Source: Candidatus Moraniibacteriota bacterium (lineage in GTDB: Bacteria > Patescibacteriota > Minisyncoccia > Moranbacterales > DUUL01). From it: 55,525 nt of DNA. Below the pieces are notes generated by a model. That model was given only the letters and a program-made list of their open reading frames with translations. It was not told the origin of the DNA and searched no databases. Of this stretch, positions 1 to 55,525 are shown piece by piece. The translations under genes and the position numbers were made by a program. Positions within the stretch are counted from its first letter, which is position 1. The number at the start of each line of letters is the position of its first letter. The stretch is taken from positions 1 to 55,525 of the forward strand of contig JBFHIG010000008.1 of assembly GCA_041596615.1 (NCBI GenBank), written 5' to 3'.

Positions 1-17
1 CTTAGGAATTAAATAAA

Positions 18-734
18 ATGGAATTTGTAAATTCTTTTATTGACACTTATAACATACCTTTGCTCACAGCATTTTTGTTGGGTATTTTAACTTCTATAAG
101 TCCTTGTCCTTTAGCCACGAACATCACTGCCGTTGCTTTCATCTCAAAAGAATTAAAAACTGTTAAAAATACTTTATTCAATGGTATATTTTACACTGTT
201 GGTCGAGGGGCAAGTTACACCTTTTTAGCCACTTTAATATTTTTTGGTTTTTCAAGCTTCTCAATCTCAAGCATTTTTGAAGGATGGGGAGATAAAATAT
301 TAGGACCTGTTTTGATTTTCATCGGCCTGGTAATGTTTGGAAAAGTAAACATAAAAATTGGGATGAAAAATGAAAAAATAGAAAAGACAAAAAATTGGTT
401 GTCCCAAAAAGGATACTTTGGGTCTACATTACTTGGCGCTCTATTCGCACTTGCCTTTTGTCCTTACAGTGGTGTTTTGTTTTTCGGTGTTTTAATTCCT
501 TTGGTTTTAAATTCAAAAGAAGGCCTCTTGTTTCCACCCTTTTTTGCAATTGGGACTGGTTTGCCCGTAATATTTTTTTCATTTTTTATCGCAATTGGTA
601 TGCAAAAAGTCAACAAACTTTTTCAAGCGACTCAAACAATTGAAAAAATTACGAGACAGCTAATTGCTTCGATTTTCATGTTAGCGGGAATATACTATCT
701 ACAATATCTAATAAAATTTTTGTTACACTTGTAA
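18..734 (+). CDS. CcdA/DsbD-like membrane protein (ArsG-family organoarsenical efflux permease-like)
   Basis: About 6 hydrophobic segments with paired Cys motifs SISPCPLATN and LAFCPYS typical of CcdA/DsbD_2 (ArsG-like) proteins. Confidence 0.75.
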   Translation: MEFVNSFIDTYNIPLLTAFLLGILTSISPCPLATNITAVAFISKELKTVKNTLFNGIFYTVGRGASYTFLATLIFFGFSSFSISSIFEGWGDKILGPVLIFIGLVMFGKVNIKIGMKNEKIEKTKNWLSQKGYFGSTLLGALFALAFCPYSGVLFFGVLIPLVLNSKEGLLFPPFFAIGTGLPVIFFSFFIAIGMQKVNKLFQATQTIEKITRQLIASIFMLAGIYYLQYLIKFLLHL

Positions 735-961
735 TTTACAACTTAACTCAAATTCCCCATCACAAAGAACATTAAAACCCTCAATACATCAACATAAAGT
801 AGATTTATTGTGTATTAAAAAAATAAACTGAATTACCAAATTAAAACAATAAATACAGACAAACTAGAGCTGATATAGTTTTGCTGAATATAATAATAAT
901 AAAATGCGTATGTTATACTATGCAGATAAAATTACATGCAAATAATTATTAATATATAAAG

Positions 962-1306
962 ATGAAAATCATCAACAAAGAATCGGCCATAATTTTAGCG
1001 CTTTTCGGAATATTTTTTCTAACTGGGTGCGACAGTAAAAAAGAATCTGAAGAAGAAATTGAATCAATACAAGAGGAGTCCCAAGGTAATTCTCAGCTAG
1101 ATATCTCCAGTGAAGCCTCGAAACAACAAAAGCTCACCCTGGACACAAATAAATGCATTGGTTGTGGAAAGTGTGCCAGAATAGCATCTGGTAATTTCGA
1201 AATGGCCGGCAGGAAGGCTGCGATAGTCTCACAGGAAAATTTGGAAAGTGCAAATATGCAACTAGCAATAAAAAGTTGCCCTGTTAATATAATTGAATTA
1301 AGCTAA
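962..1306 (+). CDS. Lipoprotein with C-terminal single-cluster ferredoxin domain
   Basis: Signal peptide with lipobox FLTG-C, acidic linker, then CIGCGKC...CP ferredoxin motif. Confidence 0.75.
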   Translation: MKIINKESAIILALFGIFFLTGCDSKKESEEEIESIQEESQGNSQLDISSEASKQQKLTLDTNKCIGCGKCARIASGNFEMAGRKAAIVSQENLESANMQLAIKSCPVNIIELS

Positions 1307-1788
1307 TGGAAATTCATCTAATTTTTGCAAAAGCTAGTTGGTTAACTTTCTTTGCGATATTGTTAATGCGCCCTCTCTCAGGAATTCTAAATTCAAGCTG
1401 GTTAAAAAGCAACTTGGGGAGACGAAAGGAATTGGGAATAATCTGTGGAATATTCGCCTTTTTGCATATAGTAATCTATCTCTATGCGAACAATTTATTT
1501 GGTAATTATATCTTTAACTCAGCTTTCTGGAATTTTAAAACACTCTTTGCCTGGGGAAATTTAGCCGCTATTTTTTTATTCTTCCCTTTTATAACTTCAA
1601 ATAATGCGTCAAAAAGATTTCTTAAAAAACATTGGCTAACAATTCAAAAGCTGTCCTACCCCGCATTTATTTTTACTGGAATTCATATCTATCTAGTAAA
1701 TAAAAATTGGGTACTGGGCCTAGTGCCAATTATTATTTGGTCCATTATTTGGACTTGGGCTCAAATCAAAAAACATAGGGATAGCTAG
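1306..1788 (+). CDS. Ferric-reductase-like transmembrane protein (MsrQ/YedZ-like)
   Basis: RRKELG, membrane His residues, TSN and WLTIQKLSY...H motifs; start overlaps the ferredoxin stop (TAATG). Confidence 0.75.
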   Translation: MEIHLIFAKASWLTFFAILLMRPLSGILNSSWLKSNLGRRKELGIICGIFAFLHIVIYLYANNLFGNYIFNSAFWNFKTLFAWGNLAAIFLFFPFITSNNASKRFLKKHWLTIQKLSYPAFIFTGIHIYLVNKNWVLGLVPIIIWSIIWTWAQIKKHRDS

Positions 1789-1870
1789 AAAAAAAGCTAC
1801 CATGGAAAAGCTTTTTCCCAACTAAATCCTGCCCTAACTATCACTCTCTGTTTAATGTGAAATTCAGAGC

Positions 1871-2914
1871 TTATATCTTTTCGTTTATTTTCAAATTCGA
1901 AATTCCCAAGCCCAACAATCTGACTCCCTTTTTATCAAGCTCAACTTTTTTCATTAGATAATACGCAGATTTAGCGATTATATCTTTCGAATCAATTATC
2001 TCTTCTGTTGTTTTGCATCTTGTTATTTGTTTAAAGTCGGCATATTTAACTTTCAAAGTAATTGTGCAACCAGAAACTTTATGACTCTTTATTAAATCCG
2101 AAAGACCATCTATTAGAAAATCTAATTTGCCCTTGATTTGTTCTTTAGTGGTTAAATCAAATTCATATGTCCTTTCCAAAGAAAAAGACTTTCTTTTACG
2201 ATGTGGTTCGACTAGACGGTTATCGATGTTCCGAACAATGTTGTAATAATAAGTTCCAGATTTTCCAAATTTTGAGACCAGCTCTTCCTTTGAAAGTTTT
2301 TTCAAATCAGAACCCTTTTTTATGCCAATTTTATGCATTTTACTGGCAGTGACTTTACCCACTCCAAAAAACTTTTCAATTGGTAACTTCGCGATAAAGT
2401 CTTCGGCAATCGAAGGATGGATCACGGTTAAGCCATCAGGCTTGCGAAAATCAGACGCAATTTTTGCAACAAATTTATTAGAAGAAATTCCAGCAGAAGC
2501 AGTGAGTCCTGTCTTGGCTTTTATTTTTTCTTTAATTTCCTTGGCAATATCAACTGCTAATTTAATGTTCTTTTTATTTCTAGTAACATCTAAAAAAGCC
2601 TCATCCAAAGACAATGGCTCAACCAAATCAGTATATTCTTTGAAAATTTCTCTGATTTGAGTTGAAATCTTTTTATATAATTCAAAATTACACTCTACCA
2701 AAATAAGTTGCGGGCATTTTCTAAAAGCCACAGAGGTGGGCATAGCAGAATGAACTCCAAACTTTCTAGCTTCATAGTTGGCTGTGGAAAGTACACCACG
2801 AAGAGACCCTCCTCCAACTCCAAGAGGCTTTCCTTTATACTCTGGATGCTCCCGCTCCTCCACTGAAGCGAAGAAGGCATCCATGTCAATGTGAATTATT
2901 TTTCGTGGGTGCAT
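1871..2914 (-). CDS. dinB: DNA polymerase IV
   Basis: IIHIDMDAFFASVE, YEARKFGV, SLDEAFLD, KIASDFRKPDG Y-family motifs; ATG at 2914 preferred over TTG at 2926. Confidence 0.95.
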   Translation of the reverse strand: MHPRKIIHIDMDAFFASVEEREHPEYKGKPLGVGGGSLRGVLSTANYEARKFGVHSAMPTSVAFRKCPQLILVECNFELYKKISTQIREIFKEYTDLVEPLSLDEAFLDVTRNKKNIKLAVDIAKEIKEKIKAKTGLTASAGISSNKFVAKIASDFRKPDGLTVIHPSIAEDFIAKLPIEKFFGVGKVTASKMHKIGIKKGSDLKKLSKEELVSKFGKSGTYYYNIVRNIDNRLVEPHRKRKSFSLERTYEFDLTTKEQIKGKLDFLIDGLSDLIKSHKVSGCTITLKVKYADFKQITRCKTTEEIIDSKDIIAKSAYYLMKKVELDKKGVRLLGLGISNLKINEKI

Positions 2915-3230
2915 TGCGATTGACAATTGTTATCATTTCTACGCTCTAGGTTTTATTATAATAACCTTTTTTGCAAACATTGGAAATGATAAGCATTGGA
3001 CTCTCGACTATTTTTAGTCCCTCATTCTCATCAGTTTATGATAGTCTTTTGTTATTTTTAAAAAAAGATTTGGATGTATTATAAGTATTTTTAGGTCTTT
3101 GCGGTCTCTATTTTAAACCATTACACGCCTACATTGACATTTATTAATAATTATGCTTAAATAAAAATTCCAAAGAGTAGCAATAAGCAGTTTTTTTACA
3201 ATAGAATCAACCCAAAAAAGGAATGCGCAA

Positions 3231-4268
3231 ATGAACAAAACCACACAAAAGATTGGATCGGTCAGTAAAGATGCTTTTAAAAAACCCAGTTTCAATAAAG
3301 CAAAACTGGAGGAAATAATAACTACAATAATCTCCAGGACCTCTTATTCGAACACATCATTCACTAATTCTATTAACGATTATTCGGAAAGTTCCAAAAG
3401 AGCGAAAATTAATAAAATTACTATAAAACAAGATAGTAATAATTCTCGATTTCTTTTGCGAATCCAACTAGTCGGTGACAACATAATATGGATAGTTACT
3501 ACAACTTTTCATAACAACATTCAGGGTAATATTCAAGGTTTTTTTAAGGAATTGCGCGAAGCAGCCAAATCGGTATGCGAAGAGGAAAACAAAAAACTTC
3601 CGATTCCTAGTCCTCCACCGAGCCCAGATACCAAAGACAAAGACTCAAATCCCACGGATACACCAAAAGGGAAAAGGAAAAAAGGAGTACGAACAGCGTC
3701 AGTCATAACCGACGAGGTAATACTGAAAATACTAAAAATCTGGATGAAGCATAGTGGAGGTGTACAAAAAATATCTCAAAGAGAGTTTGGAACAATAGTC
3801 TCAAAAATGGGAATCGAAATAAAAAATAATCTTCTTGTGACTTTTCTTAAAAAGAAAGGCGTTGTGAATGTTATTTCCATAGCAAGAAGACCAATCGTCG
3901 AGATATCTATGGCTGGAATCGAGATGTTAGAAAAACATGAAAAACATCTCGATGCGGAAAAACTGGAGGCAGAAAAAATCAAGCACATGAAGAAGATGCT
4001 CGGATTTGCCAAAAAATCTCTGCCTACAATTCATGTGGTAAAAAACCAGAAGAATATTTTTGCTCGCCTTGATGAATTAGAAATTGCTGAGAAAAGTGCA
4101 GCGCAGAAAATAATAGCTTGCCAGCAAGAAATACTCAGACAAGAAGCAGTGCTTACTAAAATTGGCGTTGCTAGAAAAGATTACTTTGAAAAAATGCGGA
4201 AACTGGGTACTTCAGTGGATCATGCCATCGTAGATGAGCTGATTGAAACCGCAGAAGATTCCTTATAA
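3231..4268 (+). CDS. Hypothetical protein (Pro-rich linker, basic central region, C-terminal coiled coil)
   Basis: 345-aa ORF with AAGGA RBS, upstream TTGACA (3134-3139) and downstream terminator; no family recognised. Confidence 0.65.
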   Translation: MNKTTQKIGSVSKDAFKKPSFNKAKLEEIITTIISRTSYSNTSFTNSINDYSESSKRAKINKITIKQDSNNSRFLLRIQLVGDNIIWIVTTTFHNNIQGNIQGFFKELREAAKSVCEEENKKLPIPSPPPSPDTKDKDSNPTDTPKGKRKKGVRTASVITDEVILKILKIWMKHSGGVQKISQREFGTIVSKMGIEIKNNLLVTFLKKKGVVNVISIARRPIVEISMAGIEMLEKHEKHLDAEKLEAEKIKHMKKMLGFAKKSLPTIHVVKNQKNIFARLDELEIAEKSAAQKIIACQQEILRQEAVLTKIGVARKDYFEKMRKLGTSVDHAIVDELIETAEDSL

Positions 4269-4307
4269 TAAAAAGTATCTTTTGCGAAAAAGGAAATTAA
4301 ACTCTAC

Positions 4308-4342
4308 AGTCACCTAAGGAAATTTTTCTCTAGGTGACTTTT
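4308..4342 (+). terminator. Intrinsic terminator
   Basis: AGTCACCTA/TAGGTGACT inverted repeat followed by T run. Confidence 0.65.
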
Positions 4343-4481
4343 AAATTCAAAAAGTATTTCGTTCAATGCAAATTTACTCAATCAAGCAATCTTTTTTTAT
4401 TTTTTGATTGGTATTTAACGATATGTTTGTATAATGGTGATGCGGAATAAGTTGTGTAATTATATTAAAGCAATACTAACT

Positions 4482-5084
4482 ATGAATTTTTTAGAGGCAA
4501 TGCAAAATCGTTATGCGACAAAAATATACGATAATACAAAGAAAATTAACCATAAGTCTATAGAAGAATTAAAACAGATTCTCCACCTAAGTCCATCATC
4601 AATTAATGGTCAACCTTGGCAATTTACCTTTGTTAAAGACACTGTTATTAAAAATAAATTAGCAGAAGCATCTCGTTTCAATGAAGATAGGGTAAAAAAC
4701 AGCGACATATTAGTTGTGTTTAGCGCTATAGATAAAGTTGATCTATTTGAAAAACAGATTAAAGAATGTCTGCCCGAAGGAGCTGCTAACTATTTTGATA
4801 AAATGATAAAACCGAAAGAAGAGGATGATATAAAAAATTGGCTTCAAAAACAAGTATACTTAGCATCAGGAATATTTCTAAGTGCTTGTGCCACAATGAA
4901 AATTGATGCAACTCCAATGGAAGGCATTGAAACTGATAAATACAATTTAATCATAAATCCGGATGGCAATTATACTACCTTATTTTCCATTTCCATAGGA
5001 TATAGAGATTCTGAAGACTCCTTCCAGCCTGACAAAAAACCAAAAGAGAGAATGGTATTTAATAAGGTCATAAGAGATATTTAG
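4482..5084 (+). CDS. Nitroreductase family protein (NfsB-like)
   Basis: RYATKIYD, LSPSSINGQPW, DATPMEG, IGYR motifs; ATG at 4482 chosen as start. Confidence 0.9.
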   Translation: MNFLEAMQNRYATKIYDNTKKINHKSIEELKQILHLSPSSINGQPWQFTFVKDTVIKNKLAEASRFNEDRVKNSDILVVFSAIDKVDLFEKQIKECLPEGAANYFDKMIKPKEEDDIKNWLQKQVYLASGIFLSACATMKIDATPMEGIETDKYNLIINPDGNYTTLFSISIGYRDSEDSFQPDKKPKERMVFNKVIRDI

Positions 5085-5152
5085 CATAGAAAAAATAGCC
5101 AACAATACCTCAAAATAATGACTGCTGTTTTTTTTCTAGATATCTTAAGAGC

Positions 5153-5186
5153 AAATAAAACAACGTCTCGGGACGTTTTTTTATTT
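5153..5186 (+). terminator. Intrinsic terminator
   Basis: AACGTC-TCGG-GACGTT hairpin with flanking A and T tracts. Confidence 0.6.
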
Positions 5187-5243
5187 GATATTTTTTTCCA
5201 AAAGTGCAAAAATTGAATGTGCGATTGGAAAATAAAAGAATTT

Positions 5244-6557
5244 ATGCAAAGAAATAAAGAAACTTCTATATACAGGCCCAAAGGAAAAAACTTTAAAAAA
5301 CAAAATTTAAAAACACCCTCGTTCAAAGGAGATTTATTTGGAGCAAAATTTTTTATAGCACTGATTGTTTTCTTTCTAAGTAGCTTCCTTTTTTGGCAAC
5401 GCAATTTTGTTAAAAGCCATGTGATTGAAATTTTCAATCCTAACATTGCAGAAGATGCGCGAAAAATTACCAATGAACCAATCGAAAAAATAGCTAGTCA
5501 TATTATTGCAGAAGGTGATATTCCTGCGGATATTTTTGCAAAATATGGCAAACTAAATGCAAACGAAATCACGGATCTTTTGGCAGCATCAGAAGACGTT
5601 TTTGATTTTACTCAACTGAAGATTGATAAAAATATCGATTTTATTTTTGACGACGAGGATAAATTTAAAAAAATAGAATACTACCCAACCAGTGAGAGAA
5701 TGGTTGTCGTAAAAATGGATGGAGAAGATTTTGTGGTCACAAAAGAGGATATCCCTTATTCTATAGAAGAAAAAACGGCATCCATAAAAATCGATGAGTT
5801 TCTCTACAAAGATGCTTTAGATGCTGGTCTGACTGAAAATAGCATCTTGGAAATAGCTGATATTTTCTCTTTTGATATTGATTTCACAACTGAAATACGC
5901 GAGGGTGATGAGTTGAAAGTTGTCTACCAGAAAAGAACTTTGGATGGAGTGGATGCTCCCGATGGAAAAGTTTTGGCTGCTAAGTTTATAAACGATGGGA
6001 ACCCTTATTTTTCCTATTATTTTGAAAGTGGAGATGAAGACACTGGTAGTCACTATGACGCTGACGGCAAAGAGCTTGTTCGTCAATTCTTACGAGCACC
6101 TCTTAGTTATCGCAAAATAACTTCTGGATATACCGGCGCAAGATTTCACCCAATCACCAAAACGGTTTCTGCACACTATCAAATTGATTATGCCGCGCCA
6201 GTTGGAACTCCTGTTGTTACTACTGCTCGCGGAACAATCACAAGTGCTGGCTGGGAGACTGGTTGGGGGAATATGATTAGGATTCGCCACGACAATGGTT
6301 ACACTACTCACTATGGCCATTTGAGTGCCTATGGAGAGGGCATTAAAACAGGAGTTTCGGTCTCTCAGGGAAGAGTCGTTGGTTATGTTGGTTCGACTGG
6401 GTGGTCAACTGGTCCTCATTTAGATTATGGAATGAAACTTAATGGGAGTCCAGTCAACCCAATGTCGCTCCAATTACCCAAGGGCGAGCCACTTACTGGT
6501 GATGTATTGGAAAAGTTTCGAAAAGAAAAGGAGAAATATGAAAATAATTTAAAATAA
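5244..6557 (+). CDS. M23 family peptidoglycan endopeptidase (MepM/Csd-like)
   Basis: N-terminal TM helix, DIDF...IREGD domain, HYQIDY, YGHL and STGPHLDY Zn motifs. Confidence 0.9.
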   Translation: MQRNKETSIYRPKGKNFKKQNLKTPSFKGDLFGAKFFIALIVFFLSSFLFWQRNFVKSHVIEIFNPNIAEDARKITNEPIEKIASHIIAEGDIPADIFAKYGKLNANEITDLLAASEDVFDFTQLKIDKNIDFIFDDEDKFKKIEYYPTSERMVVVKMDGEDFVVTKEDIPYSIEEKTASIKIDEFLYKDALDAGLTENSILEIADIFSFDIDFTTEIREGDELKVVYQKRTLDGVDAPDGKVLAAKFINDGNPYFSYYFESGDEDTGSHYDADGKELVRQFLRAPLSYRKITSGYTGARFHPITKTVSAHYQIDYAAPVGTPVVTTARGTITSAGWETGWGNMIRIRHDNGYTTHYGHLSAYGEGIKTGVSVSQGRVVGYVGSTGWSTGPHLDYGMKLNGSPVNPMSLQLPKGEPLTGDVLEKFRKEKEKYENNLK

Positions 6558-6574
6558 AAAATCCAAAGAAAAGT

Positions 6575-7402
6575 TTATTCATGTGTTATCTTTGCCTGAT
6601 AAATAATCACTTCTCCGTAGTTATCTGCTGAACATAGATCTGGAAATTCCTCCGTCTTGCAGTTTGATTGAGTGTACACGCCGGCCTTAAAATATGCTTG
6701 GTTAACTTTTTTTGCAAGAGTATGAATAGGCGTTGCACTATTGTTATAATAAACAGCTATCTCTCCACCTTTAACTACAAATTTAACATTAAAGCGCCTA
6801 CCAAGGAGATAATTATCATCAAGTGTGGCTAGGTTCTCTTTACTACGAGCAAGAAAAAGTTTTTCTCCTTCTAATCTGATAACGATGAGATCGCTGTCAT
6901 CACCATGAATCTGCGCTGTTACAACAACTGGCTTATTTTTAGGAATAGCCATAATTGCTTCTTCTAAAAAAAATGTGTGTGTTCCCTTGATTGAAGACCA
7001 AAAGATCTCCTCTTTCCCATCAGCCGTCATCTCTCGTAGCTCGGAACGAGGATAGTTGGAGTTTACCGTTGTTGGTGCATTTACTGGAGCTCTAAAGATA
7101 AGTCCTTTCTGATCAGGGGTCAATTTAAACCAGGGACTTACCTGATATGTCGCCAATTCTGGTTGTCGAATTTCCAGTGGCTCTGTCGGGTTGTCAGGAG
7201 TTGTAATTGGCAAAGTCAATTTCCAATTAATAAGTTCAAATGGCCGAGAAAAAGTTTCTACTGACTGTTTTTTTGTCTCGGGCTTAAGCACTGGGTGAGT
7301 TTCTTTTTTCTGCTGTTCTGTTTGGAAAGTAAAAACAAGGATAGTTACTCCAATAAAGAGGGTTAAAAATACTATTATGCTAAAAAAATTTTTACCGCCC
7401 AT
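6575..7402 (-). CDS. Polysaccharide lyase family 7 (alginate lyase), membrane-anchored
   Basis: All three PL7 motifs present: YPRSELRE, QIH, YFKAGVYTQ; N-terminal TM segment. Confidence 0.9.
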   Translation of the reverse strand: MGGKNFFSIIVFLTLFIGVTILVFTFQTEQQKKETHPVLKPETKKQSVETFSRPFELINWKLTLPITTPDNPTEPLEIRQPELATYQVSPWFKLTPDQKGLIFRAPVNAPTTVNSNYPRSELREMTADGKEEIFWSSIKGTHTFFLEEAIMAIPKNKPVVVTAQIHGDDSDLIVIRLEGEKLFLARSKENLATLDDNYLLGRRFNVKFVVKGGEIAVYYNNSATPIHTLAKKVNQAYFKAGVYTQSNCKTEEFPDLCSADNYGEVIIYQAKITHE

Positions 7403-7801
7403 TGTTAGTATGCCTAATGATTGACACCATTATTATACCATAAAAAAAGCAAAAAAATACAATGTTGTTAAAAAGAAAAATTTTCAAACTAGCTTAGAAC
7501 CTATACTCTATGTGCTAAAAATTTATCTCTTATTTCCAGTTGAAAAAGTTTCTAAAAAATTAGAAATAACCACAAATAAAAATTTTATCTCAATCTTGAA
7601 AAAATTAATCATTTTTTTTTAATATAATACTTTACCCGTATATATATATTTGTTGTTTTTAATTTACAAATTCTAGAATCAAACCCCCGATAACTTAGGC
7701 TTTATAAAAGCCTGTATAAAGGTATGCAGAAAAAGTATAGACTTAAAAATTGAAACTACCTCAAAAAGAAATTTGTTAAAAAAAATGTCTTTATTTTTTC
7801 A

Positions 7802-7830
7802 TTGACACATTTCAAATCACACTATATAAT
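7802..7830 (+). promoter_or_regulatory. Consensus sigma70 promoter
   Basis: TTGACA-N17-TATAAT, perfect match, about 230 nt upstream of the 8059 start. Confidence 0.8.
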
Positions 7831-8058
7831 AATCATCAAATTGTACGAGAAGCGGAGATCGTGCAACATAAATAAACATTTCCCCGCCATTCAAATATGC
7901 AAAGAAAAATTGTTCCTTTCCAATAAACATGGTCTTTTTGCGTCGGTGATTTTAGAAAAACTCAATCTGACACAACCAGACGATGGTTGTCTATCCCAAC
8001 CTAAATAATAACCATATAACTTATGAAAGGACTTAGTAATAATATTTAAGTAATATAA

Positions 8059-9906
8059 ATGTATCATTTATTATCAACAGAAAAAACAAACAGAAAAAAC
8101 TACACTTTATTCTTTGGAATATTGTTAGTATCACTATTTTTAATTAAAAGCCCTGCCGCTTCGGCTGCCTGTACTTATCCAGCCGAAATTCTAAACCTTG
8201 CTAGTTACAAGCAAACCTTACCAACGGGAAAGTCTGGCAGTCCAACAGAAATACTTCAGCCAGCTTTAGGTTCTTATGTTTCTGACCCCTACTTTAAAAC
8301 CAACGCTACCTGTGATGGTGTTGTTTTTCAAGCTCCAGTTAATGGTGTAACTACAAGCAATTCTGGTTATCCACGTTCAGAGCTGCGTGAAATGACCAAT
8401 AACGGAAAAGATAAGGCAAGTTGGTCAACCACTTCTGGAACACACACCATGTATATCGATGAGGCTATTACTGCAGTTCCTAAAGACAAGAAACATGTTG
8501 TTGCAGGACAAATCCATGATGCCGATGATGATGTTGTGGTTATTAGATTGGAATATCCTAAGTTATTTGTCGATATTAATGGCAAAACTGGACCAATATT
8601 GGATGCTAATTATACTCTAGGTAAAAGATTTACAGTTAAGTTTGTTGCAGAAAATGGAAAAATAAAAATCTATTACAATGGCAGTAACGATCCCATTTAT
8701 ACATTAAATAAATCCACCTCTGGCTGTTATTTCAAAGCTGGTGCTTATACCCAATCCAACTGTTCAAAAGAATCAGACTGTTCTAGCGATAACTTCGGTG
8801 AGGTTATTATCTACAATCTATCACTAAATGGAGAAGTTGTTGTTCCAAAACCAAATGATGTCGAGTCTGTAGCAACTGCTTCCGAGGAAGTTTCTGCTGA
8901 ATTGGAAACCACTGCTGAAGAAGATTTTACCGTCGAGACAACTTCTCCTAAGGTAATTCCAACGGATACTCTTTTTTTTGAGGCTGAAGCTGGAGAAATT
9001 GGAGAGCCCCTACAAATAGTTTCTGATTCAGAAGCGTCTGGCGGTAATTATATTGTGCAAACCACAAATAAAGGAGGAAAAGGTATTGCAAAGTATAAGG
9101 TGAATATACCATCTACCGGGAGATACCAGTTACGTGCTAGAGTAATTTCCCCCAGTGGGTCGTCCAATTCATTCTACTACAAATTAGGCTCTGATTCATT
9201 CAAAACATGGTCTTTTCCTAAAAAAACCAATGATTGGACCTGGGTTGATGGAAAATCAATTGAGCTAACAGAGGGCGAACATGTCTTGGAAATAAAGAAA
9301 CGTGAGAAAAACACTCAATTAGATGTCTTAGAACTAAGATCAATGATTTTAGAAGAAGAAATTATTACTACCAACCCAGAAACAACTAAAGATTCTGTTA
9401 TTATGGATAACATTTTTTTTGAGGCTGAAGATGGGGTATTAACTGAACCAATGCAAATTATTTCCGACTCAAAAGCATCTGCTGGTAAATACATTGTGCA
9501 AACAAACGATAAGGGAGAAGGTAGTGCAAAATATAAGTTCAGTATATCTGTGGCTGGAGAGTACCAATTATATGCCAACGTTATTTCTCCAAGTGGGTCT
9601 TCTAATTCCTTCTACTACAAATTAGATCAGGAATCCTCTAGAACATGGTCCTTACCTGACAATATCAAGGATTGGACCTGGGTTGATGGAAAATCAATTG
9701 AACTAACAGAGGGTGAACATATCTTGGAAATAAAGAAACGTGAGAAAAACACTCAATTAGATGCTCTAGAACTAAGGCCGATAAATCCAAGCAAAAAAAT
9801 CTTTACTTATGGGCAAGACTTTTCATTCATAGACGGATTTTATAGTTTAATAGACAAGTCCAGAGAAATTGGCACGATGATTAATCAAGTTATCTTAAGC
9901 AAATAG
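8059..9906 (+). CDS. Secreted PL7 alginate lyase with two tandem carbohydrate-binding-module-like domains
   Basis: Signal peptide, YPRSELRE/QIH/YFKAGAYTQ, acidic Thr-rich linker, two FFEAE...ASxGxYI...D.LEL beta-sandwich repeats. Confidence 0.9.
   Translation: MYHLLSTEKTNRKNYTLFFGILLVSLFLIKSPAASAACTYPAEILNLASYKQTLPTGKSGSPTEILQPALGSYVSDPYFKTNATCDGVVFQAPVNGVTTSNSGYPRSELREMTNNGKDKASWSTTSGTHTMYIDEAITAVPKDKKHVVAGQIHDADDDVVVIRLEYPKLFVDINGKTGPILDANYTLGKRFTVKFVAENGKIKIYYNGSNDPIYTLNKSTSGCYFKAGAYTQSNCSKESDCSSDNFGEVIIYNLSLNGEVVVPKPNDVESVATASEEVSAELETTAEEDFTVETTSPKVIPTDTLFFEAEAGEIGEPLQIVSDSEASGGNYIVQTTNKGGKGIAKYKVNIPSTGRYQLRARVISPSGSSNSFYYKLGSDSFKTWSFPKKTNDWTWVDGKSIELTEGEHVLEIKKREKNTQLDVLELRSMILEEEIITTNPETTKDSVIMDNIFFEAEDGVLTEPMQIISDSKASAGKYIVQTNDKGEGSAKYKFSISVAGEYQLYANVISPSGSSNSFYYKLDQESSRTWSLPDNIKDWTWVDGKSIELTEGEHILEIKKREKNTQLDALELRPINPSKKIFTYGQDFSFIDGFYSLIDKSREIGTMINQVILSK
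8970..9776 (+). repeat. Intragenic domain duplication (438-bp period)
   Basis: 9232-9338 and 9670-9776 are nearly identical at DNA level; FFEAE motifs begin both units. Confidence 0.85.
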
Positions 9907-9945
9907 TAACTCTAAATTAGTTATTACAACTTAAAAAGTTTAAAC

Positions 9946-9987
9946 AAATAATTAAATCACCTTTAATCAGAGGTGATTTAATTATTT
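9946..9987. terminator. Bidirectional terminator between convergent genes
   Basis: 17-bp inverted repeat AAATAATTAAATCACCT/AGGTGATTTAATTATTT. Confidence 0.75.
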
Positions 9988-11304
9988 ACTGCTATCTAAA
10001 AACTTTAGATTCAAGTTAAATTCTTTTTCATTTAATTGTTCCTCATAAAAAATAGGCACAAAATCTTGAGAATCTATTTTTTCACTAACATTTAGATAAA
10101 GAAGATTATTTTGGTCAGAAAGCGAAGTTGGGGGTTGAAATATTCCTTTTTTCAAGAAAGAAACCACCCCTTTCCCACCAGTTGGATTTTCATGAGGGAA
10201 CTCTGAAGGGTCTGCACTTTCCGCCCAAGAAACATAGATTTCTCCAGTATTATTTATTCCTATATTGGGAAAAAACTGATAATTTTCAGAAGGTGAGACT
10301 ATTTGAATATCCGACCAACTGTCATTGAAAAAAGTGCGATAAATTATCTGTGTTGGTCCATCACTGGTTATTTGAGCTCGCCAAACAATATGTAATTTTC
10401 CAAATTCATCAACAGCAACGCTGATATGTCGAGCATCGAAAGCAGGATTTGAAATCGATTGCCATCCACTCCAATTATCACCCTCATCCGAAGATGATGA
10501 ATATTGCACTTGTTGAAGATTATCTTCGTTTCCCTCAGAAGAATAACTAAATACAAACAATTTTCCATTTTGATCTTCAATTAAAGTTGGCCTTGATTGG
10601 GTATTGCTCTCCAGTGGCGCTATATTTTTCCATTTTGTCCAAATTGTTCCCTCGTTTGTGGATTTGCTGAATTTTATCTGCTGTTTCTGATGTTCCTGAT
10701 CTTTTCCCTCCCAAACGACATAAAGTTTATTATTTTTTCCAACAAAAATCATTGGGTGTTCTTGCCAAAATTCTTCACCATCATAGCCGCTAACATAAGA
10801 GATGTTGCGCCAGCTCTCCCAGTCTTTAGCGCTTGCTGGCTTACGGACATATTTTATCTGGCGATTATTCTTTGTATTTTCCGTGTTTGATCCATACCAA
10901 ACAACGTGAACCGTATTTTTTCTATCAACTGCTAAAGATGGTACCCGCTGGTCATTATTTTTTCCAATTACAGCAATTGGACTTTCGATGCCAGAAATAT
11001 GAAATCCTGCAATATCCTGAAAAATTTTTGCGACAAAAATTTCTGTGTTTTTTTCATACTCCTTTCGATATCCAACAAAGATATTCCCTTTGTTATCCTT
11101 AACAATTTTCCGCTGCCCAGAATATCCTAATGCGCGGGAATCAGAGACGGTATCAATTATGATTTTTTGAGAGAAAAAATCCTTAACTTCATTCTCTTCG
11201 GTTTTTTTGAAAATCAAAATAGTGATTATCACAAAAGCCACTATCACAAAAAGGGGGACAATCATTTCTTTAAAGGCTGTTTTTTTATTGGATGATGTTT
11301 TCAT
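9982..11304 (-). CDS. Membrane-anchored BNR/Asp-box beta-propeller protein (sialidase-like fold)
   Basis: Asp-boxes STNEGTIW and SSDEGDNW, repeated HVVW/HIVW blade motifs; ATG at 11304 overlaps the upstream gene end by 20 nt. Confidence 0.75.
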   Translation of the reverse strand: MKTSSNKKTAFKEMIVPLFVIVAFVIITILIFKKTEENEVKDFFSQKIIIDTVSDSRALGYSGQRKIVKDNKGNIFVGYRKEYEKNTEIFVAKIFQDIAGFHISGIESPIAVIGKNNDQRVPSLAVDRKNTVHVVWYGSNTENTKNNRQIKYVRKPASAKDWESWRNISYVSGYDGEEFWQEHPMIFVGKNNKLYVVWEGKDQEHQKQQIKFSKSTNEGTIWTKWKNIAPLESNTQSRPTLIEDQNGKLFVFSYSSEGNEDNLQQVQYSSSSDEGDNWSGWQSISNPAFDARHISVAVDEFGKLHIVWRAQITSDGPTQIIYRTFFNDSWSDIQIVSPSENYQFFPNIGINNTGEIYVSWAESADPSEFPHENPTGGKGVVSFLKKGIFQPPTSLSDQNNLLYLNVSEKIDSQDFVPIFYEEQLNEKEFNLNLKFLDSSK

Positions 11305-14101
11305 AAGCGTCATTCGTGATGCGACCATCTTTCGCATTTTCAAATGCATTAAAATTATTAAGCAAAATATTTTGATTAGCATTTTTAATAGTAATTCCAA
11401 TCTCATTATCAACAATGCCATTATTAATCAAGGTGTTTTTCTGCGCTTGGTTATATATGTATACTCCACGACTGTTTTTATTAACTGAGTTATTTTCAAA
11501 GAAGTTCTCGGACGATCCTTCATTTAAACGAATTCCGCGCACATTGTTTTGAACTTTATTCTCTATGAAAATATTTCTATTTGATTCGTAAATTGCAATA
11601 CCATCTACATTGCCATAAATTATATTGCCTTGAACTAAATTATTATTTGAATCACGATCAATCATAATTCCATGCAAACGATTATTATGGGAAATATTGT
11701 TAACGATATTATTATTAAAACAGCGCCGAGAGATAATTATTCCATGATTGCCGTTTTGATATGCTTTGTTGTTTTCAATTAATAAATTATTAGAATCATC
11801 ATGTGGATCTAATCCATATTCAATGTTGTCATAAAATTCATTTTCACTAAAAATCATCCCCGTCACACCATATGTATATGCTCCAAAATAATTATCATGA
11901 AACCTGCTATTTACAACTATCCCCGTAAGCATCCGCTCATATAAAGCGCCACTTTTAATTTTCCAAGAAACCCCATAAGACCCTCCAAACGGCCCTCCTC
12001 GACTTGGTGCTCCGGAATAACCAAGATAGGCTAATTCCGAATTAAGAATATCCATACGACCGCTGTTTTTAGCAGTGACGTATGCCCTTCCATTCTCATA
12101 ATCAAAATCAGGAGTATTCTTTATTTCATCCCAGGAGAATATTTTTGTATTAGAAATAAGTACACTACCGTTCTCAGAGCGAAGCCATACAAAACTATCA
12201 TCAGTGCTTTTTAGTTTCAGATAAGTGACCTCTTTACTGTCTAATATTAAAGTCACATCTTCGCCAATGTATAGATTTGCGCGTAAAATCCACTCCCCCG
12301 GCACTATTTGCTCAAGAAGTTTTTTATTTATTGGTGCAAGTAAAAGGTTTATTCTGGCAAGATTTACAACGCTTCCACCTTGTTTCACAAAGATTGTATT
12401 AGTTGCTTCATCATAAGTAACACGCGGTGTTTCACTAAAATAATTTAACAAATCTGGGCTTATTGGAGTGTGCAGTTCTTCTACGGAAATAGCAACTTTA
12501 TCACCGATTTCGATAGTCTTAAGTGCTGGAATTGGTTCTTTGGTTTCGGCATTTAAAATTTTTTCAATTGAGCTTAGGTTAAACTTTCTTTGCACAAAAG
12601 ACAACGTGTCCCCACTTTTAATAACATAATAAGCATAAGGGTCGGAACCATTTTCTTCTATAAGTTTATTTTTTATATTTTCCAATTCTCCAGTATTTGA
12701 AATATTTTTTTCTGGAGTGAAAATTGAGGTGGTTCGCTGATTGTTTATAAAATCCTGCCCTCTAAGCTCCCTCGCTTGAAGTTTTTCTAGTCGAAAGGTT
12801 TTAAGCGTGAAATTTTTATAAGAAAAAACCAGAAAAAATAAACCAAGAACTACCATAGCGGTTGCCGTTTGAGTAAACAGACTTTCGAAAAAAGCAAATT
12901 TTCTTAAACGGCTCTTGTCCCAACGTGTTATCCAGCCCTGCTTATTGATAGTTATTGTGGCATAAATTTTAATTATCGCTATAACGAAAGTCATAATAAT
13001 ATAGGCTGGTAATATGAAAATATCGAGTGGTCTTTCTCTAAGGTGTGGCAATATTTTTACAGTTCGACTCACTATCCACCAACCAGCAATGATAAGGGCA
13101 ATTTGCCAATGCCCCAAATAAAGAGAAGTCATAAAATAAGCAAGCCCTATTAGCAGTGTTATTGGCGAGATTAATTTATCGAGCATATGAAGTGCTAACA
13201 TCTTGTGTCGTTTCCAAAGCCAACCGCTAAGCAAAACTCGGGAGTCAGAGCGCAAACCATTTCTGGTCCAACGCACTTTTTGCTTTAAATACCCAAATAA
13301 ATCTGGGGTGCCATTAGTGTAAATTTTGACATCTCTAAGATAACGCGTCTTCCAGCCTTTAGCATGGATAAAATTAGTGAGAGATTTATCATCCCCACTA
13401 ATCATGTAATCCCCCCAAAATTTTTCATTTTCCAATTTCTCCAGTTCATCTATAATAGCAACTTTACGATAAACAGATGTTCTGCCTGAAAGACATAAGA
13501 TGGCATCACTTACAGCTGCAAGAAAGGGGTATTCAAATAAATAACGATCATCAAGTAGAATTTTAAAAAGTCTTCGCGCTAGAGTATTTGGCTTTAGAAC
13601 ATCCTGTCTCGTCACTATACCGCCAACTTCCGGATCAGCAAACGGACCTAGTAATTTAGCTTTAATATCAGGACTCCAAACAGTATCACTATCAACAAGA
13701 GCCACTATTTCACCACTCGCAGCTCTAGTGCCATCGACCAAGGCTGGTCGTTTGCCGGGTTTTTTTGTGACAATCATTTTAGCACCAATAAAACTTTTGG
13801 AAAAATTTTCAAAAACTTCAATTGCATTTTTGTCTGTATAGTCAATTACGGCAATAATTTCATCCGGCTTATTGCTTTTCCAGGAATGTAGCGCCGCTTC
13901 AAACATCTTTGGATTTTCATTATAGACAGGGACAACAACTGAAAACGTGGCTTTATAATCGCCCTTAGGTGGACGATAAAAAAAGGATATCACTTTTCGA
14001 ACAGCCCAAACCCCCCAGCGCCAAAAACCAATGATACCAATGGGTATATAAAAAAGTAAAAGTTGACTATAATGACTCAAATAGTTAGATAATGCTTCCA
14101 T
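11285..14101 (-). CDS. Fusion of processive GT2 synthase, LysM domain and right-handed beta-helix mannuronan C5-epimerase-like domain
   Basis: GT2: VPVYNE, GKR, DSD, GDD, QKVRW plus TM helices; LysM: YVIKSGDTLS; AlgG-like YGLDPHDDS and HGIIISR within N-rich parallel beta-helix repeats. Confidence 0.85.
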   Translation of the reverse strand: MEALSNYLSHYSQLLLFYIPIGIIGFWRWGVWAVRKVISFFYRPPKGDYKATFSVVVPVYNENPKMFEAALHSWKSNKPDEIIAVIDYTDKNAIEVFENFSKSFIGAKMIVTKKPGKRPALVDGTRAASGEIVALVDSDTVWSPDIKAKLLGPFADPEVGGIVTRQDVLKPNTLARRLFKILLDDRYLFEYPFLAAVSDAILCLSGRTSVYRKVAIIDELEKLENEKFWGDYMISGDDKSLTNFIHAKGWKTRYLRDVKIYTNGTPDLFGYLKQKVRWTRNGLRSDSRVLLSGWLWKRHKMLALHMLDKLISPITLLIGLAYFMTSLYLGHWQIALIIAGWWIVSRTVKILPHLRERPLDIFILPAYIIMTFVIAIIKIYATITINKQGWITRWDKSRLRKFAFFESLFTQTATAMVVLGLFFLVFSYKNFTLKTFRLEKLQARELRGQDFINNQRTTSIFTPEKNISNTGELENIKNKLIEENGSDPYAYYVIKSGDTLSFVQRKFNLSSIEKILNAETKEPIPALKTIEIGDKVAISVEELHTPISPDLLNYFSETPRVTYDEATNTIFVKQGGSVVNLARINLLLAPINKKLLEQIVPGEWILRANLYIGEDVTLILDSKEVTYLKLKSTDDSFVWLRSENGSVLISNTKIFSWDEIKNTPDFDYENGRAYVTAKNSGRMDILNSELAYLGYSGAPSRGGPFGGSYGVSWKIKSGALYERMLTGIVVNSRFHDNYFGAYTYGVTGMIFSENEFYDNIEYGLDPHDDSNNLLIENNKAYQNGNHGIIISRRCFNNNIVNNISHNNRLHGIMIDRDSNNNLVQGNIIYGNVDGIAIYESNRNIFIENKVQNNVRGIRLNEGSSENFFENNSVNKNSRGVYIYNQAQKNTLINNGIVDNEIGITIKNANQNILLNNFNAFENAKDGRITNDAYENIIQ

Positions 14102-14145
14102 ACAATTAAACTTTTAATTGGTAACGGTTTCTTGCATGTCATAAG

Positions 14146-15069
14146 TTAGTGCTCGAGATATTCCTTGTCTTTTAAATTTTCATTGACTTTAATTACAGCA
14201 TGAAGGAGTGGCATCTTACTTTTAACTTTCTCATTTGCCCAGTTCAAGAATGCCAATGTATCTTTAGGCAAACATGAACCATGAAAAGGCCCAAAATTTC
14301 TTATCCCATATTGCTTATTCCAAGAAGCTTCAGCACTTTCAATTACAGTGCGAAAAACTTTATCTGCATCTACCCCACTTTTTTCAGCCACCAAGCGCAT
14401 TTCATTGAAAAAAGAAATTTTATTAGCATTATAAATATTGTGAACATATTTCATCATCTCAGCCTCCTTAATTGTCATATGCACAATAGGTGCTTTAAAA
14501 GGAGAGAAAAGTTCCTCTAATAATTGAGCAACTTTCAGTTCATGACTTCCAATAACGATTATCCATGGATGCATAAAATCTTTTTCTGCAGTAACTTCTC
14601 TCAAAAATTCTGGATTCATGGCAATACTAAAATCTTTTTCTATTTTTTTTTGAGAATATTTTTCCAGGATAGGAATAAAATGCCCCTCCACTGTCCCTGG
14701 TGGAACTGTAGAACGAATCACAACAAGTGGATGATTGGTATTGTTTTTGATTACACGCCCAAGACTTGCAAGCGCTGAGTCAATAAAACGAAAATCTAAA
14801 CGATCTCCGATTGTTGGGGTAAGAACACTAACCATATAAATATCATGGTCAGAAGAAGAATCAGACTCAATGTTGCAGGAGCTTAACCCTTCTTTATTCA
14901 ATGATTCGATAAGGATAGTATTGATGTCGATAAAAGTTACTTCATGGCCAAGAAACAAGAACCCTTTCCCTGTAGCCTTGCCTACAAAACCAGACCCGAC
15001 TATGGCAATTTTTTTCTTATTGGTTTTTGTGGTAGGAACAGAAGTTCCTTTTTTTTCTTGTGCTTTCAT
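14146..15069 (-). CDS. GDP-mannose/UDP-glucose 6-dehydrogenase family protein, short form
   Basis: GSGFVG Rossmann motif, RSTVPPGT, NPEFLRE, AEMMKY..N, GSCLPKD catalytic Cys; 307 aa with no C-terminal domain. Confidence 0.88.
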   Translation of the reverse strand: MKAQEKKGTSVPTTKTNKKKIAIVGSGFVGKATGKGFLFLGHEVTFIDINTILIESLNKEGLSSCNIESDSSSDHDIYMVSVLTPTIGDRLDFRFIDSALASLGRVIKNNTNHPLVVIRSTVPPGTVEGHFIPILEKYSQKKIEKDFSIAMNPEFLREVTAEKDFMHPWIIVIGSHELKVAQLLEELFSPFKAPIVHMTIKEAEMMKYVHNIYNANKISFFNEMRLVAEKSGVDADKVFRTVIESAEASWNKQYGIRNFGPFHGSCLPKDTLAFLNWANEKVKSKMPLLHAVIKVNENLKDKEYLEH

Positions 15070-15143
15070 GATTTTAATTTAAGCTAATCAATTAAAAGCA
15101 GATTCAAGCCATTCAAGTTGTTACAATACTGAGGTGGTCTTGT

Positions 15144-15172
15144 ATTATACACATTGTAACAACAATGGTCAA
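15144..15172 (-). promoter_or_regulatory. Sigma70 promoter of the dehydrogenase-synthase operon
   Basis: Minus strand TTGACC-N17-TATAAT. Confidence 0.7.
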
Positions 15173-15373
15173 TAGTTTTAAATTCAATAGCAAAAAAACT
15201 TACTTCTTGGGGGATTATTATGCGTTTTTATCTATCTATAAATTAAGGCTACTTTTTTTCATTTTTTTCTTGAGTGATTACAAAAATTAATAAATAAAAA
15301 ATACTTTTTAAAAAAACTGAAACCAAAGACTCCTCTGGTCCGTTGGTTTTGCTCTCTTTTGTTAAAAAATGGC

Positions 15374-15402
15374 TTGACTATGTTTCTTGCCTGTTGTATG
15401 CT
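15374..15402 (+). promoter_or_regulatory. Sigma70 promoter of the second GT2 operon
   Basis: TTGACT-N17-TATGCT. Confidence 0.55.
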
Positions 15403-15454
15403 AAAAAGTCAAGAAGGTCTGGGTTAGAATGCTAAACTAAAATAAAGCTAGCTT

Positions 15455-16822
15455 ATGAACTGGACACACTTAAAAATCAAACAACAACCTTATTCGAAAA
15501 GCACAACAACTGTCTTTATGAAAAATGCTTGGCGAGAAATTTTTTATAAAACTTCCATAATTATCTTTGGATTACTTTTTTTATTTTTAATTATACTTCT
15601 TAAATCAAAAACAACTGTTGAATTTTCTCTCGAGCCATACCTTTTTTCGTATGGTGTTTTTGTTACAGCCTTCATTCTTTCACGTTTAATCTCAGCTATG
15701 CTTTATGAGAGCTCCTACGAAAGTCTTATTAAGGAAGGGGAGCTTTTAAGAGAGGATAAAGAAGAATATGAACCTAGGATAGCTTTTATAATTCCCTGTA
15801 AAAACGAAGAAAAAGACATAGAGAATACTATTTCAAAATGTTATTTAGCTCAATATCCAAAACACAAAATGGAGGTTGTTGTAATCAACGATGGGAGTAC
15901 AGATAATACCATTGGTATTTTACGAGATTTACAAAAAAGATACCCTAGTCTCAAAGTAATAGATTGGAAAAAAAACAGGGGAAAACGCAAAGCAATGGTT
16001 GAGGGATTTGAGAAGACCAATTCAGATATAGTAATTCAATTGGATAGTGATAGCTATATCAAACCATCCACAATCCGTCACCTAATTGAGCCTTTCAAAA
16101 ACCCCAAAGTATCAGCAGTTTGTGCCAGTGGGGAGCCCACAAATGCCAATGAAAATTTAATTACCAGAATGCAAACTGCTTATTATTTTATGTCTTTTAG
16201 GATTCTTAAATCAGCAGAATCAACCTATGACACCGTTTTTTGTTGTAGCGGATGTTGTTCGGCATATAGAAAAGAACAAGTCATGCCAATTTTACATCTA
16301 TGGTTAGAAGAAAAATTTCTAGGTCTGCCCGTAACTTGGGGTGATGATCGCGCATTAACAAGCTGGCTATTAAAAATAGGTGGCAAAACAGTTTTTAATG
16401 ACAAAGCGATTGCTTATACCGTTGTGCCAAACAATCTCAAGACTCTCCTAGTTCAACAATTGCGCTGGAAAAAATCCTGGATAGTAAACTTTTTTATTAC
16501 AAGTAGGTTTATTCTAAAAAAACAACCTTTTGTAACTCTTTTCTACTATTTTCCTTTGGTTTTTATTTCTTTTATAACTCCCATAATGACTTTCCGAGTT
16601 CTTATCCTTACCCCTCTAACCAAGGGGATTCTTCCTTTCTATCATGTCATTGGAATTCTGTTATTAACAGCTTTGATAGGTATGTATTATAGGTTATTGG
16701 ACAAAAATAATAAATTTTGGCCATATCTTTTTCTTTGGTCTTTATTCAATTTGTTTGTATTGTCTTTTATTATAGTCTGGGCAGCAGTCAGAATTCAAGA
16801 TAGAGGCTGGGGAACCAGATAA
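15455..16822 (+). CDS. Processive GT2, hyaluronan/chitin-oligosaccharide synthase-like
   Basis: INDGSTD, GKRKAM, DSDS, CSG..SAYR, GDDRALT, QQLRWKKSW and terminal WGTR, plus TM helices. Confidence 0.88.
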   Translation: MNWTHLKIKQQPYSKSTTTVFMKNAWREIFYKTSIIIFGLLFLFLIILLKSKTTVEFSLEPYLFSYGVFVTAFILSRLISAMLYESSYESLIKEGELLREDKEEYEPRIAFIIPCKNEEKDIENTISKCYLAQYPKHKMEVVVINDGSTDNTIGILRDLQKRYPSLKVIDWKKNRGKRKAMVEGFEKTNSDIVIQLDSDSYIKPSTIRHLIEPFKNPKVSAVCASGEPTNANENLITRMQTAYYFMSFRILKSAESTYDTVFCCSGCCSAYRKEQVMPILHLWLEEKFLGLPVTWGDDRALTSWLLKIGGKTVFNDKAIAYTVVPNNLKTLLVQQLRWKKSWIVNFFITSRFILKKQPFVTLFYYFPLVFISFITPIMTFRVLILTPLTKGILPFYHVIGILLLTALIGMYYRLLDKNNKFWPYLFLWSLFNLFVLSFIIVWAAVRIQDRGWGTR

Positions 16823-16867
16823 AGCTGGAAAATGGCATGCCATCTTCTAATGTAATAAACTAAAAAT

Positions 16868-18466
16868 ATGCATGACTTTAATATTAAAATGATTAAAGGA
16901 ACTATCGTCTTAATGGTATTTTCTGTCGTTGTTATTATGATTAGCGGAATGAAAATGTTGGAGAATAATTATTACTGGAGAAATCAGTATCTCTTAATGC
17001 ACTTAGACTATGCAAAAAATAGGTTGGCTTACTTTGAATATAAACATAATGGGATTGTCAATTGGATAAAAAATAAGAATTCAAAAAAAGATACGCCCGA
17101 AAAACAATCAAGAGAAAAGACCGGTTCGATTCCAATCCTCTTGTATCATGGGGTGATTAAAGATAAAAAGTGGAAGCCGGACGGAGTAAATATCAGTCTA
17201 AGCGACTTTCAAAAACATATGTTTGCATTAAAAAAGGCCGGTTATCAAACAATTAACATTGAGGACTATGTGGCTTTTTCAAAAGGAGAAAAAGATTTTC
17301 CACCCAAGGTTTTTTTACTCACCTTTGATGATGGGCGCAAGGACAGTTATTACCCGGTTGATCCTATTCTAAGAACACTTAATTTTACTGCTGTGATGCA
17401 TGTCATTACTGGACGCTCTTTGGGAGAAGACAACGAAAACGGCGTTTTCCACCTCTCAGAGCAAGAGCTTAAAAAAATGATTACAAGTGGTCGTTGGGAA
17501 ATGGAATCACACGGAAAAGATGATCATGAACTCGAAGTTATTGACAAAAAAGGAAAAAAGGGGCATTTTTTAAGCAATAAATTGTGGCTTGAAGAAGAGA
17601 AAAGACTGGAAACAAAATCCGAATACAAAACGAGAATAGAGAAAGATTTGTTAAGTTCCAAAAAAGAGTTAGAAAAAAAACTAAATATTTCGGCTCTGGC
17701 TTTCGCTTATCCTTTTGGAGATTATGGGCAAGCCACAGTAAACTTACCCGAAAGTAAAGAAATTTTAGTCCCCCTTGCCAACTCCATATTTCCAATCACA
17801 TTTTACCAGGCAGGAAGTAGTGAGTTTCCTGTTAATTACAAAGGAGAAGATTTATTACTTGCCAAAAGAATTAATGTAGGACCTGAGATGTCTGCCGATA
17901 AACTTCTTTGGTTAATAGAAAAAACACAAGCAAAAAAACTCAATTATGCGGATAATTTTTCTAGTGATAATGGCTGGATGTCTGGTTGGGGACTTATAAG
18001 TATTCTGAAAAATACACTTCTTATTGGTGCTACCAACGAAGAAGATAGTGCTCTTACTTTTTTAGGAGGATCTTATCTTTGGGAAGATTATCTCTTGCAA
18101 GCTGATGTAAGAGTAAAAAATGGCAATGCTTTTACTTTAAATGGCAGATACAAAAATGGGAATAATTATATATCCTGCAACTATTATTCTAATCGTATCG
18201 TTTTGCAGCAAAGGACTAATGGGACAGATTATGAAGAAATAGATACTTCTCTGGCAACTGGCTTGGGTGATACTAAAAAAACTAAGGTGGGTATTTCCAT
18301 AATAGGAAACACCGCTAATTGCTTTTTAAATGGAGAAAAAGTACTAACAAGTAAAATAGATCCAACAACAGGCCATGGCGGAATAAGTTTTAATATTTGG
18401 AATTCAATTCCAGAAGAAAAAGCTTATTTATTAATCAATAATTTACAGGTTTCAAAAGCTTTTTGA
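16868..18466 (+). CDS. Polysaccharide deacetylase (CE4, IcaB/PgaB-like) with C-terminal beta-sandwich domain
   Basis: PILLYH, LTFDDG, WEMESHG, FAYPFG motifs; N-terminal TM anchor. Confidence 0.85.
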   Translation: MHDFNIKMIKGTIVLMVFSVVVIMISGMKMLENNYYWRNQYLLMHLDYAKNRLAYFEYKHNGIVNWIKNKNSKKDTPEKQSREKTGSIPILLYHGVIKDKKWKPDGVNISLSDFQKHMFALKKAGYQTINIEDYVAFSKGEKDFPPKVFLLTFDDGRKDSYYPVDPILRTLNFTAVMHVITGRSLGEDNENGVFHLSEQELKKMITSGRWEMESHGKDDHELEVIDKKGKKGHFLSNKLWLEEEKRLETKSEYKTRIEKDLLSSKKELEKKLNISALAFAYPFGDYGQATVNLPESKEILVPLANSIFPITFYQAGSSEFPVNYKGEDLLLAKRINVGPEMSADKLLWLIEKTQAKKLNYADNFSSDNGWMSGWGLISILKNTLLIGATNEEDSALTFLGGSYLWEDYLLQADVRVKNGNAFTLNGRYKNGNNYISCNYYSNRIVLQQRTNGTDYEEIDTSLATGLGDTKKTKVGISIIGNTANCFLNGEKVLTSKIDPTTGHGGISFNIWNSIPEEKAYLLINNLQVSKAF

Positions 18467-18537
18467 TAATTTCATACTTGAATAATTATCATTTTTAGTT
18501 CAAGATATGTGTAGAAGAAATATTAGCCACCTTACAT

Positions 18538-19611
18538 GTGAAAAAAAATAACAAAAAAGTTGAAAAAATAAAGCTAATTGTTCAAGACATTAAGAAAGAA
18601 GAAGCTGAAGCAACGCTAAACAGGAACACAAAAAACGAGATTCTCTTCAAAAAGAAACGGTTTTCAAAATTATCTATTTTAGTTATAGCATTGATTTTAG
18701 TTGTTTTGTATATGGGAATTTGGCTCTTTGAGCAAAATAAATCCGACAATAAAAGAGCTTATGGTGAATCAAAAAAAACCCTTTTCTACTATACAGAAAG
18801 AATTATAAACACTCTCTCCTTAGTAAATTTTCTTCCCAAAAAAGAAGTAGGGACGGATGAAATTAATCTTGTTAACGCAAACAAAGAAAGCGATCTTGGC
18901 GAAATACTCGAAGAAACTTCCTCAATGAAAAAGAGCAAAAACAGTCTTTGGTGGCTTAATTCTGGTGGTTTTATGTATTTTAAGGAAGATGGGTTTAGCA
19001 CAAATATTGGAGCCCTCCCTGAAGATTCTAACTGGAGAAAATTATACGCCGAGAGCAATTCCCGAGACACAGACAACGGTTATTTTCCTCAAAATATTTT
19101 CCGGCTAGTAAGCAGGAATAAGTGGAAAAACTTTTCTCAATCAGTATACTTCAATATTGAAAAGGTTAATCTAAGCAAGAGTAAATATCGTAACGAATCT
19201 AATGGGGTTTTGCTTTTTAATCGCTACCAAGATGGTGATAATTTATATTACACTGGGCTACGAGTTGATGGCAACGTTATTGTCAAGAAAAAAATAGAAG
19301 GTGAATATTTTACTATACTTGAAAAAAATATTTTCAAGGAAAAAGGTAAATATGACAAAAACAACAACCCCAATCTTATCCCAGAAAATACCTGGCTCGG
19401 TATAAAAAGTGAACTAGAAAATACTAAGGACAATAAAGTTAGTATAAAAGTTTTAATCGATTTTGGAAATGGAAAATGGGATTCCGTTATTGAAACTGAG
19501 GATGAGGGAGATAAATATGGAAAGAGGCCTTTTTTAAATAGAGGATATGCTGGAATTAGAACGGACTTTATGGATGTAAAATTTAAAAACTACACTATAG
19601 AAAAAAAATAG
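18538..19611 (+). CDS. Membrane-anchored hypothetical protein, probable beta-sandwich/lectin-like fold
   Basis: One TM helix; RYQDGDNLYY and GYAGIRTD segments resemble the C-terminal domain of the upstream deacetylase; GTG start. Confidence 0.65.
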   Translation: MKKNNKKVEKIKLIVQDIKKEEAEATLNRNTKNEILFKKKRFSKLSILVIALILVVLYMGIWLFEQNKSDNKRAYGESKKTLFYYTERIINTLSLVNFLPKKEVGTDEINLVNANKESDLGEILEETSSMKKSKNSLWWLNSGGFMYFKEDGFSTNIGALPEDSNWRKLYAESNSRDTDNGYFPQNIFRLVSRNKWKNFSQSVYFNIEKVNLSKSKYRNESNGVLLFNRYQDGDNLYYTGLRVDGNVIVKKKIEGEYFTILEKNIFKEKGKYDKNNNPNLIPENTWLGIKSELENTKDNKVSIKVLIDFGNGKWDSVIETEDEGDKYGKRPFLNRGYAGIRTDFMDVKFKNYTIEKK

Positions 19612-19646
19612 CAACAAACTCCTAATTATTATCCAAGAAATAAAAT

Positions 19647-20435
19647 TTACTTTTTCAAAAAAATAAATACCCCACCTAAAATAACAAAAAAAGAATAAAG
19701 GAGCGGATAAAATAAAAAGGGTGCATCAAATGTTTCTGGCTGCACTCTTAAAAGATTGTTCAATAACCGAAAAAAAGAGAATCCCGTAGCGAAAACCAAG
19801 AAAGCAATCCCTGGCTTTGATTGTTTCTTAATTAACCAAAAAACAATCGCTGAGCCCAGCAAAGCTGCAAATAATTCGTAAAGCTGAGTTGGGTGCACAG
19901 CTATAGAACCACTTAAAAATCCCAAGGGATTATTCGCGATTTGATGAACGTGTGCTCTGCCAAAATCAGGAAAAGTAACACCCCATGGAAGTGTGGTTGG
20001 TCTACCAAAACAACAGCCATTCAAAAAACAACCAATTCTCATCAAAGCAATTCCAATTCCTAAAAAGGGTGTTAGGGCATCAGCAAATTTCCAAACGTCC
20101 ATTTTCATTGCCCTGCAAAAAATCCAACCAAAAGGAATTGCCAGAGAACTCCCAAAAATTGAAAAACCTTGCAATTTAATTGACCACAATCTTTGAGGGT
20201 TTTCAATATAGAAATGTATGTTTAAAAAAGCATTTAAAATCCTGGCCCCTATAACTCCAAATAGAATTATAACTCCGAGACATACCAGAACTTGCTTTCC
20301 AGGTAGCTTCATTTTTCTTGTTGCAAAGAAATAGCCACCAAACAAAAAAACTATAAGTGCTAACCAAAAAAATGTTGTGTAGGCACTTAAAAAAATCAAT
20401 TTCGAAAAAATATGCACTGAAAATTGTGAATGCAT
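19647..20435 (-). CDS. lgt: Prolipoprotein diacylglyceryl transferase family protein
   Basis: GAR, RIGCFLNGCCFG, HPTQLYE motifs; multi-TM. Confidence 0.8.
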   Translation of the reverse strand: MHSQFSVHIFSKLIFLSAYTTFFWLALIVFLFGGYFFATRKMKLPGKQVLVCLGVIILFGVIGARILNAFLNIHFYIENPQRLWSIKLQGFSIFGSSLAIPFGWIFCRAMKMDVWKFADALTPFLGIGIALMRIGCFLNGCCFGRPTTLPWGVTFPDFGRAHVHQIANNPLGFLSGSIAVHPTQLYELFAALLGSAIVFWLIKKQSKPGIAFLVFATGFSFFRLLNNLLRVQPETFDAPFLFYPLLYSFFVILGGVFIFLKK

Positions 20436-20461
20436 CTATTGAACTTTATCTTATTCTATTT

Positions 20462-22516
20462 CTATTTCCCTTTTTTCAAACTAACGGTTGCAGTAATTTT
20501 TGCCTTTCCCTCTTCATATGAAATATTTATTGCTCCATTCGCATCGTAGCCATTATCATTTTCTGTTATGGTCAACTCCATACTTCCCGTGGCCCCCTTC
20601 TCTGCAAAGGGCGCCGAGATTAAACCATTGTTATAAGTGAAATTAGAACTCTTTTTGTCCTCACTATCACTTCCTATTTTAATAGTCCCTGCGTTTTCGC
20701 CATTTGGATATATCGACATAGAGAAAGGGTTTGTTTGACCTATCAGCTCTTCAAGGTTCATACTAAAATCACATTCTCCTTCTTCAGAATTGCCCCCATC
20801 TGTTTTATTTTGAGATTGTTGTTTTAAATCTTCAGAAACATAAACATCAGTAATAGTTACAGTTCCTTCCCAATCACCTTTTAAGTTTTTGAGATCTGGA
20901 TAAGGATTAATTCCAAAATTACTTTGTAAATATTCTTTGTATTTTTCTTTTCCATCTGGTTTTGAAAAATAAATACTTGCTCCTAAGGCGATATTTTTTG
21001 ATGTTATTGCGCCTTCTTTAAGAGTCACATCTTTGTCTAAAACCTCATTTTTATTAGTATCCCTCATCATTTTTTTGGCAAAATGATTAAGCACTTCCAG
21101 TTTCTGTTCGAATTCCACATCTTTCCCCAACTCATCACGCTCAAACATTCCCTTTTCTTTAAAGGCTTTGACTAAAATTCTAAGTTGGTCTTCAGCTTTT
21201 TTAATCTCTTCATCTTTTTTTACTCTCTCCGCAAATTGTTTGCGATATTTTTCTTTCAATGAAGCGCGCATCAACTCTTCTTGCCTTTCTGTCAACTCTG
21301 GCATTCCAGCGTCTTCTCTGAACCCATTTTCTTTTTTAATCATCTCTAATTCAAGTTGACGACGTATTCCACGCATTTGAAGCCAAACCCCATCAAAGTC
21401 TCCCGGATCAACATTATACCCCCAAAAAACTCCATCAGCCCCTTTTTTATATGCTTCATAGGCCGCCTCTACCTCAGAATTTTTCCAGCTCTGAATCTGA
21501 TAATCCACCATTTCCACAGCAATTTTTCCAGCCGTAGTAATTAGAAATTTATCAGCGATTTGTTCGCCAATAATTTTTGCTGCTTCCTTGTATTGACCTT
21601 CTGCTGCATATCCAGCAGCTTGGCTAACTTTTGCGATATCATCTGCCGAGCCAGCAACATCTCCTAGCGCTTTAGAGAAAACTGATTCTGGAACATTTTC
21701 TGCAATTTTTTCACCAGCCAACAATGCAAGTTTTTGACTTGCATCAGCAGTGTTGCCTTTTTGATATTCGTTGTAAATATCTTTATAGCTATCAGAATTA
21801 AGTAATTCGCTCATAACTTTTCCTCTAGAACTCCCGTCTGTAATACCCATCTTAGCCATAATCATGTCCGTAATTTGACTGGCAACATTATCCACTTCAT
21901 TGTTTATCTGATCTCGCAACACACTATCTACTGCCTGTGAATGAATCCAATCCTCTGTTATTTTTGTCTCATCCTTAACTTTGACCGGACCAAGTAAACT
22001 AAAATGATATGTTTCAAAAGTTATTAACCCTTTTTCCTTATCAACTTGGGCTGGTTTAACATAGTCCCATTTCTCTCCATCGTAATAAGCAACTCTCACT
22101 TGATAAATTTCATCTCCTGTGGGAAGCTTATTTGAATCAAATTTGAAAATAACTGTGGCCTTTTCATTCATTCTCTTGTTTTCTCCGGCAGAAATATCAA
22201 TCGGCGAACCGAGGGGTTCCATTATATTTCCGTTATAATCTGGTACTTCTGTGGGATTAGCAAGAGATACTTCTGCATTCTCATCAAAAGAACCGCCCGA
22301 GACAACAAAAGAAATTTTATTATTTTCTAAGTCTCCCAAAATTAAATCGTCTTTGTCATTACTAACTCCTTTAATATTATCAGAAATCGTCTTCTCAAAA
22401 CTCCATTTAGTTTTTGCAACACTTTTGTCTTCTAGATTGTTTTTATCTTTTTTGCCACATCCAGAAAAAAATAAACATACGAAAAGAAGGCCTGCCAACG
22501 TGATGATTTTTTTCAT
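20462..22516 (-). CDS. Large lipoprotein with ZU5-like N-terminal domain
   Basis: Lipobox FFSG-C; VD...ITFETYHFS segment typical of ZU5-like folds; helical middle region. Confidence 0.65.
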   Translation of the reverse strand: MKKIITLAGLLFVCLFFSGCGKKDKNNLEDKSVAKTKWSFEKTISDNIKGVSNDKDDLILGDLENNKISFVVSGGSFDENAEVSLANPTEVPDYNGNIMEPLGSPIDISAGENKRMNEKATVIFKFDSNKLPTGDEIYQVRVAYYDGEKWDYVKPAQVDKEKGLITFETYHFSLLGPVKVKDETKITEDWIHSQAVDSVLRDQINNEVDNVASQITDMIMAKMGITDGSSRGKVMSELLNSDSYKDIYNEYQKGNTADASQKLALLAGEKIAENVPESVFSKALGDVAGSADDIAKVSQAAGYAAEGQYKEAAKIIGEQIADKFLITTAGKIAVEMVDYQIQSWKNSEVEAAYEAYKKGADGVFWGYNVDPGDFDGVWLQMRGIRRQLELEMIKKENGFREDAGMPELTERQEELMRASLKEKYRKQFAERVKKDEEIKKAEDQLRILVKAFKEKGMFERDELGKDVEFEQKLEVLNHFAKKMMRDTNKNEVLDKDVTLKEGAITSKNIALGASIYFSKPDGKEKYKEYLQSNFGINPYPDLKNLKGDWEGTVTITDVYVSEDLKQQSQNKTDGGNSEEGECDFSMNLEELIGQTNPFSMSIYPNGENAGTIKIGSDSEDKKSSNFTYNNGLISAPFAEKGATGSMELTITENDNGYDANGAINISYEEGKAKITATVSLKKGK

Positions 22517-22638
22517 AAATATTTTTTATTATTTTAGTTGAAAGTTCATACCTATAACTTATTTTAGCTTATTTTATAAATTTTTAAAAGAATACACTTC
22601 TTTCTTTTGCGAATAATCTTACTTTTTTATTTAATTCA

Positions 22639-22668
22639 AAAACACCGCCCTTATTTGAGCGGTGTTTT
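22639..22668 (-). terminator. Intrinsic terminator after peroxiredoxin
   Basis: AAAACACCGC/GCGGTGTTTT inverted repeat. Confidence 0.7.
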
Positions 22669-22691
22669 CACTAAAAGAACTTTATATAAAA

Positions 22692-23348
22692 CTAGCTATT
22701 TTTCTTAGTACAAAGATACCAATCATGACAAGTATATCTCTTATTAGACTCATTTTTAGCAGCATCCTTCATTGAGGTTGCTGGAGGAATAATCACATCG
22801 TCTCCAAAACGAGAATTATTTGGCCAAGATTCTGGCGTTGCGACTTTATCCTCATATGTTTTTTGTAGAGCCTTGACTAAGCGTAGAATTTCTTTAATAT
22901 CCCTTCCATTGCTAAGTGGATAATAAATCATCGCAGAGATTTTTCCATCAGGATTCACTACAAATACAGCACGTACAGCCACACTAGAATCGATTGTGTG
23001 AATCATTCCATATAGATGTGCTACTTGTGGACCAGCAATAATCGGGAATTTGATGTCAACATCAAAATTCTTCTTAATATTACGAACCCATTCAATGTGA
23101 GAATGAATCCCATCAACTGAATATCCTAGCAATTCTGTGTTGATTTTTAAAAATTCACTGTATAAATCTTGAAATCCTAAAAATTCAGTTGTACAAACTG
23201 GTGTAAAATCAGCTGGATGTGAAAAAAGCACTGTCCATTTTCCCTTAAAATCCCCTGGAAAAGATACTGTCCCGTGTGTTGTTTGCGCTTTAAAGTGTGG
23301 TGCATCCTCACCAATTAGCGGCATGCGGAAACCTTCTGTTACTTGCAT
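22692..23348 (-). CDS. Peroxiredoxin (Prx6 subfamily)
   Basis: FSHPADFTPVCTTE active site, GR..EILR, C-terminal DWYLC. Confidence 0.95.
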   Translation of the reverse strand: MQVTEGFRMPLIGEDAPHFKAQTTHGTVSFPGDFKGKWTVLFSHPADFTPVCTTEFLGFQDLYSEFLKINTELLGYSVDGIHSHIEWVRNIKKNFDVDIKFPIIAGPQVAHLYGMIHTIDSSVAVRAVFVVNPDGKISAMIYYPLSNGRDIKEILRLVKALQKTYEDKVATPESWPNNSRFGDDVIIPPATSMKDAAKNESNKRYTCHDWYLCTKKNS

Positions 23349-23371
23349 AAATTTTGTATTATTGTATTATT

Positions 23372-23394
23372 AATAATGATAATCATTATCATTA
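23372..23394. promoter_or_regulatory. Fur/PerR-family operator (Fur box)
   Basis: TAATGATAAT-C-ATTATCATTA perfect 10-1-10 palindrome; 18/19 match to GATAATGATAATCATTATC; lies between prx and a Fur-family gene. Confidence 0.85.
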
Positions 23395-23402
23395 CTATAC
23401 TC

Positions 23403-23432
23403 ATAATAACATGTTGTGTTAAAATATGTCAA
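23403..23432 (-). promoter_or_regulatory. Sigma70 promoter of peroxiredoxin
   Basis: Minus strand TTGACA-N18-TATTAT with TGn extension; Fur box immediately downstream. Confidence 0.6.
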
Positions 23433-23475
23433 TAAAGTAATGCACTGCTTTCTAACACTAGAATAATTGAAACTT

Positions 23476-23850
23476 ATGCGTCCTAAAATATACGACGAAG
23501 AAATTGTGAAAATTTGTAAATATAAACACTACACTGCAGCTAAAATTATCCAGCTGCTTCAAAGGAAACACCCTTCTGCTGGACAAGCAACGGTTTACAG
23601 AACACTAAATTTTTTGGTATCACAAGGATTGCTCAATAAGGTGAAGGGTCTTGGAACTTGCGAACACTACGAAGCCTCAATTGGAATTCATGGACATGCA
23701 ATAGACAATAAGACTGGTAAAGTCTATGACTTTGAACTTCCAAAAAATTTCCTCAAAAAACTAGCTCTTCCACCAGGATTCAACCCTTCTATTGCTGATA
23801 TTAAGGTTTATGGGGAAATAGAGTCAAAAAGAAAATATTACACAGAGTGA
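23476..23850 (+). CDS. Fur/PerR-family transcriptional regulator
   Basis: HYTA, ATVYRTL recognition helix, HGH metal site, VYG strand; lacks CxxC. Confidence 0.85.
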   Translation: MRPKIYDEEIVKICKYKHYTAAKIIQLLQRKHPSAGQATVYRTLNFLVSQGLLNKVKGLGTCEHYEASIGIHGHAIDNKTGKVYDFELPKNFLKKLALPPGFNPSIADIKVYGEIESKRKYYTE

Positions 23851-23931
23851 CCTACATCAAAAAAACTTAAAAAAATTTCAACAATTTAAAATGATTTTTG
23901 TGTGGCTTCCAAAAACAGAAAAATATTGATT

Positions 23932-23969
23932 AAAAAAGACCCTCGTATTTAATTACAAGGGTCTTTTTT
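23932..23969. terminator. Bidirectional terminator
   Basis: AAAAAAGACCCT/AGGGTCTTTTTT inverted repeat between convergent genes. Confidence 0.75.
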
Positions 23970-24066
23970 GGAAATAAAAAATTCAAATAACCAAACAATT
24001 GATGGCACAAATTTTTGATATATACAGATTGCATTTGAAGTAAAGGCAATTTATGACCTCTCACTT

Positions 24067-27000
24067 TTAACCTTGCGAAATATCAACCATTTTAACAGAA
24101 CCATCATATTCGTCCCGCATCATTTTATAATAAACCGTCGGGATAAAGAAGAGCATGATTATACCAGAAAAGCTTAGTCCGGCGATAATAGCTCCTCCAA
24201 GCCCCTGCCAAAGAGGATCACTGAGGGTGATAGGCGTTAACCCTACAATAGTAGTTAAAGAAGAAAGTAAAATTGGCTCTAGCCTACTGGATGCCCCTTC
24301 AACGACAGAGGCGTGAAAATTCATTCCTGATTTTCGATTTGCATTTATCTGTGAAATAATAATGATAGCGTTGTTAACAACAATTCCAAACAAGGCCAAA
24401 ACTCCAATTAGTGCTGGAAAAGAAAGTGTTATTCCAAAAATTCCAAACATTACAAACACCCCGCTAATCGCCAAAGGGATTGTCAAAAGAACGATTACTG
24501 CCTTGCGATAGGAATTTAATATAATTATCAAGGTAAGGAATATTAAAATTGCCGCCAACCCCATTCCTTGAATAATTGACGCCACTGAATCATTGTTTTG
24601 CTCATTAGCGCCACCACTTCTCCAATTATAACCAATAGGCAAAGACATCTGATTATCAACAATCTCACCAATTTGCTTATTAAGCTCCACAGCATTAGCT
24701 TCCCCTTTTATACTAGCAGTTAATGTAACAGTCCTTTCATAATCTTCCCTTTTAATCTCAGAAATATTTTCTTTAAGAACTATCTTACCCAAAGAATCAA
24801 GTGGAAATGTCTTACCATTATTTCCCGAGATCCGGACTTTTCCCAAATCCAAAAGAGATGCATCTTCATCATTAACTCTCAGAACTATATCCCTTTCTTG
24901 TTCGAGATCATCAAATTCAATATCTTCGGCCAAAACACTACCATTTGTTAACAGTCTAAGTTCATTGGAAATCTGAAAATTAGAAAGTCCCTCCTCACTC
25001 AATTGATAATCATCCGGCTTAAATACTATAGCTGCGGCTGCCGACTCAGGAGCAACATTCACGTTTTCTACTGGAAGATTTTTAATTCTTCCCTCTAGCT
25101 CTCGAGCTAAATCAGTAAGCGTCTCAATGTCATCGCCACTAAAAACGATTGTAACATCAGCTCCCGCGGGAGGGCCACCAGCCAATTCTAGGATTGAAAT
25201 TTTCCCTTGCGTATTATTTTTTACAACTTCCAAATTTCGTACATCCTCAGCCACGACACTAGAACCTCTTCCGCCATCATCTTTCAAAGGCGCCTTGATT
25301 GTAAAAAGTGCTTTATTTTCTCCCACGGAAGAAACTGTTCCATCCGCTCCTACCTCGTAGCCTATTTGCAAAGTGCCATATTCTATCCCATCGACACTAA
25401 CTATTTGAGGCAACATTTCCTTGGAAAATTTTTCAGTATCAGTAGCGTTTTTTCCCTCTGGAAGCTCTAATGAAATATAAAAATATTCGCTATCTGCTCC
25501 TGGGAAAAATTCATTTTTTACAAAGCCCCCAACCACTAAACTAACTGCAAAAACAAAAAACACAGTTACAATAGCAATGACTTTCCAGGACAAAGATCGT
25601 GATCGCAAAACATAATCTAGAGAATTGCGATATTTTTCCTGTAGGATACTAATGTTAACAATGCTTTTGCCTTCTTTTTTATTTAATCCTTCTTGCCCTT
25701 GTTTCCTTTTGCGAAAATTTTTATATAAAATTATTCCTGAATAAATGATTGTCATAGACAAAATCGCCCCAAAAATTGCCAAAATGGGTGACAATTTTAG
25801 AAATTTCCAAATCACAACAATAATTACTATAAAAGATAATCCGATAAAAAATAAACTTACTCTTTTAGGAATATTGAAATCAAAAACCCAAATCATAAAA
25901 GGCAAAATTACAAAAAACCCTACAAAAACAGAGGCTCCCAAAACCGCACTCACCACAATCGGAAGAGGTTTAATATATTCACCGATAATTCCTCCTGCCA
26001 TAAGTAATGGAACAAAAGCCCAAACTGTAGTCAAGGTTGTAGCAATTAAGGTAACGAAAAAATCTCTAAAGACCAACATGCCAGTTGTGTGCGCATCAAA
26101 AGAACCTTCTTTTTTATAGGTTGTCATAGCGCTAATTATAACAATGGTCACATCCACCAAAAGCCCTAGGGACAACATTAATGCAAATAAAGATAAAAAA
26201 TTTACACTAATATCTGTCATTTTCATTGCAACAAAAGCAATTGCATAAATAAGAGGAATTGACATTGAAGCTATAAGTGCCTGTCTTTGACCAACAAACA
26301 ATGTCAACGTCACAAAAACAAGCATTATCGTAACTGAAAGATTTCTCATCAAATCATTAAACTGTTTGATTAAGTCATTGTTGACATTGGCTATTTCATA
26401 AAGAGTAATTTGGCCTTCGCTTTCTTTAATAAACTTACCAACAATATCCTGAGAAGCCTTAGCAGTTTCAGATAGATCCACCCCACTGGCGCCATATACA
26501 TTTAAGGTGATGCTCTTTCTTATATCCTGCTTGTCGCCAATATAAGCTGGGACATTGCCAGGCACAGGCTTCTCAGCAATCACTGCAATCTCACCCAATG
26601 CCATTACTCTTCCATCCAAATCAATTGGTAGCTGACGCAAATCATCTACTTTTTGAATAGAGGTATCAAGAGAGAGAGATCTTTCAATTCCCTCTCCCCC
26701 CACCGTGCCACTAGGTAAAGTTGCCAAAGCAGATTTTATAGCATTTCTAATAACATCTATTTGCAAATTCAAAGCGTTTATTTGCTCTGGGATTACAAGA
26801 ATTTGAACCTCACGTTTAGATTGACCGGCACTCTCAACTCGATCAATTGTTTGATTGGACTCCAACTCATCAATTAATTTTTGCATCTGGGCACTTAATG
26901 ATGTATCGCTATCACTTTTGCTGGTAAAGGCCCATTGAACAATAGGATAATCCTCAAAATCAACCGCTTCAGATTTTGGATCAGTAGCATCTTCAGGCAA

Positions 27001-27396
27001 ATCCCCCACGGAGTTAAGTGCAGATTCCACATCAGAAAGGGCTTTGTTTTTATCCACTCCCCTATCAAATGTCATCACAATAGAAGTAAATCCATCACTG
27101 GCCCTGGATTCAATTTTGTCGATACCATCAACGCCTTTTAGCTCGTTTTCAATAGGAATAGTTAAAAGTGTTTCGACGTCTTCTGGCGTTGCGCCTGGAA
27201 GTGCAGCGCTAGCCACAATCATGGTTAATTTTATTTCTGGAGCTACAGTTTGAGGAGTAGTTAGATAAGCTGCTAACCCCGAAACAACAAGAGCCACTAT
27301 CAAAAGAGAAACAATTCTCATGTTCTTTAGATAGGACTGAATCCCCTTGGGAATATCATTTTTACTCCAAATAATGTTTTTTAAATACTCATTCAT
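24067..27396 (-). CDS. RND efflux transporter permease (AcrB/SwrC-like)
   Basis: 1109 aa; PGATPEDVE, GLLVD, GIVVNNAI, RLEPILLSSLTT motifs; two large extracytoplasmic loops. Confidence 0.92.
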   Translation of the reverse strand: MNEYLKNIIWSKNDIPKGIQSYLKNMRIVSLLIVALVVSGLAAYLTTPQTVAPEIKLTMIVASAALPGATPEDVETLLTIPIENELKGVDGIDKIESRASDGFTSIVMTFDRGVDKNKALSDVESALNSVGDLPEDATDPKSEAVDFEDYPIVQWAFTSKSDSDTSLSAQMQKLIDELESNQTIDRVESAGQSKREVQILVIPEQINALNLQIDVIRNAIKSALATLPSGTVGGEGIERSLSLDTSIQKVDDLRQLPIDLDGRVMALGEIAVIAEKPVPGNVPAYIGDKQDIRKSITLNVYGASGVDLSETAKASQDIVGKFIKESEGQITLYEIANVNNDLIKQFNDLMRNLSVTIMLVFVTLTLFVGQRQALIASMSIPLIYAIAFVAMKMTDISVNFLSLFALMLSLGLLVDVTIVIISAMTTYKKEGSFDAHTTGMLVFRDFFVTLIATTLTTVWAFVPLLMAGGIIGEYIKPLPIVVSAVLGASVFVGFFVILPFMIWVFDFNIPKRVSLFFIGLSFIVIIVVIWKFLKLSPILAIFGAILSMTIIYSGIILYKNFRKRKQGQEGLNKKEGKSIVNISILQEKYRNSLDYVLRSRSLSWKVIAIVTVFFVFAVSLVVGGFVKNEFFPGADSEYFYISLELPEGKNATDTEKFSKEMLPQIVSVDGIEYGTLQIGYEVGADGTVSSVGENKALFTIKAPLKDDGGRGSSVVAEDVRNLEVVKNNTQGKISILELAGGPPAGADVTIVFSGDDIETLTDLARELEGRIKNLPVENVNVAPESAAAAIVFKPDDYQLSEEGLSNFQISNELRLLTNGSVLAEDIEFDDLEQERDIVLRVNDEDASLLDLGKVRISGNNGKTFPLDSLGKIVLKENISEIKREDYERTVTLTASIKGEANAVELNKQIGEIVDNQMSLPIGYNWRSGGANEQNNDSVASIIQGMGLAAILIFLTLIIILNSYRKAVIVLLTIPLAISGVFVMFGIFGITLSFPALIGVLALFGIVVNNAIIIISQINANRKSGMNFHASVVEGASSRLEPILLSSLTTIVGLTPITLSDPLWQGLGGAIIAGLSFSGIIMLFFIPTVYYKMMRDEYDGSVKMVDISQG

Positions 27397-27435
27397 AAAA
27401 ATTGATTTAAAGTTTTTTCAATCTCCCTTGCCCAA

Positions 27436-28566
27436 CTAGTTAGAATCCTCCCAAACGGAAACTTTTTGACCATCCGTTATTGAGCGATCCATAATTATCA
27501 ACTCATCCCTACTAAGCCCTTCCACAACTAAAACCTGTGAACCAATTAATGATCCTAATGAAACTTTTTTTACAACAGCACGGTCATTTTCCAAAACGTA
27601 TATTTCCGAACTATCATCACCATAGTGAATTGCATCAATAGGAACAAAAATTCCCTCTTCGGCTTTAATGGGCAACTCAACCTCAACAAAAGAGCCTTCT
27701 TTAAAACTTTCTTGATCTTTTTCTTGAGACTCCAAGGCAACAGCATACGATTGAGCTCCGATTCCACTTTGAGCAATATAAATTATTTCCAAAGGAATCC
27801 TTGTCCCATTTTCAATTTTTGCAAAAAATTCTCCCTCCACATCAATATTAGCAGCTCTTTCTTCACCAACATAAGCAACTAGACGCACTTCTTTAGAGTC
27901 CTGAGATTTTAACAATGCCACCGTTTGTCCAGAAAAAACGTTATCTCCTTTACGTACCAATGCCTCTTGAATAACTCCGCTAAAAGGAGCCACTGTTTTA
28001 TAAAGAGCCGTGGCGGCATAAGCTTGATTTTTCTGCAATTGAGCATTCTCATATCCAAATTCTGCGGCTCTTTTTTGTAATGTAATTTGTTTTTTCTCAA
28101 TTCTAGCCTCCTCATCCCCTGTTCTTCTTACTTCATCACGCTGATAATCCAAGATGTCATCCTGGATCTCCAGAACATCTTTTTGATATTGAGTATTTCT
28201 AGCGCTTACCGCTGCTGCTGCTGCTGCCTGAGAAGATCCACTATAAGTATCAGAAATTTTCATTACTTCCCCACCTCGAGCAACTTTATTACCTTCTTCA
28301 AGCATTCGCGTTACAATTCCATTAGCAGTGGCAACCAAGGTTAATGTATCAGCACGATCTACTTTAGCCTCTACTACAGCTGAGTATTTCTCTGCTTGAG
28401 GATTGTATAAGATAACCTGCTTAACACTTTCTTGCTCATTAAGATTATTTTCACCAGATTGGGCACGCAATTTATTTCCCATAAAAATAACCCCAAATAA
28501 AAGCACCAGACTAAGCGCAAAAGTAATCAGTGGAAAACGGACAATATATTTTAGAATTCTTTTCAT
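27436..28566 (-). CDS. RND membrane fusion (adaptor) protein
   Basis: N-terminal TM, lipoyl half-motifs (APFSGVI), coiled hairpin, VPIDA and V.EGL motifs; adjacent to RND gene. Confidence 0.85.
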   Translation of the reverse strand: MKRILKYIVRFPLITFALSLVLLFGVIFMGNKLRAQSGENNLNEQESVKQVILYNPQAEKYSAVVEAKVDRADTLTLVATANGIVTRMLEEGNKVARGGEVMKISDTYSGSSQAAAAAAVSARNTQYQKDVLEIQDDILDYQRDEVRRTGDEEARIEKKQITLQKRAAEFGYENAQLQKNQAYAATALYKTVAPFSGVIQEALVRKGDNVFSGQTVALLKSQDSKEVRLVAYVGEERAANIDVEGEFFAKIENGTRIPLEIIYIAQSGIGAQSYAVALESQEKDQESFKEGSFVEVELPIKAEEGIFVPIDAIHYGDDSSEIYVLENDRAVVKKVSLGSLIGSQVLVVEGLSRDELIIMDRSITDGQKVSVWEDSN

Positions 28567-29010
28567 GTTTTTTAACAATTAGTCGATTAACCTTTAGTTA
28601 ACTGTCGTCTTTAAATTATTTGTTTACAAATAATTTTCAGCTTCTTGGCCGAATCTTATCTTCTGGACATATTAACAATTCTAACTAATCTAAGCTAGCA
28701 TATATGAACATAATGGTCAATGACTTTTCCTACATGAAGAATTTTAAATTTAATATGTTATTACTAGATTAAAATAGACAAAAAATAAGGAAATTGATGG
28801 AAAAAATCTTATGCCATAATCTGACGTCTTCGCTGTTAGCATTAGAGTTTGCAGAAGTAAGGAGGTAAAAAGCATGAAGGTATAGACAAAAGATTTAAAA
28901 TAACCTATGCTAAAAAGTCTAAATAGACATTGCTAGTAACTTAAAATAATTCCTACTTACATGTAGGGCTCGGAAAAATTTTCGAGTAAATTTTAAAAGG
29001 GGGATATTGT

Positions 29011-29358
29011 ATGTTGTGGTCAAAGAAAAAAAGAGACAGTGATTCTTGCGAAAAAATGAGACTTTTATGTCTAGCAATCGAGGTGTTAACTGATACTCAT
29101 GTATCGTTAAATGATGCTAACATTATCGAAAAGGGCAAGGGTGATGTTCTTATTGGGGATGAAAAGAAAACTGTGGAGGTCAAAATCAATAGTGATAACC
29201 AGCTTCAATTCACTCTATATTCCAAAGGAGAGGAGAAAAACTGGCATATCGCCGATTTTGAAGTTTGTACCTCAGTCAAAATCACAAATCGTTATGATCC
29301 AAATCAACCAAAGAAAAATGTTTGTGTTGTAGGGTATTCCAACAATAATCGCCGATAA
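29011..29358 (+). CDS. Hypothetical protein
   Basis: 115-aa ORF with AAGGGGG RBS and upstream TAGACA-N17-TATGCT (28883-28911). Confidence 0.5.
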   Translation: MLWSKKKRDSDSCEKMRLLCLAIEVLTDTHVSLNDANIIEKGKGDVLIGDEKKTVEVKINSDNQLQFTLYSKGEEKNWHIADFEVCTSVKITNRYDPNQPKKNVCVVGYSNNNRR

Positions 29359-29403
29359 AGGTAAATTGGCTAAACAAGAAACTCAACTTAAAAGAGGCTC
29401 CCC

Positions 29404-29763
29404 ATGGAACAATTTTGTTGCTTACTGGTTCAGTCGTTCACAACGGAATTTAAACCCGTTAGAAGTGCTTTATTGGAAGACAAAGACAGTCTTGTCTACA
29501 AGAAACTTCTCTCAATTGCAAATGAATTGACCCCGAACACTTCATTCAGCAAAAAGATGCTCATTGGTGATCAAGAAATTGTATTTAATGTATTTAAATA
29601 TCCCATTATTCGCTCTCTGGGCTCAATCACAGGTTCGTTGTGCCAGGCACACCTACAAATCAACGAAAAAGGAGCGGGACAAACTTCATTAAAGTTCATT
29701 CTCAACGAAAAAAGCACCAGCGGTCACAATCCAAAAGACTTCCGCATTCCGTGCTTTTCATAG
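29404..29763 (+). CDS. Hypothetical protein
   Basis: 119-aa ORF with AAGAGG RBS, followed by terminator. Confidence 0.5.
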   Translation: MEQFCCLLVQSFTTEFKPVRSALLEDKDSLVYKKLLSIANELTPNTSFSKKMLIGDQEIVFNVFKYPIIRSLGSITGSLCQAHLQINEKGAGQTSLKFILNEKSTSGHNPKDFRIPCFS

Positions 29764-29788
29764 CACAGAACTCTGTATTTATGCTTAT

Positions 29789-29827
29789 TGGGGAGACCAT
29801 CACAATCGACGGTCTCCCCTCTTTTTA
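29789..29827 (+). terminator. Intrinsic terminator
   Basis: GGGGAGACC/GGTCTCCCC stem followed by TCTTTTT. Confidence 0.75.
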
Positions 29828-29907
29828 CTCTCAAAACACCTCATATTCCTTCAAAGAAAAAATTTAAAAGAATCAGTATTACTTGTTTTTTAGCCATAAA
29901 TCATCTC

Positions 29908-29936
29908 TGGACTTTTTCATTATTCTATGCTATACT
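29908..29936 (+). promoter_or_regulatory. Sigma70 promoter of gldA
   Basis: TGGACT-N17-TATACT with TGn extension. Confidence 0.6.
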
Positions 29937-30023
29937 TCTTATTGTAATAAAGACGGGTGTTTTACATATTTTTTATGTAACCACGTCTTTTTTTATTTTT
30001 TAATTTTAAGAAACAAAAACAAA

Positions 30024-31112
30024 ATGATCCAAGCAAGTATCTTCCCAGGACGATACACACAAGGTGCTGGTGCACTGTCCACTCTCGGGAAAGAAGCAAA
30101 AAAGTTCGGCGAAAAAGCATTCGCAGTCTGTGACCCATTCGCGTTAGAGTCTATAATCCCAGACTATAAAGAGGATATTGAAAAAGAAATTGAAATCAAG
30201 TTTGAAAAGTTTAATGGTGAGTGTTCTGATAAAGAAATTGCTAGAGTTTCAGCCCTAGTCAAAGAAGCTGGAAGTACTGTGATGATTGCAGTTGGAGGAG
30301 GAAAAACCATAGATACTGCCAAAGCAGTTGCTCATGAGCTTTCTATTCCTATAATTGTTGCTCCAACAATTGCCTCAACCGATGCTCCCTGTAGTGCTCT
30401 TTCTGTAATTTATACTGATGAGGGAGTTGTTGACCGATATTTGTTTTTACCAACAAATCCAAATTGTGTTTTAGTAGATACTACTGTTATTTCTAAATCA
30501 CCTTCTCGTTTTCTAGTTTCTGGAATGGGAGACGCTTTGTCCACTTGGATTGAGGGACATTCTTGTCAAGTTAAATATGCTGACAATTTTGCAGGTGGAA
30601 AGGGCTCTATGACTGCCTACGCTCTAGCCGAACTTTGCTTTGATACACTTTTGGAATATGGGAAAATCGCTAAAATTTGTAATGATGCCAATGTTGTTAC
30701 TCCTGCCTTTGAAAAAATTGTTGAAGCAAATACCCTTTTGAGCGGACTTGGCTTTGAAAGTGGTGGAATCGCCTCTTGTCATGCAATCCACAATGGACTC
30801 ACAGCACTTGAACCAACTCATGCATATTTTCACGGAGAAAAAGTGGCAATTGGAGTTGTATCCTCCCTCTTCTTAACAGACAAGCCTGCTGATTTCATCG
30901 ATGAAATCTATACATTTTGTGAATCTATCGGTCTTCCAACAACTCTTGCGCAAGTTGGACTCAACAATCCAACGGACGAAGATTTGATGAAGGTCGCTGA
31001 AAAAGCTTGCTCTAAGGGAGAAACAATTTACAATGAATTGGTCCCAATAACACCCGAGTCTGTCTTTGCAGCAATTAAAGCTGCTGATGCATACGGAAGG
31101 TCAAGACAATAA
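30024..31112 (+). CDS. gldA: Glycerol dehydrogenase
   Basis: PGRYTQG, GGGKTIDTAK, PTIASTDAPCSALSVIY, GMGDAL, HAIHNG, HGEKVA; ATG at 30024. Confidence 0.95.
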   Translation: MIQASIFPGRYTQGAGALSTLGKEAKKFGEKAFAVCDPFALESIIPDYKEDIEKEIEIKFEKFNGECSDKEIARVSALVKEAGSTVMIAVGGGKTIDTAKAVAHELSIPIIVAPTIASTDAPCSALSVIYTDEGVVDRYLFLPTNPNCVLVDTTVISKSPSRFLVSGMGDALSTWIEGHSCQVKYADNFAGGKGSMTAYALAELCFDTLLEYGKIAKICNDANVVTPAFEKIVEANTLLSGLGFESGGIASCHAIHNGLTALEPTHAYFHGEKVAIGVVSSLFLTDKPADFIDEIYTFCESIGLPTTLAQVGLNNPTDEDLMKVAEKACSKGETIYNELVPITPESVFAAIKAADAYGRSRQ

Positions 31113-31126
31113 AAATTAATAAATCT

Positions 31127-31168
31127 TAAATAAAGAAAAACGCCTTAAACGGCGTTTTTCTTTATTTA
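31127..31168. terminator. Bidirectional terminator
   Basis: 18-bp inverted repeat TAAATAAAGAAAAACGCC/GGCGTTTTTCTTTATTTA. Confidence 0.8.
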
Positions 31169-31185
31169 CTCAACATTCATTCTCT

Positions 31186-32934
31186 CTAAAAAATATTACA
31201 ACCTTTAAAACTTGTTTCCTTTTTCAATGAAGATTCTTTCGGCTTTAATTTATAAATAGTGAGCGTTCCTTTTCTAATTTCAAACTCGACATCATTATTT
31301 TCTACTACTCGCCCTTTCAAAGGTTTGGAATTCCCTCTTCTTATATAATAAATAACCTTGTTGAAATCGGTTTCGTAACTGCTCATCTTAAAGTAGCAAT
31401 CAACGGGGGCGTCCAATTGATATTTAAGAATATAGAAAATTGATCTTGCATAATAATTATCTGCTACAATATATATTTTTTCTTCATTATTTTTTTCAGC
31501 GTCAAATTTCAATTCCTTAGCGATTTCATCAAGCTGTTCCAGTGTGACTCCACTTCCTCCTGGTATAATAATTTCTCTTTGATAGGAATTCATTGCTTTT
31601 TCATCAAACTTAAGTCTCCCTTCAACTTGGAAAAATTTAATTGTTGCATTTAAATTAAATAGAAATAAAACAAAAAATACCAAGAAAATTAATGCTTTAG
31701 CTTTGCCAGAAGAAAACTTTGCCAAAAAAAGTTGTACCAGTATTCCAAATAATACCACGAAAGGAACCACTCCTGCCAAATAGAATCTTGGTGATAATTT
31801 ATAGGAGATTGGGATAAGTAATATAAAAAATATTCCTAGCCAAATAAAATTCAAAAACAAGAAACTATTTTTATCACCTTTTCTAAATTCTATTATCACT
31901 TTATATAGAAGTGCTGTTAAAATTATGGCGAAAACAAGCCAAGCGAGAACCATCTGCAGAAAATATTTATCACACGTATCGTCACATACAAATTTCAACC
32001 CACCTTTTTTATTTTTCGTGCTAACTGTGTCGGTATTTTGATTACTTGCGATAATCGCCAAATTAAAATTACTTGATTCCTGAAAAGCTCGAAAAGTTTT
32101 TTCAAATAGGCTGTGCCCCGAATCACCCAGTTCCGTTCTTTGCGCAAAAGTACCAACAAAAGCCTTGCTATTTTGCCAATTATTTTTTGTTTCTGAATAA
32201 ATAACAGACGAATAAACAAAGCAAAAAATCAATAGCCCCACCAAATAATGCTTGGCTTTTATTTTTGGCCTAGAGAGAATCAAGAATAAACCCAAAATAA
32301 TTGGTGCCAAGAAAAATGTAACAAAATGCAATTGACCAACAACGGCAGTAGCAAAAAATGCTAAATATAGCCACAGGAAATTATATTTATTTTTTTCCTC
32401 AACAGTTTTTAATAGGCCAAAAGCCAGCAATAACATAAAAAATGGAATTGAATTGGGGTTCCAAGCAAACCTTCCATAGAAAACAGTGAAGATTGAAGTT
32501 GTAAAAATTGACAACAATCCCAGAGAAATCCATTTTGAAAAATAATTTTTTACAAAGAAATAAAAAAGTGGCAAAGAAAGAATCGCGAAAAATAAGTCTG
32601 GCCAAGCCATCACGTTTGGTCTGTCTCCAAAAACTTTTGCTGTCACATATTGAAAATAATAAAATATTGGCCCCAACTTCAAATCACTACCACTCGCTTG
32701 CGGTCCCAATAAGGGTAGTTTGTCGATTCCACCTCTAACGGCATTGCTGATAATTGTTGCGTCTCTTGATTGGTCAAGTTGAAAATGCAACCAATCGTTG
32801 TGGTGAAAAGTTCGGAGAAAAATACCCAAAATTAAAATTAAAATAAACAAAGCACTAAAAAAAACTTGTTCATTTTTTTGAAAAAAATCCTTTCCTCTTT
32901 TTATTTTATTTTTAATTCTATCCTTATAATGCAT
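31186..32934 (-). CDS. GT-C fold membrane glycosyltransferase (ArnT/PMT-like)
   Basis: DQSRD first-loop acidic motif, LGP..YY, RFAWNP, QLH; many TM helices. Confidence 0.8.
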   Translation of the reverse strand: MHYKDRIKNKIKRGKDFFQKNEQVFFSALFILILILGIFLRTFHHNDWLHFQLDQSRDATIISNAVRGGIDKLPLLGPQASGSDLKLGPIFYYFQYVTAKVFGDRPNVMAWPDLFFAILSLPLFYFFVKNYFSKWISLGLLSIFTTSIFTVFYGRFAWNPNSIPFFMLLLAFGLLKTVEEKNKYNFLWLYLAFFATAVVGQLHFVTFFLAPIILGLFLILSRPKIKAKHYLVGLLIFCFVYSSVIYSETKNNWQNSKAFVGTFAQRTELGDSGHSLFEKTFRAFQESSNFNLAIIASNQNTDTVSTKNKKGGLKFVCDDTCDKYFLQMVLAWLVFAIILTALLYKVIIEFRKGDKNSFLFLNFIWLGIFFILLIPISYKLSPRFYLAGVVPFVVLFGILVQLFLAKFSSGKAKALIFLVFFVLFLFNLNATIKFFQVEGRLKFDEKAMNSYQREIIIPGGSGVTLEQLDEIAKELKFDAEKNNEEKIYIVADNYYARSIFYILKYQLDAPVDCYFKMSSYETDFNKVIYYIRRGNSKPLKGRVVENNDVEFEIRKGTLTIYKLKPKESSLKKETSFKGCNIF

Positions 32935-33074
32935 CCCAAAAAAATTCCACTTTATTCTACCCTAAAATTAACTCCATTTTCTTATTATAGCAATTGAAAT
33001 TAATATCTCAATTACACTACTAAAAAAGAAAGTTCTCTGGAACCTTCTTTTTCATATATAATACTAAGAAATTT

Positions 33075-33995
33075 CTATATATTTTTACTAGAACGTGTTC
33101 GCCATTTATTCCAAACCAAGGAGCTTAAATTTCGAAGATAAAAAGGCACTAGAATAAAAACTGAAATTAGAAACCACGCTCTGATAGGTTGGTTCTGCAT
33201 GTCAGTTCCAATAAAGAGGGCGTGTACAGCAACTAGAGGCAAAAGTGTTATATTCAGAAAATGAGATATTCTCCAAATTTTCTGAGACATCCATTTTTTG
33301 GCATAAGAAGTGACAATCAGCACCACCATAACATAGAAGGCAATTATTCCAAGAGCTAAAGGTCCGCTGTCAACAAGGCCATTCGCCATATGCAAGGGAA
33401 TAAAAACATCTCCCAGACTCATTTTGAAAGGGCCTTCGTGAAATAAGAAGCTAGTTCCGTGGAATAAACCCCAAAAAACAGCTGATGCAGCCGTAAAACT
33501 ATGAAGGTCAAAGCTATAGACAGGTTTTACCATCTTTTTCAAAAAAGGATCCCTAATTGAAAGACCTAGGAAAATAGAGAACCAAAGAAAAATATATGCC
33601 AAAAATCCAGAAGCTCTTGAAAGATACCACATCCAGGGAGTGCTTGAATCAGAATCATTGCTGCTAAGATTTGCCATTCCTTTTCCGATTGGATCACTAT
33701 AATCAAGGGCATCCGTGCCATTTAGAATTTCTGCTCCATCAACAAAACCATCTCCATCAGTGTCGGGTAAAGTTGGATTGGTTTTGAAAATTTGCTTCTC
33801 TCCTTCGTCCGTAAGTCCATCAAGATCACTGTCTACAATAACTTCCTCTTTATAATCAATCACATCTCCTTCTATCCCCTCCTCCGCATTTGCAGATAAT
33901 GAAATATAACCTTGGAAAAAAAGTAGCACCAAGAAAATAGTGACTTTAAACAAGGTTTGTTTTGATTTTTTCTGATAAGTATATATTTTCTTCAT
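33075..33995 (-). CDS. Ferric-reductase-like transmembrane protein with N-terminal Ca-binding (thrombospondin type 3-like) repeats
   Basis: DSDLDGLTD/DTDGDGFVDG repeats; WYLSRASG, four spaced His residues, WRISH, GTD. Confidence 0.8.
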   Translation of the reverse strand: MKKIYTYQKKSKQTLFKVTIFLVLLFFQGYISLSANAEEGIEGDVIDYKEEVIVDSDLDGLTDEGEKQIFKTNPTLPDTDGDGFVDGAEILNGTDALDYSDPIGKGMANLSSNDSDSSTPWMWYLSRASGFLAYIFLWFSIFLGLSIRDPFLKKMVKPVYSFDLHSFTAASAVFWGLFHGTSFLFHEGPFKMSLGDVFIPLHMANGLVDSGPLALGIIAFYVMVVLIVTSYAKKWMSQKIWRISHFLNITLLPLVAVHALFIGTDMQNQPIRAWFLISVFILVPFYLRNLSSLVWNKWRTRSSKNI

Positions 33996-34896
33996 AATCT
34001 AAAAATAAAGCTTTAATATTATTATCATTTGCAAACTTCAATCCGTCTTCTTTGCCCATCAAAAAAAGTGACTTCGCTCTTCCATCTGCCTCCACAGTTT
34101 TTTCTTCAATCACTGTAACAGTTTTTAGGTCACAAGAAAATTCAGTTGGATTTTTTGGATTAATTAGATGGTGAAATGTTTTTTTCCCAACCATCCACCT
34201 TTTTCTACTAATCCCCGAGGTGGCAATTCCTTCATCGGTGATTCCAAGTAAAAAACTTTCGTCACTAAGCCCTTCAATTCCAATTTTCCACGCCACACCA
34301 TCCTGATTTAGTCCCTGAGCGAACATATCTCCTCCCGCATCTATGATGAAGCTTCCAATTCCCTCACCCAGAAGAAACTTGGATACCAAATCAACTGTGT
34401 GGCCTTTTACAATTCCCGTAGTATCAATTGCTTTTTTAATTATAACACTTTTTTCTTTTGAAAATATTTCTAAATCTTCCGAAAGTGGCTCTGCTATTTT
34501 TTGTAGATGAATCAGTCTTTCTTTTGAAGATGGTCTGTCCTTTTTAAAGTCCTTTTCATAACCAATTTTCTTCAAATTTTCAATAACCCTCGGGTCAAAA
34601 TATCCCTTTGAGATTAGGTGAAATTTCTGACATAACAAGAGAACTTCAAGCATTGGGGAGGAAACTAACACTTTTCCGTTCAACTGTTTATTTAATTTTA
34701 AAAGCTCACTGTCATCTCTGAATCTGCTAAAAATCTTTTCGTTTTCCTCAAAAATCTCCCTGACTTTAGACTTCAATTCTATCCCTCTATCCTTTGTTAT
34801 TTCCTTTTCCAAAACAATTTTCAAAGAGATGTCAGTTCCCATCGCTTCAAAAAAATCCTCCACGGTATATGCCTTTTGAGTTTCTTTATTGCTCAT
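33946..34896 (-). CDS. apbE: FAD:protein FMN transferase
   Basis: AMGT, SRFR.DSEL, G.FDP, GIVKG, DAGGD, ATSG, HHLINP, AD motifs. Confidence 0.9.
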   Translation of the reverse strand: MSNKETQKAYTVEDFFEAMGTDISLKIVLEKEITKDRGIELKSKVREIFEENEKIFSRFRDDSELLKLNKQLNGKVLVSSPMLEVLLLCQKFHLISKGYFDPRVIENLKKIGYEKDFKKDRPSSKERLIHLQKIAEPLSEDLEIFSKEKSVIIKKAIDTTGIVKGHTVDLVSKFLLGEGIGSFIIDAGGDMFAQGLNQDGVAWKIGIEGLSDESFLLGITDEGIATSGISRKRWMVGKKTFHHLINPKNPTEFSCDLKTVTVIEEKTVEADGRAKSLFLMGKEDGLKFANDNNIKALFLDYEENIYLSEKIKTNLV

Positions 34897-35314
34897 ATTT
34901 ATCAACTATCCCGTTTTTATTATCATCCTTGACGATAAAAAAATTATTTATTGATGGATGCTCATCTTCGTTATCAAAGATTCCGTCTTTGTCACTATCA
35001 AACAAAGTTGTTGTGACAGTTTCTTTTTGAACATTGGTAGAAACCTGTTCATATGAGGTTTCAATGATTGTCTCGTAAACTTCTTCTTGCGCAACACTAG
35101 TGCTGTCTTTTCTGTCATCATCGTCCTTTTCATCCTTTTCATCTTCTTCATCTTCTTCATCCTCTTCATCCTCTTCATCTTCAGCTAAAACATTTTTCAC
35201 CTCAAAATAGCTTTTATTTTTTAAAAAAGCATCAAAAGAAAAAAGTGAAGCTACTAAGAGTATTATTAATCCACCTACGAACAATATATTTTTTTTTGTT
35301 ACTGTCTTTTCCAT
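34886..35314 (-). CDS. Small acidic membrane-anchored protein with DxDxDG motifs
   Basis: TM helix, EED repeat tract, DSDKDGIFD and DDNKNGIVD. Confidence 0.7.
   Translation of the reverse strand: MEKTVTKKNILFVGGLIILLVASLFSFDAFLKNKSYFEVKNVLAEDEEDEEDEEDEEDEKDEKDDDDRKDSTSVAQEEVYETIIETSYEQVSTNVQKETVTTTLFDSDKDGIFDNEDEHPSINNFFIVKDDNKNGIVDKYEQ
35124..35182 (-). repeat. 9-bp coding tandem repeat (E-E/K-D)
   Basis: About six TTCATCYTY units on the plus strand. Confidence 0.7.
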
Positions 35315-35318
35315 TTTA

Positions 35319-35654
35319 TTATGATGATTTAGTCTTTTTGTCTGCTTTTTTGGTTACAACCTGAACTGGGGTCTCCACTTTTTTTATTACTGGGGTTGTG
35401 GTTGTTGTTGATATTTCTTCAATCACTTTTTCCCCAGGAGAATTTGTAATTTTATTTATTATCTCAGCCCTGTCTTTGTCTATTTCTTTTTGAATCTCAA
35501 ATTGCTTTTCGTCAAAAACATTATTTGCAATAGCTTCTTTTAGGCTTTCTTTTTCCTGTGCATCACTTTTTACCTTCATTCCAAGCACAACAGCAATCAC
35601 AAACAAAACACCTGAGAAACTTAGTGAAATTTTTTCAAATTTATTTTTAAGCAT
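35319..35654 (-). CDS. Small membrane-anchored protein with Thr-rich tail ending TKSS
   Basis: N-terminal TM; first gene of the apbE operon. Confidence 0.7.
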   Translation of the reverse strand: MLKNKFEKISLSFSGVLFVIAVVLGMKVKSDAQEKESLKEAIANNVFDEKQFEIQKEIDKDRAEIINKITNSPGEKVIEEISTTTTTPVIKKVETPVQVVTKKADKKTKSS

Positions 35655-35736
35655 ACTTGTTTTTATTAAAAAGGTTTTTAATATTTAATATTTAAAGTGA
35701 CATTAGTCTAGCACAAAAAATTGTTTATTACTATAG

Positions 35737-35761
35737 TAATGAATCTTCTATTTTTAAGTTT
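35737..35761 (-). promoter_or_regulatory. Putative ECF sigma promoter
   Basis: Minus strand AAACTT-N9-AGATTCATTA, same layout as the motif at 39131-39155. Confidence 0.55.
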
Positions 35762-35777
35762 TTTGATCCACACTGAA

Positions 35778-36506
35778 CTATTTTGCTTTTCCCTTCCCTC
35801 TTCCTTCCCATGGTCTAATTTCAGTCGCTTCAAATTGGTTCTTTTCTTGTTTTTGTTTTCCTATGGCTTTTATTGTTTCGCCTTTTTTTAATTCCACCGC
35901 TCCACGAACAAGTGTATCTTTTGTGACAAATACTTCCCAGTTTTCTTCTTCAAAAGTTTCTATAGTTAAAATATCTACGCTATCAATTTCCTCTGCTGAG
36001 ATGATTGCTCCTGAAAGCAGACCCTTTTCTGGTTGCGACCATTGATCTTCTTTGGTGTGAATCACCTCTGTATATCCTGGAATATTGTTTATAAAAATTT
36101 GATTGAGTTTCTTGTTGAGCCCTGAGAAATATAGCAATAAGCTTAGCATAAAACTGGCTATGACAATAATTCCTAGAGCAAACAAAAGTTCATAGTGATA
36201 ACCCTTTTTTGTATGCCGCAAATTTTTATATGAAATAAACATAAAAACTGCCAGAAAAAGGAACCATAAATGTGGAAACATTATTAAAAAAGTCTTCACG
36301 AAACTGTCACCTAGATTATTATAAATTTTCCAATCAAGTTCTCCCACAAGAAATGCTAAAATAGAAAATGAAATTCCTCCGGCCAAAACAGATAATGCAA
36401 AGGCTGCCCACCAAGAAAAGTTTCTTGCTTCGATTTTCCACTTTGCAACTGGTCTGATTTTCTCTTTTTTAATTTTTTCCAGCCCTTTTTCAATAAATTT
36501 TTCCAT
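35778..36506 (-). CDS. Putative anti-sigma membrane protein (3 TM plus C-terminal OB-like domain)
   Basis: Directly downstream of an ECF sigma; paralogous to 46054-46839. Confidence 0.6.
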   Translation of the reverse strand: MEKFIEKGLEKIKKEKIRPVAKWKIEARNFSWWAAFALSVLAGGISFSILAFLVGELDWKIYNNLGDSFVKTFLIMFPHLWFLFLAVFMFISYKNLRHTKKGYHYELLFALGIIVIASFMLSLLLYFSGLNKKLNQIFINNIPGYTEVIHTKEDQWSQPEKGLLSGAIISAEEIDSVDILTIETFEEENWEVFVTKDTLVRGAVELKKGETIKAIGKQKQEKNQFEATEIRPWEGRGKGKAK

Positions 36507-36526
36507 CTTTCTTTCTGCTAATTTTA

Positions 36527-37117
36527 TTACAAACAGTCAATTTTCAGCTTCTTTAGTTCTTTCTTGAGAGATTCTCTTCCTCTGGACACCAAAGTTGCAA
36601 CGCTTCCTTTTGGTTTCTTTAAAATATCCATAATCTCTTCGTATGTTTTTTCTTCCAAGAAGCGTAGCACCATTACATCTCGATATTTCATCGGCAAATT
36701 TTTAATCGCCGTCCTAGCCCTTTTCAAACAATCATCTGATAAAATTTTTTCTTCTAAATCTACACTTGCACTGAGGAAAAACTGTGTATCATGCTCACTT
36801 AATTCATCGTACGAATTTTCATTTTGTCTTTTTGACTTTCTAATCGCGTCGATTACTTGGTTGTGTGTAACTCGATAAATCCAACTAGAAAATTTTGTCT
36901 CTTCGTCAAATTCATTTAAGTTGCGATATGCACTAGTTAAGACTTCTTGCAAAATATCTTCAATATCTTCATTTGAAAAATATGAAATTCTTTTAACATA
37001 CCAAAATAATTTTTCTTGATAGCGACTCATAACAATCCCGAAATATTCTGGATCCTCTATCGATAACTGAATCAATTCGATATCACTCTTATTAGAATAG
37101 TCTTCTTCTGTTTTCAT
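36527..37117 (-). CDS. ECF RNA polymerase sigma factor (SigW-like)
   Basis: EDILQE, FSSWIYR region 2; LP.KYR..MVLRF, YEEI, GSVATLVSRGR region 4. Confidence 0.93.
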   Translation of the reverse strand: MKTEEDYSNKSDIELIQLSIEDPEYFGIVMSRYQEKLFWYVKRISYFSNEDIEDILQEVLTSAYRNLNEFDEETKFSSWIYRVTHNQVIDAIRKSKRQNENSYDELSEHDTQFFLSASVDLEEKILSDDCLKRARTAIKNLPMKYRDVMVLRFLEEKTYEEIMDILKKPKGSVATLVSRGRESLKKELKKLKIDCL

Positions 37118-37213
37118 AAAAATATTTCTGGTGGTTCTTTCTGATTTTTTATTTAACTTCTAGATAAATTCATTCTAACATATCCAACTTACCACAAAAA
37201 CTGCAAATCAAAA

Positions 37214-38485
37214 TTATTGCGAATGATCACAATAACCATTCATATCCATATCAACATAGGCCCCACAATCGCCAGGAAAAGAACAATATTCCTCCTCAAA
37301 AGGACAGTTCCCGTGTGATATTTCTTCTTTTTTGTTTTCTACTACCTCAGTGTAGTTCTCAACAACTTCTCTAAAATCTTCTGTCTCTAAAATCTGACCA
37401 TCTTTGTTTTTAATATTATATTCCAAGCCAATTGATTTTAATTTCAAAGAAGTATCAACCTTATTAGGCAAATCTAATTTTTCTTGAAATTCAGCTAGGG
37501 GAATTTTTGTTGTTTCGATTACATATTGCAGTGTGTTGCTTCCACGAATGTCAGCTGTATTGACCTCTCCGTGAACATTAACAATGTTACTCTCTGGCTT
37601 TGTCTTCCAAAAAGGTGTAAATGGAGCAACTATTAAAGGAATTGCCACCAAAAGAATCACTAACATTGAAAAAGTTTTCTTTTCTATTTTCCGATTGAAA
37701 AGAACATATTTCAAGCTACTTTTTGGACATTTCGCTATACACTTTCCGCAACTGATGCAGTCAGTATCCGTAATCTTTTCAGCTGTTTTGATCTTCAAGT
37801 TTGCCGGACATGTAATATCACAAGCTCCGCAACTTACACAAGTATCTTTATCTCTTTCTATTTTTAAAAAGCTACTTTTTTTTGTAATCCCGAAGAATGC
37901 TCCCAATGGGCAAAAATACCTGCACCATAAACTTTTTGAGAATAGTGCTGCAATTAAAACAATCGCTAAAATTATATAGCCTATGATTTTTTCTTCAAAT
38001 TCTTTTCCAAAATGCATCAAGGAGGTATACGGATCATAGTCCCTAAAAACCAAATCCCCTAAATAAAAGGAAAAGTAAACAACAAAAATAAGTATAAAAT
38101 ATTTCAGATATCTGAGATATTTATCGAATTTTTCAGGAATTTCAAGGTCTTTTTTAAATCCCATTTTTTTTCCCAGAGCCCGAAGCCATTCCTGAATTGC
38201 TCCCAAGGGACAAAAATATCCACAGAAAATTCTTCCTAGCAATAAGTTTGCTACTAAAAAAATACCCAGCAAAATAAATGCACTGGTAAATATTCTTTTG
38301 AGAAATTCGCCTTTAAAAACAAGCGTGAAAAAACTTTCCACTGCCCCGAAAGGACAATAAGCGTCAATCGGAGCTGCCTTTTCGATTCCAGCAATTTGAT
38401 GGATTAAAGCCAAGGAAAAAACAATTCCAACAATAACAAGTTGCCCTACAAAGCGTGAAGATACTTTTGTTAACAATCTTTTCAT
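37214..38485 (-). CDS. Membrane 4Fe-4S protein (NapH/MauN/YccM-like)
   Basis: CPFG, FCGYFCPLG, WCRYFCPLG, two CxxCxxCxxxCP clusters; extra C-terminal Cys-rich domain. Confidence 0.88.
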   Translation of the reverse strand: MKRLLTKVSSRFVGQLVIVGIVFSLALIHQIAGIEKAAPIDAYCPFGAVESFFTLVFKGEFLKRIFTSAFILLGIFLVANLLLGRIFCGYFCPLGAIQEWLRALGKKMGFKKDLEIPEKFDKYLRYLKYFILIFVVYFSFYLGDLVFRDYDPYTSLMHFGKEFEEKIIGYIILAIVLIAALFSKSLWCRYFCPLGAFFGITKKSSFLKIERDKDTCVSCGACDITCPANLKIKTAEKITDTDCISCGKCIAKCPKSSLKYVLFNRKIEKKTFSMLVILLVAIPLIVAPFTPFWKTKPESNIVNVHGEVNTADIRGSNTLQYVIETTKIPLAEFQEKLDLPNKVDTSLKLKSIGLEYNIKNKDGQILETEDFREVVENYTEVVENKKEEISHGNCPFEEEYCSFPGDCGAYVDMDMNGYCDHSQ

Positions 38486-38540
38486 TCTATTTATTATAAA
38501 TTAAAATTAATATCCTTTTTGGCTATTAATTGACTTATTT

Positions 38541-38570
38541 TAAGAGAGAAGGCTCTGACCTTCTCTCTTA
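38541..38570. terminator. Intergenic stem-loop (terminator or mRNA stabiliser)
   Basis: 12-bp perfect inverted repeat TAAGAGAGAAGG/CCTTCTCTCTTA. Confidence 0.55.
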
Positions 38571-38582
38571 TATATAAATCAA

Positions 38583-39050
38583 CTATTTCAAGTTCTCACA
38601 ATTTCCATCTCTGTCGCTATCAGTGAAATTTCCTCCCTTGTTTTGTCCTCGATTTTCACCTTGTCCTCGTCCTTCTCCGTTTCCTTTACCATAACCCTCT
38701 CGCATTCTCTCACCATCGCTGGTTCTAAGACCCAGTTCTTTTCTAATCTCATCAGCTTTTTCAGTCTCTCCTGCTTCTCCTAGTTTATGAGCCTCAGCAA
38801 AGCGAGAGAAATTTTCTTCAGTCACAACGTCGGAAACTCTTCCTTGTCCGCTTGTTTGCTCTTTCCAGGCATTATAATCATTCTCTTCAAAAGCATTTTC
38901 CATAACTTCGTGCCTCTGCTCTGAATAATTAGGACCTTTTTCTGAAACGTCCCCACGATAAGCGAATGTATCATTTATTCCAACAGCTGCCATTGCAGCA
39001 ACTACTGCTAAACCAAAGATCGATGATATGATTATTTTTTTGTTATTCAT
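38583..39050 (-). CDS. Secreted protein with Gly-rich tail and DxDxDGxC motif
   Basis: Signal peptide ending TFA, GRGQG repeats, FTDSDRDGNCEN C-terminus. Confidence 0.7.
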   Translation of the reverse strand: MNNKKIIISSIFGLAVVAAMAAVGINDTFAYRGDVSEKGPNYSEQRHEVMENAFEENDYNAWKEQTSGQGRVSDVVTEENFSRFAEAHKLGEAGETEKADEIRKELGLRTSDGERMREGYGKGNGEGRGQGENRGQNKGGNFTDSDRDGNCENLK

Positions 39051-39130
39051 TTTTTTACATTAATTGATTATTTTAAAAAAGATGCTTTTGGTTTCCGCGG
39101 AAAAACCACTGAGCGTCCTTTCACTGAGTA

Positions 39131-39158
39131 TAACGAATCTCCCTGGTAAAAGTTTTCA
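39131..39158 (-). promoter_or_regulatory. Putative ECF sigma promoter (SigW-type)
   Basis: Minus strand TGAAAAC-N16-CGTTA upstream of the gene run that contains the ECF sigma. Confidence 0.65.
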
Positions 39159-39202
39159 TTATTATAACTTTAATTTTTCCAAATAAGTGTTAGACTAAAA
39201 GT

Positions 39203-39925
39203 ATGAGACATTTTATTATTACAATAACTATTCTTTTAACTTTTTTAGGTCTGTTGTTATTTTTTTCGACAACCAATTTTTTATCTAAAGATTCTACTCC
39301 TCCTCAAAAAGAAGCTTCTATCAATAATCAAGATATCACGGAAGAATCTGCCAATTCAACCTTAAAGGAAGAAATAATCCCCGTTGCTGATTCTATTACA
39401 TCAAATACATTTCAAGAAAAAACAAAGTTTGCACCACCTCTGGACAGAGCTAATGAGAGAATTACTAAAAAAAAGTTTGGACAATTCATTACACCCCAGA
39501 ATTCACCTGTACAGCCTGAAAAATTTTTCGGATACCATACGGGAACTGATTTCGAAATATTTCCAGAAGAGTTAAACACTGAAGTTTCTGTCTATGCTGT
39601 CTGCAACGGTAAGGTAAGAGAAAAAAGATATGCAACTGGTTATGGTGGTCTTCTTATTCAAAATTGCGAACTAGATTCTGGTCCAGTTACTATTGTCTAT
39701 GGACATTTGAAATTAGCTAGTATTAATAAAGTTCCAGGAGAGACTTTGGGGGTCGGGGAATTAATTGGAATTTTAGGAACAAACAAAAGCACTGAGACCA
39801 GTGGTGAAAGAAAGCATTTGCACCTAGGAGTTCACAAGGGCACTGCTATAAATGTTTTGGGTTACGTACAAACAGAAGAGAACCTCTCTGGTTGGGCCAA
39901 CCCTTGTTTATATTTTTGCAAATAG
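39203..39925 (+). CDS. M23 family peptidase
   Basis: N-terminal TM, YHTGTD, YGHL, HLHLG motifs. Confidence 0.85.
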   Translation: MRHFIITITILLTFLGLLLFFSTTNFLSKDSTPPQKEASINNQDITEESANSTLKEEIIPVADSITSNTFQEKTKFAPPLDRANERITKKKFGQFITPQNSPVQPEKFFGYHTGTDFEIFPEELNTEVSVYAVCNGKVREKRYATGYGGLLIQNCELDSGPVTIVYGHLKLASINKVPGETLGVGELIGILGTNKSTETSGERKHLHLGVHKGTAINVLGYVQTEENLSGWANPCLYFCK

Positions 39926-40066
39926 TCTAAACTAATTATAAAAAATATGCTTTTTTTTTGCTTGCTTAATATTTACTATACACAAAAGTTACTAAGGATA
40001 TCTCCTTTTTCTTATAAATACCATAAGATTTTAGCAACAACTGCTTCCGAAAAAGTACTATTTTTT

Positions 40067-41902
40067 TTATTCTGTGGTTTCAATATACCTTTTGATATCA
40101 GCTGAGCAGTCAAGGTCACAAGGTTTAGTTGTTGCGCCTATGCCACTGCAACCATTGTTACATGAACCCGTTTCGACTCCTGTTGTCCCAAGAGAGCAAT
40201 CTCCATTACATACGCCACTCCAGACAATGGGGCTTGTCGCACAATTAGTGTCTGGGGTGCAAACTGAATTTATGTTCACAGATTTAATGCCAGTGCTTAC
40301 TCCTGCTGAATTCCAGCACTCTAATTCATAAGTTTTATCACTTGTAATATTATATTGGACTTCATTTCCTCCAGTATTTGCTTTCCATCCAGTCCAGTCT
40401 CCACTTGCCCAACAAGAACTCGCATTAGTAGTTGACCAGATTAAATCAGATGACCCATTATAAGTAACGGCGGTTGGATTGGCATGAAAATTCAAACTTG
40501 GCAATGTATCCGGGGCTTTAGTAAACTTTACGCATACAGGTATAACTGAATTATCTGTGTACGGAGCAACTCCTCCGTGACGCAGTTTCACTTTAACAGC
40601 ATCTTTCGAAAGAATTACTGGTCCGAAAGAATCTATTTTTGTGTCTTGAACTATAAAATCAGCAATATCTGTCGTAGGGCCAACCGTAGCTAATTTAAGG
40701 CCATTCGAATCAATAAAATCGACATTGAATATTTCAGCAGACTGCGATGGCGTAAATGGTCTGACGCTGTATCCATCCCAAGACATAGTCTCAACAGAAT
40801 AACTACCTGCTAAAAGATTTATGTCTCTAAAAAATTCTGGTGTAATTGAATTTAATCTGCTAGTGATTGGATTGGAACGCTCCAATCCTCCATTTATATC
40901 AAGAATTTGCGAGCCAGGCTCATTTAAAAATGAACACAATGGGACTAAAGGCTCTGGCTTTTTAGTAATTTTTATACACACGGGAGTCACCGAGTCACCG
41001 CCTAAGGGATAGCTAGAACTAAATATTCTCAAAGCATTGCTATCACCAGAAAGCACAATCGATCCGAAAAAATCCGTCTTTGTATCTTGGACTACAAAAT
41101 CAACAATGTCTGTTGTAGGTCCAACCGTGGCTAATTTATTACCACTTACATCAAGAAAATCAATTTTCCATTGCTCAGCAAGCTGTTCTGAACTAAGGGG
41201 TCTGCTAAGATAACCATCCCAAGACATGGTCTCCACATCATAAACCCCTGCTGGAACATTCACACTCTCGAAAAACTCCTTTTTTGCGGAACCCCACAAG
41301 GAGCGCTGTGTTGGATCTCCATCACTTAATCCACCATTAATATCAAAAATTTGTGAGTCAGGGGTGTTTGAGAATGCGCACACCGGAACCGAAGGCTCTA
41401 CTACCGGAGTGCAAGCTCGTGATGATGGCGCTTTATCAACACAGCTCTCCCCCGCTACAGTTGCATAATTATAGCTAGTTGCATACTGAATACCACTTGA
41501 GTTACAAGCTCCCCACGTTGCAACACTGGTGGTGTATGTGCAACTAGATACTTTTGTTTTATTAATAATATGTCCACATGAAGCTATAAGTGAATTATTT
41601 TTGGTGCAGGAAATATTTGCTGTTCCTTGACTAACACCATCAATAAAAACTGTTTCCGCATAATATCCCTTACTGTTGGGACAATGACCAAGTCCGGGTA
41701 TCAATGACCCCGTCACGGGCTGATCGCAGAATAATCCAGCCGTCGAACTTGGAACAGCAAAGCCGACACCCACAGTTATTGTAAGAGTGCTTGTCGTCAC
41801 AAGAGAACTAGTAACAGTTGTTGCGCTTGCAGTATTATAAATACCACTCAAGATGAAAAAGCTTGCAAATAGCAGTAACCCTGTTTTGTTTTTTTTGTTC
41901 AT
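40067..41902 (-). CDS. Secreted Cys/Ser/Thr-rich surface protein with two internal repeats
   Basis: Signal peptide; two ~147-aa repeats (SQIxDINGGL, VETMSWDGY, KLATVGPTTDI); WSTTNASSC module. Confidence 0.75.
   Translation of the reverse strand: MNKKNKTGLLLFASFFILSGIYNTASATTVTSSLVTTSTLTITVGVGFAVPSSTAGLFCDQPVTGSLIPGLGHCPNSKGYYAETVFIDGVSQGTANISCTKNNSLIASCGHIINKTKVSSCTYTTSVATWGACNSSGIQYATSYNYATVAGESCVDKAPSSRACTPVVEPSVPVCAFSNTPDSQIFDINGGLSDGDPTQRSLWGSAKKEFFESVNVPAGVYDVETMSWDGYLSRPLSSEQLAEQWKIDFLDVSGNKLATVGPTTDIVDFVVQDTKTDFFGSIVLSGDSNALRIFSSSYPLGGDSVTPVCIKITKKPEPLVPLCSFLNEPGSQILDINGGLERSNPITSRLNSITPEFFRDINLLAGSYSVETMSWDGYSVRPFTPSQSAEIFNVDFIDSNGLKLATVGPTTDIADFIVQDTKIDSFGPVILSKDAVKVKLRHGGVAPYTDNSVIPVCVKFTKAPDTLPSLNFHANPTAVTYNGSSDLIWSTTNASSCWASGDWTGWKANTGGNEVQYNITSDKTYELECWNSAGVSTGIKSVNINSVCTPDTNCATSPIVWSGVCNGDCSLGTTGVETGSCNNGCSGIGATTKPCDLDCSADIKRYIETTE
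40505..41386 (-). repeat. Intragenic tandem domain duplication (about 440-bp units)
   Basis: Shared blocks such as CCATCCCAAGACAT in both units and matching peptide motifs. Confidence 0.75.
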
Positions 41903-41911
41903 AGTTTTTTA

Positions 41912-42850
41912 TTATAAAGAATCTATAACTTTTTTTGCCTCAGATTGCAAACCTTTGTCACTATTTCCGTTTATTATACTATTGCATTTTTCGGTTGCTT
42001 TTTCAAAATCAGAAGTCTCTGCATACAGCCTACAAAGATTGATGTCAATTATACTTTCTGTATATATCCTTTCACTATCTAGCTTAGCAGCCCTTTCTAG
42101 GTCAGATAAAGCCTCTTTATTCATTTTCAATAAATAAAGCACGCCGCTTCTGCCTACAAGAGCCTCCAGATTATCTTGATCTAATTCGAGTCCCTTAGTA
42201 TAAGCAACAAGAGCTTCTTCGTATTGCTTGTTTATACTATATATATACCCTTGAGCTATATAGACATTCGCATTTTTTGGCTCAAGTTCCTTTGCTTCAT
42301 TAAGGATTGCTATTGACTTATCAATCTCGAATTCCGATGCCTGTTGTTTTTCACTATTAAGGCCTGAAAAGACATACGCCTTGGCTAGATTTATCAGATT
42401 ATCAATGTCCTTTGGACTCTCTTCTCTTGTCCTTTCCAAATATGCTACTGAAATATTTTCCTCTGGATTACCTTTTGGCACTTCCACACTCTTAAGATAC
42501 GCAATCTTATTTTCAACAGCTAAACTACAAGAATCTTTACTAGTATCGTTTTCGATATAATCACACAAACTTTTATCAGAATTAGTAACGGCTTTTTTAT
42601 ATAAACTTCTCTCTTTAACTAAATCAATGCAGGCTTTTTTTAATTTTTCTTCCTTTATGCACTCACAACCAACCTCCTTTGTGTCTTCAGCTATTTTTTT
42701 ATAAATATCTTCATCAGAAGCATTTAAACACAATGTTTTATTTGTACTATTTTTATGTCCTGGTTGAATAATAAACAAGTAAACAGCTAAAAAAATTGAA
42801 ACCGAAAAAACACTTACTAACGCAATGGTTATTTTTTTATCTTGCATCAT
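41912..42850 (-). CDS. Membrane-anchored TPR protein with Cys-rich N-terminal region
   Basis: TM helix, C-x2-I...C repeats, TPR motifs (YEEALVAYTKGLELD); ATG at 42850 preferred. Confidence 0.75.
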   Translation of the reverse strand: MMQDKKITIALVSVFSVSIFLAVYLFIIQPGHKNSTNKTLCLNASDEDIYKKIAEDTKEVGCECIKEEKLKKACIDLVKERSLYKKAVTNSDKSLCDYIENDTSKDSCSLAVENKIAYLKSVEVPKGNPEENISVAYLERTREESPKDIDNLINLAKAYVFSGLNSEKQQASEFEIDKSIAILNEAKELEPKNANVYIAQGYIYSINKQYEEALVAYTKGLELDQDNLEALVGRSGVLYLLKMNKEALSDLERAAKLDSERIYTESIIDINLCRLYAETSDFEKATEKCNSIINGNSDKGLQSEAKKVIDSL

Positions 42851-42966
42851 TTTTTTTATTTTTATTTTTTGATTTACTCTGTTTACTATATATAATAACA
42901 TCTATACATAAAAAAACAAAATGTGCTATTATACATAACACATACATGCTCTAAATTAAAATAAAA

Positions 42967-43665
42967 ATGCAAAAACAAAGCACTGCCAACTATAGAACCC
43001 ATACATTAATTATTTCCGATTTACATCTTGGCTCCAAAGTAAGTCGCAGCAAAAGGGCTGTGACATTTTTAAAAAACTTTCAATTTAAGAAGTTGATTTT
43101 ACTTGGAGATATTTTTGAGAAACTTGATTTTACCCACCTTCAAGAAAGCGATTGGGAGTTTCTTTCACTGCTTGGGAAACTTTCTAAAACCAAAAAAATA
43201 ATTTGGGTGGAAGGGAATCATGATCAAGGAATCGCAAAAATTTTTATAGGCCCAAGCAAAGTTAGGGTAAAAAAATCATACTCCTGGCAATACCAAAATA
43301 AAAAATACTTAGCAATGCATGGACATCAATTCGACAATTTCTTGGTCGAAAATGCATTTCTTGGTTTCATTGCCAACCAGCTATACAATGCCATACAAAT
43401 TGTTGACTTTAGAGATAAAAGAATCAGCCGTTTTATCAAAGGAACCAGTAAGGGTTGGCTTCGACTTTCAAAAAAAGTAGCCCAGCGAGCTCTTCTTTAT
43501 GGGAAACTTCAAGGTGTGGATTATATTTTTTGTGGTCATACGCACAAAACCTCCCAAAAGAAATCTGGCAAAACCCGTTATTATAATTGTGGTTGTTGGA
43601 CTGATGTGCCTTCTGGATACATAACTATCGATAAAAACAACATAAGGATCAATAAATATTTTTAA
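42967..43665 (+). CDS. Calcineurin-like metallophosphoesterase (LpxH/YbbF-like)
   Basis: SDLHLG, LLGD, GNHD, HGH, GHTH, NCGCW motifs. Confidence 0.85.
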   Translation: MQKQSTANYRTHTLIISDLHLGSKVSRSKRAVTFLKNFQFKKLILLGDIFEKLDFTHLQESDWEFLSLLGKLSKTKKIIWVEGNHDQGIAKIFIGPSKVRVKKSYSWQYQNKKYLAMHGHQFDNFLVENAFLGFIANQLYNAIQIVDFRDKRISRFIKGTSKGWLRLSKKVAQRALLYGKLQGVDYIFCGHTHKTSQKKSGKTRYYNCGCWTDVPSGYITIDKNNIRINKYF

Positions 43666-43712
43666 TTGATAAATTGCTTTTCATAATCTTGTAACTTTGC
43701 TATAGTTCCGGT

Positions 43713-44816
43713 ATGAAAAAAATTTCAATGCCAATAGATGTGTTCGGTTGGAAAAGTTATTCCAAAAACTTTCCAGAGCTTCCAAGCCCTAACACGGATA
43801 AGTTGGCCCGCGTAACAATCGAAAATAAGTCTGTATATACACTTCAAGCAAATATTGGACAGCTTGAGGGTTTTTTAAGCGGAAAATCTCTTTATAGAAA
43901 TGAAAGCTCTGCTGATTCACCAAAAGTCGGAGACTGGGTAGAAATTGAAAAATTGCCAAATGAAAAACGAGCTGTTATACAAAAAATTCTCCCTCGCAAA
44001 TCTAAACTTTCACGAAAAGAAAAAATGGAATCTGTGAATGAGCAGGTGTTGGTCACAAATATCGACCTTGTCTTTATTGTTCAGGGACTAGATGATGATT
44101 TTAGTCTACGAAGACTGGAACGTTACCAGGCAATTGTAAGAGAAGGAGGAAGTGATTCTATTATTCTTTTAAACAAGAAAGATCTGGTTACTGATCTAGA
44201 TAGTTATTTAGAAAAAGTAAAAAAAACTTTCCCTGAAACGAAAATTCTAGCGATTAGTGCAGAAAATGAGGATGGTATTAATGAAGTACAAGAAAATATC
44301 TCTCCATTTAAAACTGTTGTCTTTACGGGATCTTCAGGAGCTGGCAAATCAACAATTATTAACAAGCTTTTATCTAATGAAATCCAAAAAACAAAATCTG
44401 TAAGAAAAGATGATTCAAGAGGCAGGCACACCACTACACGTCGTGAGTTATTTATTTTACCTAATGGCGGAATTGTTATTGATATCCCAGGAATGAGAGA
44501 AATTGGTGTTAACATAAGCGATTCACTGGAAACTTCCTTCTTGGACATCAAACTTTTAATGAAGGGCTGTAAGTTCAATAAATGCGACCACAATAAAACC
44601 GAGGGTTGTGCAGTAATAAAAGCTATCGAAAGTGGTAAGTTAGATGAAAAACGCTACCTAAATTTTCTCAAACTAGAGACCGAGCTACTAAAGAATGCTC
44701 GAAGAAAAAACATCTTACAATCCAAAGAAAGAAAATATAAGAAAAGAGCTATTTCAAAAAATATCCGCAAGCTTAAAAAACACAAACCTAATTATTCCGA
44801 CTTTAATTTGCAGTAA
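43713..44816 (+). CDS. rsgA: Ribosome small subunit-dependent GTPase A
   Basis: VGDWV OB fold, NKKD, GSSGAGKST, GRHTTT, DIPGMRE, CKFNKCDH...GC zinc finger. Confidence 0.95.
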   Translation: MKKISMPIDVFGWKSYSKNFPELPSPNTDKLARVTIENKSVYTLQANIGQLEGFLSGKSLYRNESSADSPKVGDWVEIEKLPNEKRAVIQKILPRKSKLSRKEKMESVNEQVLVTNIDLVFIVQGLDDDFSLRRLERYQAIVREGGSDSIILLNKKDLVTDLDSYLEKVKKTFPETKILAISAENEDGINEVQENISPFKTVVFTGSSGAGKSTIINKLLSNEIQKTKSVRKDDSRGRHTTTRRELFILPNGGIVIDIPGMREIGVNISDSLETSFLDIKLLMKGCKFNKCDHNKTEGCAVIKAIESGKLDEKRYLNFLKLETELLKNARRKNILQSKERKYKKRAISKNIRKLKKHKPNYSDFNLQ

Positions 44817-44960
44817 TTTCTTTTTAAATATTCTAAAAATCATAATAATTCTGTTTTTTGAAGAAATTGGACTAGTTCCATTTATTAACATTTTTGTTAT
44901 AATATAACTAGCTAAAGCATGTTTTAAAAATAGCTAGTTAATTATTAAATTCAACAAGAA

Positions 44961-45533
44961 ATGCAAAAAACACTTATCAATCTTTCCAAGGCTTTTGTTG
45001 GTGAAAGTCAGGCGAGAAATAGATATACTATGTATGCTGGAATTGCTAAAAAAGAGGGTCTTGAAGAAGTTGCTGCAAATTTTGAAATAACCGCCTTACA
45101 AGAAGCAGAGCATGCAAAGTGGTTGATGCGCATGATAAATGAATTAAAAAGTGATAACTCAGATTTCAATATAATGACAATTGAAAATGAGGTCTCCACT
45201 GTACTTGGAGACACAAAAACCAATTTAAACGCTGCAATTGTAGGAGAAAATTATGAATACGAATCAATGTATCCTGAGTTTGCAGATATAGCAGATGAAG
45301 AAAAGCTAAATAAAATTGCAACTCGACTTCGCTCAATCGCCATGGCTGAAAAAAATCACGAAGATAGATACAAAAAACTCCTACAAAATCTTGAACAAGA
45401 AACTGTTTTTGAAAAAAGTACTGAAGTAATCTGGCAATGCAGGAAATGTGGCTACTCGGAGGTTAATAAAAGTGCCCCTGCTGTTTGCCCTTCTTGCAGT
45501 CATCCCCGAGCTTATTTTGAAGTTAAAAAATAA
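44961..45533 (+). CDS. rbr: Rubrerythrin
   Basis: AFVGESQARNRY, EAEH, GENYE, EKNH diiron ligands; CRKC...CPSC rubredoxin domain. Confidence 0.95.
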   Translation: MQKTLINLSKAFVGESQARNRYTMYAGIAKKEGLEEVAANFEITALQEAEHAKWLMRMINELKSDNSDFNIMTIENEVSTVLGDTKTNLNAAIVGENYEYESMYPEFADIADEEKLNKIATRLRSIAMAEKNHEDRYKKLLQNLEQETVFEKSTEVIWQCRKCGYSEVNKSAPAVCPSCSHPRAYFEVKK

Positions 45534-45542
45534 ATCAAATAT

Positions 45543-45935
45543 ATGACAGAAATAAATCAAATTTATAAATGTGAACTTTGTGGAAATGTTATTGAAGTCC
45601 TGCACACAGGGGCAGGTGAGCTGGTTTGTTGCGGAGCTCCTATGATTCTGCAAGAAGAAAAAACAATGGAAGAGGGAAATGAAAAACACCTACCAGTAGT
45701 TGAAATTTTAACAGTAGGAAGCGGAGTTAAAATTAAAGTTGGCGAAGTACCTCACCCAATGGAGGAGTCTCATTATATCGAATGGATTGAAATCAAAACA
45801 GAAAATGGAAAAGTTAATAAGAAATTTTTAAAACCAGGACATCTTGCAGAGGCAGACTTTAATACAAAAGAACGTGTAATAGAAGTTCGTGAATATTGTA
45901 ATATTCACGGTCTTTGGAAAAAAATTGTTAATTAA
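45543..45935 (+). CDS. dfx: Desulfoferrodoxin (2Fe superoxide reductase)
   Basis: CELCG...CCG, EKHLP, HPM...HYIEWI, CNIHGLW. Confidence 0.95.
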   Translation: MTEINQIYKCELCGNVIEVLHTGAGELVCCGAPMILQEEKTMEEGNEKHLPVVEILTVGSGVKIKVGEVPHPMEESHYIEWIEIKTENGKVNKKFLKPGHLAEADFNTKERVIEVREYCNIHGLWKKIVN

Positions 45936-45951
45936 AAGACTTTTTTAAGAT

Positions 45952-45995
45952 AAAGATAAACTAAAACCACCGCAAGGTGGTTTTAGTTTATCTTT
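45952..45995. terminator. Bidirectional terminator
   Basis: 20-bp perfect stem with GCAA tetraloop. Confidence 0.85.
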
Positions 45996-46053
45996 TCTTT
46001 ATACTGCTGCTTGATGAAAAATGGGCTAAATTAAAATATTCAGCTATCTATTA

Positions 46054-46839
46054 TCACTTCACATTCCCTCTTGAGTTAATTTCTCTATTCATTTCATCTT
46101 TTGGTGGTGGCATCCTTTCATCATTAGGCCTTCTGTTTTCTGGCCTCTTTAATCTTTTGATGCCATCTGCAGAAAAGTTATTGCCCTCGCTTTTTTTGCC
46201 TAATATTATAACTTTTGCTCCTACTACCAAATCAACATCTCGATCTATTTTTGTTTTTTCAAAATATTCCACTACCCAATTTTCTTGTAGCGGATCTTTA
46301 ATTAAAATCGTTTTTTCCCCCAGCTGAATCACCGTTCCCACTAAAACCCCTTCTTCTGGCATAAACAGCCTCCCTTCCTTTTTCAGCCTCATCATGGCAG
46401 GGTTAGGTCCTTCTCCTAAAAGTCCACTTTCAAATCTTTCATTCATCCTAGAAAGATGAGCCGAGACACCCAAAAAAGAAGCTACCAGCAAGATCATGCT
46501 CACTATGAACAACAAATTATACCTATAACCAGTTCTAGTTCTTTGAAAGATTAGAATTCCAGAAACAACACAAACAATAAATGCAAAGATCCAGAGATAA
46601 GGGGCCGCAGAAAGTAGAATATGAAAAAATTCTCTAAACTCAAAGAAATTATAAGTTTCTGGGCCAAAAAAAGTAAGATCCAATATGACCATAGAGAGAA
46701 AAGCTCCTGATAATAAAACCATCGTACCTAAAATTAACCAGTATAGGTTGTTTTTTAAATTTATTTTCCACTTTTGCGTTGGCTTTATTTTATTTTCTTT
46801 TATTTTCTCTATAATTCCTTTGGAAAAATCTTTTTTCAT
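46054..46839 (-). CDS. Putative anti-sigma membrane protein (paralog of 35778-36506)
   Basis: Same layout: IEKIK..KI.P..KW, PxLW, TxxGYxY, PExGxLxG, OB-like tail; follows an ECF sigma. Confidence 0.6.
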   Translation of the reverse strand: MKKDFSKGIIEKIKENKIKPTQKWKINLKNNLYWLILGTMVLLSGAFLSMVILDLTFFGPETYNFFEFREFFHILLSAAPYLWIFAFIVCVVSGILIFQRTRTGYRYNLLFIVSMILLVASFLGVSAHLSRMNERFESGLLGEGPNPAMMRLKKEGRLFMPEEGVLVGTVIQLGEKTILIKDPLQENWVVEYFEKTKIDRDVDLVVGAKVIILGKKSEGNNFSADGIKRLKRPENRRPNDERMPPPKDEMNREINSRGNVK

Positions 46840-46848
46840 AATATACTT

Positions 46849-47427
46849 TTATTTAAACTTTAATTCTTCTTCTGCCATCTCTTCTGCAATCATTTTCCTC
46901 CCTCGGCTGATAAGAGTTGCTATCGTTCCTTTCGGTTTTTTGATGATATCCATAATTTCTTCGTAACTTTTTTCCTCGATAAATTTTAAAATAAAAACCT
47001 CCTTATACTTAATTGGCATATCCTCAATAATTTTCTTAATTTTGCTTATATCGTCAGCGACTATTTTTTCTTTTTCCAAATCAACTCCCGAACGAAAAAT
47101 TTTCAAAATCTCCTCTTCTTCTAACCTAGCAGACTGGGGCCTTGTGTGCTTTCTGCGGATTGCATCAAATGTTGTGTTCCTGGTAATTCTGTATATCCAA
47201 GTAGAGAACTCAAAAGAGTTATCAAAAGCATTTAAGCTTTTGTACACTTTAATAAAAGCCTCCTGCACAATATCTTCTATGTCTTCTTGTGAAAAATATG
47301 AAATTCTTCTAACAAAAGAAAAGAGTTTTCTTTCATATCGAACAACTAATTCTTCAAAAAAATCTGGGTTTTCCTTTGATAACTCCACTAATTCACTATC
47401 AGACTTACCCTTGTGTAATTCCTTCAT
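46849..47427 (-). CDS. ECF RNA polymerase sigma factor (paralog of 36527-37117)
   Basis: RISYFS.EDIEDI.QE, FSTWIYR, EEKSYEEIMDIIKKPKGTIATLISRGR. Confidence 0.93.
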   Translation of the reverse strand: MKELHKGKSDSELVELSKENPDFFEELVVRYERKLFSFVRRISYFSQEDIEDIVQEAFIKVYKSLNAFDNSFEFSTWIYRITRNTTFDAIRRKHTRPQSARLEEEEILKIFRSGVDLEKEKIVADDISKIKKIIEDMPIKYKEVFILKFIEEKSYEEIMDIIKKPKGTIATLISRGRKMIAEEMAEEELKFK

Positions 47428-47607
47428 TAAATCATTTTCCTTATTAGCTTTTAAGTGTATACGAATTTTAACATCTTTGTTTGCGTTTTAAAAATTATTT
47501 TTCAAAATTTAAGTTAAAGATAAAGAAATATTTATAACTAATTTTCTTTTATTTTCATTTGTTTTTGTGCTAAAGTAAATTAAGATAAAAACAGCTAACA
47601 AATAAAT

Positions 47608-48483
47608 ATGCCTCACCACCACAACCATTCAGAGAAAAATATTGGCTTTGCTTTTTTTCTAAAATTAACCTTCACTCTTATTGAGCTTTTAGGTGGATAT
47701 CTAACCAATAGTATCGCTGTTATTTCCAATGCCCTACATGACCTTGAAGATACTGTCTCGCTAGGAACGGCCTGGGTTTTAGAAAAAGTAGCAAAGAAAA
47801 AAAGAACTGCTCATTTTTCCTATGGCTACAAGAGGTTTTCACTTCTTGCTGCATTTATAAATGCAATCATACTTCTTGTCGGATCAGCCTTCCTTCTCTC
47901 CGAAGCAATTCCGAGACTATGGAATCCCGAAAGATCTCATGCTGGAGGGATGATTTTTATTGCAATTATAGGAATGATTGTTAATTTAGTGGCTATAAAA
48001 AAAGTTTCAACAGGAAAAACCTTAAACGAAAAAATTATTTCCTGGCATCTTCTTGGTGATTTATTGAGTTGGGTCGCTGTGTTTATAGTAAGCATTATAA
48101 TGATTTTTGCAGATATTAACATTCTTGATCCCATTCTTTCAATCGCAATCACTCTTTATATTTTTTGGGGAGTTGGAAAAAATTTAAAATCAACTACTTT
48201 GCTCTTTCTGCAAGCCACTCCAGACTCAATGGACACAGAAACTATTGAAAAAAAATTAAGAGAAAACGCCTTAGTTAAAAACATTCACAATACTCACATT
48301 TGGTCATTAGACGGGGAAAGTCACGTTTTCAGCTCACATATCCTCGTTGATTGTCACACAAGCCAAAACAAGGTGAAAGAACTTAAAAGGGAGCTAAAAA
48401 AGAGATTAAGAGAGGAGGATATTAAATACTCAACCCTAGAAATTGAATTCGATGATGAGAATTGTAAAAAATTTCAAGAATAG
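47608..48483 (+). CDS. Cation diffusion facilitator (CzcD/ZitB-like)
   Basis: His-rich N-terminus, ALHDLED, SYGYKR, HLLGD, DPILS, HIWSLDG. Confidence 0.92.
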   Translation: MPHHHNHSEKNIGFAFFLKLTFTLIELLGGYLTNSIAVISNALHDLEDTVSLGTAWVLEKVAKKKRTAHFSYGYKRFSLLAAFINAIILLVGSAFLLSEAIPRLWNPERSHAGGMIFIAIIGMIVNLVAIKKVSTGKTLNEKIISWHLLGDLLSWVAVFIVSIIMIFADINILDPILSIAITLYIFWGVGKNLKSTTLLFLQATPDSMDTETIEKKLRENALVKNIHNTHIWSLDGESHVFSSHILVDCHTSQNKVKELKRELKKRLREEDIKYSTLEIEFDDENCKKFQE

Positions 48484-48699
48484 TCAACCCCTTCCATTTT
48501 TCAAATAAATAAACTATACTAGACTGGGTTATTAAACACTATAGTTTTCTATTTACGGTTTGTAATAACTTGCAATAAATAAATTTCCAAAACAAATATT
48601 TTATTGCTTGTTTTTATTTATTATTTTTAAATACAAGTTTTCTTAGGGCATTTAACTTGCAAAGCAAAAAAGATCTTAAGAAAGCCAATCTTATAAGTT

Positions 48700-50151
48700 A
48701 TGGGAAAAGAAGAAGTAGCAGTTAGATTTAATTCCGTCTCTTTTGAATATAATCGTGATAAAAAAATACTTGACGAGGCATCTTTCGCAATTCGTCCTGG
48801 ATCAAAAATTGCTATTATGGGACAAAATGGGGCAGGAAAAAGTACTATTTTAAAACTTATTACTGGAGCATTAAAACCTGAAAGTGGTAGCATTCACGTT
48901 TCTAGTGGCCTAAAGGTTGCTTATGCAAAGCAAGTCATTCCTGCTGAACAAATGGAGTTAACAGTAACTGAATTTTTTGAAAAATGTTTTGATGAAAAGA
49001 TCTATGCCATTTCACCAAAGATTGACAACGTACTTGAGGTTGTGAATTTACATGCTCCTCATGATAAAAAAATAAAAGATTTCTCTGGAGGTCAACAGGC
49101 TAGACTTTTACTTGCCTCTGCTCTAATTCAAGATCCAGATTTATTAATTCTAGATGAACCAACAAATAATCTTGACCCTGAGGGCATCGGGCATCTAATG
49201 ACATTTTTAATGTGCTATGAAAAAACTTGCATCGTAATTTCACATGATGCGGATTTTTTAAACACCTTCACTGATGGCGTTCTTTATTTAGACATCTTCA
49301 CACAAAAAGTAGAGCAATATGTTGGGGATTATTATAAAGTTGTTGAAGAAATAGCAGCAAGAGTTGAAAAGGAACAGCGAAAAAATGCTCAATTTGAGAA
49401 AAAAATTCGTGATAATAAGGAGAAAATCAACTATTTTGCCAACAAGGGTGGAAAAATGAGACTTGTTGCCAGAAAGATGAAAGATGAGGTGGAGAGAATG
49501 GAGGCTGAAAAAGTTGCTGTTAGACGAGAAGACCAGAAAATTCGTGAATTTAAAATCCCGTCGCAAGAAAATCTACTTGGAGAGATTATTAACATCTCAT
49601 CTTTTACAATCATGAAAAATCATGAAATGATTGCCAAAGAAGCCAAGGTTTCATTAAAGAAAAAAGAACACTTGCTCTTAAAAGGGCCTAATGGAATAGG
49701 AAAAACAACCTTGTTAGAAAAATTGGCCAGCGGAAAATCAGAGGGAGTAAAAATCAAAGAGGGTGTGCGGGTAGGATATTATAGACAAGATTTTTCAACT
49801 TTAGATTTCGAAAAAACTGTTCACGACTCTCTGGAATCTGTGATGGAGATAGTGGACGAGCAACTATTACGAAAAGTTGCTTCGAGCTTTTTGATTGACC
49901 AAACAATTATTCATGCGAAGGTTGGCTCACTCTCTGAAGGACAAAAAGGTCTTGTGGCTTTTGCTATGCTGGTTTTACAAGAGCCTGGTTTGCTTATTCT
50001 CGATGAACCGACAAACCATATCAACTTTAGACACATTCCTATTATTGCCAAAGCTCTTGATGAGTACACAGGAGCAATGATTCTTGTCAGCCATGTTCCA
50101 GAATTTGTGGAACAAATTAGAATTGATAGGGAGTTGGATTTGGAGAATTAA
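48700..50151 (+). CDS. ABC-F family ATPase
   Basis: Two ABC cassettes (GQNGAGKS, FSGGQ, LDEPTN; GPNGIGKT, LSEGQ, LDEPTN) with a helical linker and no TM segments. Confidence 0.92.
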   Translation: MGKEEVAVRFNSVSFEYNRDKKILDEASFAIRPGSKIAIMGQNGAGKSTILKLITGALKPESGSIHVSSGLKVAYAKQVIPAEQMELTVTEFFEKCFDEKIYAISPKIDNVLEVVNLHAPHDKKIKDFSGGQQARLLLASALIQDPDLLILDEPTNNLDPEGIGHLMTFLMCYEKTCIVISHDADFLNTFTDGVLYLDIFTQKVEQYVGDYYKVVEEIAARVEKEQRKNAQFEKKIRDNKEKINYFANKGGKMRLVARKMKDEVERMEAEKVAVRREDQKIREFKIPSQENLLGEIINISSFTIMKNHEMIAKEAKVSLKKKEHLLLKGPNGIGKTTLLEKLASGKSEGVKIKEGVRVGYYRQDFSTLDFEKTVHDSLESVMEIVDEQLLRKVASSFLIDQTIIHAKVGSLSEGQKGLVAFAMLVLQEPGLLILDEPTNHINFRHIPIIAKALDEYTGAMILVSHVPEFVEQIRIDRELDLEN

Positions 50152-50175
50152 TTTTTCTTACAAATCAATGATTTT

Positions 50176-50200
50176 AAAAACCTGTTTATTACAGGTTTTT
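50176..50200. terminator. Bidirectional terminator
   Basis: AAAAACCTGT/ACAGGTTTTT inverted repeat. Confidence 0.7.
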
Positions 50201-50219
50201 TGATTAATATGCTCGGTTT

Positions 50220-51053
50220 TTATTCCCTAATCAATCTTGAAAAATCAGGATCCTCTGCAAATTTTTCAGCCCTCTTATTTATATGAAATTTTTCACGTGC
50301 ATCTTCAAACGAAAGTTCTGTGTCAAACAGCCCCAGTTCATACCCTAACTTGTCGGAATAGCCTGGAACCAAAACTCGCAAATCGAAAGGAATTCTTTTT
50401 GGCGAAATTTTATTTACATGTCTAAGAATTCCTGTTGTGCAGGTATTTGTTGCCGTATTATAAAATTCTGGCTCTGTCTCGAGCTTGTGAGCGCTTTGCA
50501 TCATATCCAAAAATAATTCTTGAATTTTTTTCTTGTCGGTTTTTATTGGGTATATATAAACATCATCTTTTCTAAAATTTGAACGTAGCTTCACCACATC
50601 CCGTTCATCAGCTATTACATACATGATTTCATATTCATTTAAGAGCCCCTTCCATGCCGAAAATGATTCGTCTTTTTCTTTGCGTATTTCAATGGAAACT
50701 GCAACATATTCGTCTCCCTGGAAACCAAAGCTCAAAAAGGTATGCGCTGCACCTTCCCAGTCTGAAAATGGTTCAAGAATAAAATCAACACTTTGAATTT
50801 TATTTAAATCAAAACTTTTATTATAATAATTTTTTTCATACTCTGTTTCGGTTTTATATTTAAAATACCTTATGTTCTTAATCTCCACAATATCTCCGGC
50901 AATATTCACAACTGGCAGGATGCTCTGATCCTCCGCCCAATCACGATTATTTGAGGGATTACGAAGTCCAAAAAAAATAAATCCTATTAAACTGATAGGA
51001 GTGATAATCCAAAATGCTTTAGCGACTTTTTTTCTAGTTGTTTTTTTGTTCAT
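50220..51053 (-). CDS. DUF4105 (Lnb-like) domain protein
   Basis: AHTFLSFGF, SIEIRKE, ADERD, FYNTATNTCTT motifs; N-terminal TM. Confidence 0.85.
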   Translation of the reverse strand: MNKKTTRKKVAKAFWIITPISLIGFIFFGLRNPSNNRDWAEDQSILPVVNIAGDIVEIKNIRYFKYKTETEYEKNYYNKSFDLNKIQSVDFILEPFSDWEGAAHTFLSFGFQGDEYVAVSIEIRKEKDESFSAWKGLLNEYEIMYVIADERDVVKLRSNFRKDDVYIYPIKTDKKKIQELFLDMMQSAHKLETEPEFYNTATNTCTTGILRHVNKISPKRIPFDLRVLVPGYSDKLGYELGLFDTELSFEDAREKFHINKRAEKFAEDPDFSRLIRE

Positions 51054-51106
51054 TTTTAAAACAAATTTTTACCAAGTTATCTTAGTATACCACATTAATT
51101 AAACTA

Positions 51107-51134
51107 AAAAAATCACTTTACTTAGTGATTTTTT
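51107..51134 (-). terminator. Intrinsic terminator
   Basis: AAAAAATCACT/AGTGATTTTTT inverted repeat. Confidence 0.6.
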
Positions 51135-51168
51135 GTTAGCTTTTTTCTGTTTTAGTTTTCGCTATTTG

Positions 51169-51441
51169 CTAATTTTCATCAAAAATAATTTTTTCCATGC
51201 TTTGATCGAGATCGGTTAAAATCTCTTCCGTACTTCTTAGAGGGCTATCTATCTTCTCACTGTTTTTTAATTTTTCAGCATCAGCAGTAGCCTCTTTCTC
51301 TCTCTTATCCAAAACTATCTTAGCAGCCATTTCTTCTGAAATTCTATTCTTTTTATCATTATAAATAAAAGCAACGCTAAAGGTTGTAGCCGTTGCCACT
51401 ATAAGCCAAATTATTATGATTGTTAAGATTTTATTTTTCAT
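51169..51441 (-). CDS. Small membrane-anchored hypothetical protein
   Basis: 90 aa, N-terminal TM, co-oriented with upstream gene. Confidence 0.6.
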   Translation of the reverse strand: MKNKILTIIIIWLIVATATTFSVAFIYNDKKNRISEEMAAKIVLDKREKEATADAEKLKNSEKIDSPLRSTEEILTDLDQSMEKIIFDEN

Positions 51442-51468
51442 GACAACTCTACTTATTATTTTATTAGA

Positions 51469-52128
51469 TTATCTTATTCCCTTTTCTTCCTTATTTTTAA
51501 TAAGCGCACTTTCAAGGTTGCCCCTAAAAGTTTCTTTATAAAAAGCGAGTAGCTCGGCTCTTTTTTCTCCGGCCTGCTTAAATACTTCGTCTAGACTGCC
51601 TGGGTCATCAGCTCTATCTCTTTCGAATAACAAGAGTTGGTCTATATGATCTTTATATAATCCTTCAATCTCATCCATTCTTTTTTCGAAATCTCCTAAA
51701 TTTACTAGTAATTCATCAACATCTGTTCCTTCAAGTTTCAACTGAGAAACAGTGCTGGTGGCAATATTCCTAGCGACTCTTAATCGCATTCGGTTTCTTT
51801 CAAGTGCACTTTTTGCTTTATTAATTCTTTCAATCTTTTCTTCTTCAGTTTGTATCACTCCTTCTGTTTTTTCTCTCTGGCCAAAGCTTTCTTTCCCCTG
51901 CCCCGGATTTCCTCCCATGGGACCCCCCTCACCATTCTGCCTTCTCTCTTCCATGAAAGCTTGTTTCTCTTCTTCGCTCATGTTTTCGATAGCTTCTATT
52001 TCTTCTGGTGATGGCATTGCCTTAGTAACAACAAAAGATGCTCCGTAGATTCCAAAAACCAAAAACAATACGGCCAAAAAATACAATTTCCTAATTTTTT
52101 TAAAAAAAATTTTTTTCTGAATTTTCAT
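51469..52128 (-). CDS. Secreted or membrane-anchored coiled-coil hypothetical protein
   Basis: Signal/TM segment, Gly-rich linker, helical C-terminus; ATG at 52128 preferred. Confidence 0.65.
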   Translation of the reverse strand: MKIQKKIFFKKIRKLYFLAVLFLVFGIYGASFVVTKAMPSPEEIEAIENMSEEEKQAFMEERRQNGEGGPMGGNPGQGKESFGQREKTEGVIQTEEEKIERINKAKSALERNRMRLRVARNIATSTVSQLKLEGTDVDELLVNLGDFEKRMDEIEGLYKDHIDQLLLFERDRADDPGSLDEVFKQAGEKRAELLAFYKETFRGNLESALIKNKEEKGIR

Positions 52129-52213
52129 TTTTATTTCATTACATAATTCTGTTTTTATTTTAGCATACATTTTAAAAAAGTTTAATCGCTAAAATCATTC
52201 GAGCTTTGGATGC

Positions 52214-52242
52214 TTGCCAAAACCCAATAATTCTGCTACAAT
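52214..52242 (+). promoter_or_regulatory. Sigma70 promoter of rpsO
   Basis: TTGCCA-N17-TACAAT with TGn extension. Confidence 0.7.
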
Positions 52243-52341
52243 GTTTTTATAATATATTGAATTAGCTTTCCTGTTCGAAGTTGAACAATTTTTTTATTCA
52301 CTGGTTGCTTAGCAACGCTACGACAGGACGGTAACAAACTC

Positions 52342-52611
52342 ATGACTCCAATAAAGAAAAAACCTGCTAAAGTTGCAAAAACTTTCAAAAGGCATGAAAA
52401 AGATTCTGGCTCTGCAGAATTCCAGATAGCCTTATTTACAGAAAAAATCAAACAACTGGTGGCTCACTTACAAACAAACCCAAAAGACAAGCATTCTCGC
52501 AGAGGTTTATTGGGAATGGTATCTCAAAGAAAGAAAATGATGAAATATTTGAAAACTACCAACGAGGAGGTTTATGCAAAAATCATCAAAAAACTAAACC
52601 TAAAAGGCTAA
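52342..52611 (+). CDS. rpsO: 30S ribosomal protein S15
   Basis: DSGSAEFQIALFT, HL..NPKDKHSRRGLL.MV..RKK..KYL. Confidence 0.97.
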   Translation: MTPIKKKPAKVAKTFKRHEKDSGSAEFQIALFTEKIKQLVAHLQTNPKDKHSRRGLLGMVSQRKKMMKYLKTTNEEVYAKIIKKLNLKG

Positions 52612-52648
52612 ACCAAGCCTTTTTTGGTTTAAACTTTAAAATAACAAA

Positions 52649-53254
52649 ATGGCAAAATTTAAAGAGCAGAGAGTTGGGGTTCTTGTCGATATTCAGAACA
52701 TGTACTACAGCGCTCGTGTTTTGTATAAGAAAAAAACAGATTTTAAAAATATTCTAGAGGTAGCAGTTTCTGAAAGAAAATTAATCAGAGCCATTGGCTA
52801 CGGAATTGCGACCGAAGAAAAAACTGAAGAGAAGTTCTTCGAATCACTTGAAAAACATGGTTATGAAATAAAATCAAAGGATTTGCAAATCTTCAAAGGT
52901 GGAATGAAAAAAGGAGACTGGGATGTTGGAATCACAATTGATGCGATTAAATTGGCCAAAAATCTTGATGTAATTGTTTTGGTTAGTGGTGATGGTGACT
53001 ATATTCCTTTAGTTAAATATCTTCAGTACAACTTTGGTGTGAGAGTTGAGATTATGGCATTTGTTGAAAGTTGTTCTTCGCAATTAATCGAAGAAGCTGA
53101 TGACTTCATAAATCTAAGCGATGGTGACAAATTTTTTATAAAAGGCAGAAGCCGAAGAGTTCCTTCCAAGAAAATTTCAGCTCAAGGAAAAAAACAGATA
53201 GTTGAGATTAATCCTGAATCTTCTTCCCCAAAAAGAACGGCTCGTATGCTCTAG
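52649..53254 (+). CDS. NYN domain protein (LabA/DUF88 family)
   Basis: VDIQNMYY, KGDWDVGITID, LVSGDGDYIP, ADDF motifs. Confidence 0.9.
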   Translation: MAKFKEQRVGVLVDIQNMYYSARVLYKKKTDFKNILEVAVSERKLIRAIGYGIATEEKTEEKFFESLEKHGYEIKSKDLQIFKGGMKKGDWDVGITIDAIKLAKNLDVIVLVSGDGDYIPLVKYLQYNFGVRVEIMAFVESCSSQLIEEADDFINLSDGDKFFIKGRSRRVPSKKISAQGKKQIVEINPESSSPKRTARML

Positions 53255-53348
53255 TTTATCTTTTACTATTTACAAAACAAATTAAAACTGCTACATTTTC
53301 TTAGGTAGCAACTTGTTGTTATTTTTATTTTTCACAAGAATCTAGAAC

Positions 53349-53466
53349 AAGAAAGATCTTAAGAAAAGGTTGATTGAAAGTTTATTGTAATTTAAGGAGA
53401 GATGGCAGAGTGGTCGAATGCGTCAGTCTTGAAAACTGAAGTGCTTTCACGAGTACCGAGGGTTCG
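53349..53466 (+). repeat. 118-bp direct repeat, copy 1 (copy 2 at 53743-53860)
   Basis: 117/118 identical; the single difference is G53387 versus A53781. Confidence 0.95.
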
Positions 53467-53511
53467 CCCCGGCATTCGCGGGGCGTCCAGCGCATGCTGG
53501 ACGAATCCATC
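53396..53511 (+). pseudogene. Disrupted tRNA-Ser(TGA) copy
   Basis: First 71 nt identical to the intact tRNA, then 37 extra nt in the T-loop, then AATCCATC; 3' acceptor strand absent. Confidence 0.85.
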
Positions 53512-53784
53512 AAACATCTAACCGAAAAGGAAATATTTTATGTATATATTCTTCTGAGCAAAAAAGACGGGAAATTCTATATTGGAAAAACTAGCGATCT
53601 GAAAAGACGCATTGCTGAACACAAGAACGGCAAAGTCAAGTCAACAAAACATAGAACACCCTTAAAGCTTATTTGCTACGAAGCATATTTATGTAAGGAA
53701 GAGGCGTCACGAAGAGAACTTTTTCTCAAAACGAGTGACGGAAAGAAAGATCTTAAGAAAAGGTTGATTGAAAGTTTATTATAA
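53494..53784 (+). CDS. Small GIY-YIG nuclease family protein
   Basis: FYVYIL...FYIG.T.DLKRRI.EH..G...ST.HR.P..L..YE...A.RRE.FLK; exact start uncertain. Confidence 0.9.
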   Translation: MLDESIKHLTEKEIFYVYILLSKKDGKFYIGKTSDLKRRIAEHKNGKVKSTKHRTPLKLICYEAYLCKEEASRRELFLKTSDGKKDLKKRLIESLL

Positions 53785-53860
53785 TTTAAGGAGAGATGGC
53801 AGAGTGGTCGAATGCGTCAGTCTTGAAAACTGAAGTGCTTTCACGAGTACCGAGGGTTCG
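53743..53860 (+). repeat. 118-bp direct repeat, copy 2
   Basis: Covers the last 14 codons (including stop) of the GIY-YIG gene, a 5-nt spacer and tRNA-Ser up to GGTTCG. Confidence 0.95.
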
Positions 53861-53876
53861 AATCCCTCTCTCTCCG
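53790..53876 (+). tRNA. tRNA-Ser(TGA)
   Basis: GGAGAGA/TCTCTCC acceptor, TCAGT-CTTGAAA-ACTGA anticodon arm, long variable arm, GAGGG-TTCGAAT-CCCTC, G discriminator; full CCA not encoded. Confidence 0.97.
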
Positions 53877-53903
53877 CCGTGAAATGTGAAATTTGAAATA
53901 TTA

Positions 53904-53987
53904 GCCGGAGTGGTGAAATTGGTATACACGCCTGCCTTAGGAGCATGTGGGATAACTCCCATGGAGGTTCGAGTCCTCTCTCCGGCA
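53904..53987 (+). tRNA. tRNA-Leu(TAG)
   Basis: GCCGGAG/CTCCGGC acceptor, CTTAGGA anticodon loop, long variable arm, GGAGG-TTCGAGT-CCTCT, A discriminator. Confidence 0.95.
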
Positions 53988-53996
53988 CACACAAAC

Positions 53997-54024
53997 AAAA
54001 AACAGGGTTTATCCTTGTTTTTTT
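53997..54024 (+). terminator. Terminator after tRNA pair
   Basis: AAAAAACAGGG/CCTTGTTTTTT hairpin with T tract. Confidence 0.65.
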
Positions 54025-54207
54025 GTTGATTTAATCTATTTTTACAAAACATAATTTGACTTGAATCATCATTCATGTTATTCTGTAATACTACATTCAG
54101 AGATTGTGTCTTTTTATAAGGCATCTCTCCGAAAAAGTGGTAAATAGTTCGTTTTTTAACCGGGTCTCAGTGTGAGACATAACCTTTTTCCTTTAGAGGA
54201 GTTCATC

Positions 54208-54687
54208 ATGGCATATTTTTTGTTCCCCGCAGAAGAGTCTGCTCCTGCAGACAAAAAAAATCCTGTAGCAATCTCCGCTTATAAAGGAGAAAAATTTTTC
54301 GCAAAACACATCCCTCAGGACCAAAAAGACCTGGGCTCCTTAGTTACGGTACACATCGTCAAAAAGGGTTTTATGTTAACCCCCAAACTTGATTTGGTGA
54401 TGAGTGTCACTGGCTTACATAAAGGAAACAAAGGTTGTTGCAGGATTCTCTTTTTAAGAGAAGACCGCAAAAAAAGTGGTGAAAGGCTAAGTTTTGTCGG
54501 AGAAGAAGCTTCGCATTTGACTCCCTGGGTCGACGCATCCAAAGGAAAAATTTTAAAAATTTCCACTGGCATAAAAAATGCTCTTATCTATAGCGACGAA
54601 CTTCTGGTAGGAAAATCCCCATTCGACACCATTGGTGTATTTCTGAAAAAATCTTTTCTACCATTTCAAAGCACATCAAGTGTATAG
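54208..54687 (+). CDS. Hypothetical protein
   Basis: GAGGAG RBS 6 nt before ATG 54208; followed by terminator. Confidence 0.55.
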   Translation: MAYFLFPAEESAPADKKNPVAISAYKGEKFFAKHIPQDQKDLGSLVTVHIVKKGFMLTPKLDLVMSVTGLHKGNKGCCRILFLREDRKKSGERLSFVGEEASHLTPWVDASKGKILKISTGIKNALIYSDELLVGKSPFDTIGVFLKKSFLPFQSTSSV

Positions 54688-54704
54688 CGCTGCCCAGCTC
54701 AACG

Positions 54705-54755
54705 AGCAACCCCACCTCGGAACAATCAATTTTATGTTCCGAGGTGTTGCTTTTT
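54705..54755 (+). terminator. Intrinsic terminator
   Basis: CACCTCGGAACA/TGTTCCGAGGTG stem followed by T tract. Confidence 0.75.
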
Positions 54756-54869
54756 AAATAATTGAAAAACTTTTCTTTTTAGGATAGACTTACCATTGTA
54801 ACTATCTGGAATTTTCATATCAAAAGAGAGATTTTAGACAATTACTTCGAAAATCATAAAATCATTCCT

Positions 54870-55525
54870 ATGTCTGCAATCGAAATCCAAGAAGTTTTCA
54901 CTCCGCTCCAACAATCTGGCACTCGCCTTGATAGACTTCTTGCGCAAAATTTCACTCAAATCCCTCGGGAAACCTTCAAGAAAGAGATTCTTAAAGGCAA
55001 TATTTTGGTAAATGGAAAAAAGGTAAAACCGAATTATGTAACAGAGGAATACGACGAAATCAAAGTAGACATTTTAATTAAAGAGCTCGCCGCCACAGCA
55101 CTTCCTGACTCATCAGTTGATATCAACGTTGTTTATGAACATCCTGATTTTTTGGTGATTGAGAAACCTGCTGGGATTTCAGTACACCCTTCGGAGAAAG
55201 AACCTCTTGGAACCTTGGCAAATGGGCTCTTGGAGAAATTTCCAGAAATAAAAGATGTCGGTGATAGTCCCATGCGTCCAGGAATAGTTCATAGGCTGGA
55301 TAAATATACTTCCGGATTGATTCTTGTGCCAAGAAATCAGTCATCTTTTTTGTTTTTCAAAAATATTTTCAAAAATCGAGAAATCACAAAAAAATATATT
55401 GCTGTTTGTTGGGGAAATTTTGCAAATAAAGAAGGCTCTGTCGATTTGATGGTAGGAAGATCTAAATCAAATTCATTACGACAATCCACCAGTAAATATG
55501 CTGATAAATTAGGAAATGCTAAAGA
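54870..55525 (+). CDS. RluA/RluD-family pseudouridine synthase (partial, runs off the window; absent from the ORF track)
   Basis: Manual translation from ATG 54870: S4-like GTRLDR...G.ILVNGK, EKPAGISVHP, GIVHRLDKYTSG, KKYIA. Confidence 0.92.
   Translation, partial: MSAIEIQEVFTPLQQSGTRLDRLLAQNFTQIPRETFKKEILKGNILVNGKKVKPNYVTEEYDEIKVDILIKELAATALPDSSVDINVVYEHPDFLVIEKPAGISVHPSEKEPLGTLANGLLEKFPEIKDVGDSPMRPGIVHRLDKYTSGLILVPRNQSSFLFFKNIFKNREITKKYIAVCWGNFANKEGSVDLMVGRSKSNSLRQSTSKYADKLGNAK

What the first reader, a model, noticed from the sequence alone, without database searches (positions are those of the whole stretch)
53349..53876. GIY-YIG gene bracketed by direct repeats made of its own 3' end plus the 5' part of tRNA-Ser: candidate minimal tRNA-targeting mobile element
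Seen: 118-bp direct repeats 394 bp apart. Each contains the codons for KKDLKKRLIESLL-stop, TTTAA, and tRNA-Ser up to GGTTCG. The only difference (TTG versus TTA) is synonymous in the nuclease frame. The upstream tRNA is broken and the downstream one intact. Established: integrative elements usually duplicate the tRNA 3' end and encode an integrase; here the 5' part is duplicated and the only gene is a ~90-aa nuclease. Inference: a 394-bp unit that inserts at or amplifies through the T-loop and regenerates the tRNA. The orphan nuclease tail upstream implies either an earlier round of insertion/excision or use of target DNA as the nuclease C-terminus.
Basis: partly seen in the sequence, partly recalled or inferred. 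Interest (0 to 1): 0.85.

Follow-up and report, generated by a model that had tools for sequence, protein, structure and literature searches.

The report
Nuclease gene cassette nested in tRNA-Ser
A tiny selfish-looking nuclease gene sits inside a serine tRNA gene of an ultra-small (CPR) bacterium and keeps the host alive by carrying a fresh copy of the tRNA part it displaced; the same design recurs at many tRNA genes in many related genomes and I found no description of it.

Summary
There are two 118-nt direct repeats, 117/118 identical and 394 nt apart. Each holds the last 13 codons plus stop of a GIY-YIG gene, then TTTAA, then the first 71 nt of tRNA-Ser(TGA), ending at GGTTCG.

Three same-genus genomes carry the same locus empty, so about 455 nt is an insertion.

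It is not a one-off. The design recurs: a tRNA 5' pseudo-copy with GC-rich hairpins inserted in a loop, then a ~85-96-aa GIY-YIG ORF on the same strand, then an intact copy of the same tRNA. I saw it at 3 of 4 tRNA-Ser genes of this genome. ORF-less versions sit at Tyr, Thr, Phe and Gln. It appears in most of 46 related loci from other Patescibacteria, including tandem arrays and a mirror-image 3' form.

The protein is closest to UPF0213/Slx1-type nucleases. Copy number in sister genomes runs from 0 to 16.

Best reading: a mobile, self-healing nuclease cassette that spreads by break-induced recombination, using the tRNA as homology. Mobility is supported by comparison. The cutting site and mechanism are inferred. 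Five literature searches found no description.

The parts
53269..53297 (+). Promoter-like site (TTTACA, 17 nt, TACATT with TG) of the resident tRNA-Ser gene, upstream of the broken copy. It probably drives the fragment, the nuclease ORF and the intact tRNA as one transcript (inferred).
   Evidence: Most of the region aligns in the empty alleles of G001-G003.
53335..53348 (+). 14 nt (AAGAATCTAGAACA) of unknown origin between the conserved flank (...TTTTTCAC) and the repeat. This is the left junction of the inserted DNA.
   Evidence: G001 reads ...TTTTTTCAC directly followed by GGAGAGATGG (tRNA +1). The window diverges after CAC.
53349..53390 (+). Orphan nuclease tail: 13 codons plus stop, the first part of repeat copy 1. 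Read as the remnant of an earlier cassette unit.
   Evidence: Analogous remnants at G000:C4 and L090.
53396..53466 (+). Pseudo-copy of tRNA-Ser(TGA), nucleotides 1-71, ending at GGTTCG in the T-loop.
   Evidence: 71-nt exact copy from tRNA position 1; Rfam tRNA 30.1 bits. ARAGORN does not call it.
53467..53503 (.). Two-hairpin palindromic module: CCCCGGCATTCGCGGGG, CG, TCCAGCGCATGCTGGA, CG. It is inserted between TTCG and AATCC of the T-loop.
   Evidence: DNA fold -15.7 kcal/mol, z -2.45. Homologous modules with different but self-complementary stems at many loci.
53504..53511 (+). AATCCATC: the 3' half of a T-loop plus a T-stem remnant after the module. The intact copy reads AATCCCTC.
53494..53784 (+). 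GIY-YIG nuclease ORF, 96 aa from an ATG in the loop of hairpin 2. The conserved core starts at 53533, where the relatives' ATG is ATA here.
53743..53860 (+). Repeat copy 2: the true ORF tail, TTTAA, and the first 71 nt of the intact tRNA.
53790..53878 (+). Intact tRNA-Ser(TGA), the functional gene regenerated downstream of the cassette.
   Evidence: (65.2 bits). The 25-nt spacing to tRNA-Leu is the same as in the empty allele of G001.

Best explanation
The region is a young member of a family of very small selfish cassettes that live inside tRNA genes of Patescibacteria (CPR). The genome's relatives are titled Candidatus Moranbacteria.

The common design, 5' to 3', is:
1. the original tRNA gene, now a pseudo-copy, with one or two GC-rich hairpins inserted in a loop and cut off a few nucleotides further on;
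2. a ~85-96-aa GIY-YIG nuclease gene of the UPF0213/Slx1-like branch, on the tRNA strand;
3. a complete copy of the same tRNA, contiguous with the normal downstream flank.

The host therefore loses nothing. Where an intron or intein is spliced out, this insertion is neutralised by a duplicate of the displaced tRNA part.

In the window, the hairpin module sits in the T-loop palindrome as TT-CG-[hp1]-CG-[hp2]-CG-AA. The unit (hairpins, ORF, TTTAA, tRNA 1-71) is 394 nt. About 1.3 units are present. The extra 0.3 (the orphan tail) is what remains of an earlier unit of a tandem array.

Inferred mechanism (not shown):
- The nuclease makes a break at or next to the palindromic loop/hairpin structure.
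- Repair by recombination copies the cassette.
- The tRNA sequence on both sides serves as portable homology, so the cassette can home into the orthologous tRNA of another cell or species, often replacing the resident tRNA.
- The cassette can also expand or contract as tandem units, as T6 SegB does for its tRNA-segB unit.
- Transcription probably comes from the resident tRNA promoter upstream of the fragment.
For: Shown by comparison:

(a) The insertion is polymorphic. G001, G002 and G003 (same genus) have the NYN gene, a spacer, tRNA-Ser(TGA), 25 nt (measured in G001), and tRNA-Leu(TAG), with no nuclease, tail or fragment. The tRNA-Ser(GCT) cassette on contig C5 is likewise absent from G001-G003.

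(b) The design recurs in the same genome. Of 41 tRNA genes, 7 have an upstream copy of their own 5' end followed by GC-rich hairpins:
- Ser-TGA, with a GIY ORF
- Ser-GCT, with a GIY ORF 53% identical (aligned)
- Ser-CGA, with an internally deleted ORF that keeps the tail KDLKKRLVESLL
- Tyr, Thr-TGT, Phe and Gln-CTG, without an ORF

(c) It recurs elsewhere. Among 18 loci with a relative of the protein:
- 13 of 18 have a same-strand tRNA downstream as part of the structure (11 within 45 nt).
- 2 of 18 have the mirror form.
- 3 of 18 have no tRNA.
- L036-L038 are near-identical and count as one lineage.

Among 28 further loci from the same family:
- 10 of 28 have a same-strand tRNA within 114 nt downstream. 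All 10 have the pseudo-copy with hairpins.
- One more, L090, is a two-unit array.
- I did not search the other 17 for fragments.

(d) Tandem arrays exist: L048, with three tRNA 5' copies and two ORFs, unit 402 nt; L090, whose second ORF is internally deleted; and L071.

(e) The module behaves as a discrete DNA insertion in TTCGAA. It is flanked by TTCG and CGAA at pattern-independent loci. In L113 it sits in the anticodon loop of tRNA-Ser(CGA), where the anticodon creates TTCGAA. In one module family it occurs in both orientations: L073 is the reverse complement of L074, L080 and L081. Stems differ between loci but stay self-complementary in 23 of 28 distinct pattern hits.

(f) There are signs of horizontal replacement. 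Pseudo and intact copies often differ. In L073 the fragment has acceptor GGAGAGG, while the intact gene has GGTGGGA with a matching 3' strand. The same kind of difference is seen in L033, L041, L070, L072, L074 and L081.

(g) The gene behaves like a selfish family. It ranges from 0 copies (7 of 27 family genomes) to 16 copies in ~1-Mb genomes, and several copies have internal stops. The closest relative of the window's protein (76% identity) sits at tRNA-Tyr, not tRNA-Ser.

(h) The protein has Pfam GIY-YIG at 63.6 bits. Y18, Y29, G31, R39, H43 and E75 are invariant in 10 aligned members. The best solved relatives are UPF0213 BH0048 (5e-15) and SLX1 (3e-4).

(i) A precedent exists. SegB, a GIY-YIG homing endonuclease in the tRNA cluster of T4/T6, cuts in tRNA genes (PMC2330249, abstract). 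It drives recombination-dependent tandem amplification of a 718-bp tRNA-Tyr plus segB unit (PMC13096335, passages read).
Against: No cleavage, transcript or transfer was observed. All of this is inference from static genomes, most of them metagenome bins.

- A 96-aa protein with only the catalytic domain has no obvious way to recognise a long site. Known homing GIY-YIG enzymes carry a separate DNA-binding domain.
- The intact tRNA next to the cassette has the same T-arm as the empty alleles. A simple T-loop cutter would therefore cut its own host.
- TTCGAA occurs 468 times in the genome and in the T-loops of 10 of 41 tRNAs, so it cannot be the whole target.
- The canonical start codon is ATA in this copy, so this nuclease may be poorly made.
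- About 17 of the 28 family loci are not next to a tRNA.
- The D-loop-type hairpin module also occurs, without any ORF, upstream of 23S and 5S rRNA, nrdR and mraZ in relatives. It also occurs in G004, a genome with no match to the nuclease. Hairpins and nuclease are therefore separable.
- How a cassette acquires the 5' part of a new tRNA species (Ser versus Tyr within 76% protein identity) is unexplained.
- The tree is from ~85 residues, and support values were not shown.
Confidence: 0.6

Rival explanations
1. The hairpin module is the real mobile agent. In this reading it is a small palindromic, MITE/REP-like DNA that inserts into TTCGAA and other loop sequences. The GIY-YIG protein is either its trans-acting structure-specific nuclease or a passenger. 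Pseudo-tRNA copies collect hairpins because insertions into essential copies are lethal.
For: Modules occur without ORFs: the 3'-type fragments L070, L072, L074, L075, L080 and L081. Four ORF-less cases are in this genome. The D-type module occurs 7 times in G004, which has no nuclease match, and lies upstream of rRNA, nrdR and mraZ. CG flanks both hairpins, as a 2-nt target duplication would. Both orientations occur. The nearest solved relatives after UPF0213 are Slx1 structure-specific endonucleases.
Against: The hairpins always lie within about 5-12 nt of where the pseudo-copy is cut off and the ORF region begins. Hairpin insertion and truncation are therefore linked, not independent. In the window and its closest relative L033 the hairpin sequences are also similar, suggesting they travel together. 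ORF-less cases can be decayed cassettes: deleted ORFs are seen at G000:C4 and in L090.
Confidence: 0.2
2. The nuclease is a host gene of tRNA operons, with an RNA- or DNA-repair role. The fragments are then by-products of ordinary recombination or horizontal replacement of tRNA genes, with no nuclease-driven mobility.
For: UPF0213 proteins are widespread and of unknown function. Dunin-Horkawicz et al. [quoted passage not shown] The ORF is always on the tRNA strand and apparently co-transcribed. The target site is intact in the host's own tRNA.
Against: Copy number runs from 0 to 16 among genomes of one family, and 7 of 27 have none. Pseudogenes and internal deletions occur. Tandem arrays exist. 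Two congeners have no match at all and the third only distant ones. The same architecture is rebuilt at at least nine tRNA identities (Ser, Tyr, Gln, Glu, Met, Lys, Trp and Cys with an ORF; Leu, and Thr and Phe in this genome, only without one).
Confidence: 0.12
3. These are scars of integrase-mediated integrative elements (phage or ICE) that targeted the tRNA and were later deleted. The repeats would then be att sites.
For: The T-loop and anticodon loop are the classical crossover sublocations of tRNA-targeting integrases (my recollection of Williams 2002, not read here). An archaeal case has a tRNA 5' fragment 1.8 kb upstream of the intact gene, with a recombinase gene between them (PMC3293823, abstract read).
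Against: No integrase or other gene lies between the repeats. The whole insert is about 455 nt, and its only Pfam hits are GIY-YIG and the related T5orf172. The locus is otherwise collinear with the empty alleles. Dozens of independent loci have the same 300-450-nt content. No close relative turned up in IMG/VR or the phage collection.
Confidence: 0.04
4. This is a one-off tandem duplication or an assembly artefact.
For: The repeat is nearly perfect and the genome is a 31-contig bin.
Against: Contigs of two runs bridge three of the four junctions, and the repeat unitig has about twice the flanking depth. The same architecture appears in many unrelated assemblies, including contigs of 0.77 and 1.27 Mb.
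Confidence: 0.02

Closest known systems
SegB of phages T4/T6, a free-standing GIY-YIG homing endonuclease in the tRNA gene cluster
   Same: It is a GIY-YIG nuclease gene embedded among tRNA genes. It cuts within tRNA gene sequence (PMC2330249, abstract). It drives recombination-dependent tandem amplification of a unit made of a tRNA gene plus the (truncated) nuclease gene, with microhomology between the tRNA 5' end and the gene's 3' end (PMC13096335, passages read). The window's A-B-A arrangement and the arrays in L048 and L090 look like the same kind of product.
   Different: SegB is a phage protein. From memory it is more than twice as long and has a DNA-binding part. Its unit holds a whole tRNA and lies between genes. 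Here the host is cellular, the protein is 96 aa of catalytic domain only, the cassette lies inside a tRNA gene, a hairpin module marks the break, and a pseudo-copy is left behind.
UPF0213 proteins (BH0048, EF2693) and Slx1 structure-specific endonucleases
   Same: They are the best sequence matches among solved structures: 1zg2 at 5e-15, 1ywl at 2e-11, SLX1 at 3e-4. Size and domain content match UPF0213.
   Different: I know of no mobile or tRNA-nested context reported for UPF0213. Slx1 has a C-terminal zinc-finger domain and works with Slx4 (recalled). Neither is present here.
Homing endonuclease genes in introns and inteins (for example I-TevI)
   Same: Same logic: a nuclease gene occupies a highly conserved essential gene and is made harmless to the host. 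Presence/absence polymorphism and horizontal spread are also shared.
   Different: Harmlessness here comes from a DNA duplicate of the displaced gene part, not from RNA or protein splicing. There is no ribozyme (no Rfam match beyond tRNA). The match to the group I intron endonuclease model is only weak: 27.4 bits against a cut-off of 56.
Integrase-encoding elements that integrate into tRNA genes, including the Caldiarchaeum tRNA-Thr element (PMC3293823)
   Same: They target the tRNA gene, regenerate an intact tRNA from an element-borne copy, and leave a displaced fragment as a direct repeat.
   Different: Those carry a recombinase, are kilobases long, and usually duplicate the 3' part. Here there is no recombinase, the insert is about 0.4 kb, and in the window the 5' part is duplicated. 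Both polarities exist in the family.
REP/MITE-type palindromic repeats
   Same: The hairpin modules are short, GC-rich, self-complementary, multi-copy, and can occur without a gene.
   Different: There is no RAYT/HUH transposase. The modules are inserted in a defined palindromic site inside tRNA loops and are linked to a GIY-YIG gene.

Membership tests
GIY-YIG nuclease superfamily (Pfam PF01541) | Sequence match above the curated cut-off | tested here: met
   63.6 bits against a cut-off of 22.6, residues 15-84.
GIY-YIG nuclease superfamily (Pfam PF01541) | Catalytic-motif residues (Tyr of GIY, Tyr-x-Gly of YIG, Arg, His, Glu) conserved | tested here: met
   Y18, Y29, G31, R39, H43 and E75 are invariant in 10 aligned cassette proteins. 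That these residues are the catalytic set is recalled, not tested.
GIY-YIG nuclease superfamily (Pfam PF01541) | GIY-YIG fold and nuclease activity | not testable with these tools
UPF0213 / Slx1-like branch | Closest to UPF0213/Slx1 rather than to UvrC, I-TevI or restriction-enzyme branches | tested here: met
   PDB profile search: UPF0213 at 5e-15 and 2e-11, SLX1 at 3e-4 to 1e-2, I-TevI at 0.087.
UPF0213 / Slx1-like branch | Slx1-type C-terminal zinc-finger domain | tested here: not met
   The protein is 96 aa and Pfam finds only the GIY-YIG domain. It is UPF0213-like, not a full Slx1.
Free-standing homing endonuclease gene | Gene present or absent at an otherwise conserved locus in close relatives | tested here: met
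   Empty alleles in G001-G003. The Ser-GCT locus is also empty in them.
Free-standing homing endonuclease gene | The enzyme cleaves the allele that lacks it, near the insertion point | not testable with these tools
   No assay is possible. The host's own intact tRNA keeps the same T-arm as the empty alleles, which argues against a simple T-loop cutter.
Free-standing homing endonuclease gene | Separate DNA-binding domain giving a long recognition site | tested here: not met
   Only the catalytic domain is found in 96 aa.
Free-standing homing endonuclease gene | Co-conversion of flanking sequence on transfer | tested here: inconclusive
   Intact and pseudo tRNA copies differ coherently in L073 and others, as expected if the donor tRNA comes along. 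No phylogenetic test was done.
Integrase-type tRNA-integrating element | Encodes a tyrosine or serine recombinase | tested here: not met
   The only ORF with Pfam hits between the repeats matches GIY-YIG (plus the related T5orf172). The flanks are collinear with the empty alleles.
IS200/IS605-type hairpin-ended transposon | HUH (Y1) transposase and subterminal hairpins at both ends | tested here: not met
   There is no such gene, and the hairpins lie on one side only.
SegB-type tRNA-nuclease amplification unit | Head-to-tail units made of a nuclease gene plus tRNA sequence | tested here: met
   The window holds 1.3 units of 394 nt. L048 has 2 units of 402 nt. L090 has 2 units.
SegB-type tRNA-nuclease amplification unit | Amplification depends on the nuclease and on homologous recombination | not testable with these tools
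   This needs genetics.

The most novel reading that the evidence does not exclude
This is a new class of minimal mobile element. A catalytic-domain-only, Slx1-like GIY-YIG nuclease works together with a palindromic two-hairpin 'landing pad'. The pair targets the palindromic arms and loops of tRNA genes (TTCGAA in the T-loop, or wherever the sequence occurs). It heals the essential target by templated partial gene duplication instead of splicing. In doing so it drives frequent horizontal replacement and pseudo-copy littering of tRNA genes across the Candidate Phyla Radiation.
Probability: 0.3. Interest if true: 0.9.

Novelty: new variant of a known kind. Interest (0 to 1): 0.78.

Why it matters
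If the reading holds, it adds a third way for a selfish nuclease gene to occupy an essential, conserved gene without killing the host. Intron and intein splicing are the two known ways. The third is to carry a DNA replacement of the displaced part.

It would also give the widespread but functionless UPF0213 family a first biological context.

It would explain why tRNA loci of ultra-small CPR genomes are littered with tRNA fragments and GC-rich hairpins, which confuse tRNA annotation.

It suggests that tRNA genes in these organisms are horizontally replaced at appreciable rates.

The system is tiny (about 300-400 bp, one 85-96-aa protein, one 37-nt module) and therefore easy to test in vitro. 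A structure- or palindrome-directed nuclease that promotes local copy-in could be of practical interest.

Tried and rejected
Rfam: cmscan of the window region and of five other loci at permissive thresholds found only tRNA-related matches. No ribozyme, intron or other family covers the hairpins.

Chance or one-off duplication: rejected by recurrence.

Simple fixed-length target-site duplication by a transposase: rejected. The duplicated length runs from 10-14 nt (D-loop cases), through about 30 nt imperfect (Ser-GCT) and 36 nt (Trp), to 47-71 nt (T-loop cases). It always spans from about the tRNA start to the break.

'Peel-and-paste' between two TTCG sites carrying the previous host's tRNA 5' part: considered. 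It predicts chimeric tRNAs. L073 contradicts it, because the intact tRNA is internally coherent and differs from the fragment.

RNA-level (intron-like) role of the hairpins: unlikely. The module is near-symmetric, occurs in both orientations, and the upstream copy lacks its 3' acceptor strand.

Immunity by target variation: not supported. The T-arm of the occupied allele is identical to that of the empty alleles.

Phage vector: no close relative in IMG/VR (0 confirmed of 17 candidate stretches). One distant hit (38.6% identity) appeared in 50,697 phage records.

Expression: no RNA holder was listed among the public runs, so nothing can be said about transcription.

Deleted or circular forms: no joint was reported in the contigs of four runs. 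Contigs drop rare variants, so this says little.

Literature: five full-text searches returned no paper describing GIY-YIG cassettes nested in bacterial tRNA genes, or tRNA-associated UPF0213 genes. Subscription-only papers are not covered, and supplementary files were not consulted.

Defence-system libraries: only weak PADLOC matches (E about 3e-4). These were not pursued.

Tools not available: the search of earlier findings, structure prediction, complex prediction. As a result there is no fold comparison and no test of dimerisation.
Full report
OBSERVATION

The repeat is real. The repeat finder gives 53349-53466 and 53743-53860: 118 nt, one mismatch, spacing 394.

Each copy is 42 nt coding KKDLKKRLIESLL-stop, then TTTAA, then the first 71 nt of tRNA-Ser(TGA), ending in GGGTTCG. 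The mismatch (53387 G, 53781 A) is synonymous.

Only the downstream copy is a complete tRNA: ARAGORN 53790-53878 and Rfam 65.2 bits. tRNA-Leu(TAG) follows 25 nt later.

Between the copies lies a 96-aa ORF (53494-53784) with a clear GIY-YIG domain.

Contigs from two public runs bridge the flank/repeat-1, repeat-1/unique and unique/repeat-2 junctions. In run X1 the repeat forms its own unitig at about twice the flanking depth. Misassembly is therefore unlikely, although those runs may be the source sample.

Right after GGTTCG come two GC-rich hairpins: CCCCGgcattcgCGGGG, CG, TCCAGCgcatGCTGGA, CG (53467-53503). Then comes AATCCATC, where the intact gene has AATCCCTC.

The T-loop palindrome TTCGAA is therefore split as TT-CG-[hairpin]-CG-[hairpin]-CG-AA. 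The pseudo-copy continues through the T-stem remnant before the ORF region starts.

The ATG of the listed ORF lies in the loop of hairpin 2. The codon aligned with the ATG of all nine aligned relatives is ATA at 53533. Expression of this particular copy is therefore uncertain.

IT IS AN INSERTION

Three genomes of the same genus have the NYN-domain gene, about 95 nt of conserved spacer, tRNA-Ser(TGA) and tRNA-Leu(TAG), with nothing in between.

G001 reads ...TTTTTTCAC|GGAGAGATGG. The window reads ...TTTTTCAC|AAGAATCTAGAACA + tail + TTTAA + tRNA 1-71 + hairpins + ORF + TTTAA|GGAGAGATGG. That is about 455 extra nucleotides.

A promoter-like site (53269-53297) lies in the conserved spacer, upstream of the broken copy.

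IT IS A FAMILY

This genome (1.3 Mb, 31 contigs, 35% GC, 41 tRNAs) belongs to the Patescibacteria. Its relatives are titled Candidatus Moranbacteria.

Three of its four tRNA-Ser genes carry a cassette:
- Ser-TGA, in the window.
- Ser-GCT on contig C5. It has a 13-nt 5' fragment, two different hairpins, and an 85-aa GIY-YIG ORF 53% identical over the aligned residues, followed by the intact tRNA. The insert is absent from G001-G003 and is bounded by an imperfect ~30-nt duplication that supplies the stop codon.
- Ser-CGA on contig C4. It has a 14-nt fragment, the same hairpins, and an ORF reduced to its first codons plus a tail, KDLKKRLVESLL, almost identical to the window's.

Tyr, Thr-TGT, Phe and Gln-CTG have a 10-12-nt copy of their own 5' end, followed by GC-rich hairpins and 40-60 nt, but no ORF.

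A 12-mer matching tRNA position 1 within 150 nt upstream is expected at about 1e-5 per gene (my estimate). Seven of 41 is far beyond chance.

OTHER GENOMES

Of 18 loci encoding a relative (L036-L038 are one lineage):
- 13 have a same-strand tRNA downstream as part of the structure (Tyr, Ser x4 anticodons, Gln, Lys, Trp).
- 2 (L035, L045) have the mirror arrangement: intact tRNA, ORF, then GGTTCG-hairpins-CGAATCC and the tRNA 3' end.
- 3 have no tRNA.

By inspection, 12 of the 18 have a two-hairpin module in a T-loop context: L033-L041, L044, L045 and L048.

In 27 genomes of the same family the gene count runs from 0 (7 genomes, including two of three congeners) to 16. Several copies have internal stops.

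Of 28 loci fetched from those genomes, 10 have a same-strand tRNA within 114 nt downstream. All 10 show a pseudo-copy with hairpins:
- in the T-loop: L091, L095
- in the anticodon loop: L101 and L117 (Glu); L113 (Ser-CGA)
- in the D-arm/D-loop region: L102, L103, L109, L111
- between ORF and tRNA: L108

L090 is a two-unit tandem array whose second ORF is internally deleted. I did not examine the remaining 17 for fragments.

A pattern for the T-loop module hit 21 places in 17 of 401 genomes sampled across the phylum, against 4 hits for the reversed control. Sixteen of the 21, in 12 genomes, are genuine two-hairpin modules. Many of these are ORF-less 3' fragments lying just after an intact tRNA (Ser, Leu, Met).

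THE MODULE

Across 28 distinct pattern hits, 23 fold as two hairpins. Their stems differ in sequence but remain self-complementary.

Pattern-independent loci show the same TTCG...CGAA flanks.

In L113 the same kind of module sits in the anticodon loop of tRNA-Ser(CGA), where the anticodon creates TTCGAA. This points to the sequence, rather than the T-loop as such, as the target.

The L073 module is the reverse complement of those in L074, L080 and L081. The module is therefore a DNA-level, near-symmetric insertion.

TTCGAA alone cannot be the whole determinant. The genome has 468 such sites, and only 10 of 41 tRNAs have it in the T-loop.

A different module, CCAGCCCAAGGCTGG TCCGCCTnGGGCGGA, marks the D-loop cases here. 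In relatives it also occurs without any tRNA fragment or nuclease gene, upstream of rRNA genes, nrdR and mraZ.

HORIZONTAL TURNOVER

Pseudo and intact copies range from identical (window, L039, L040, L048, L091) to clearly different.

In L073 the fragment has acceptor GGAGAGG. The intact gene has GGTGGGA with a matching 3' strand. Similar differences occur in L033, L041, L070, L072, L074 and L081.

This fits transfer of the cassette together with a whole donor tRNA, using the tRNA itself as homology and leaving the resident copy as the fragment.

The window protein's nearest relative (76% identity, same C-terminal tail) sits at tRNA-Tyr. Ser and Tyr cassettes are intermixed in a rough tree, while tRNA-less copies group apart (short alignment, support not shown).

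THE PROTEIN

It has Pfam GIY-YIG. Y, Y-x-G, R, H and E are invariant.

The best solved relatives are UPF0213 BH0048 and EF2693, then Slx1. I-TevI is marginal.

NCBIfam gives only a sub-threshold group I intron endonuclease match. PHROGs gives 'homing endonuclease' families at E 5e-7.

There is no DNA-binding domain.

HOW IT PROBABLY WORKS

Shown:
- It is an insertion.
- It recurs with one architecture at many tRNAs.
- It forms arrays and decays.
- It varies in copy number like a selfish gene.

Inferred:
- The nuclease makes a break at the palindromic loop/hairpin structure.
- Recombinational repair copies the cassette.
- The tRNA halves act as built-in homology arms.
- Unequal recombination between the repeated tRNA parts makes and collapses arrays.

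The documented behaviour of SegB supports the plausibility of this mechanism. SegB cuts in tRNA genes (PMC2330249, abstract) and drives recombination-dependent tandem amplification of a tRNA-Tyr/segB unit (PMC13096335).

The window's orphan tail is then the remnant of an earlier unit. L090 and G000:C4 show how ORFs are deleted while the tail stays.

The tail contains promoter-like hexamers, including TATAAT at 53780-53785, just before the tRNA. This may explain why tails persist, but that is speculative.

Unexplained:
- how a cassette acquires the 5' part of a new tRNA species;
- why the host's own intact T-loop is spared;
- what the hairpins do.

NOVELTY

Five full-text searches found no description.

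The closest known systems are SegB-type free-standing homing endonucleases and integrase-type tRNA integrants. This differs from both in four ways:
- catalytic-domain-only size;
- position inside the tRNA gene;
- the hairpin module;
- healing by partial duplication.

I rate it a new variant of a known kind. There is a real chance (about 0.3) that the nuclease-plus-hairpin mechanism is new in kind.

LIMITS

- The evidence is all comparative and mostly from metagenome bins. Some record titles (Methanoregula, Gammaproteobacteria) probably reflect mis-binned contigs.
- No RNA data were available.

Noticed in passing
G000 contigs C2:114935-115330, C4:48920-49006 and C11:1400-1480 (loci L028, L029, L030): Four more tRNA genes of this genome (Tyr, Thr-TGT, Phe, Gln-CTG) are preceded by a 10-12-nt copy of their own 5' end, plus GC-rich hairpins, with no ORF. 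Thr and Phe share the motif CAGGGTCCGAG. They may be decayed cassettes or a non-autonomous form.
   Followed up: partly
L059-L068 (G004, G006, G025); in G000 at C4:46244, C5:37776, C2:115291: A highly conserved 30-nt two-hairpin motif, CCAGCCCAAGGCTGG TCCGCCTnGGGCGGA, is usually flanked by AAATTT/AAAATTT. It occurs upstream of 23S and 5S rRNA, nrdR and mraZ in relatives. It was not found in the three same-genus genomes searched (G001-G003), and occurs 7 times in a genome without the nuclease. Its function is unknown.
   Followed up: partly
L032:231-266 (G000:C5:37630-37665): A roughly 36-nt perfect-palindrome-like repeat (tgcatctatagag...ctctatagatgca) recurs on contigs C1, C3, C12 and C14 of this genome and in G001, G003, G007 and G008 at 86-100% identity. 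It is a separate REP/MITE-like repeat.
   Followed up: no
G000:C5:82120-82195 (minus strand): ARAGORN reports a tRNA of undetermined identity with a four-base anticodon (ttca). It could be an eight-membered anticodon loop, a frameshift-suppressor-like tRNA, or a mis-call.
   Followed up: no
window 53533-53542: The codon aligned with the ATG start of all nine aligned relatives is ATA. A well-spaced ATG after a Shine-Dalgarno-like AAGGA (53540) is out of frame and stops after 5 codons. The ORF stays open only because of an upstream ATG inside hairpin 2.
   Followed up: partly
L007 (G000:C6:52092-52202, minus strand) and L005 (G000:C23:10883-11122): There are two further GIY-YIG copies in this genome with no tRNA within about 1.5 kb (the fetched loci). 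One is a 44-aa fragment. The other is an intact ~84-aa gene just upstream of a short (about 27-codon) ORF.
   Followed up: no
L069:500-700 (G347:C4) and L090:2100-2220 (G015:C18): Some tRNA 3' fragments carry several nested hairpin insertions: in the T-loop, and again between the T-stem and the acceptor strand. No intact tRNA was called within 900 nt in L069.
   Followed up: no
window 54172-54687 and 51469-52170 (minus strand): ORFs of 171 aa and 233 aa flank the locus and have no Pfam match.
   Followed up: no

Follow-up and report, generated by a model that had tools for sequence, protein, structure and literature searches.

Background

Among the systems described so far, the Ssn nucleases with their hairpin repeats are the closest to the locus analysed here. 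According to the accessible part of the paper by Chenal et al. (Nat Commun 2025, PMC11893778), these enzymes bind a directional hairpin and cut single-stranded DNA (ssDNA), but neither dsDNA nor RNA, just upstream of it, and their genes are often flanked by hairpin repeats of the NTS or SRM kind. A second report, again as far as its accessible part goes, describes GIY-YIG ORFs in the rRNA genes of CPR bacteria, where they lie in non-intron insertions, mostly at the tops or bases of stem-loops (PMC11270868). In contrast to our locus, that part deals with rRNA only (the word 'tRNA' occurs 0 times in it), and it contains neither hairpin pairs nor duplicated gene parts. Inverted pairs of palindromes and a hairpin-directed enzyme are likewise found in REP/BIME elements with their RAYT proteins and in IS200/IS605 elements, and an insertion of the IS200/IS605 type, set by a short fixed sequence and made without a classical duplication, would fit the position of our hairpins directly 3' of TTCG; the difference lies in the enzyme, which is a Y1 (HUH) transposase in those systems and a hydrolytic GIY-YIG nuclease in ours.

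Selfish GIY-YIG genes among tRNA genes are known as well, since SegB in the T4 tRNA gene cluster is a free-standing GIY-YIG homing endonuclease gene, and homing enzymes have about 200-250 aa and carry DNA-binding domains. Our locus resembles such homing genes in this setting and in having both empty and filled alleles, but its protein has 83-96 aa, and pairs of hairpins and a partial duplication of the tRNA are foreign to the homing system. UPF0213/YhbQ proteins, which are relatives of Slx1, match the protein encoded at our locus in size and in the G-K-x-K-x-T-K/R motif region; to our knowledge, they are not associated with hairpins or tRNA genes. Full-text searches of the literature returned no description of GIY-YIG genes, or of pairs of hairpins, residing in tRNA genes of bacteria, and in the accessible part of PMC11893778 a term search showed that tRNA is absent from the main text and occurs in the supplements in gene annotations only.

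Here we analyse a hairpin pair in a stretch of 55,525 nt from a Candidatus Moraniibacteriota bacterium (contig JBFHIG010000008.1; hereafter the window, whose positions we use throughout). A sequence-only reading of the window had described two GC-rich hairpins in the T-loop of a tRNA gene next to a GIY-YIG nuclease gene. All genes, repeats and fragments of the window given below lie on the + strand, and its hairpins are given without a strand.

Results

A truncated tRNA-Ser(UGA) copy hosts the hairpins

In the window, the resident leader of tRNA-Ser(UGA) (53255-53335), which ends in TTTTTCAC, is separated by 454 nt (53336-53789) from the intact tRNA-Ser(UGA) gene (53790-53878), the latter being called by ARAGORN and scoring 65.2 bits with the Rfam tRNA model; the tRNA-Leu(UAG) gene (53904-53988) follows as the unchanged downstream neighbour. 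Within the 454 nt, a filler of 13 nt comes first, then 47 nt that are the tail of a previous unit, and finally one complete unit of 394 nt. They contain the first copy (53349-53466) of a 118-nt direct repeat, while the second copy (53743-53860), 99% identical to it at a spacing of 394 nt, runs into the intact tRNA. Each copy comprises the final 42 nt of the GIY-YIG ORF including its stop codon, a 5-nt spacer and the 5' 71 nt of tRNA-Ser, which in copy 2 are those of the intact gene. In copy 1, the stop-containing remnant of the GIY-YIG 3' end occupies 53349-53390 (tblastn aligns 53325-53387 to nuclease residues 76-96), and a 5-nt spacer leads to the tRNA part (53396-53466), which runs from the 5' strand of the acceptor stem to TTCG of the T-loop. 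Between the two copies lie the hairpins, the sequence AATCC, a short AT-rich leader and the 96-aa ORF.

The sequence-only reading had taken the host of the hairpins to be a tRNA T-loop. The hairpins do sit at the exact centre of a T-loop, but their host is a truncated 5' pseudo-copy of tRNA-Ser(UGA) and not a tRNA. The Rfam tRNA model matches the fragment (53396-53471) with 30.1 bits against a gathering score of 29, ARAGORN calls no tRNA at it, and ARAGORN still finds none there after in-silico removal of the pair. Two candidate explanations were discarded: a tRNA intron (bulge-helix-bulge or group I), as the 3' T-stem and acceptor strands are missing and no tRNA results from removal of the pair, and an integrase-type tRNA island, as the gain is 454 nt with one 96-aa ORF and the displaced piece is the 5' part of the tRNA, whereas such islands have a recombinase and displace a 3' fragment (attR). 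When 53200-54100 were scanned with Rfam at E up to 10, only tRNA matches reached their gathering score and the matches included no intron family, and no integrase was noticed among the ORFs of 52000-55525. Since the intact tRNA-Ser gene stays in place downstream, the insertion is tolerated. Two further tRNA-Ser genes of this genome, on contigs C5 and C4, have a comparable module in which the D-loop holds a different hairpin pair.

The hairpin pair begins where the fragment ends in TTCG (53463-53466). Positions 53465-53503 read CG-CCCCGGCATTCGCGGGG-CG-TCCAGCGCATGCTGGA-CG, with TT on the 5' side and AATCC on the 3' side, so the layout TT-CG-hairpin-CG-hairpin-CG-AATCC over 53463-53508 is as first described. 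In hairpin 1 (53465-53485), the core CCCCGGCATTCGCGGGG (53467-53483) is followed by CG at 53484-53485; in hairpin 2 (53484-53503), the core TCCAGCGCATGCTGGA (53486-53501) is followed by CG at 53502-53503, and the flanking CGs double as the base pairs closing each stem. The AATCC (53504-53508) represents the second (3') half of the T-loop together with two T-stem nucleotides (compare 53861-53865 in the intact gene), and the tRNA similarity stops with it. Deleting 53467-53503 (37 nt, that is, 19 + 18) yields TTCGAATCC, the T-loop of the intact tRNA-Ser(UGA), which confirms the earlier statement that removal of the two units restores the loop. It had further been stated that both loops begin with GCAT; the apices are better read as C-ATTC-G in hairpin 1, with a 1-nt bulge, and C-GCAT-G in hairpin 2, in which form they fit the family motifs CATNCG and CGNATG, respectively, introduced below. 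Each strand, taken as ssDNA, forms two neighbouring hairpins with an energy of -15.4 kcal/mol. The Z-scores are -3.07 and -3.43 relative to shuffled versions of this GC-rich 48-mer that keep its dinucleotides, of which 1 in 200 per strand folds equally well.

Each exact hairpin was found once in the 1.30-Mb assembly (31 contigs, 35% GC; genome 77% complete) by both exact and relaxed counts, and the covariance model described below also has one site there, so that a dispersed, REP-like repeat, as had been proposed, is not supported in this genome. REP/BIME elements with a RAYT, which have many dispersed extragenic copies, were therefore rejected as candidates, the hairpins being single-copy in this genome. 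A search with Y1_Tnp (PF01797) gave one sub-threshold match in this 77%-complete genome (22.6 versus 23 bits), on contig C1 and unlinked to the locus.

Empty sites in congeners and support for the assembly

The sequence-only reading had asked for a genome-wide count of the two hairpins and for empty sites in relatives. The hairpins are unique in their own genome, and empty sites exist in relatives. All three same-genus genomes (G001, G002 and G003) have the leader, an intact tRNA-Ser(UGA) and tRNA-Leu(UAG), and none of 53336-53789, as seen from BLAST and from comparison of the raw sequences; a gene with an NYN domain is another neighbour common to the window locus and these three genomes. In each of them, the leader ends in the same TTTTTCAC or a close variant and is directly joined to the tRNA, and in the BLAST comparison with G001, position 1033 of the query is joined to 1491 with 4 nt between. 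Neither G001 nor G002 contains a match to the window nuclease anywhere, while G003 has two matches and the window genome (G000) has four. These comparisons indicate that the cassette was gained by this lineage after its split from the congeners, and that the gain comprises 454 nt, including the duplicated 5' part of the tRNA and the nuclease gene, beyond the 37 nt of the hairpins.

The arrangement in the window is not an assembly artefact. Contigs of sequencing runs X1 and X2 match 53349-53772 exactly, and a 424-nt contig from another study (run X4) covers 53413-53836 at 95% identity with the hairpins unchanged. In contigs of four DNA runs over 52900-54300, we found no excised, empty or circular form, nor any joint lacking the hairpins, the unit of 394 nt or the insert as a whole, a negative result that says nothing on mobility since contigs drop rare variants.

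A single-domain GIY-YIG nuclease gene

The ORF downstream of the pair (53494-53784) encodes a single-domain GIY-YIG nuclease, with PF01541 matching residues 15-84 of 96 (E 2.1e-17); apart from this match, there is one overlapping weak match to T5orf172. No NCBIfam model scored over its cut-off, TIGR01453 reaching 27.4 bits versus 56, and we rejected a GIY-YIG homing endonuclease on this score and on the ORF size of 96 aa. In an alignment of 15 sequences from the family and outgroups, Y18, Y29, G31, R39, E75 and K79 are invariant and H43 is nearly so, and the window protein keeps these catalytic-type residues. Its best PDB matches are UPF0213 proteins, namely, 1zg2 (BH0048; E 3.1e-10) and 1ywl (EF2693; E 2.6e-06), and its closest named relatives come from Candidatus Moranbacteria and other CPR groups. 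The family is multi-copy in this order of small genomes, matching in 33 of 41 related genomes, with up to 18 matches per genome among those listed.

As the sequence-only reading had noted, the only conventional in-frame start of this ORF is the ATG at 53494-53496 inside hairpin 2, from which the protein has 96 aa. The start of the family, in contrast, is at residue 14 (53533), from which it has 83 aa: a methionine stands at or beside window residue 14 in 11 of the 12 other CPR family members aligned, the reference for the twelfth being cut one codon short. At this position (53533-53535) the window has ATA and the 95%-identical strain of run X4 has ATG (53535 A>G), so the 13-codon extension to the hairpin ATG is peculiar to the window copy; moreover, translation from the equivalent hairpin ATG would soon meet a stop codon in the homologue loci L002 and L003. 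The ATG within hairpin 2 is thus probably incidental, which does not favour the translational brake suggested previously, and the window copy of the cassette is probably decaying, judging from the ATA in place of the family start codon.

For comparison with Ssn proteins, we located genomes with the published NTS motif and searched four of them for GIY-YIG genes. In Thiohalobacter, a 96-aa GIY-YIG gene has inverted NTS-type hairpins on both sides and is Ssn-type by this context, there being no database label; the window protein is 38% identical to its product (E 4e-13) and does not have the C-terminal tail seen in two proteins from NTS genomes (alignment A4). Neisseria lactamica was rejected as a source of an SsnA reference, because its only small GIY-YIG ORF is UPF0213-like (28% identical to the window protein, E 1e-06) and no NTS-core palindrome occurs within 1.5 kb of it. 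Our locus shares with the Ssn system, as far as the accessible part of the paper describes it, a single-domain GIY-YIG protein of about 90-100 aa with GC-rich, hairpin-forming repeats by its gene, and also the arrangement of hairpins as inverted pairs, the loops at Thiohalobacter locus L215 (GCAG and CTGC) being complementary. On the other hand, the NTS core has 0 matches in the window with up to 3 mismatches allowed, the hairpin pair lies only 5' of the gene, whose 3' neighbour is a tRNA, and the cassette carries a duplicated piece of that tRNA. In addition, every copy of the pair that we found is in a T-loop-like sequence, usually a fragment of a tRNA gene, rather than dispersed over the genome. 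The Ssn nucleases with their hairpin repeats are the closest described system, from which our locus differs in its T-loop address, the tRNA duplication and the single copy in this genome.

Recurrence of the pair in related genomes

Next to close homologues of the nuclease we see the same layout: a tRNA fragment, 5' and reaching as far as TTCG, is followed by both hairpins and A(A/G)TCC, and these in turn by the nuclease gene and a complete tRNA. A hairpin pair at TTCG^A(A/G)TCC together with a nuclease gene is seen in other genera and at tRNA-Ser, tRNA-Gln and tRNA-Tyr, and by reading we found a T-loop pair beside the nuclease gene at 12 of 18 homologue loci. Sequential insertion of the hairpins, as suggested earlier, is not supported as a recent event at this locus: as position-specific homologues of both hairpins are found together in other genera and by other tRNAs, the pair arrived as a unit. 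Insertion at the centre of TTCGAA, by contrast, is supported, with the pair plugging TTCG^AATCC.

We built a covariance model (R1) from 14 copies of the pair (alignment A1). It matches 15 of the 41 related genomes, with exactly one site in the window genome, and most copies of the pair sit at TTCG^A(A/G)TCC, usually in a tRNA-gene fragment beside an intact copy; as T-loop flanks, CG punctuation and stems are all part of R1, the figures on position, punctuation and pairing are partly built in. The 36 stronger R1 sites were used for counting, 14 further flank regions were added, and seven weaker or shorter R1 matches were left out of the 36 (three in G022 and one each at G039, G006, G009:C17 and G015:C48:4068), four of the seven having been inspected. 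An intact tRNA lies on the same strand within 500 nt at 30 of the 36 sites and on the other strand at 2, and the flanks examined contain none at the remaining 4. Eight sites are of the window's type, with a 5' fragment upstream of the intact tRNA, and 22 have a 3' fragment downstream of it. A GIY-YIG match lies within 400 nt at 14 of the 36 sites, including 6/8 of the window type and 6/22 of the 3'-fragment type, whereas the other 22 sites have none, usually with at least 1 kb examined on each side. The tie between the hairpins and a GIY-YIG nuclease gene is upheld, although the linkage is partial. Co-occurrence by genome does not discriminate, the nuclease family being present in 14 of 15 genomes with the pair and in 19 of 26 without it; the correlation with GIY-YIG presence once proposed as a check carries no information here, with a family so close to ubiquitous.

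Once the pair is taken out, ARAGORN calls a tRNA at no more than 4 of 46 sites. The remnant of the tRNA beyond the pair measures 4-9 nt in the 5' fragments read, and the 3' fragments read begin a few nt before TTCG; given this variation, we rejected a single fixed cut distance. One variant of the pair occurs in G015 at four sites by several different tRNA genes (L002:2113, L076 and two at L227), so the pair has spread within a genome, and tandem arrays were seen in L002 and L046. Three single-hairpin forms carry a filler (TACA, GTTTAC or CTTTG) in place of the partner, and from these sequences they look like deletion derivatives.

Conservation of the stems and apices

In a model-fitted alignment of both strands of about 30 interrelated sites (A2), standard pairs fill 94.4% of the cells versus 72.0% after shuffling, a level that 0 of 500 shuffles reach; both sides have changed in 13 of the 14 stem pairs, and controls with slid partners are 30-47% paired. 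When one strand per site was taken (46 sites, 43 distinct rows), 552 of 602 cells were Watson-Crick, 13 were G-T and 37 were other. With G-T pairs this scarce, the constraint is more likely to act on the two strands of DNA than on a single RNA.

The stem sequences vary freely, but the apices do not: hairpin 1 has YATNCR in 35 of 43 copies, and hairpin 2 has YGNATR in 33 of 43. Since CATNCG and CGNATG are mutually reverse complementary, both strands have the same structure, each reading TTCG-hairpin(ATNC)-CG-hairpin(GNAT)-CG-AAYCC, and R1 scores both strands of every site. It follows from the complementary apices that a single type of hairpin is present twice in the pair, as diverged copies facing opposite ways. 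CG stands at the first point in 35/43 copies, at the middle in 35/43 and at the last in 32/43, and non-CG punctuation is CA or TG with the exception of one AG. With CG at all three points in 27 of the 43 distinct copies, the CG flanks noticed in the window prove to be a family feature, bearing in mind that the copies were found with a model encoding this punctuation. Taken over these alignments, the hairpin pair behaves as one conserved unit.

Discussion

The hairpin pair as the proposed site of a selfish cassette

On balance, we consider the pair to be the DNA site of a selfish nuclease-hairpin cassette that lodges in tRNA T-loops and leaves an intact tRNA behind. With similar confidence, we would place it at the left junction of this cassette, which would consist of the hairpin pair, the 5-nt T-loop remnant, the GIY-YIG gene and the duplicated 5' part of the tRNA. 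The cassette looks like an undescribed kind of selfish DNA that is common in ultra-small (CPR) bacteria. By analogy with Ssn, the nuclease would recognise the hairpin pair at the DNA level as its cognate site, and since the two hairpins are inverted copies, one forward hairpin is offered per strand. Cleavage of opposite strands is predicted a few nt beyond the pair, which is where the fragments of the tRNA stop. The arms of tRNA genes are natural GC-rich hairpins, and the T-arm in particular offers a near-universal sequence in AT-rich genomes, so the broken ends could invade other tRNA genes and the cassette might spread by break repair or by recombination through T-arm sequence; the only products to survive would be those that regenerate an intact tRNA. 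Were a deletion to occur between the two 5' parts, duplicated over about 70 nt or more, the nuclease gene would go and solo fragments would remain, which may be why most sites have no nuclease gene.

One feature calls for an additional step. The left edge of the duplication lies inside the nuclease-gene remnant, which meets the resident leader precisely where position +1 of the tRNA would be. A single T-loop insertion does not explain such a join, so that a tandem or rolling source and an illegitimate join would be needed. Several observations also count against the selfish-cassette reading, namely, that the window genome has a single copy of the pair and a nuclease gene without the family ATG, that 22 of the 36 pair sites have no GIY-YIG match nearby, and that the link between nuclease and hairpins is drawn by analogy and co-occurrence by genome is non-discriminating. 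To these may be added that the best PDB matches of the nuclease are UPF0213 proteins, that it has no C-terminal tail like that of the two NTS-genome proteins, and that contigs of the four runs showed no excised, empty or circular form.

Alternative explanations

A more far-reaching proposal, which we regard as possible but rather unlikely, is a new class of ssDNA-acting element in which a hairpin unit and its nuclease target the apical loops of the hairpins into which tRNA genes fold as ssDNA, and transpose by a hydrolytic nuclease plus host repair, with no transposase. As the T-loop core TTCGAA is palindromic, it presents the same site, 3' of TTCG, on both strands, and one strand-specific insertion per strand would give rise to a symmetric pair punctuated by CG. 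The DNA from a plugged T-loop to the next intact one (394 nt here, with the nuclease gene and part of a tRNA) would then move as a unit, and every insertion would regenerate an intact tRNA.

Somewhat less probable still is that two independent REP- or MITE-like palindromes entered, each at the CG of TTCGAA with a 2-bp duplication of CG, and that the nuclease cassette is merely adjacent, in line with the sequential insertion first put forward. Such palindromes would account for the CG at all three points in so many distinct copies and for the 22 sites whose pairs have no nuclease gene nearby, as well as for the fact that pairs of quite different sequence hold the same position, and GIY-YIG homing endonucleases such as I-TevI leave 2-nt 3' overhangs. 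The flanking CGs are, however, also simply the base pairs closing the stems, and the three single-hairpin forms, whose existence speaks for independent palindromes, carry filler in the partner's place, as after a deletion. A palindromic TTCGAA that received one insertion 3' of TTCG per strand would give exactly hairpin(ATNC)-CG-hairpin(GNAT)-CG, the layout in the window, and a two-step origin of the pair is possible in this sense. Yet position-specific homologues of both hairpins in other genera indicate that the pair predates the insertion in the window, and the gain is 454 nt with a nuclease gene instead of 37 nt; each exact hairpin is also unique in this genome, where copies at other kinds of site lay outside a search with R1, which encodes T-loop flanks.

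We find it hard to credit that the pair acts at the RNA level, as a 5'-UTR structure in a transcript from the tRNA promoter that would stabilise the mRNA, mark a site of processing or slow the translation of a toxic nuclease, its start codon being sequestered in hairpin 2. The pair does follow the resident tRNA leader and precede the ORF, hairpin 2 holds the one conventional in-frame start that the window copy has, and at 6 of the 8 window-type sites the nuclease gene is within 100 nt of the pair, mostly just downstream. Nevertheless, 22 of the 36 sites are 3' fragments downstream of tRNAs, 16 of which have no nuclease match nearby, and the hairpin ATG is not a conserved start. G-T pairs, at 13 of 602 cells, are no commoner than other mismatches, and both strands have the same structure.

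Equally remote is inert debris of recombination or repair at a tRNA hot spot, for example from old integration or excision, with no function and no link to the nuclease. In its favour, integration into tRNA genes is a classic event, the copy of the tRNA here is incomplete, the ATG of the nuclease gene is gone and this genome has one copy. Debris does not explain, however, why the same two hairpins recur in 15 of 41 genomes and at several tRNA species, for the most part at a single point of the T-loop, nor does it explain compensatory stem changes and conserved, mutually complementary apex motifs. In addition, no integrase was noticed in the ORFs of 52000-55525.

Implications

Plugged tRNA fragments such as the one in the window affect the annotation of tRNAs in CPR genomes, where the fragment passes the Rfam gathering score by 30.1 versus 29 bits, and the repeats can break assemblies. 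If the hairpin pair is the cognate site of the nuclease, the locus would be a natural example of an enzyme plus its site from a branch of single-domain GIY-YIG proteins that nobody has tested, and such enzymes are wanted as site-specific cutters of ssDNA. It would also show how selfish DNA can settle in tRNA genes that are both essential and single-copy, in genomes as small as about 1 Mb, the host surviving because the interrupted gene is rebuilt by the element.

Modules analogous to that of the window

Beyond the window itself, the same genome assembly has an analogous module at each of two further tRNA-Ser genes (GCU and CGA), at 37770-38179 of contig C5 and at 46230-46449 of contig C4. These two modules share the order tRNA 5' fragment, two hairpins, GIY-YIG gene and intact tRNA, with a 5' fragment of 13-14 nt broken in the D-loop and hairpins of 15 nt each (CCAGCC-CAA-GGCTGG and TCCGCC-TAG-GGCGGA). 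The GIY-YIG gene is intact in the C5 module and has an internal deletion in the C4 module, where the remnant has its C-terminus in common with the window gene (92% over 13 aa). At the position of the nuclease family start codon, the window gene reads ATA (53533-53535); in a contig of 95% identity that comes from a separate study, the substitution 53535 A>G turns this codon into ATG.

A 13-nt match to the tRNA-Ser 5' end (CGGAGAGATGCCT) also lies on the minus strand of the window downstream of tRNA-Leu (54119-54135), but a similar sequence occurs in the congener G001, which shows that the match does not belong to the insertion. Elsewhere in the assembly, ARAGORN calls on contig C5 a tRNA with a four-base anticodon (ttca; complement 82120-82195) to which it assigns no definite identity, and a 171-aa open frame on contig C1 (58084-58308) matches Y1_Tnp (PF01797) slightly under the cut-off (22.6 vs 23 bits).

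Hairpins at other loci

In silico removal of the hairpin pair at 840-960 of L058, a locus from a related genome (G031:C110), yields a full-length tRNA-Arg(GCG), and no intact copy of this tRNA is present on the same 1.1-kb contig; this could be a gene that was plugged only recently. A third hairpin type, with the sequence CTGCCTGCC-GGCA-GGCAGGC or a variant of it, was found at four other loci (L002:2165-2210, L054, L068 and L076), inserted after AATCC(C) in the T-stem 3' strand of several 3' tRNA fragments. In Thiohalobacter (L215:1240-1400), a 14-nt unit that includes CGTCATTCCCGCC is repeated in tandem about nine times next to the NTS hairpins that flank the small GIY-YIG gene.

Nuclease copies in and beside protein genes

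The fourth GIY-YIG copy of the window's genome (C23:10886-11119) has no tRNA near it and apparently splits a small AbrB/SpoVT-like gene, a host gene that is likewise split at the related loci L008, L010, L013 and L014. Other family members in related genomes (L012-L019), located between or inside protein genes, are bracketed by inverted repeats of 12-25 nt (for example, CACCCTGTTAAATAA ... TTATTTAACAGGGT), the 3' arm of which lies within the ORF end. At L006 (1200-1900), about 105 nt from the 3' end of a host protein gene are directly duplicated on either side of a GIY-YIG insertion, an arrangement that corresponds, in a protein gene, to the tRNA duplication.
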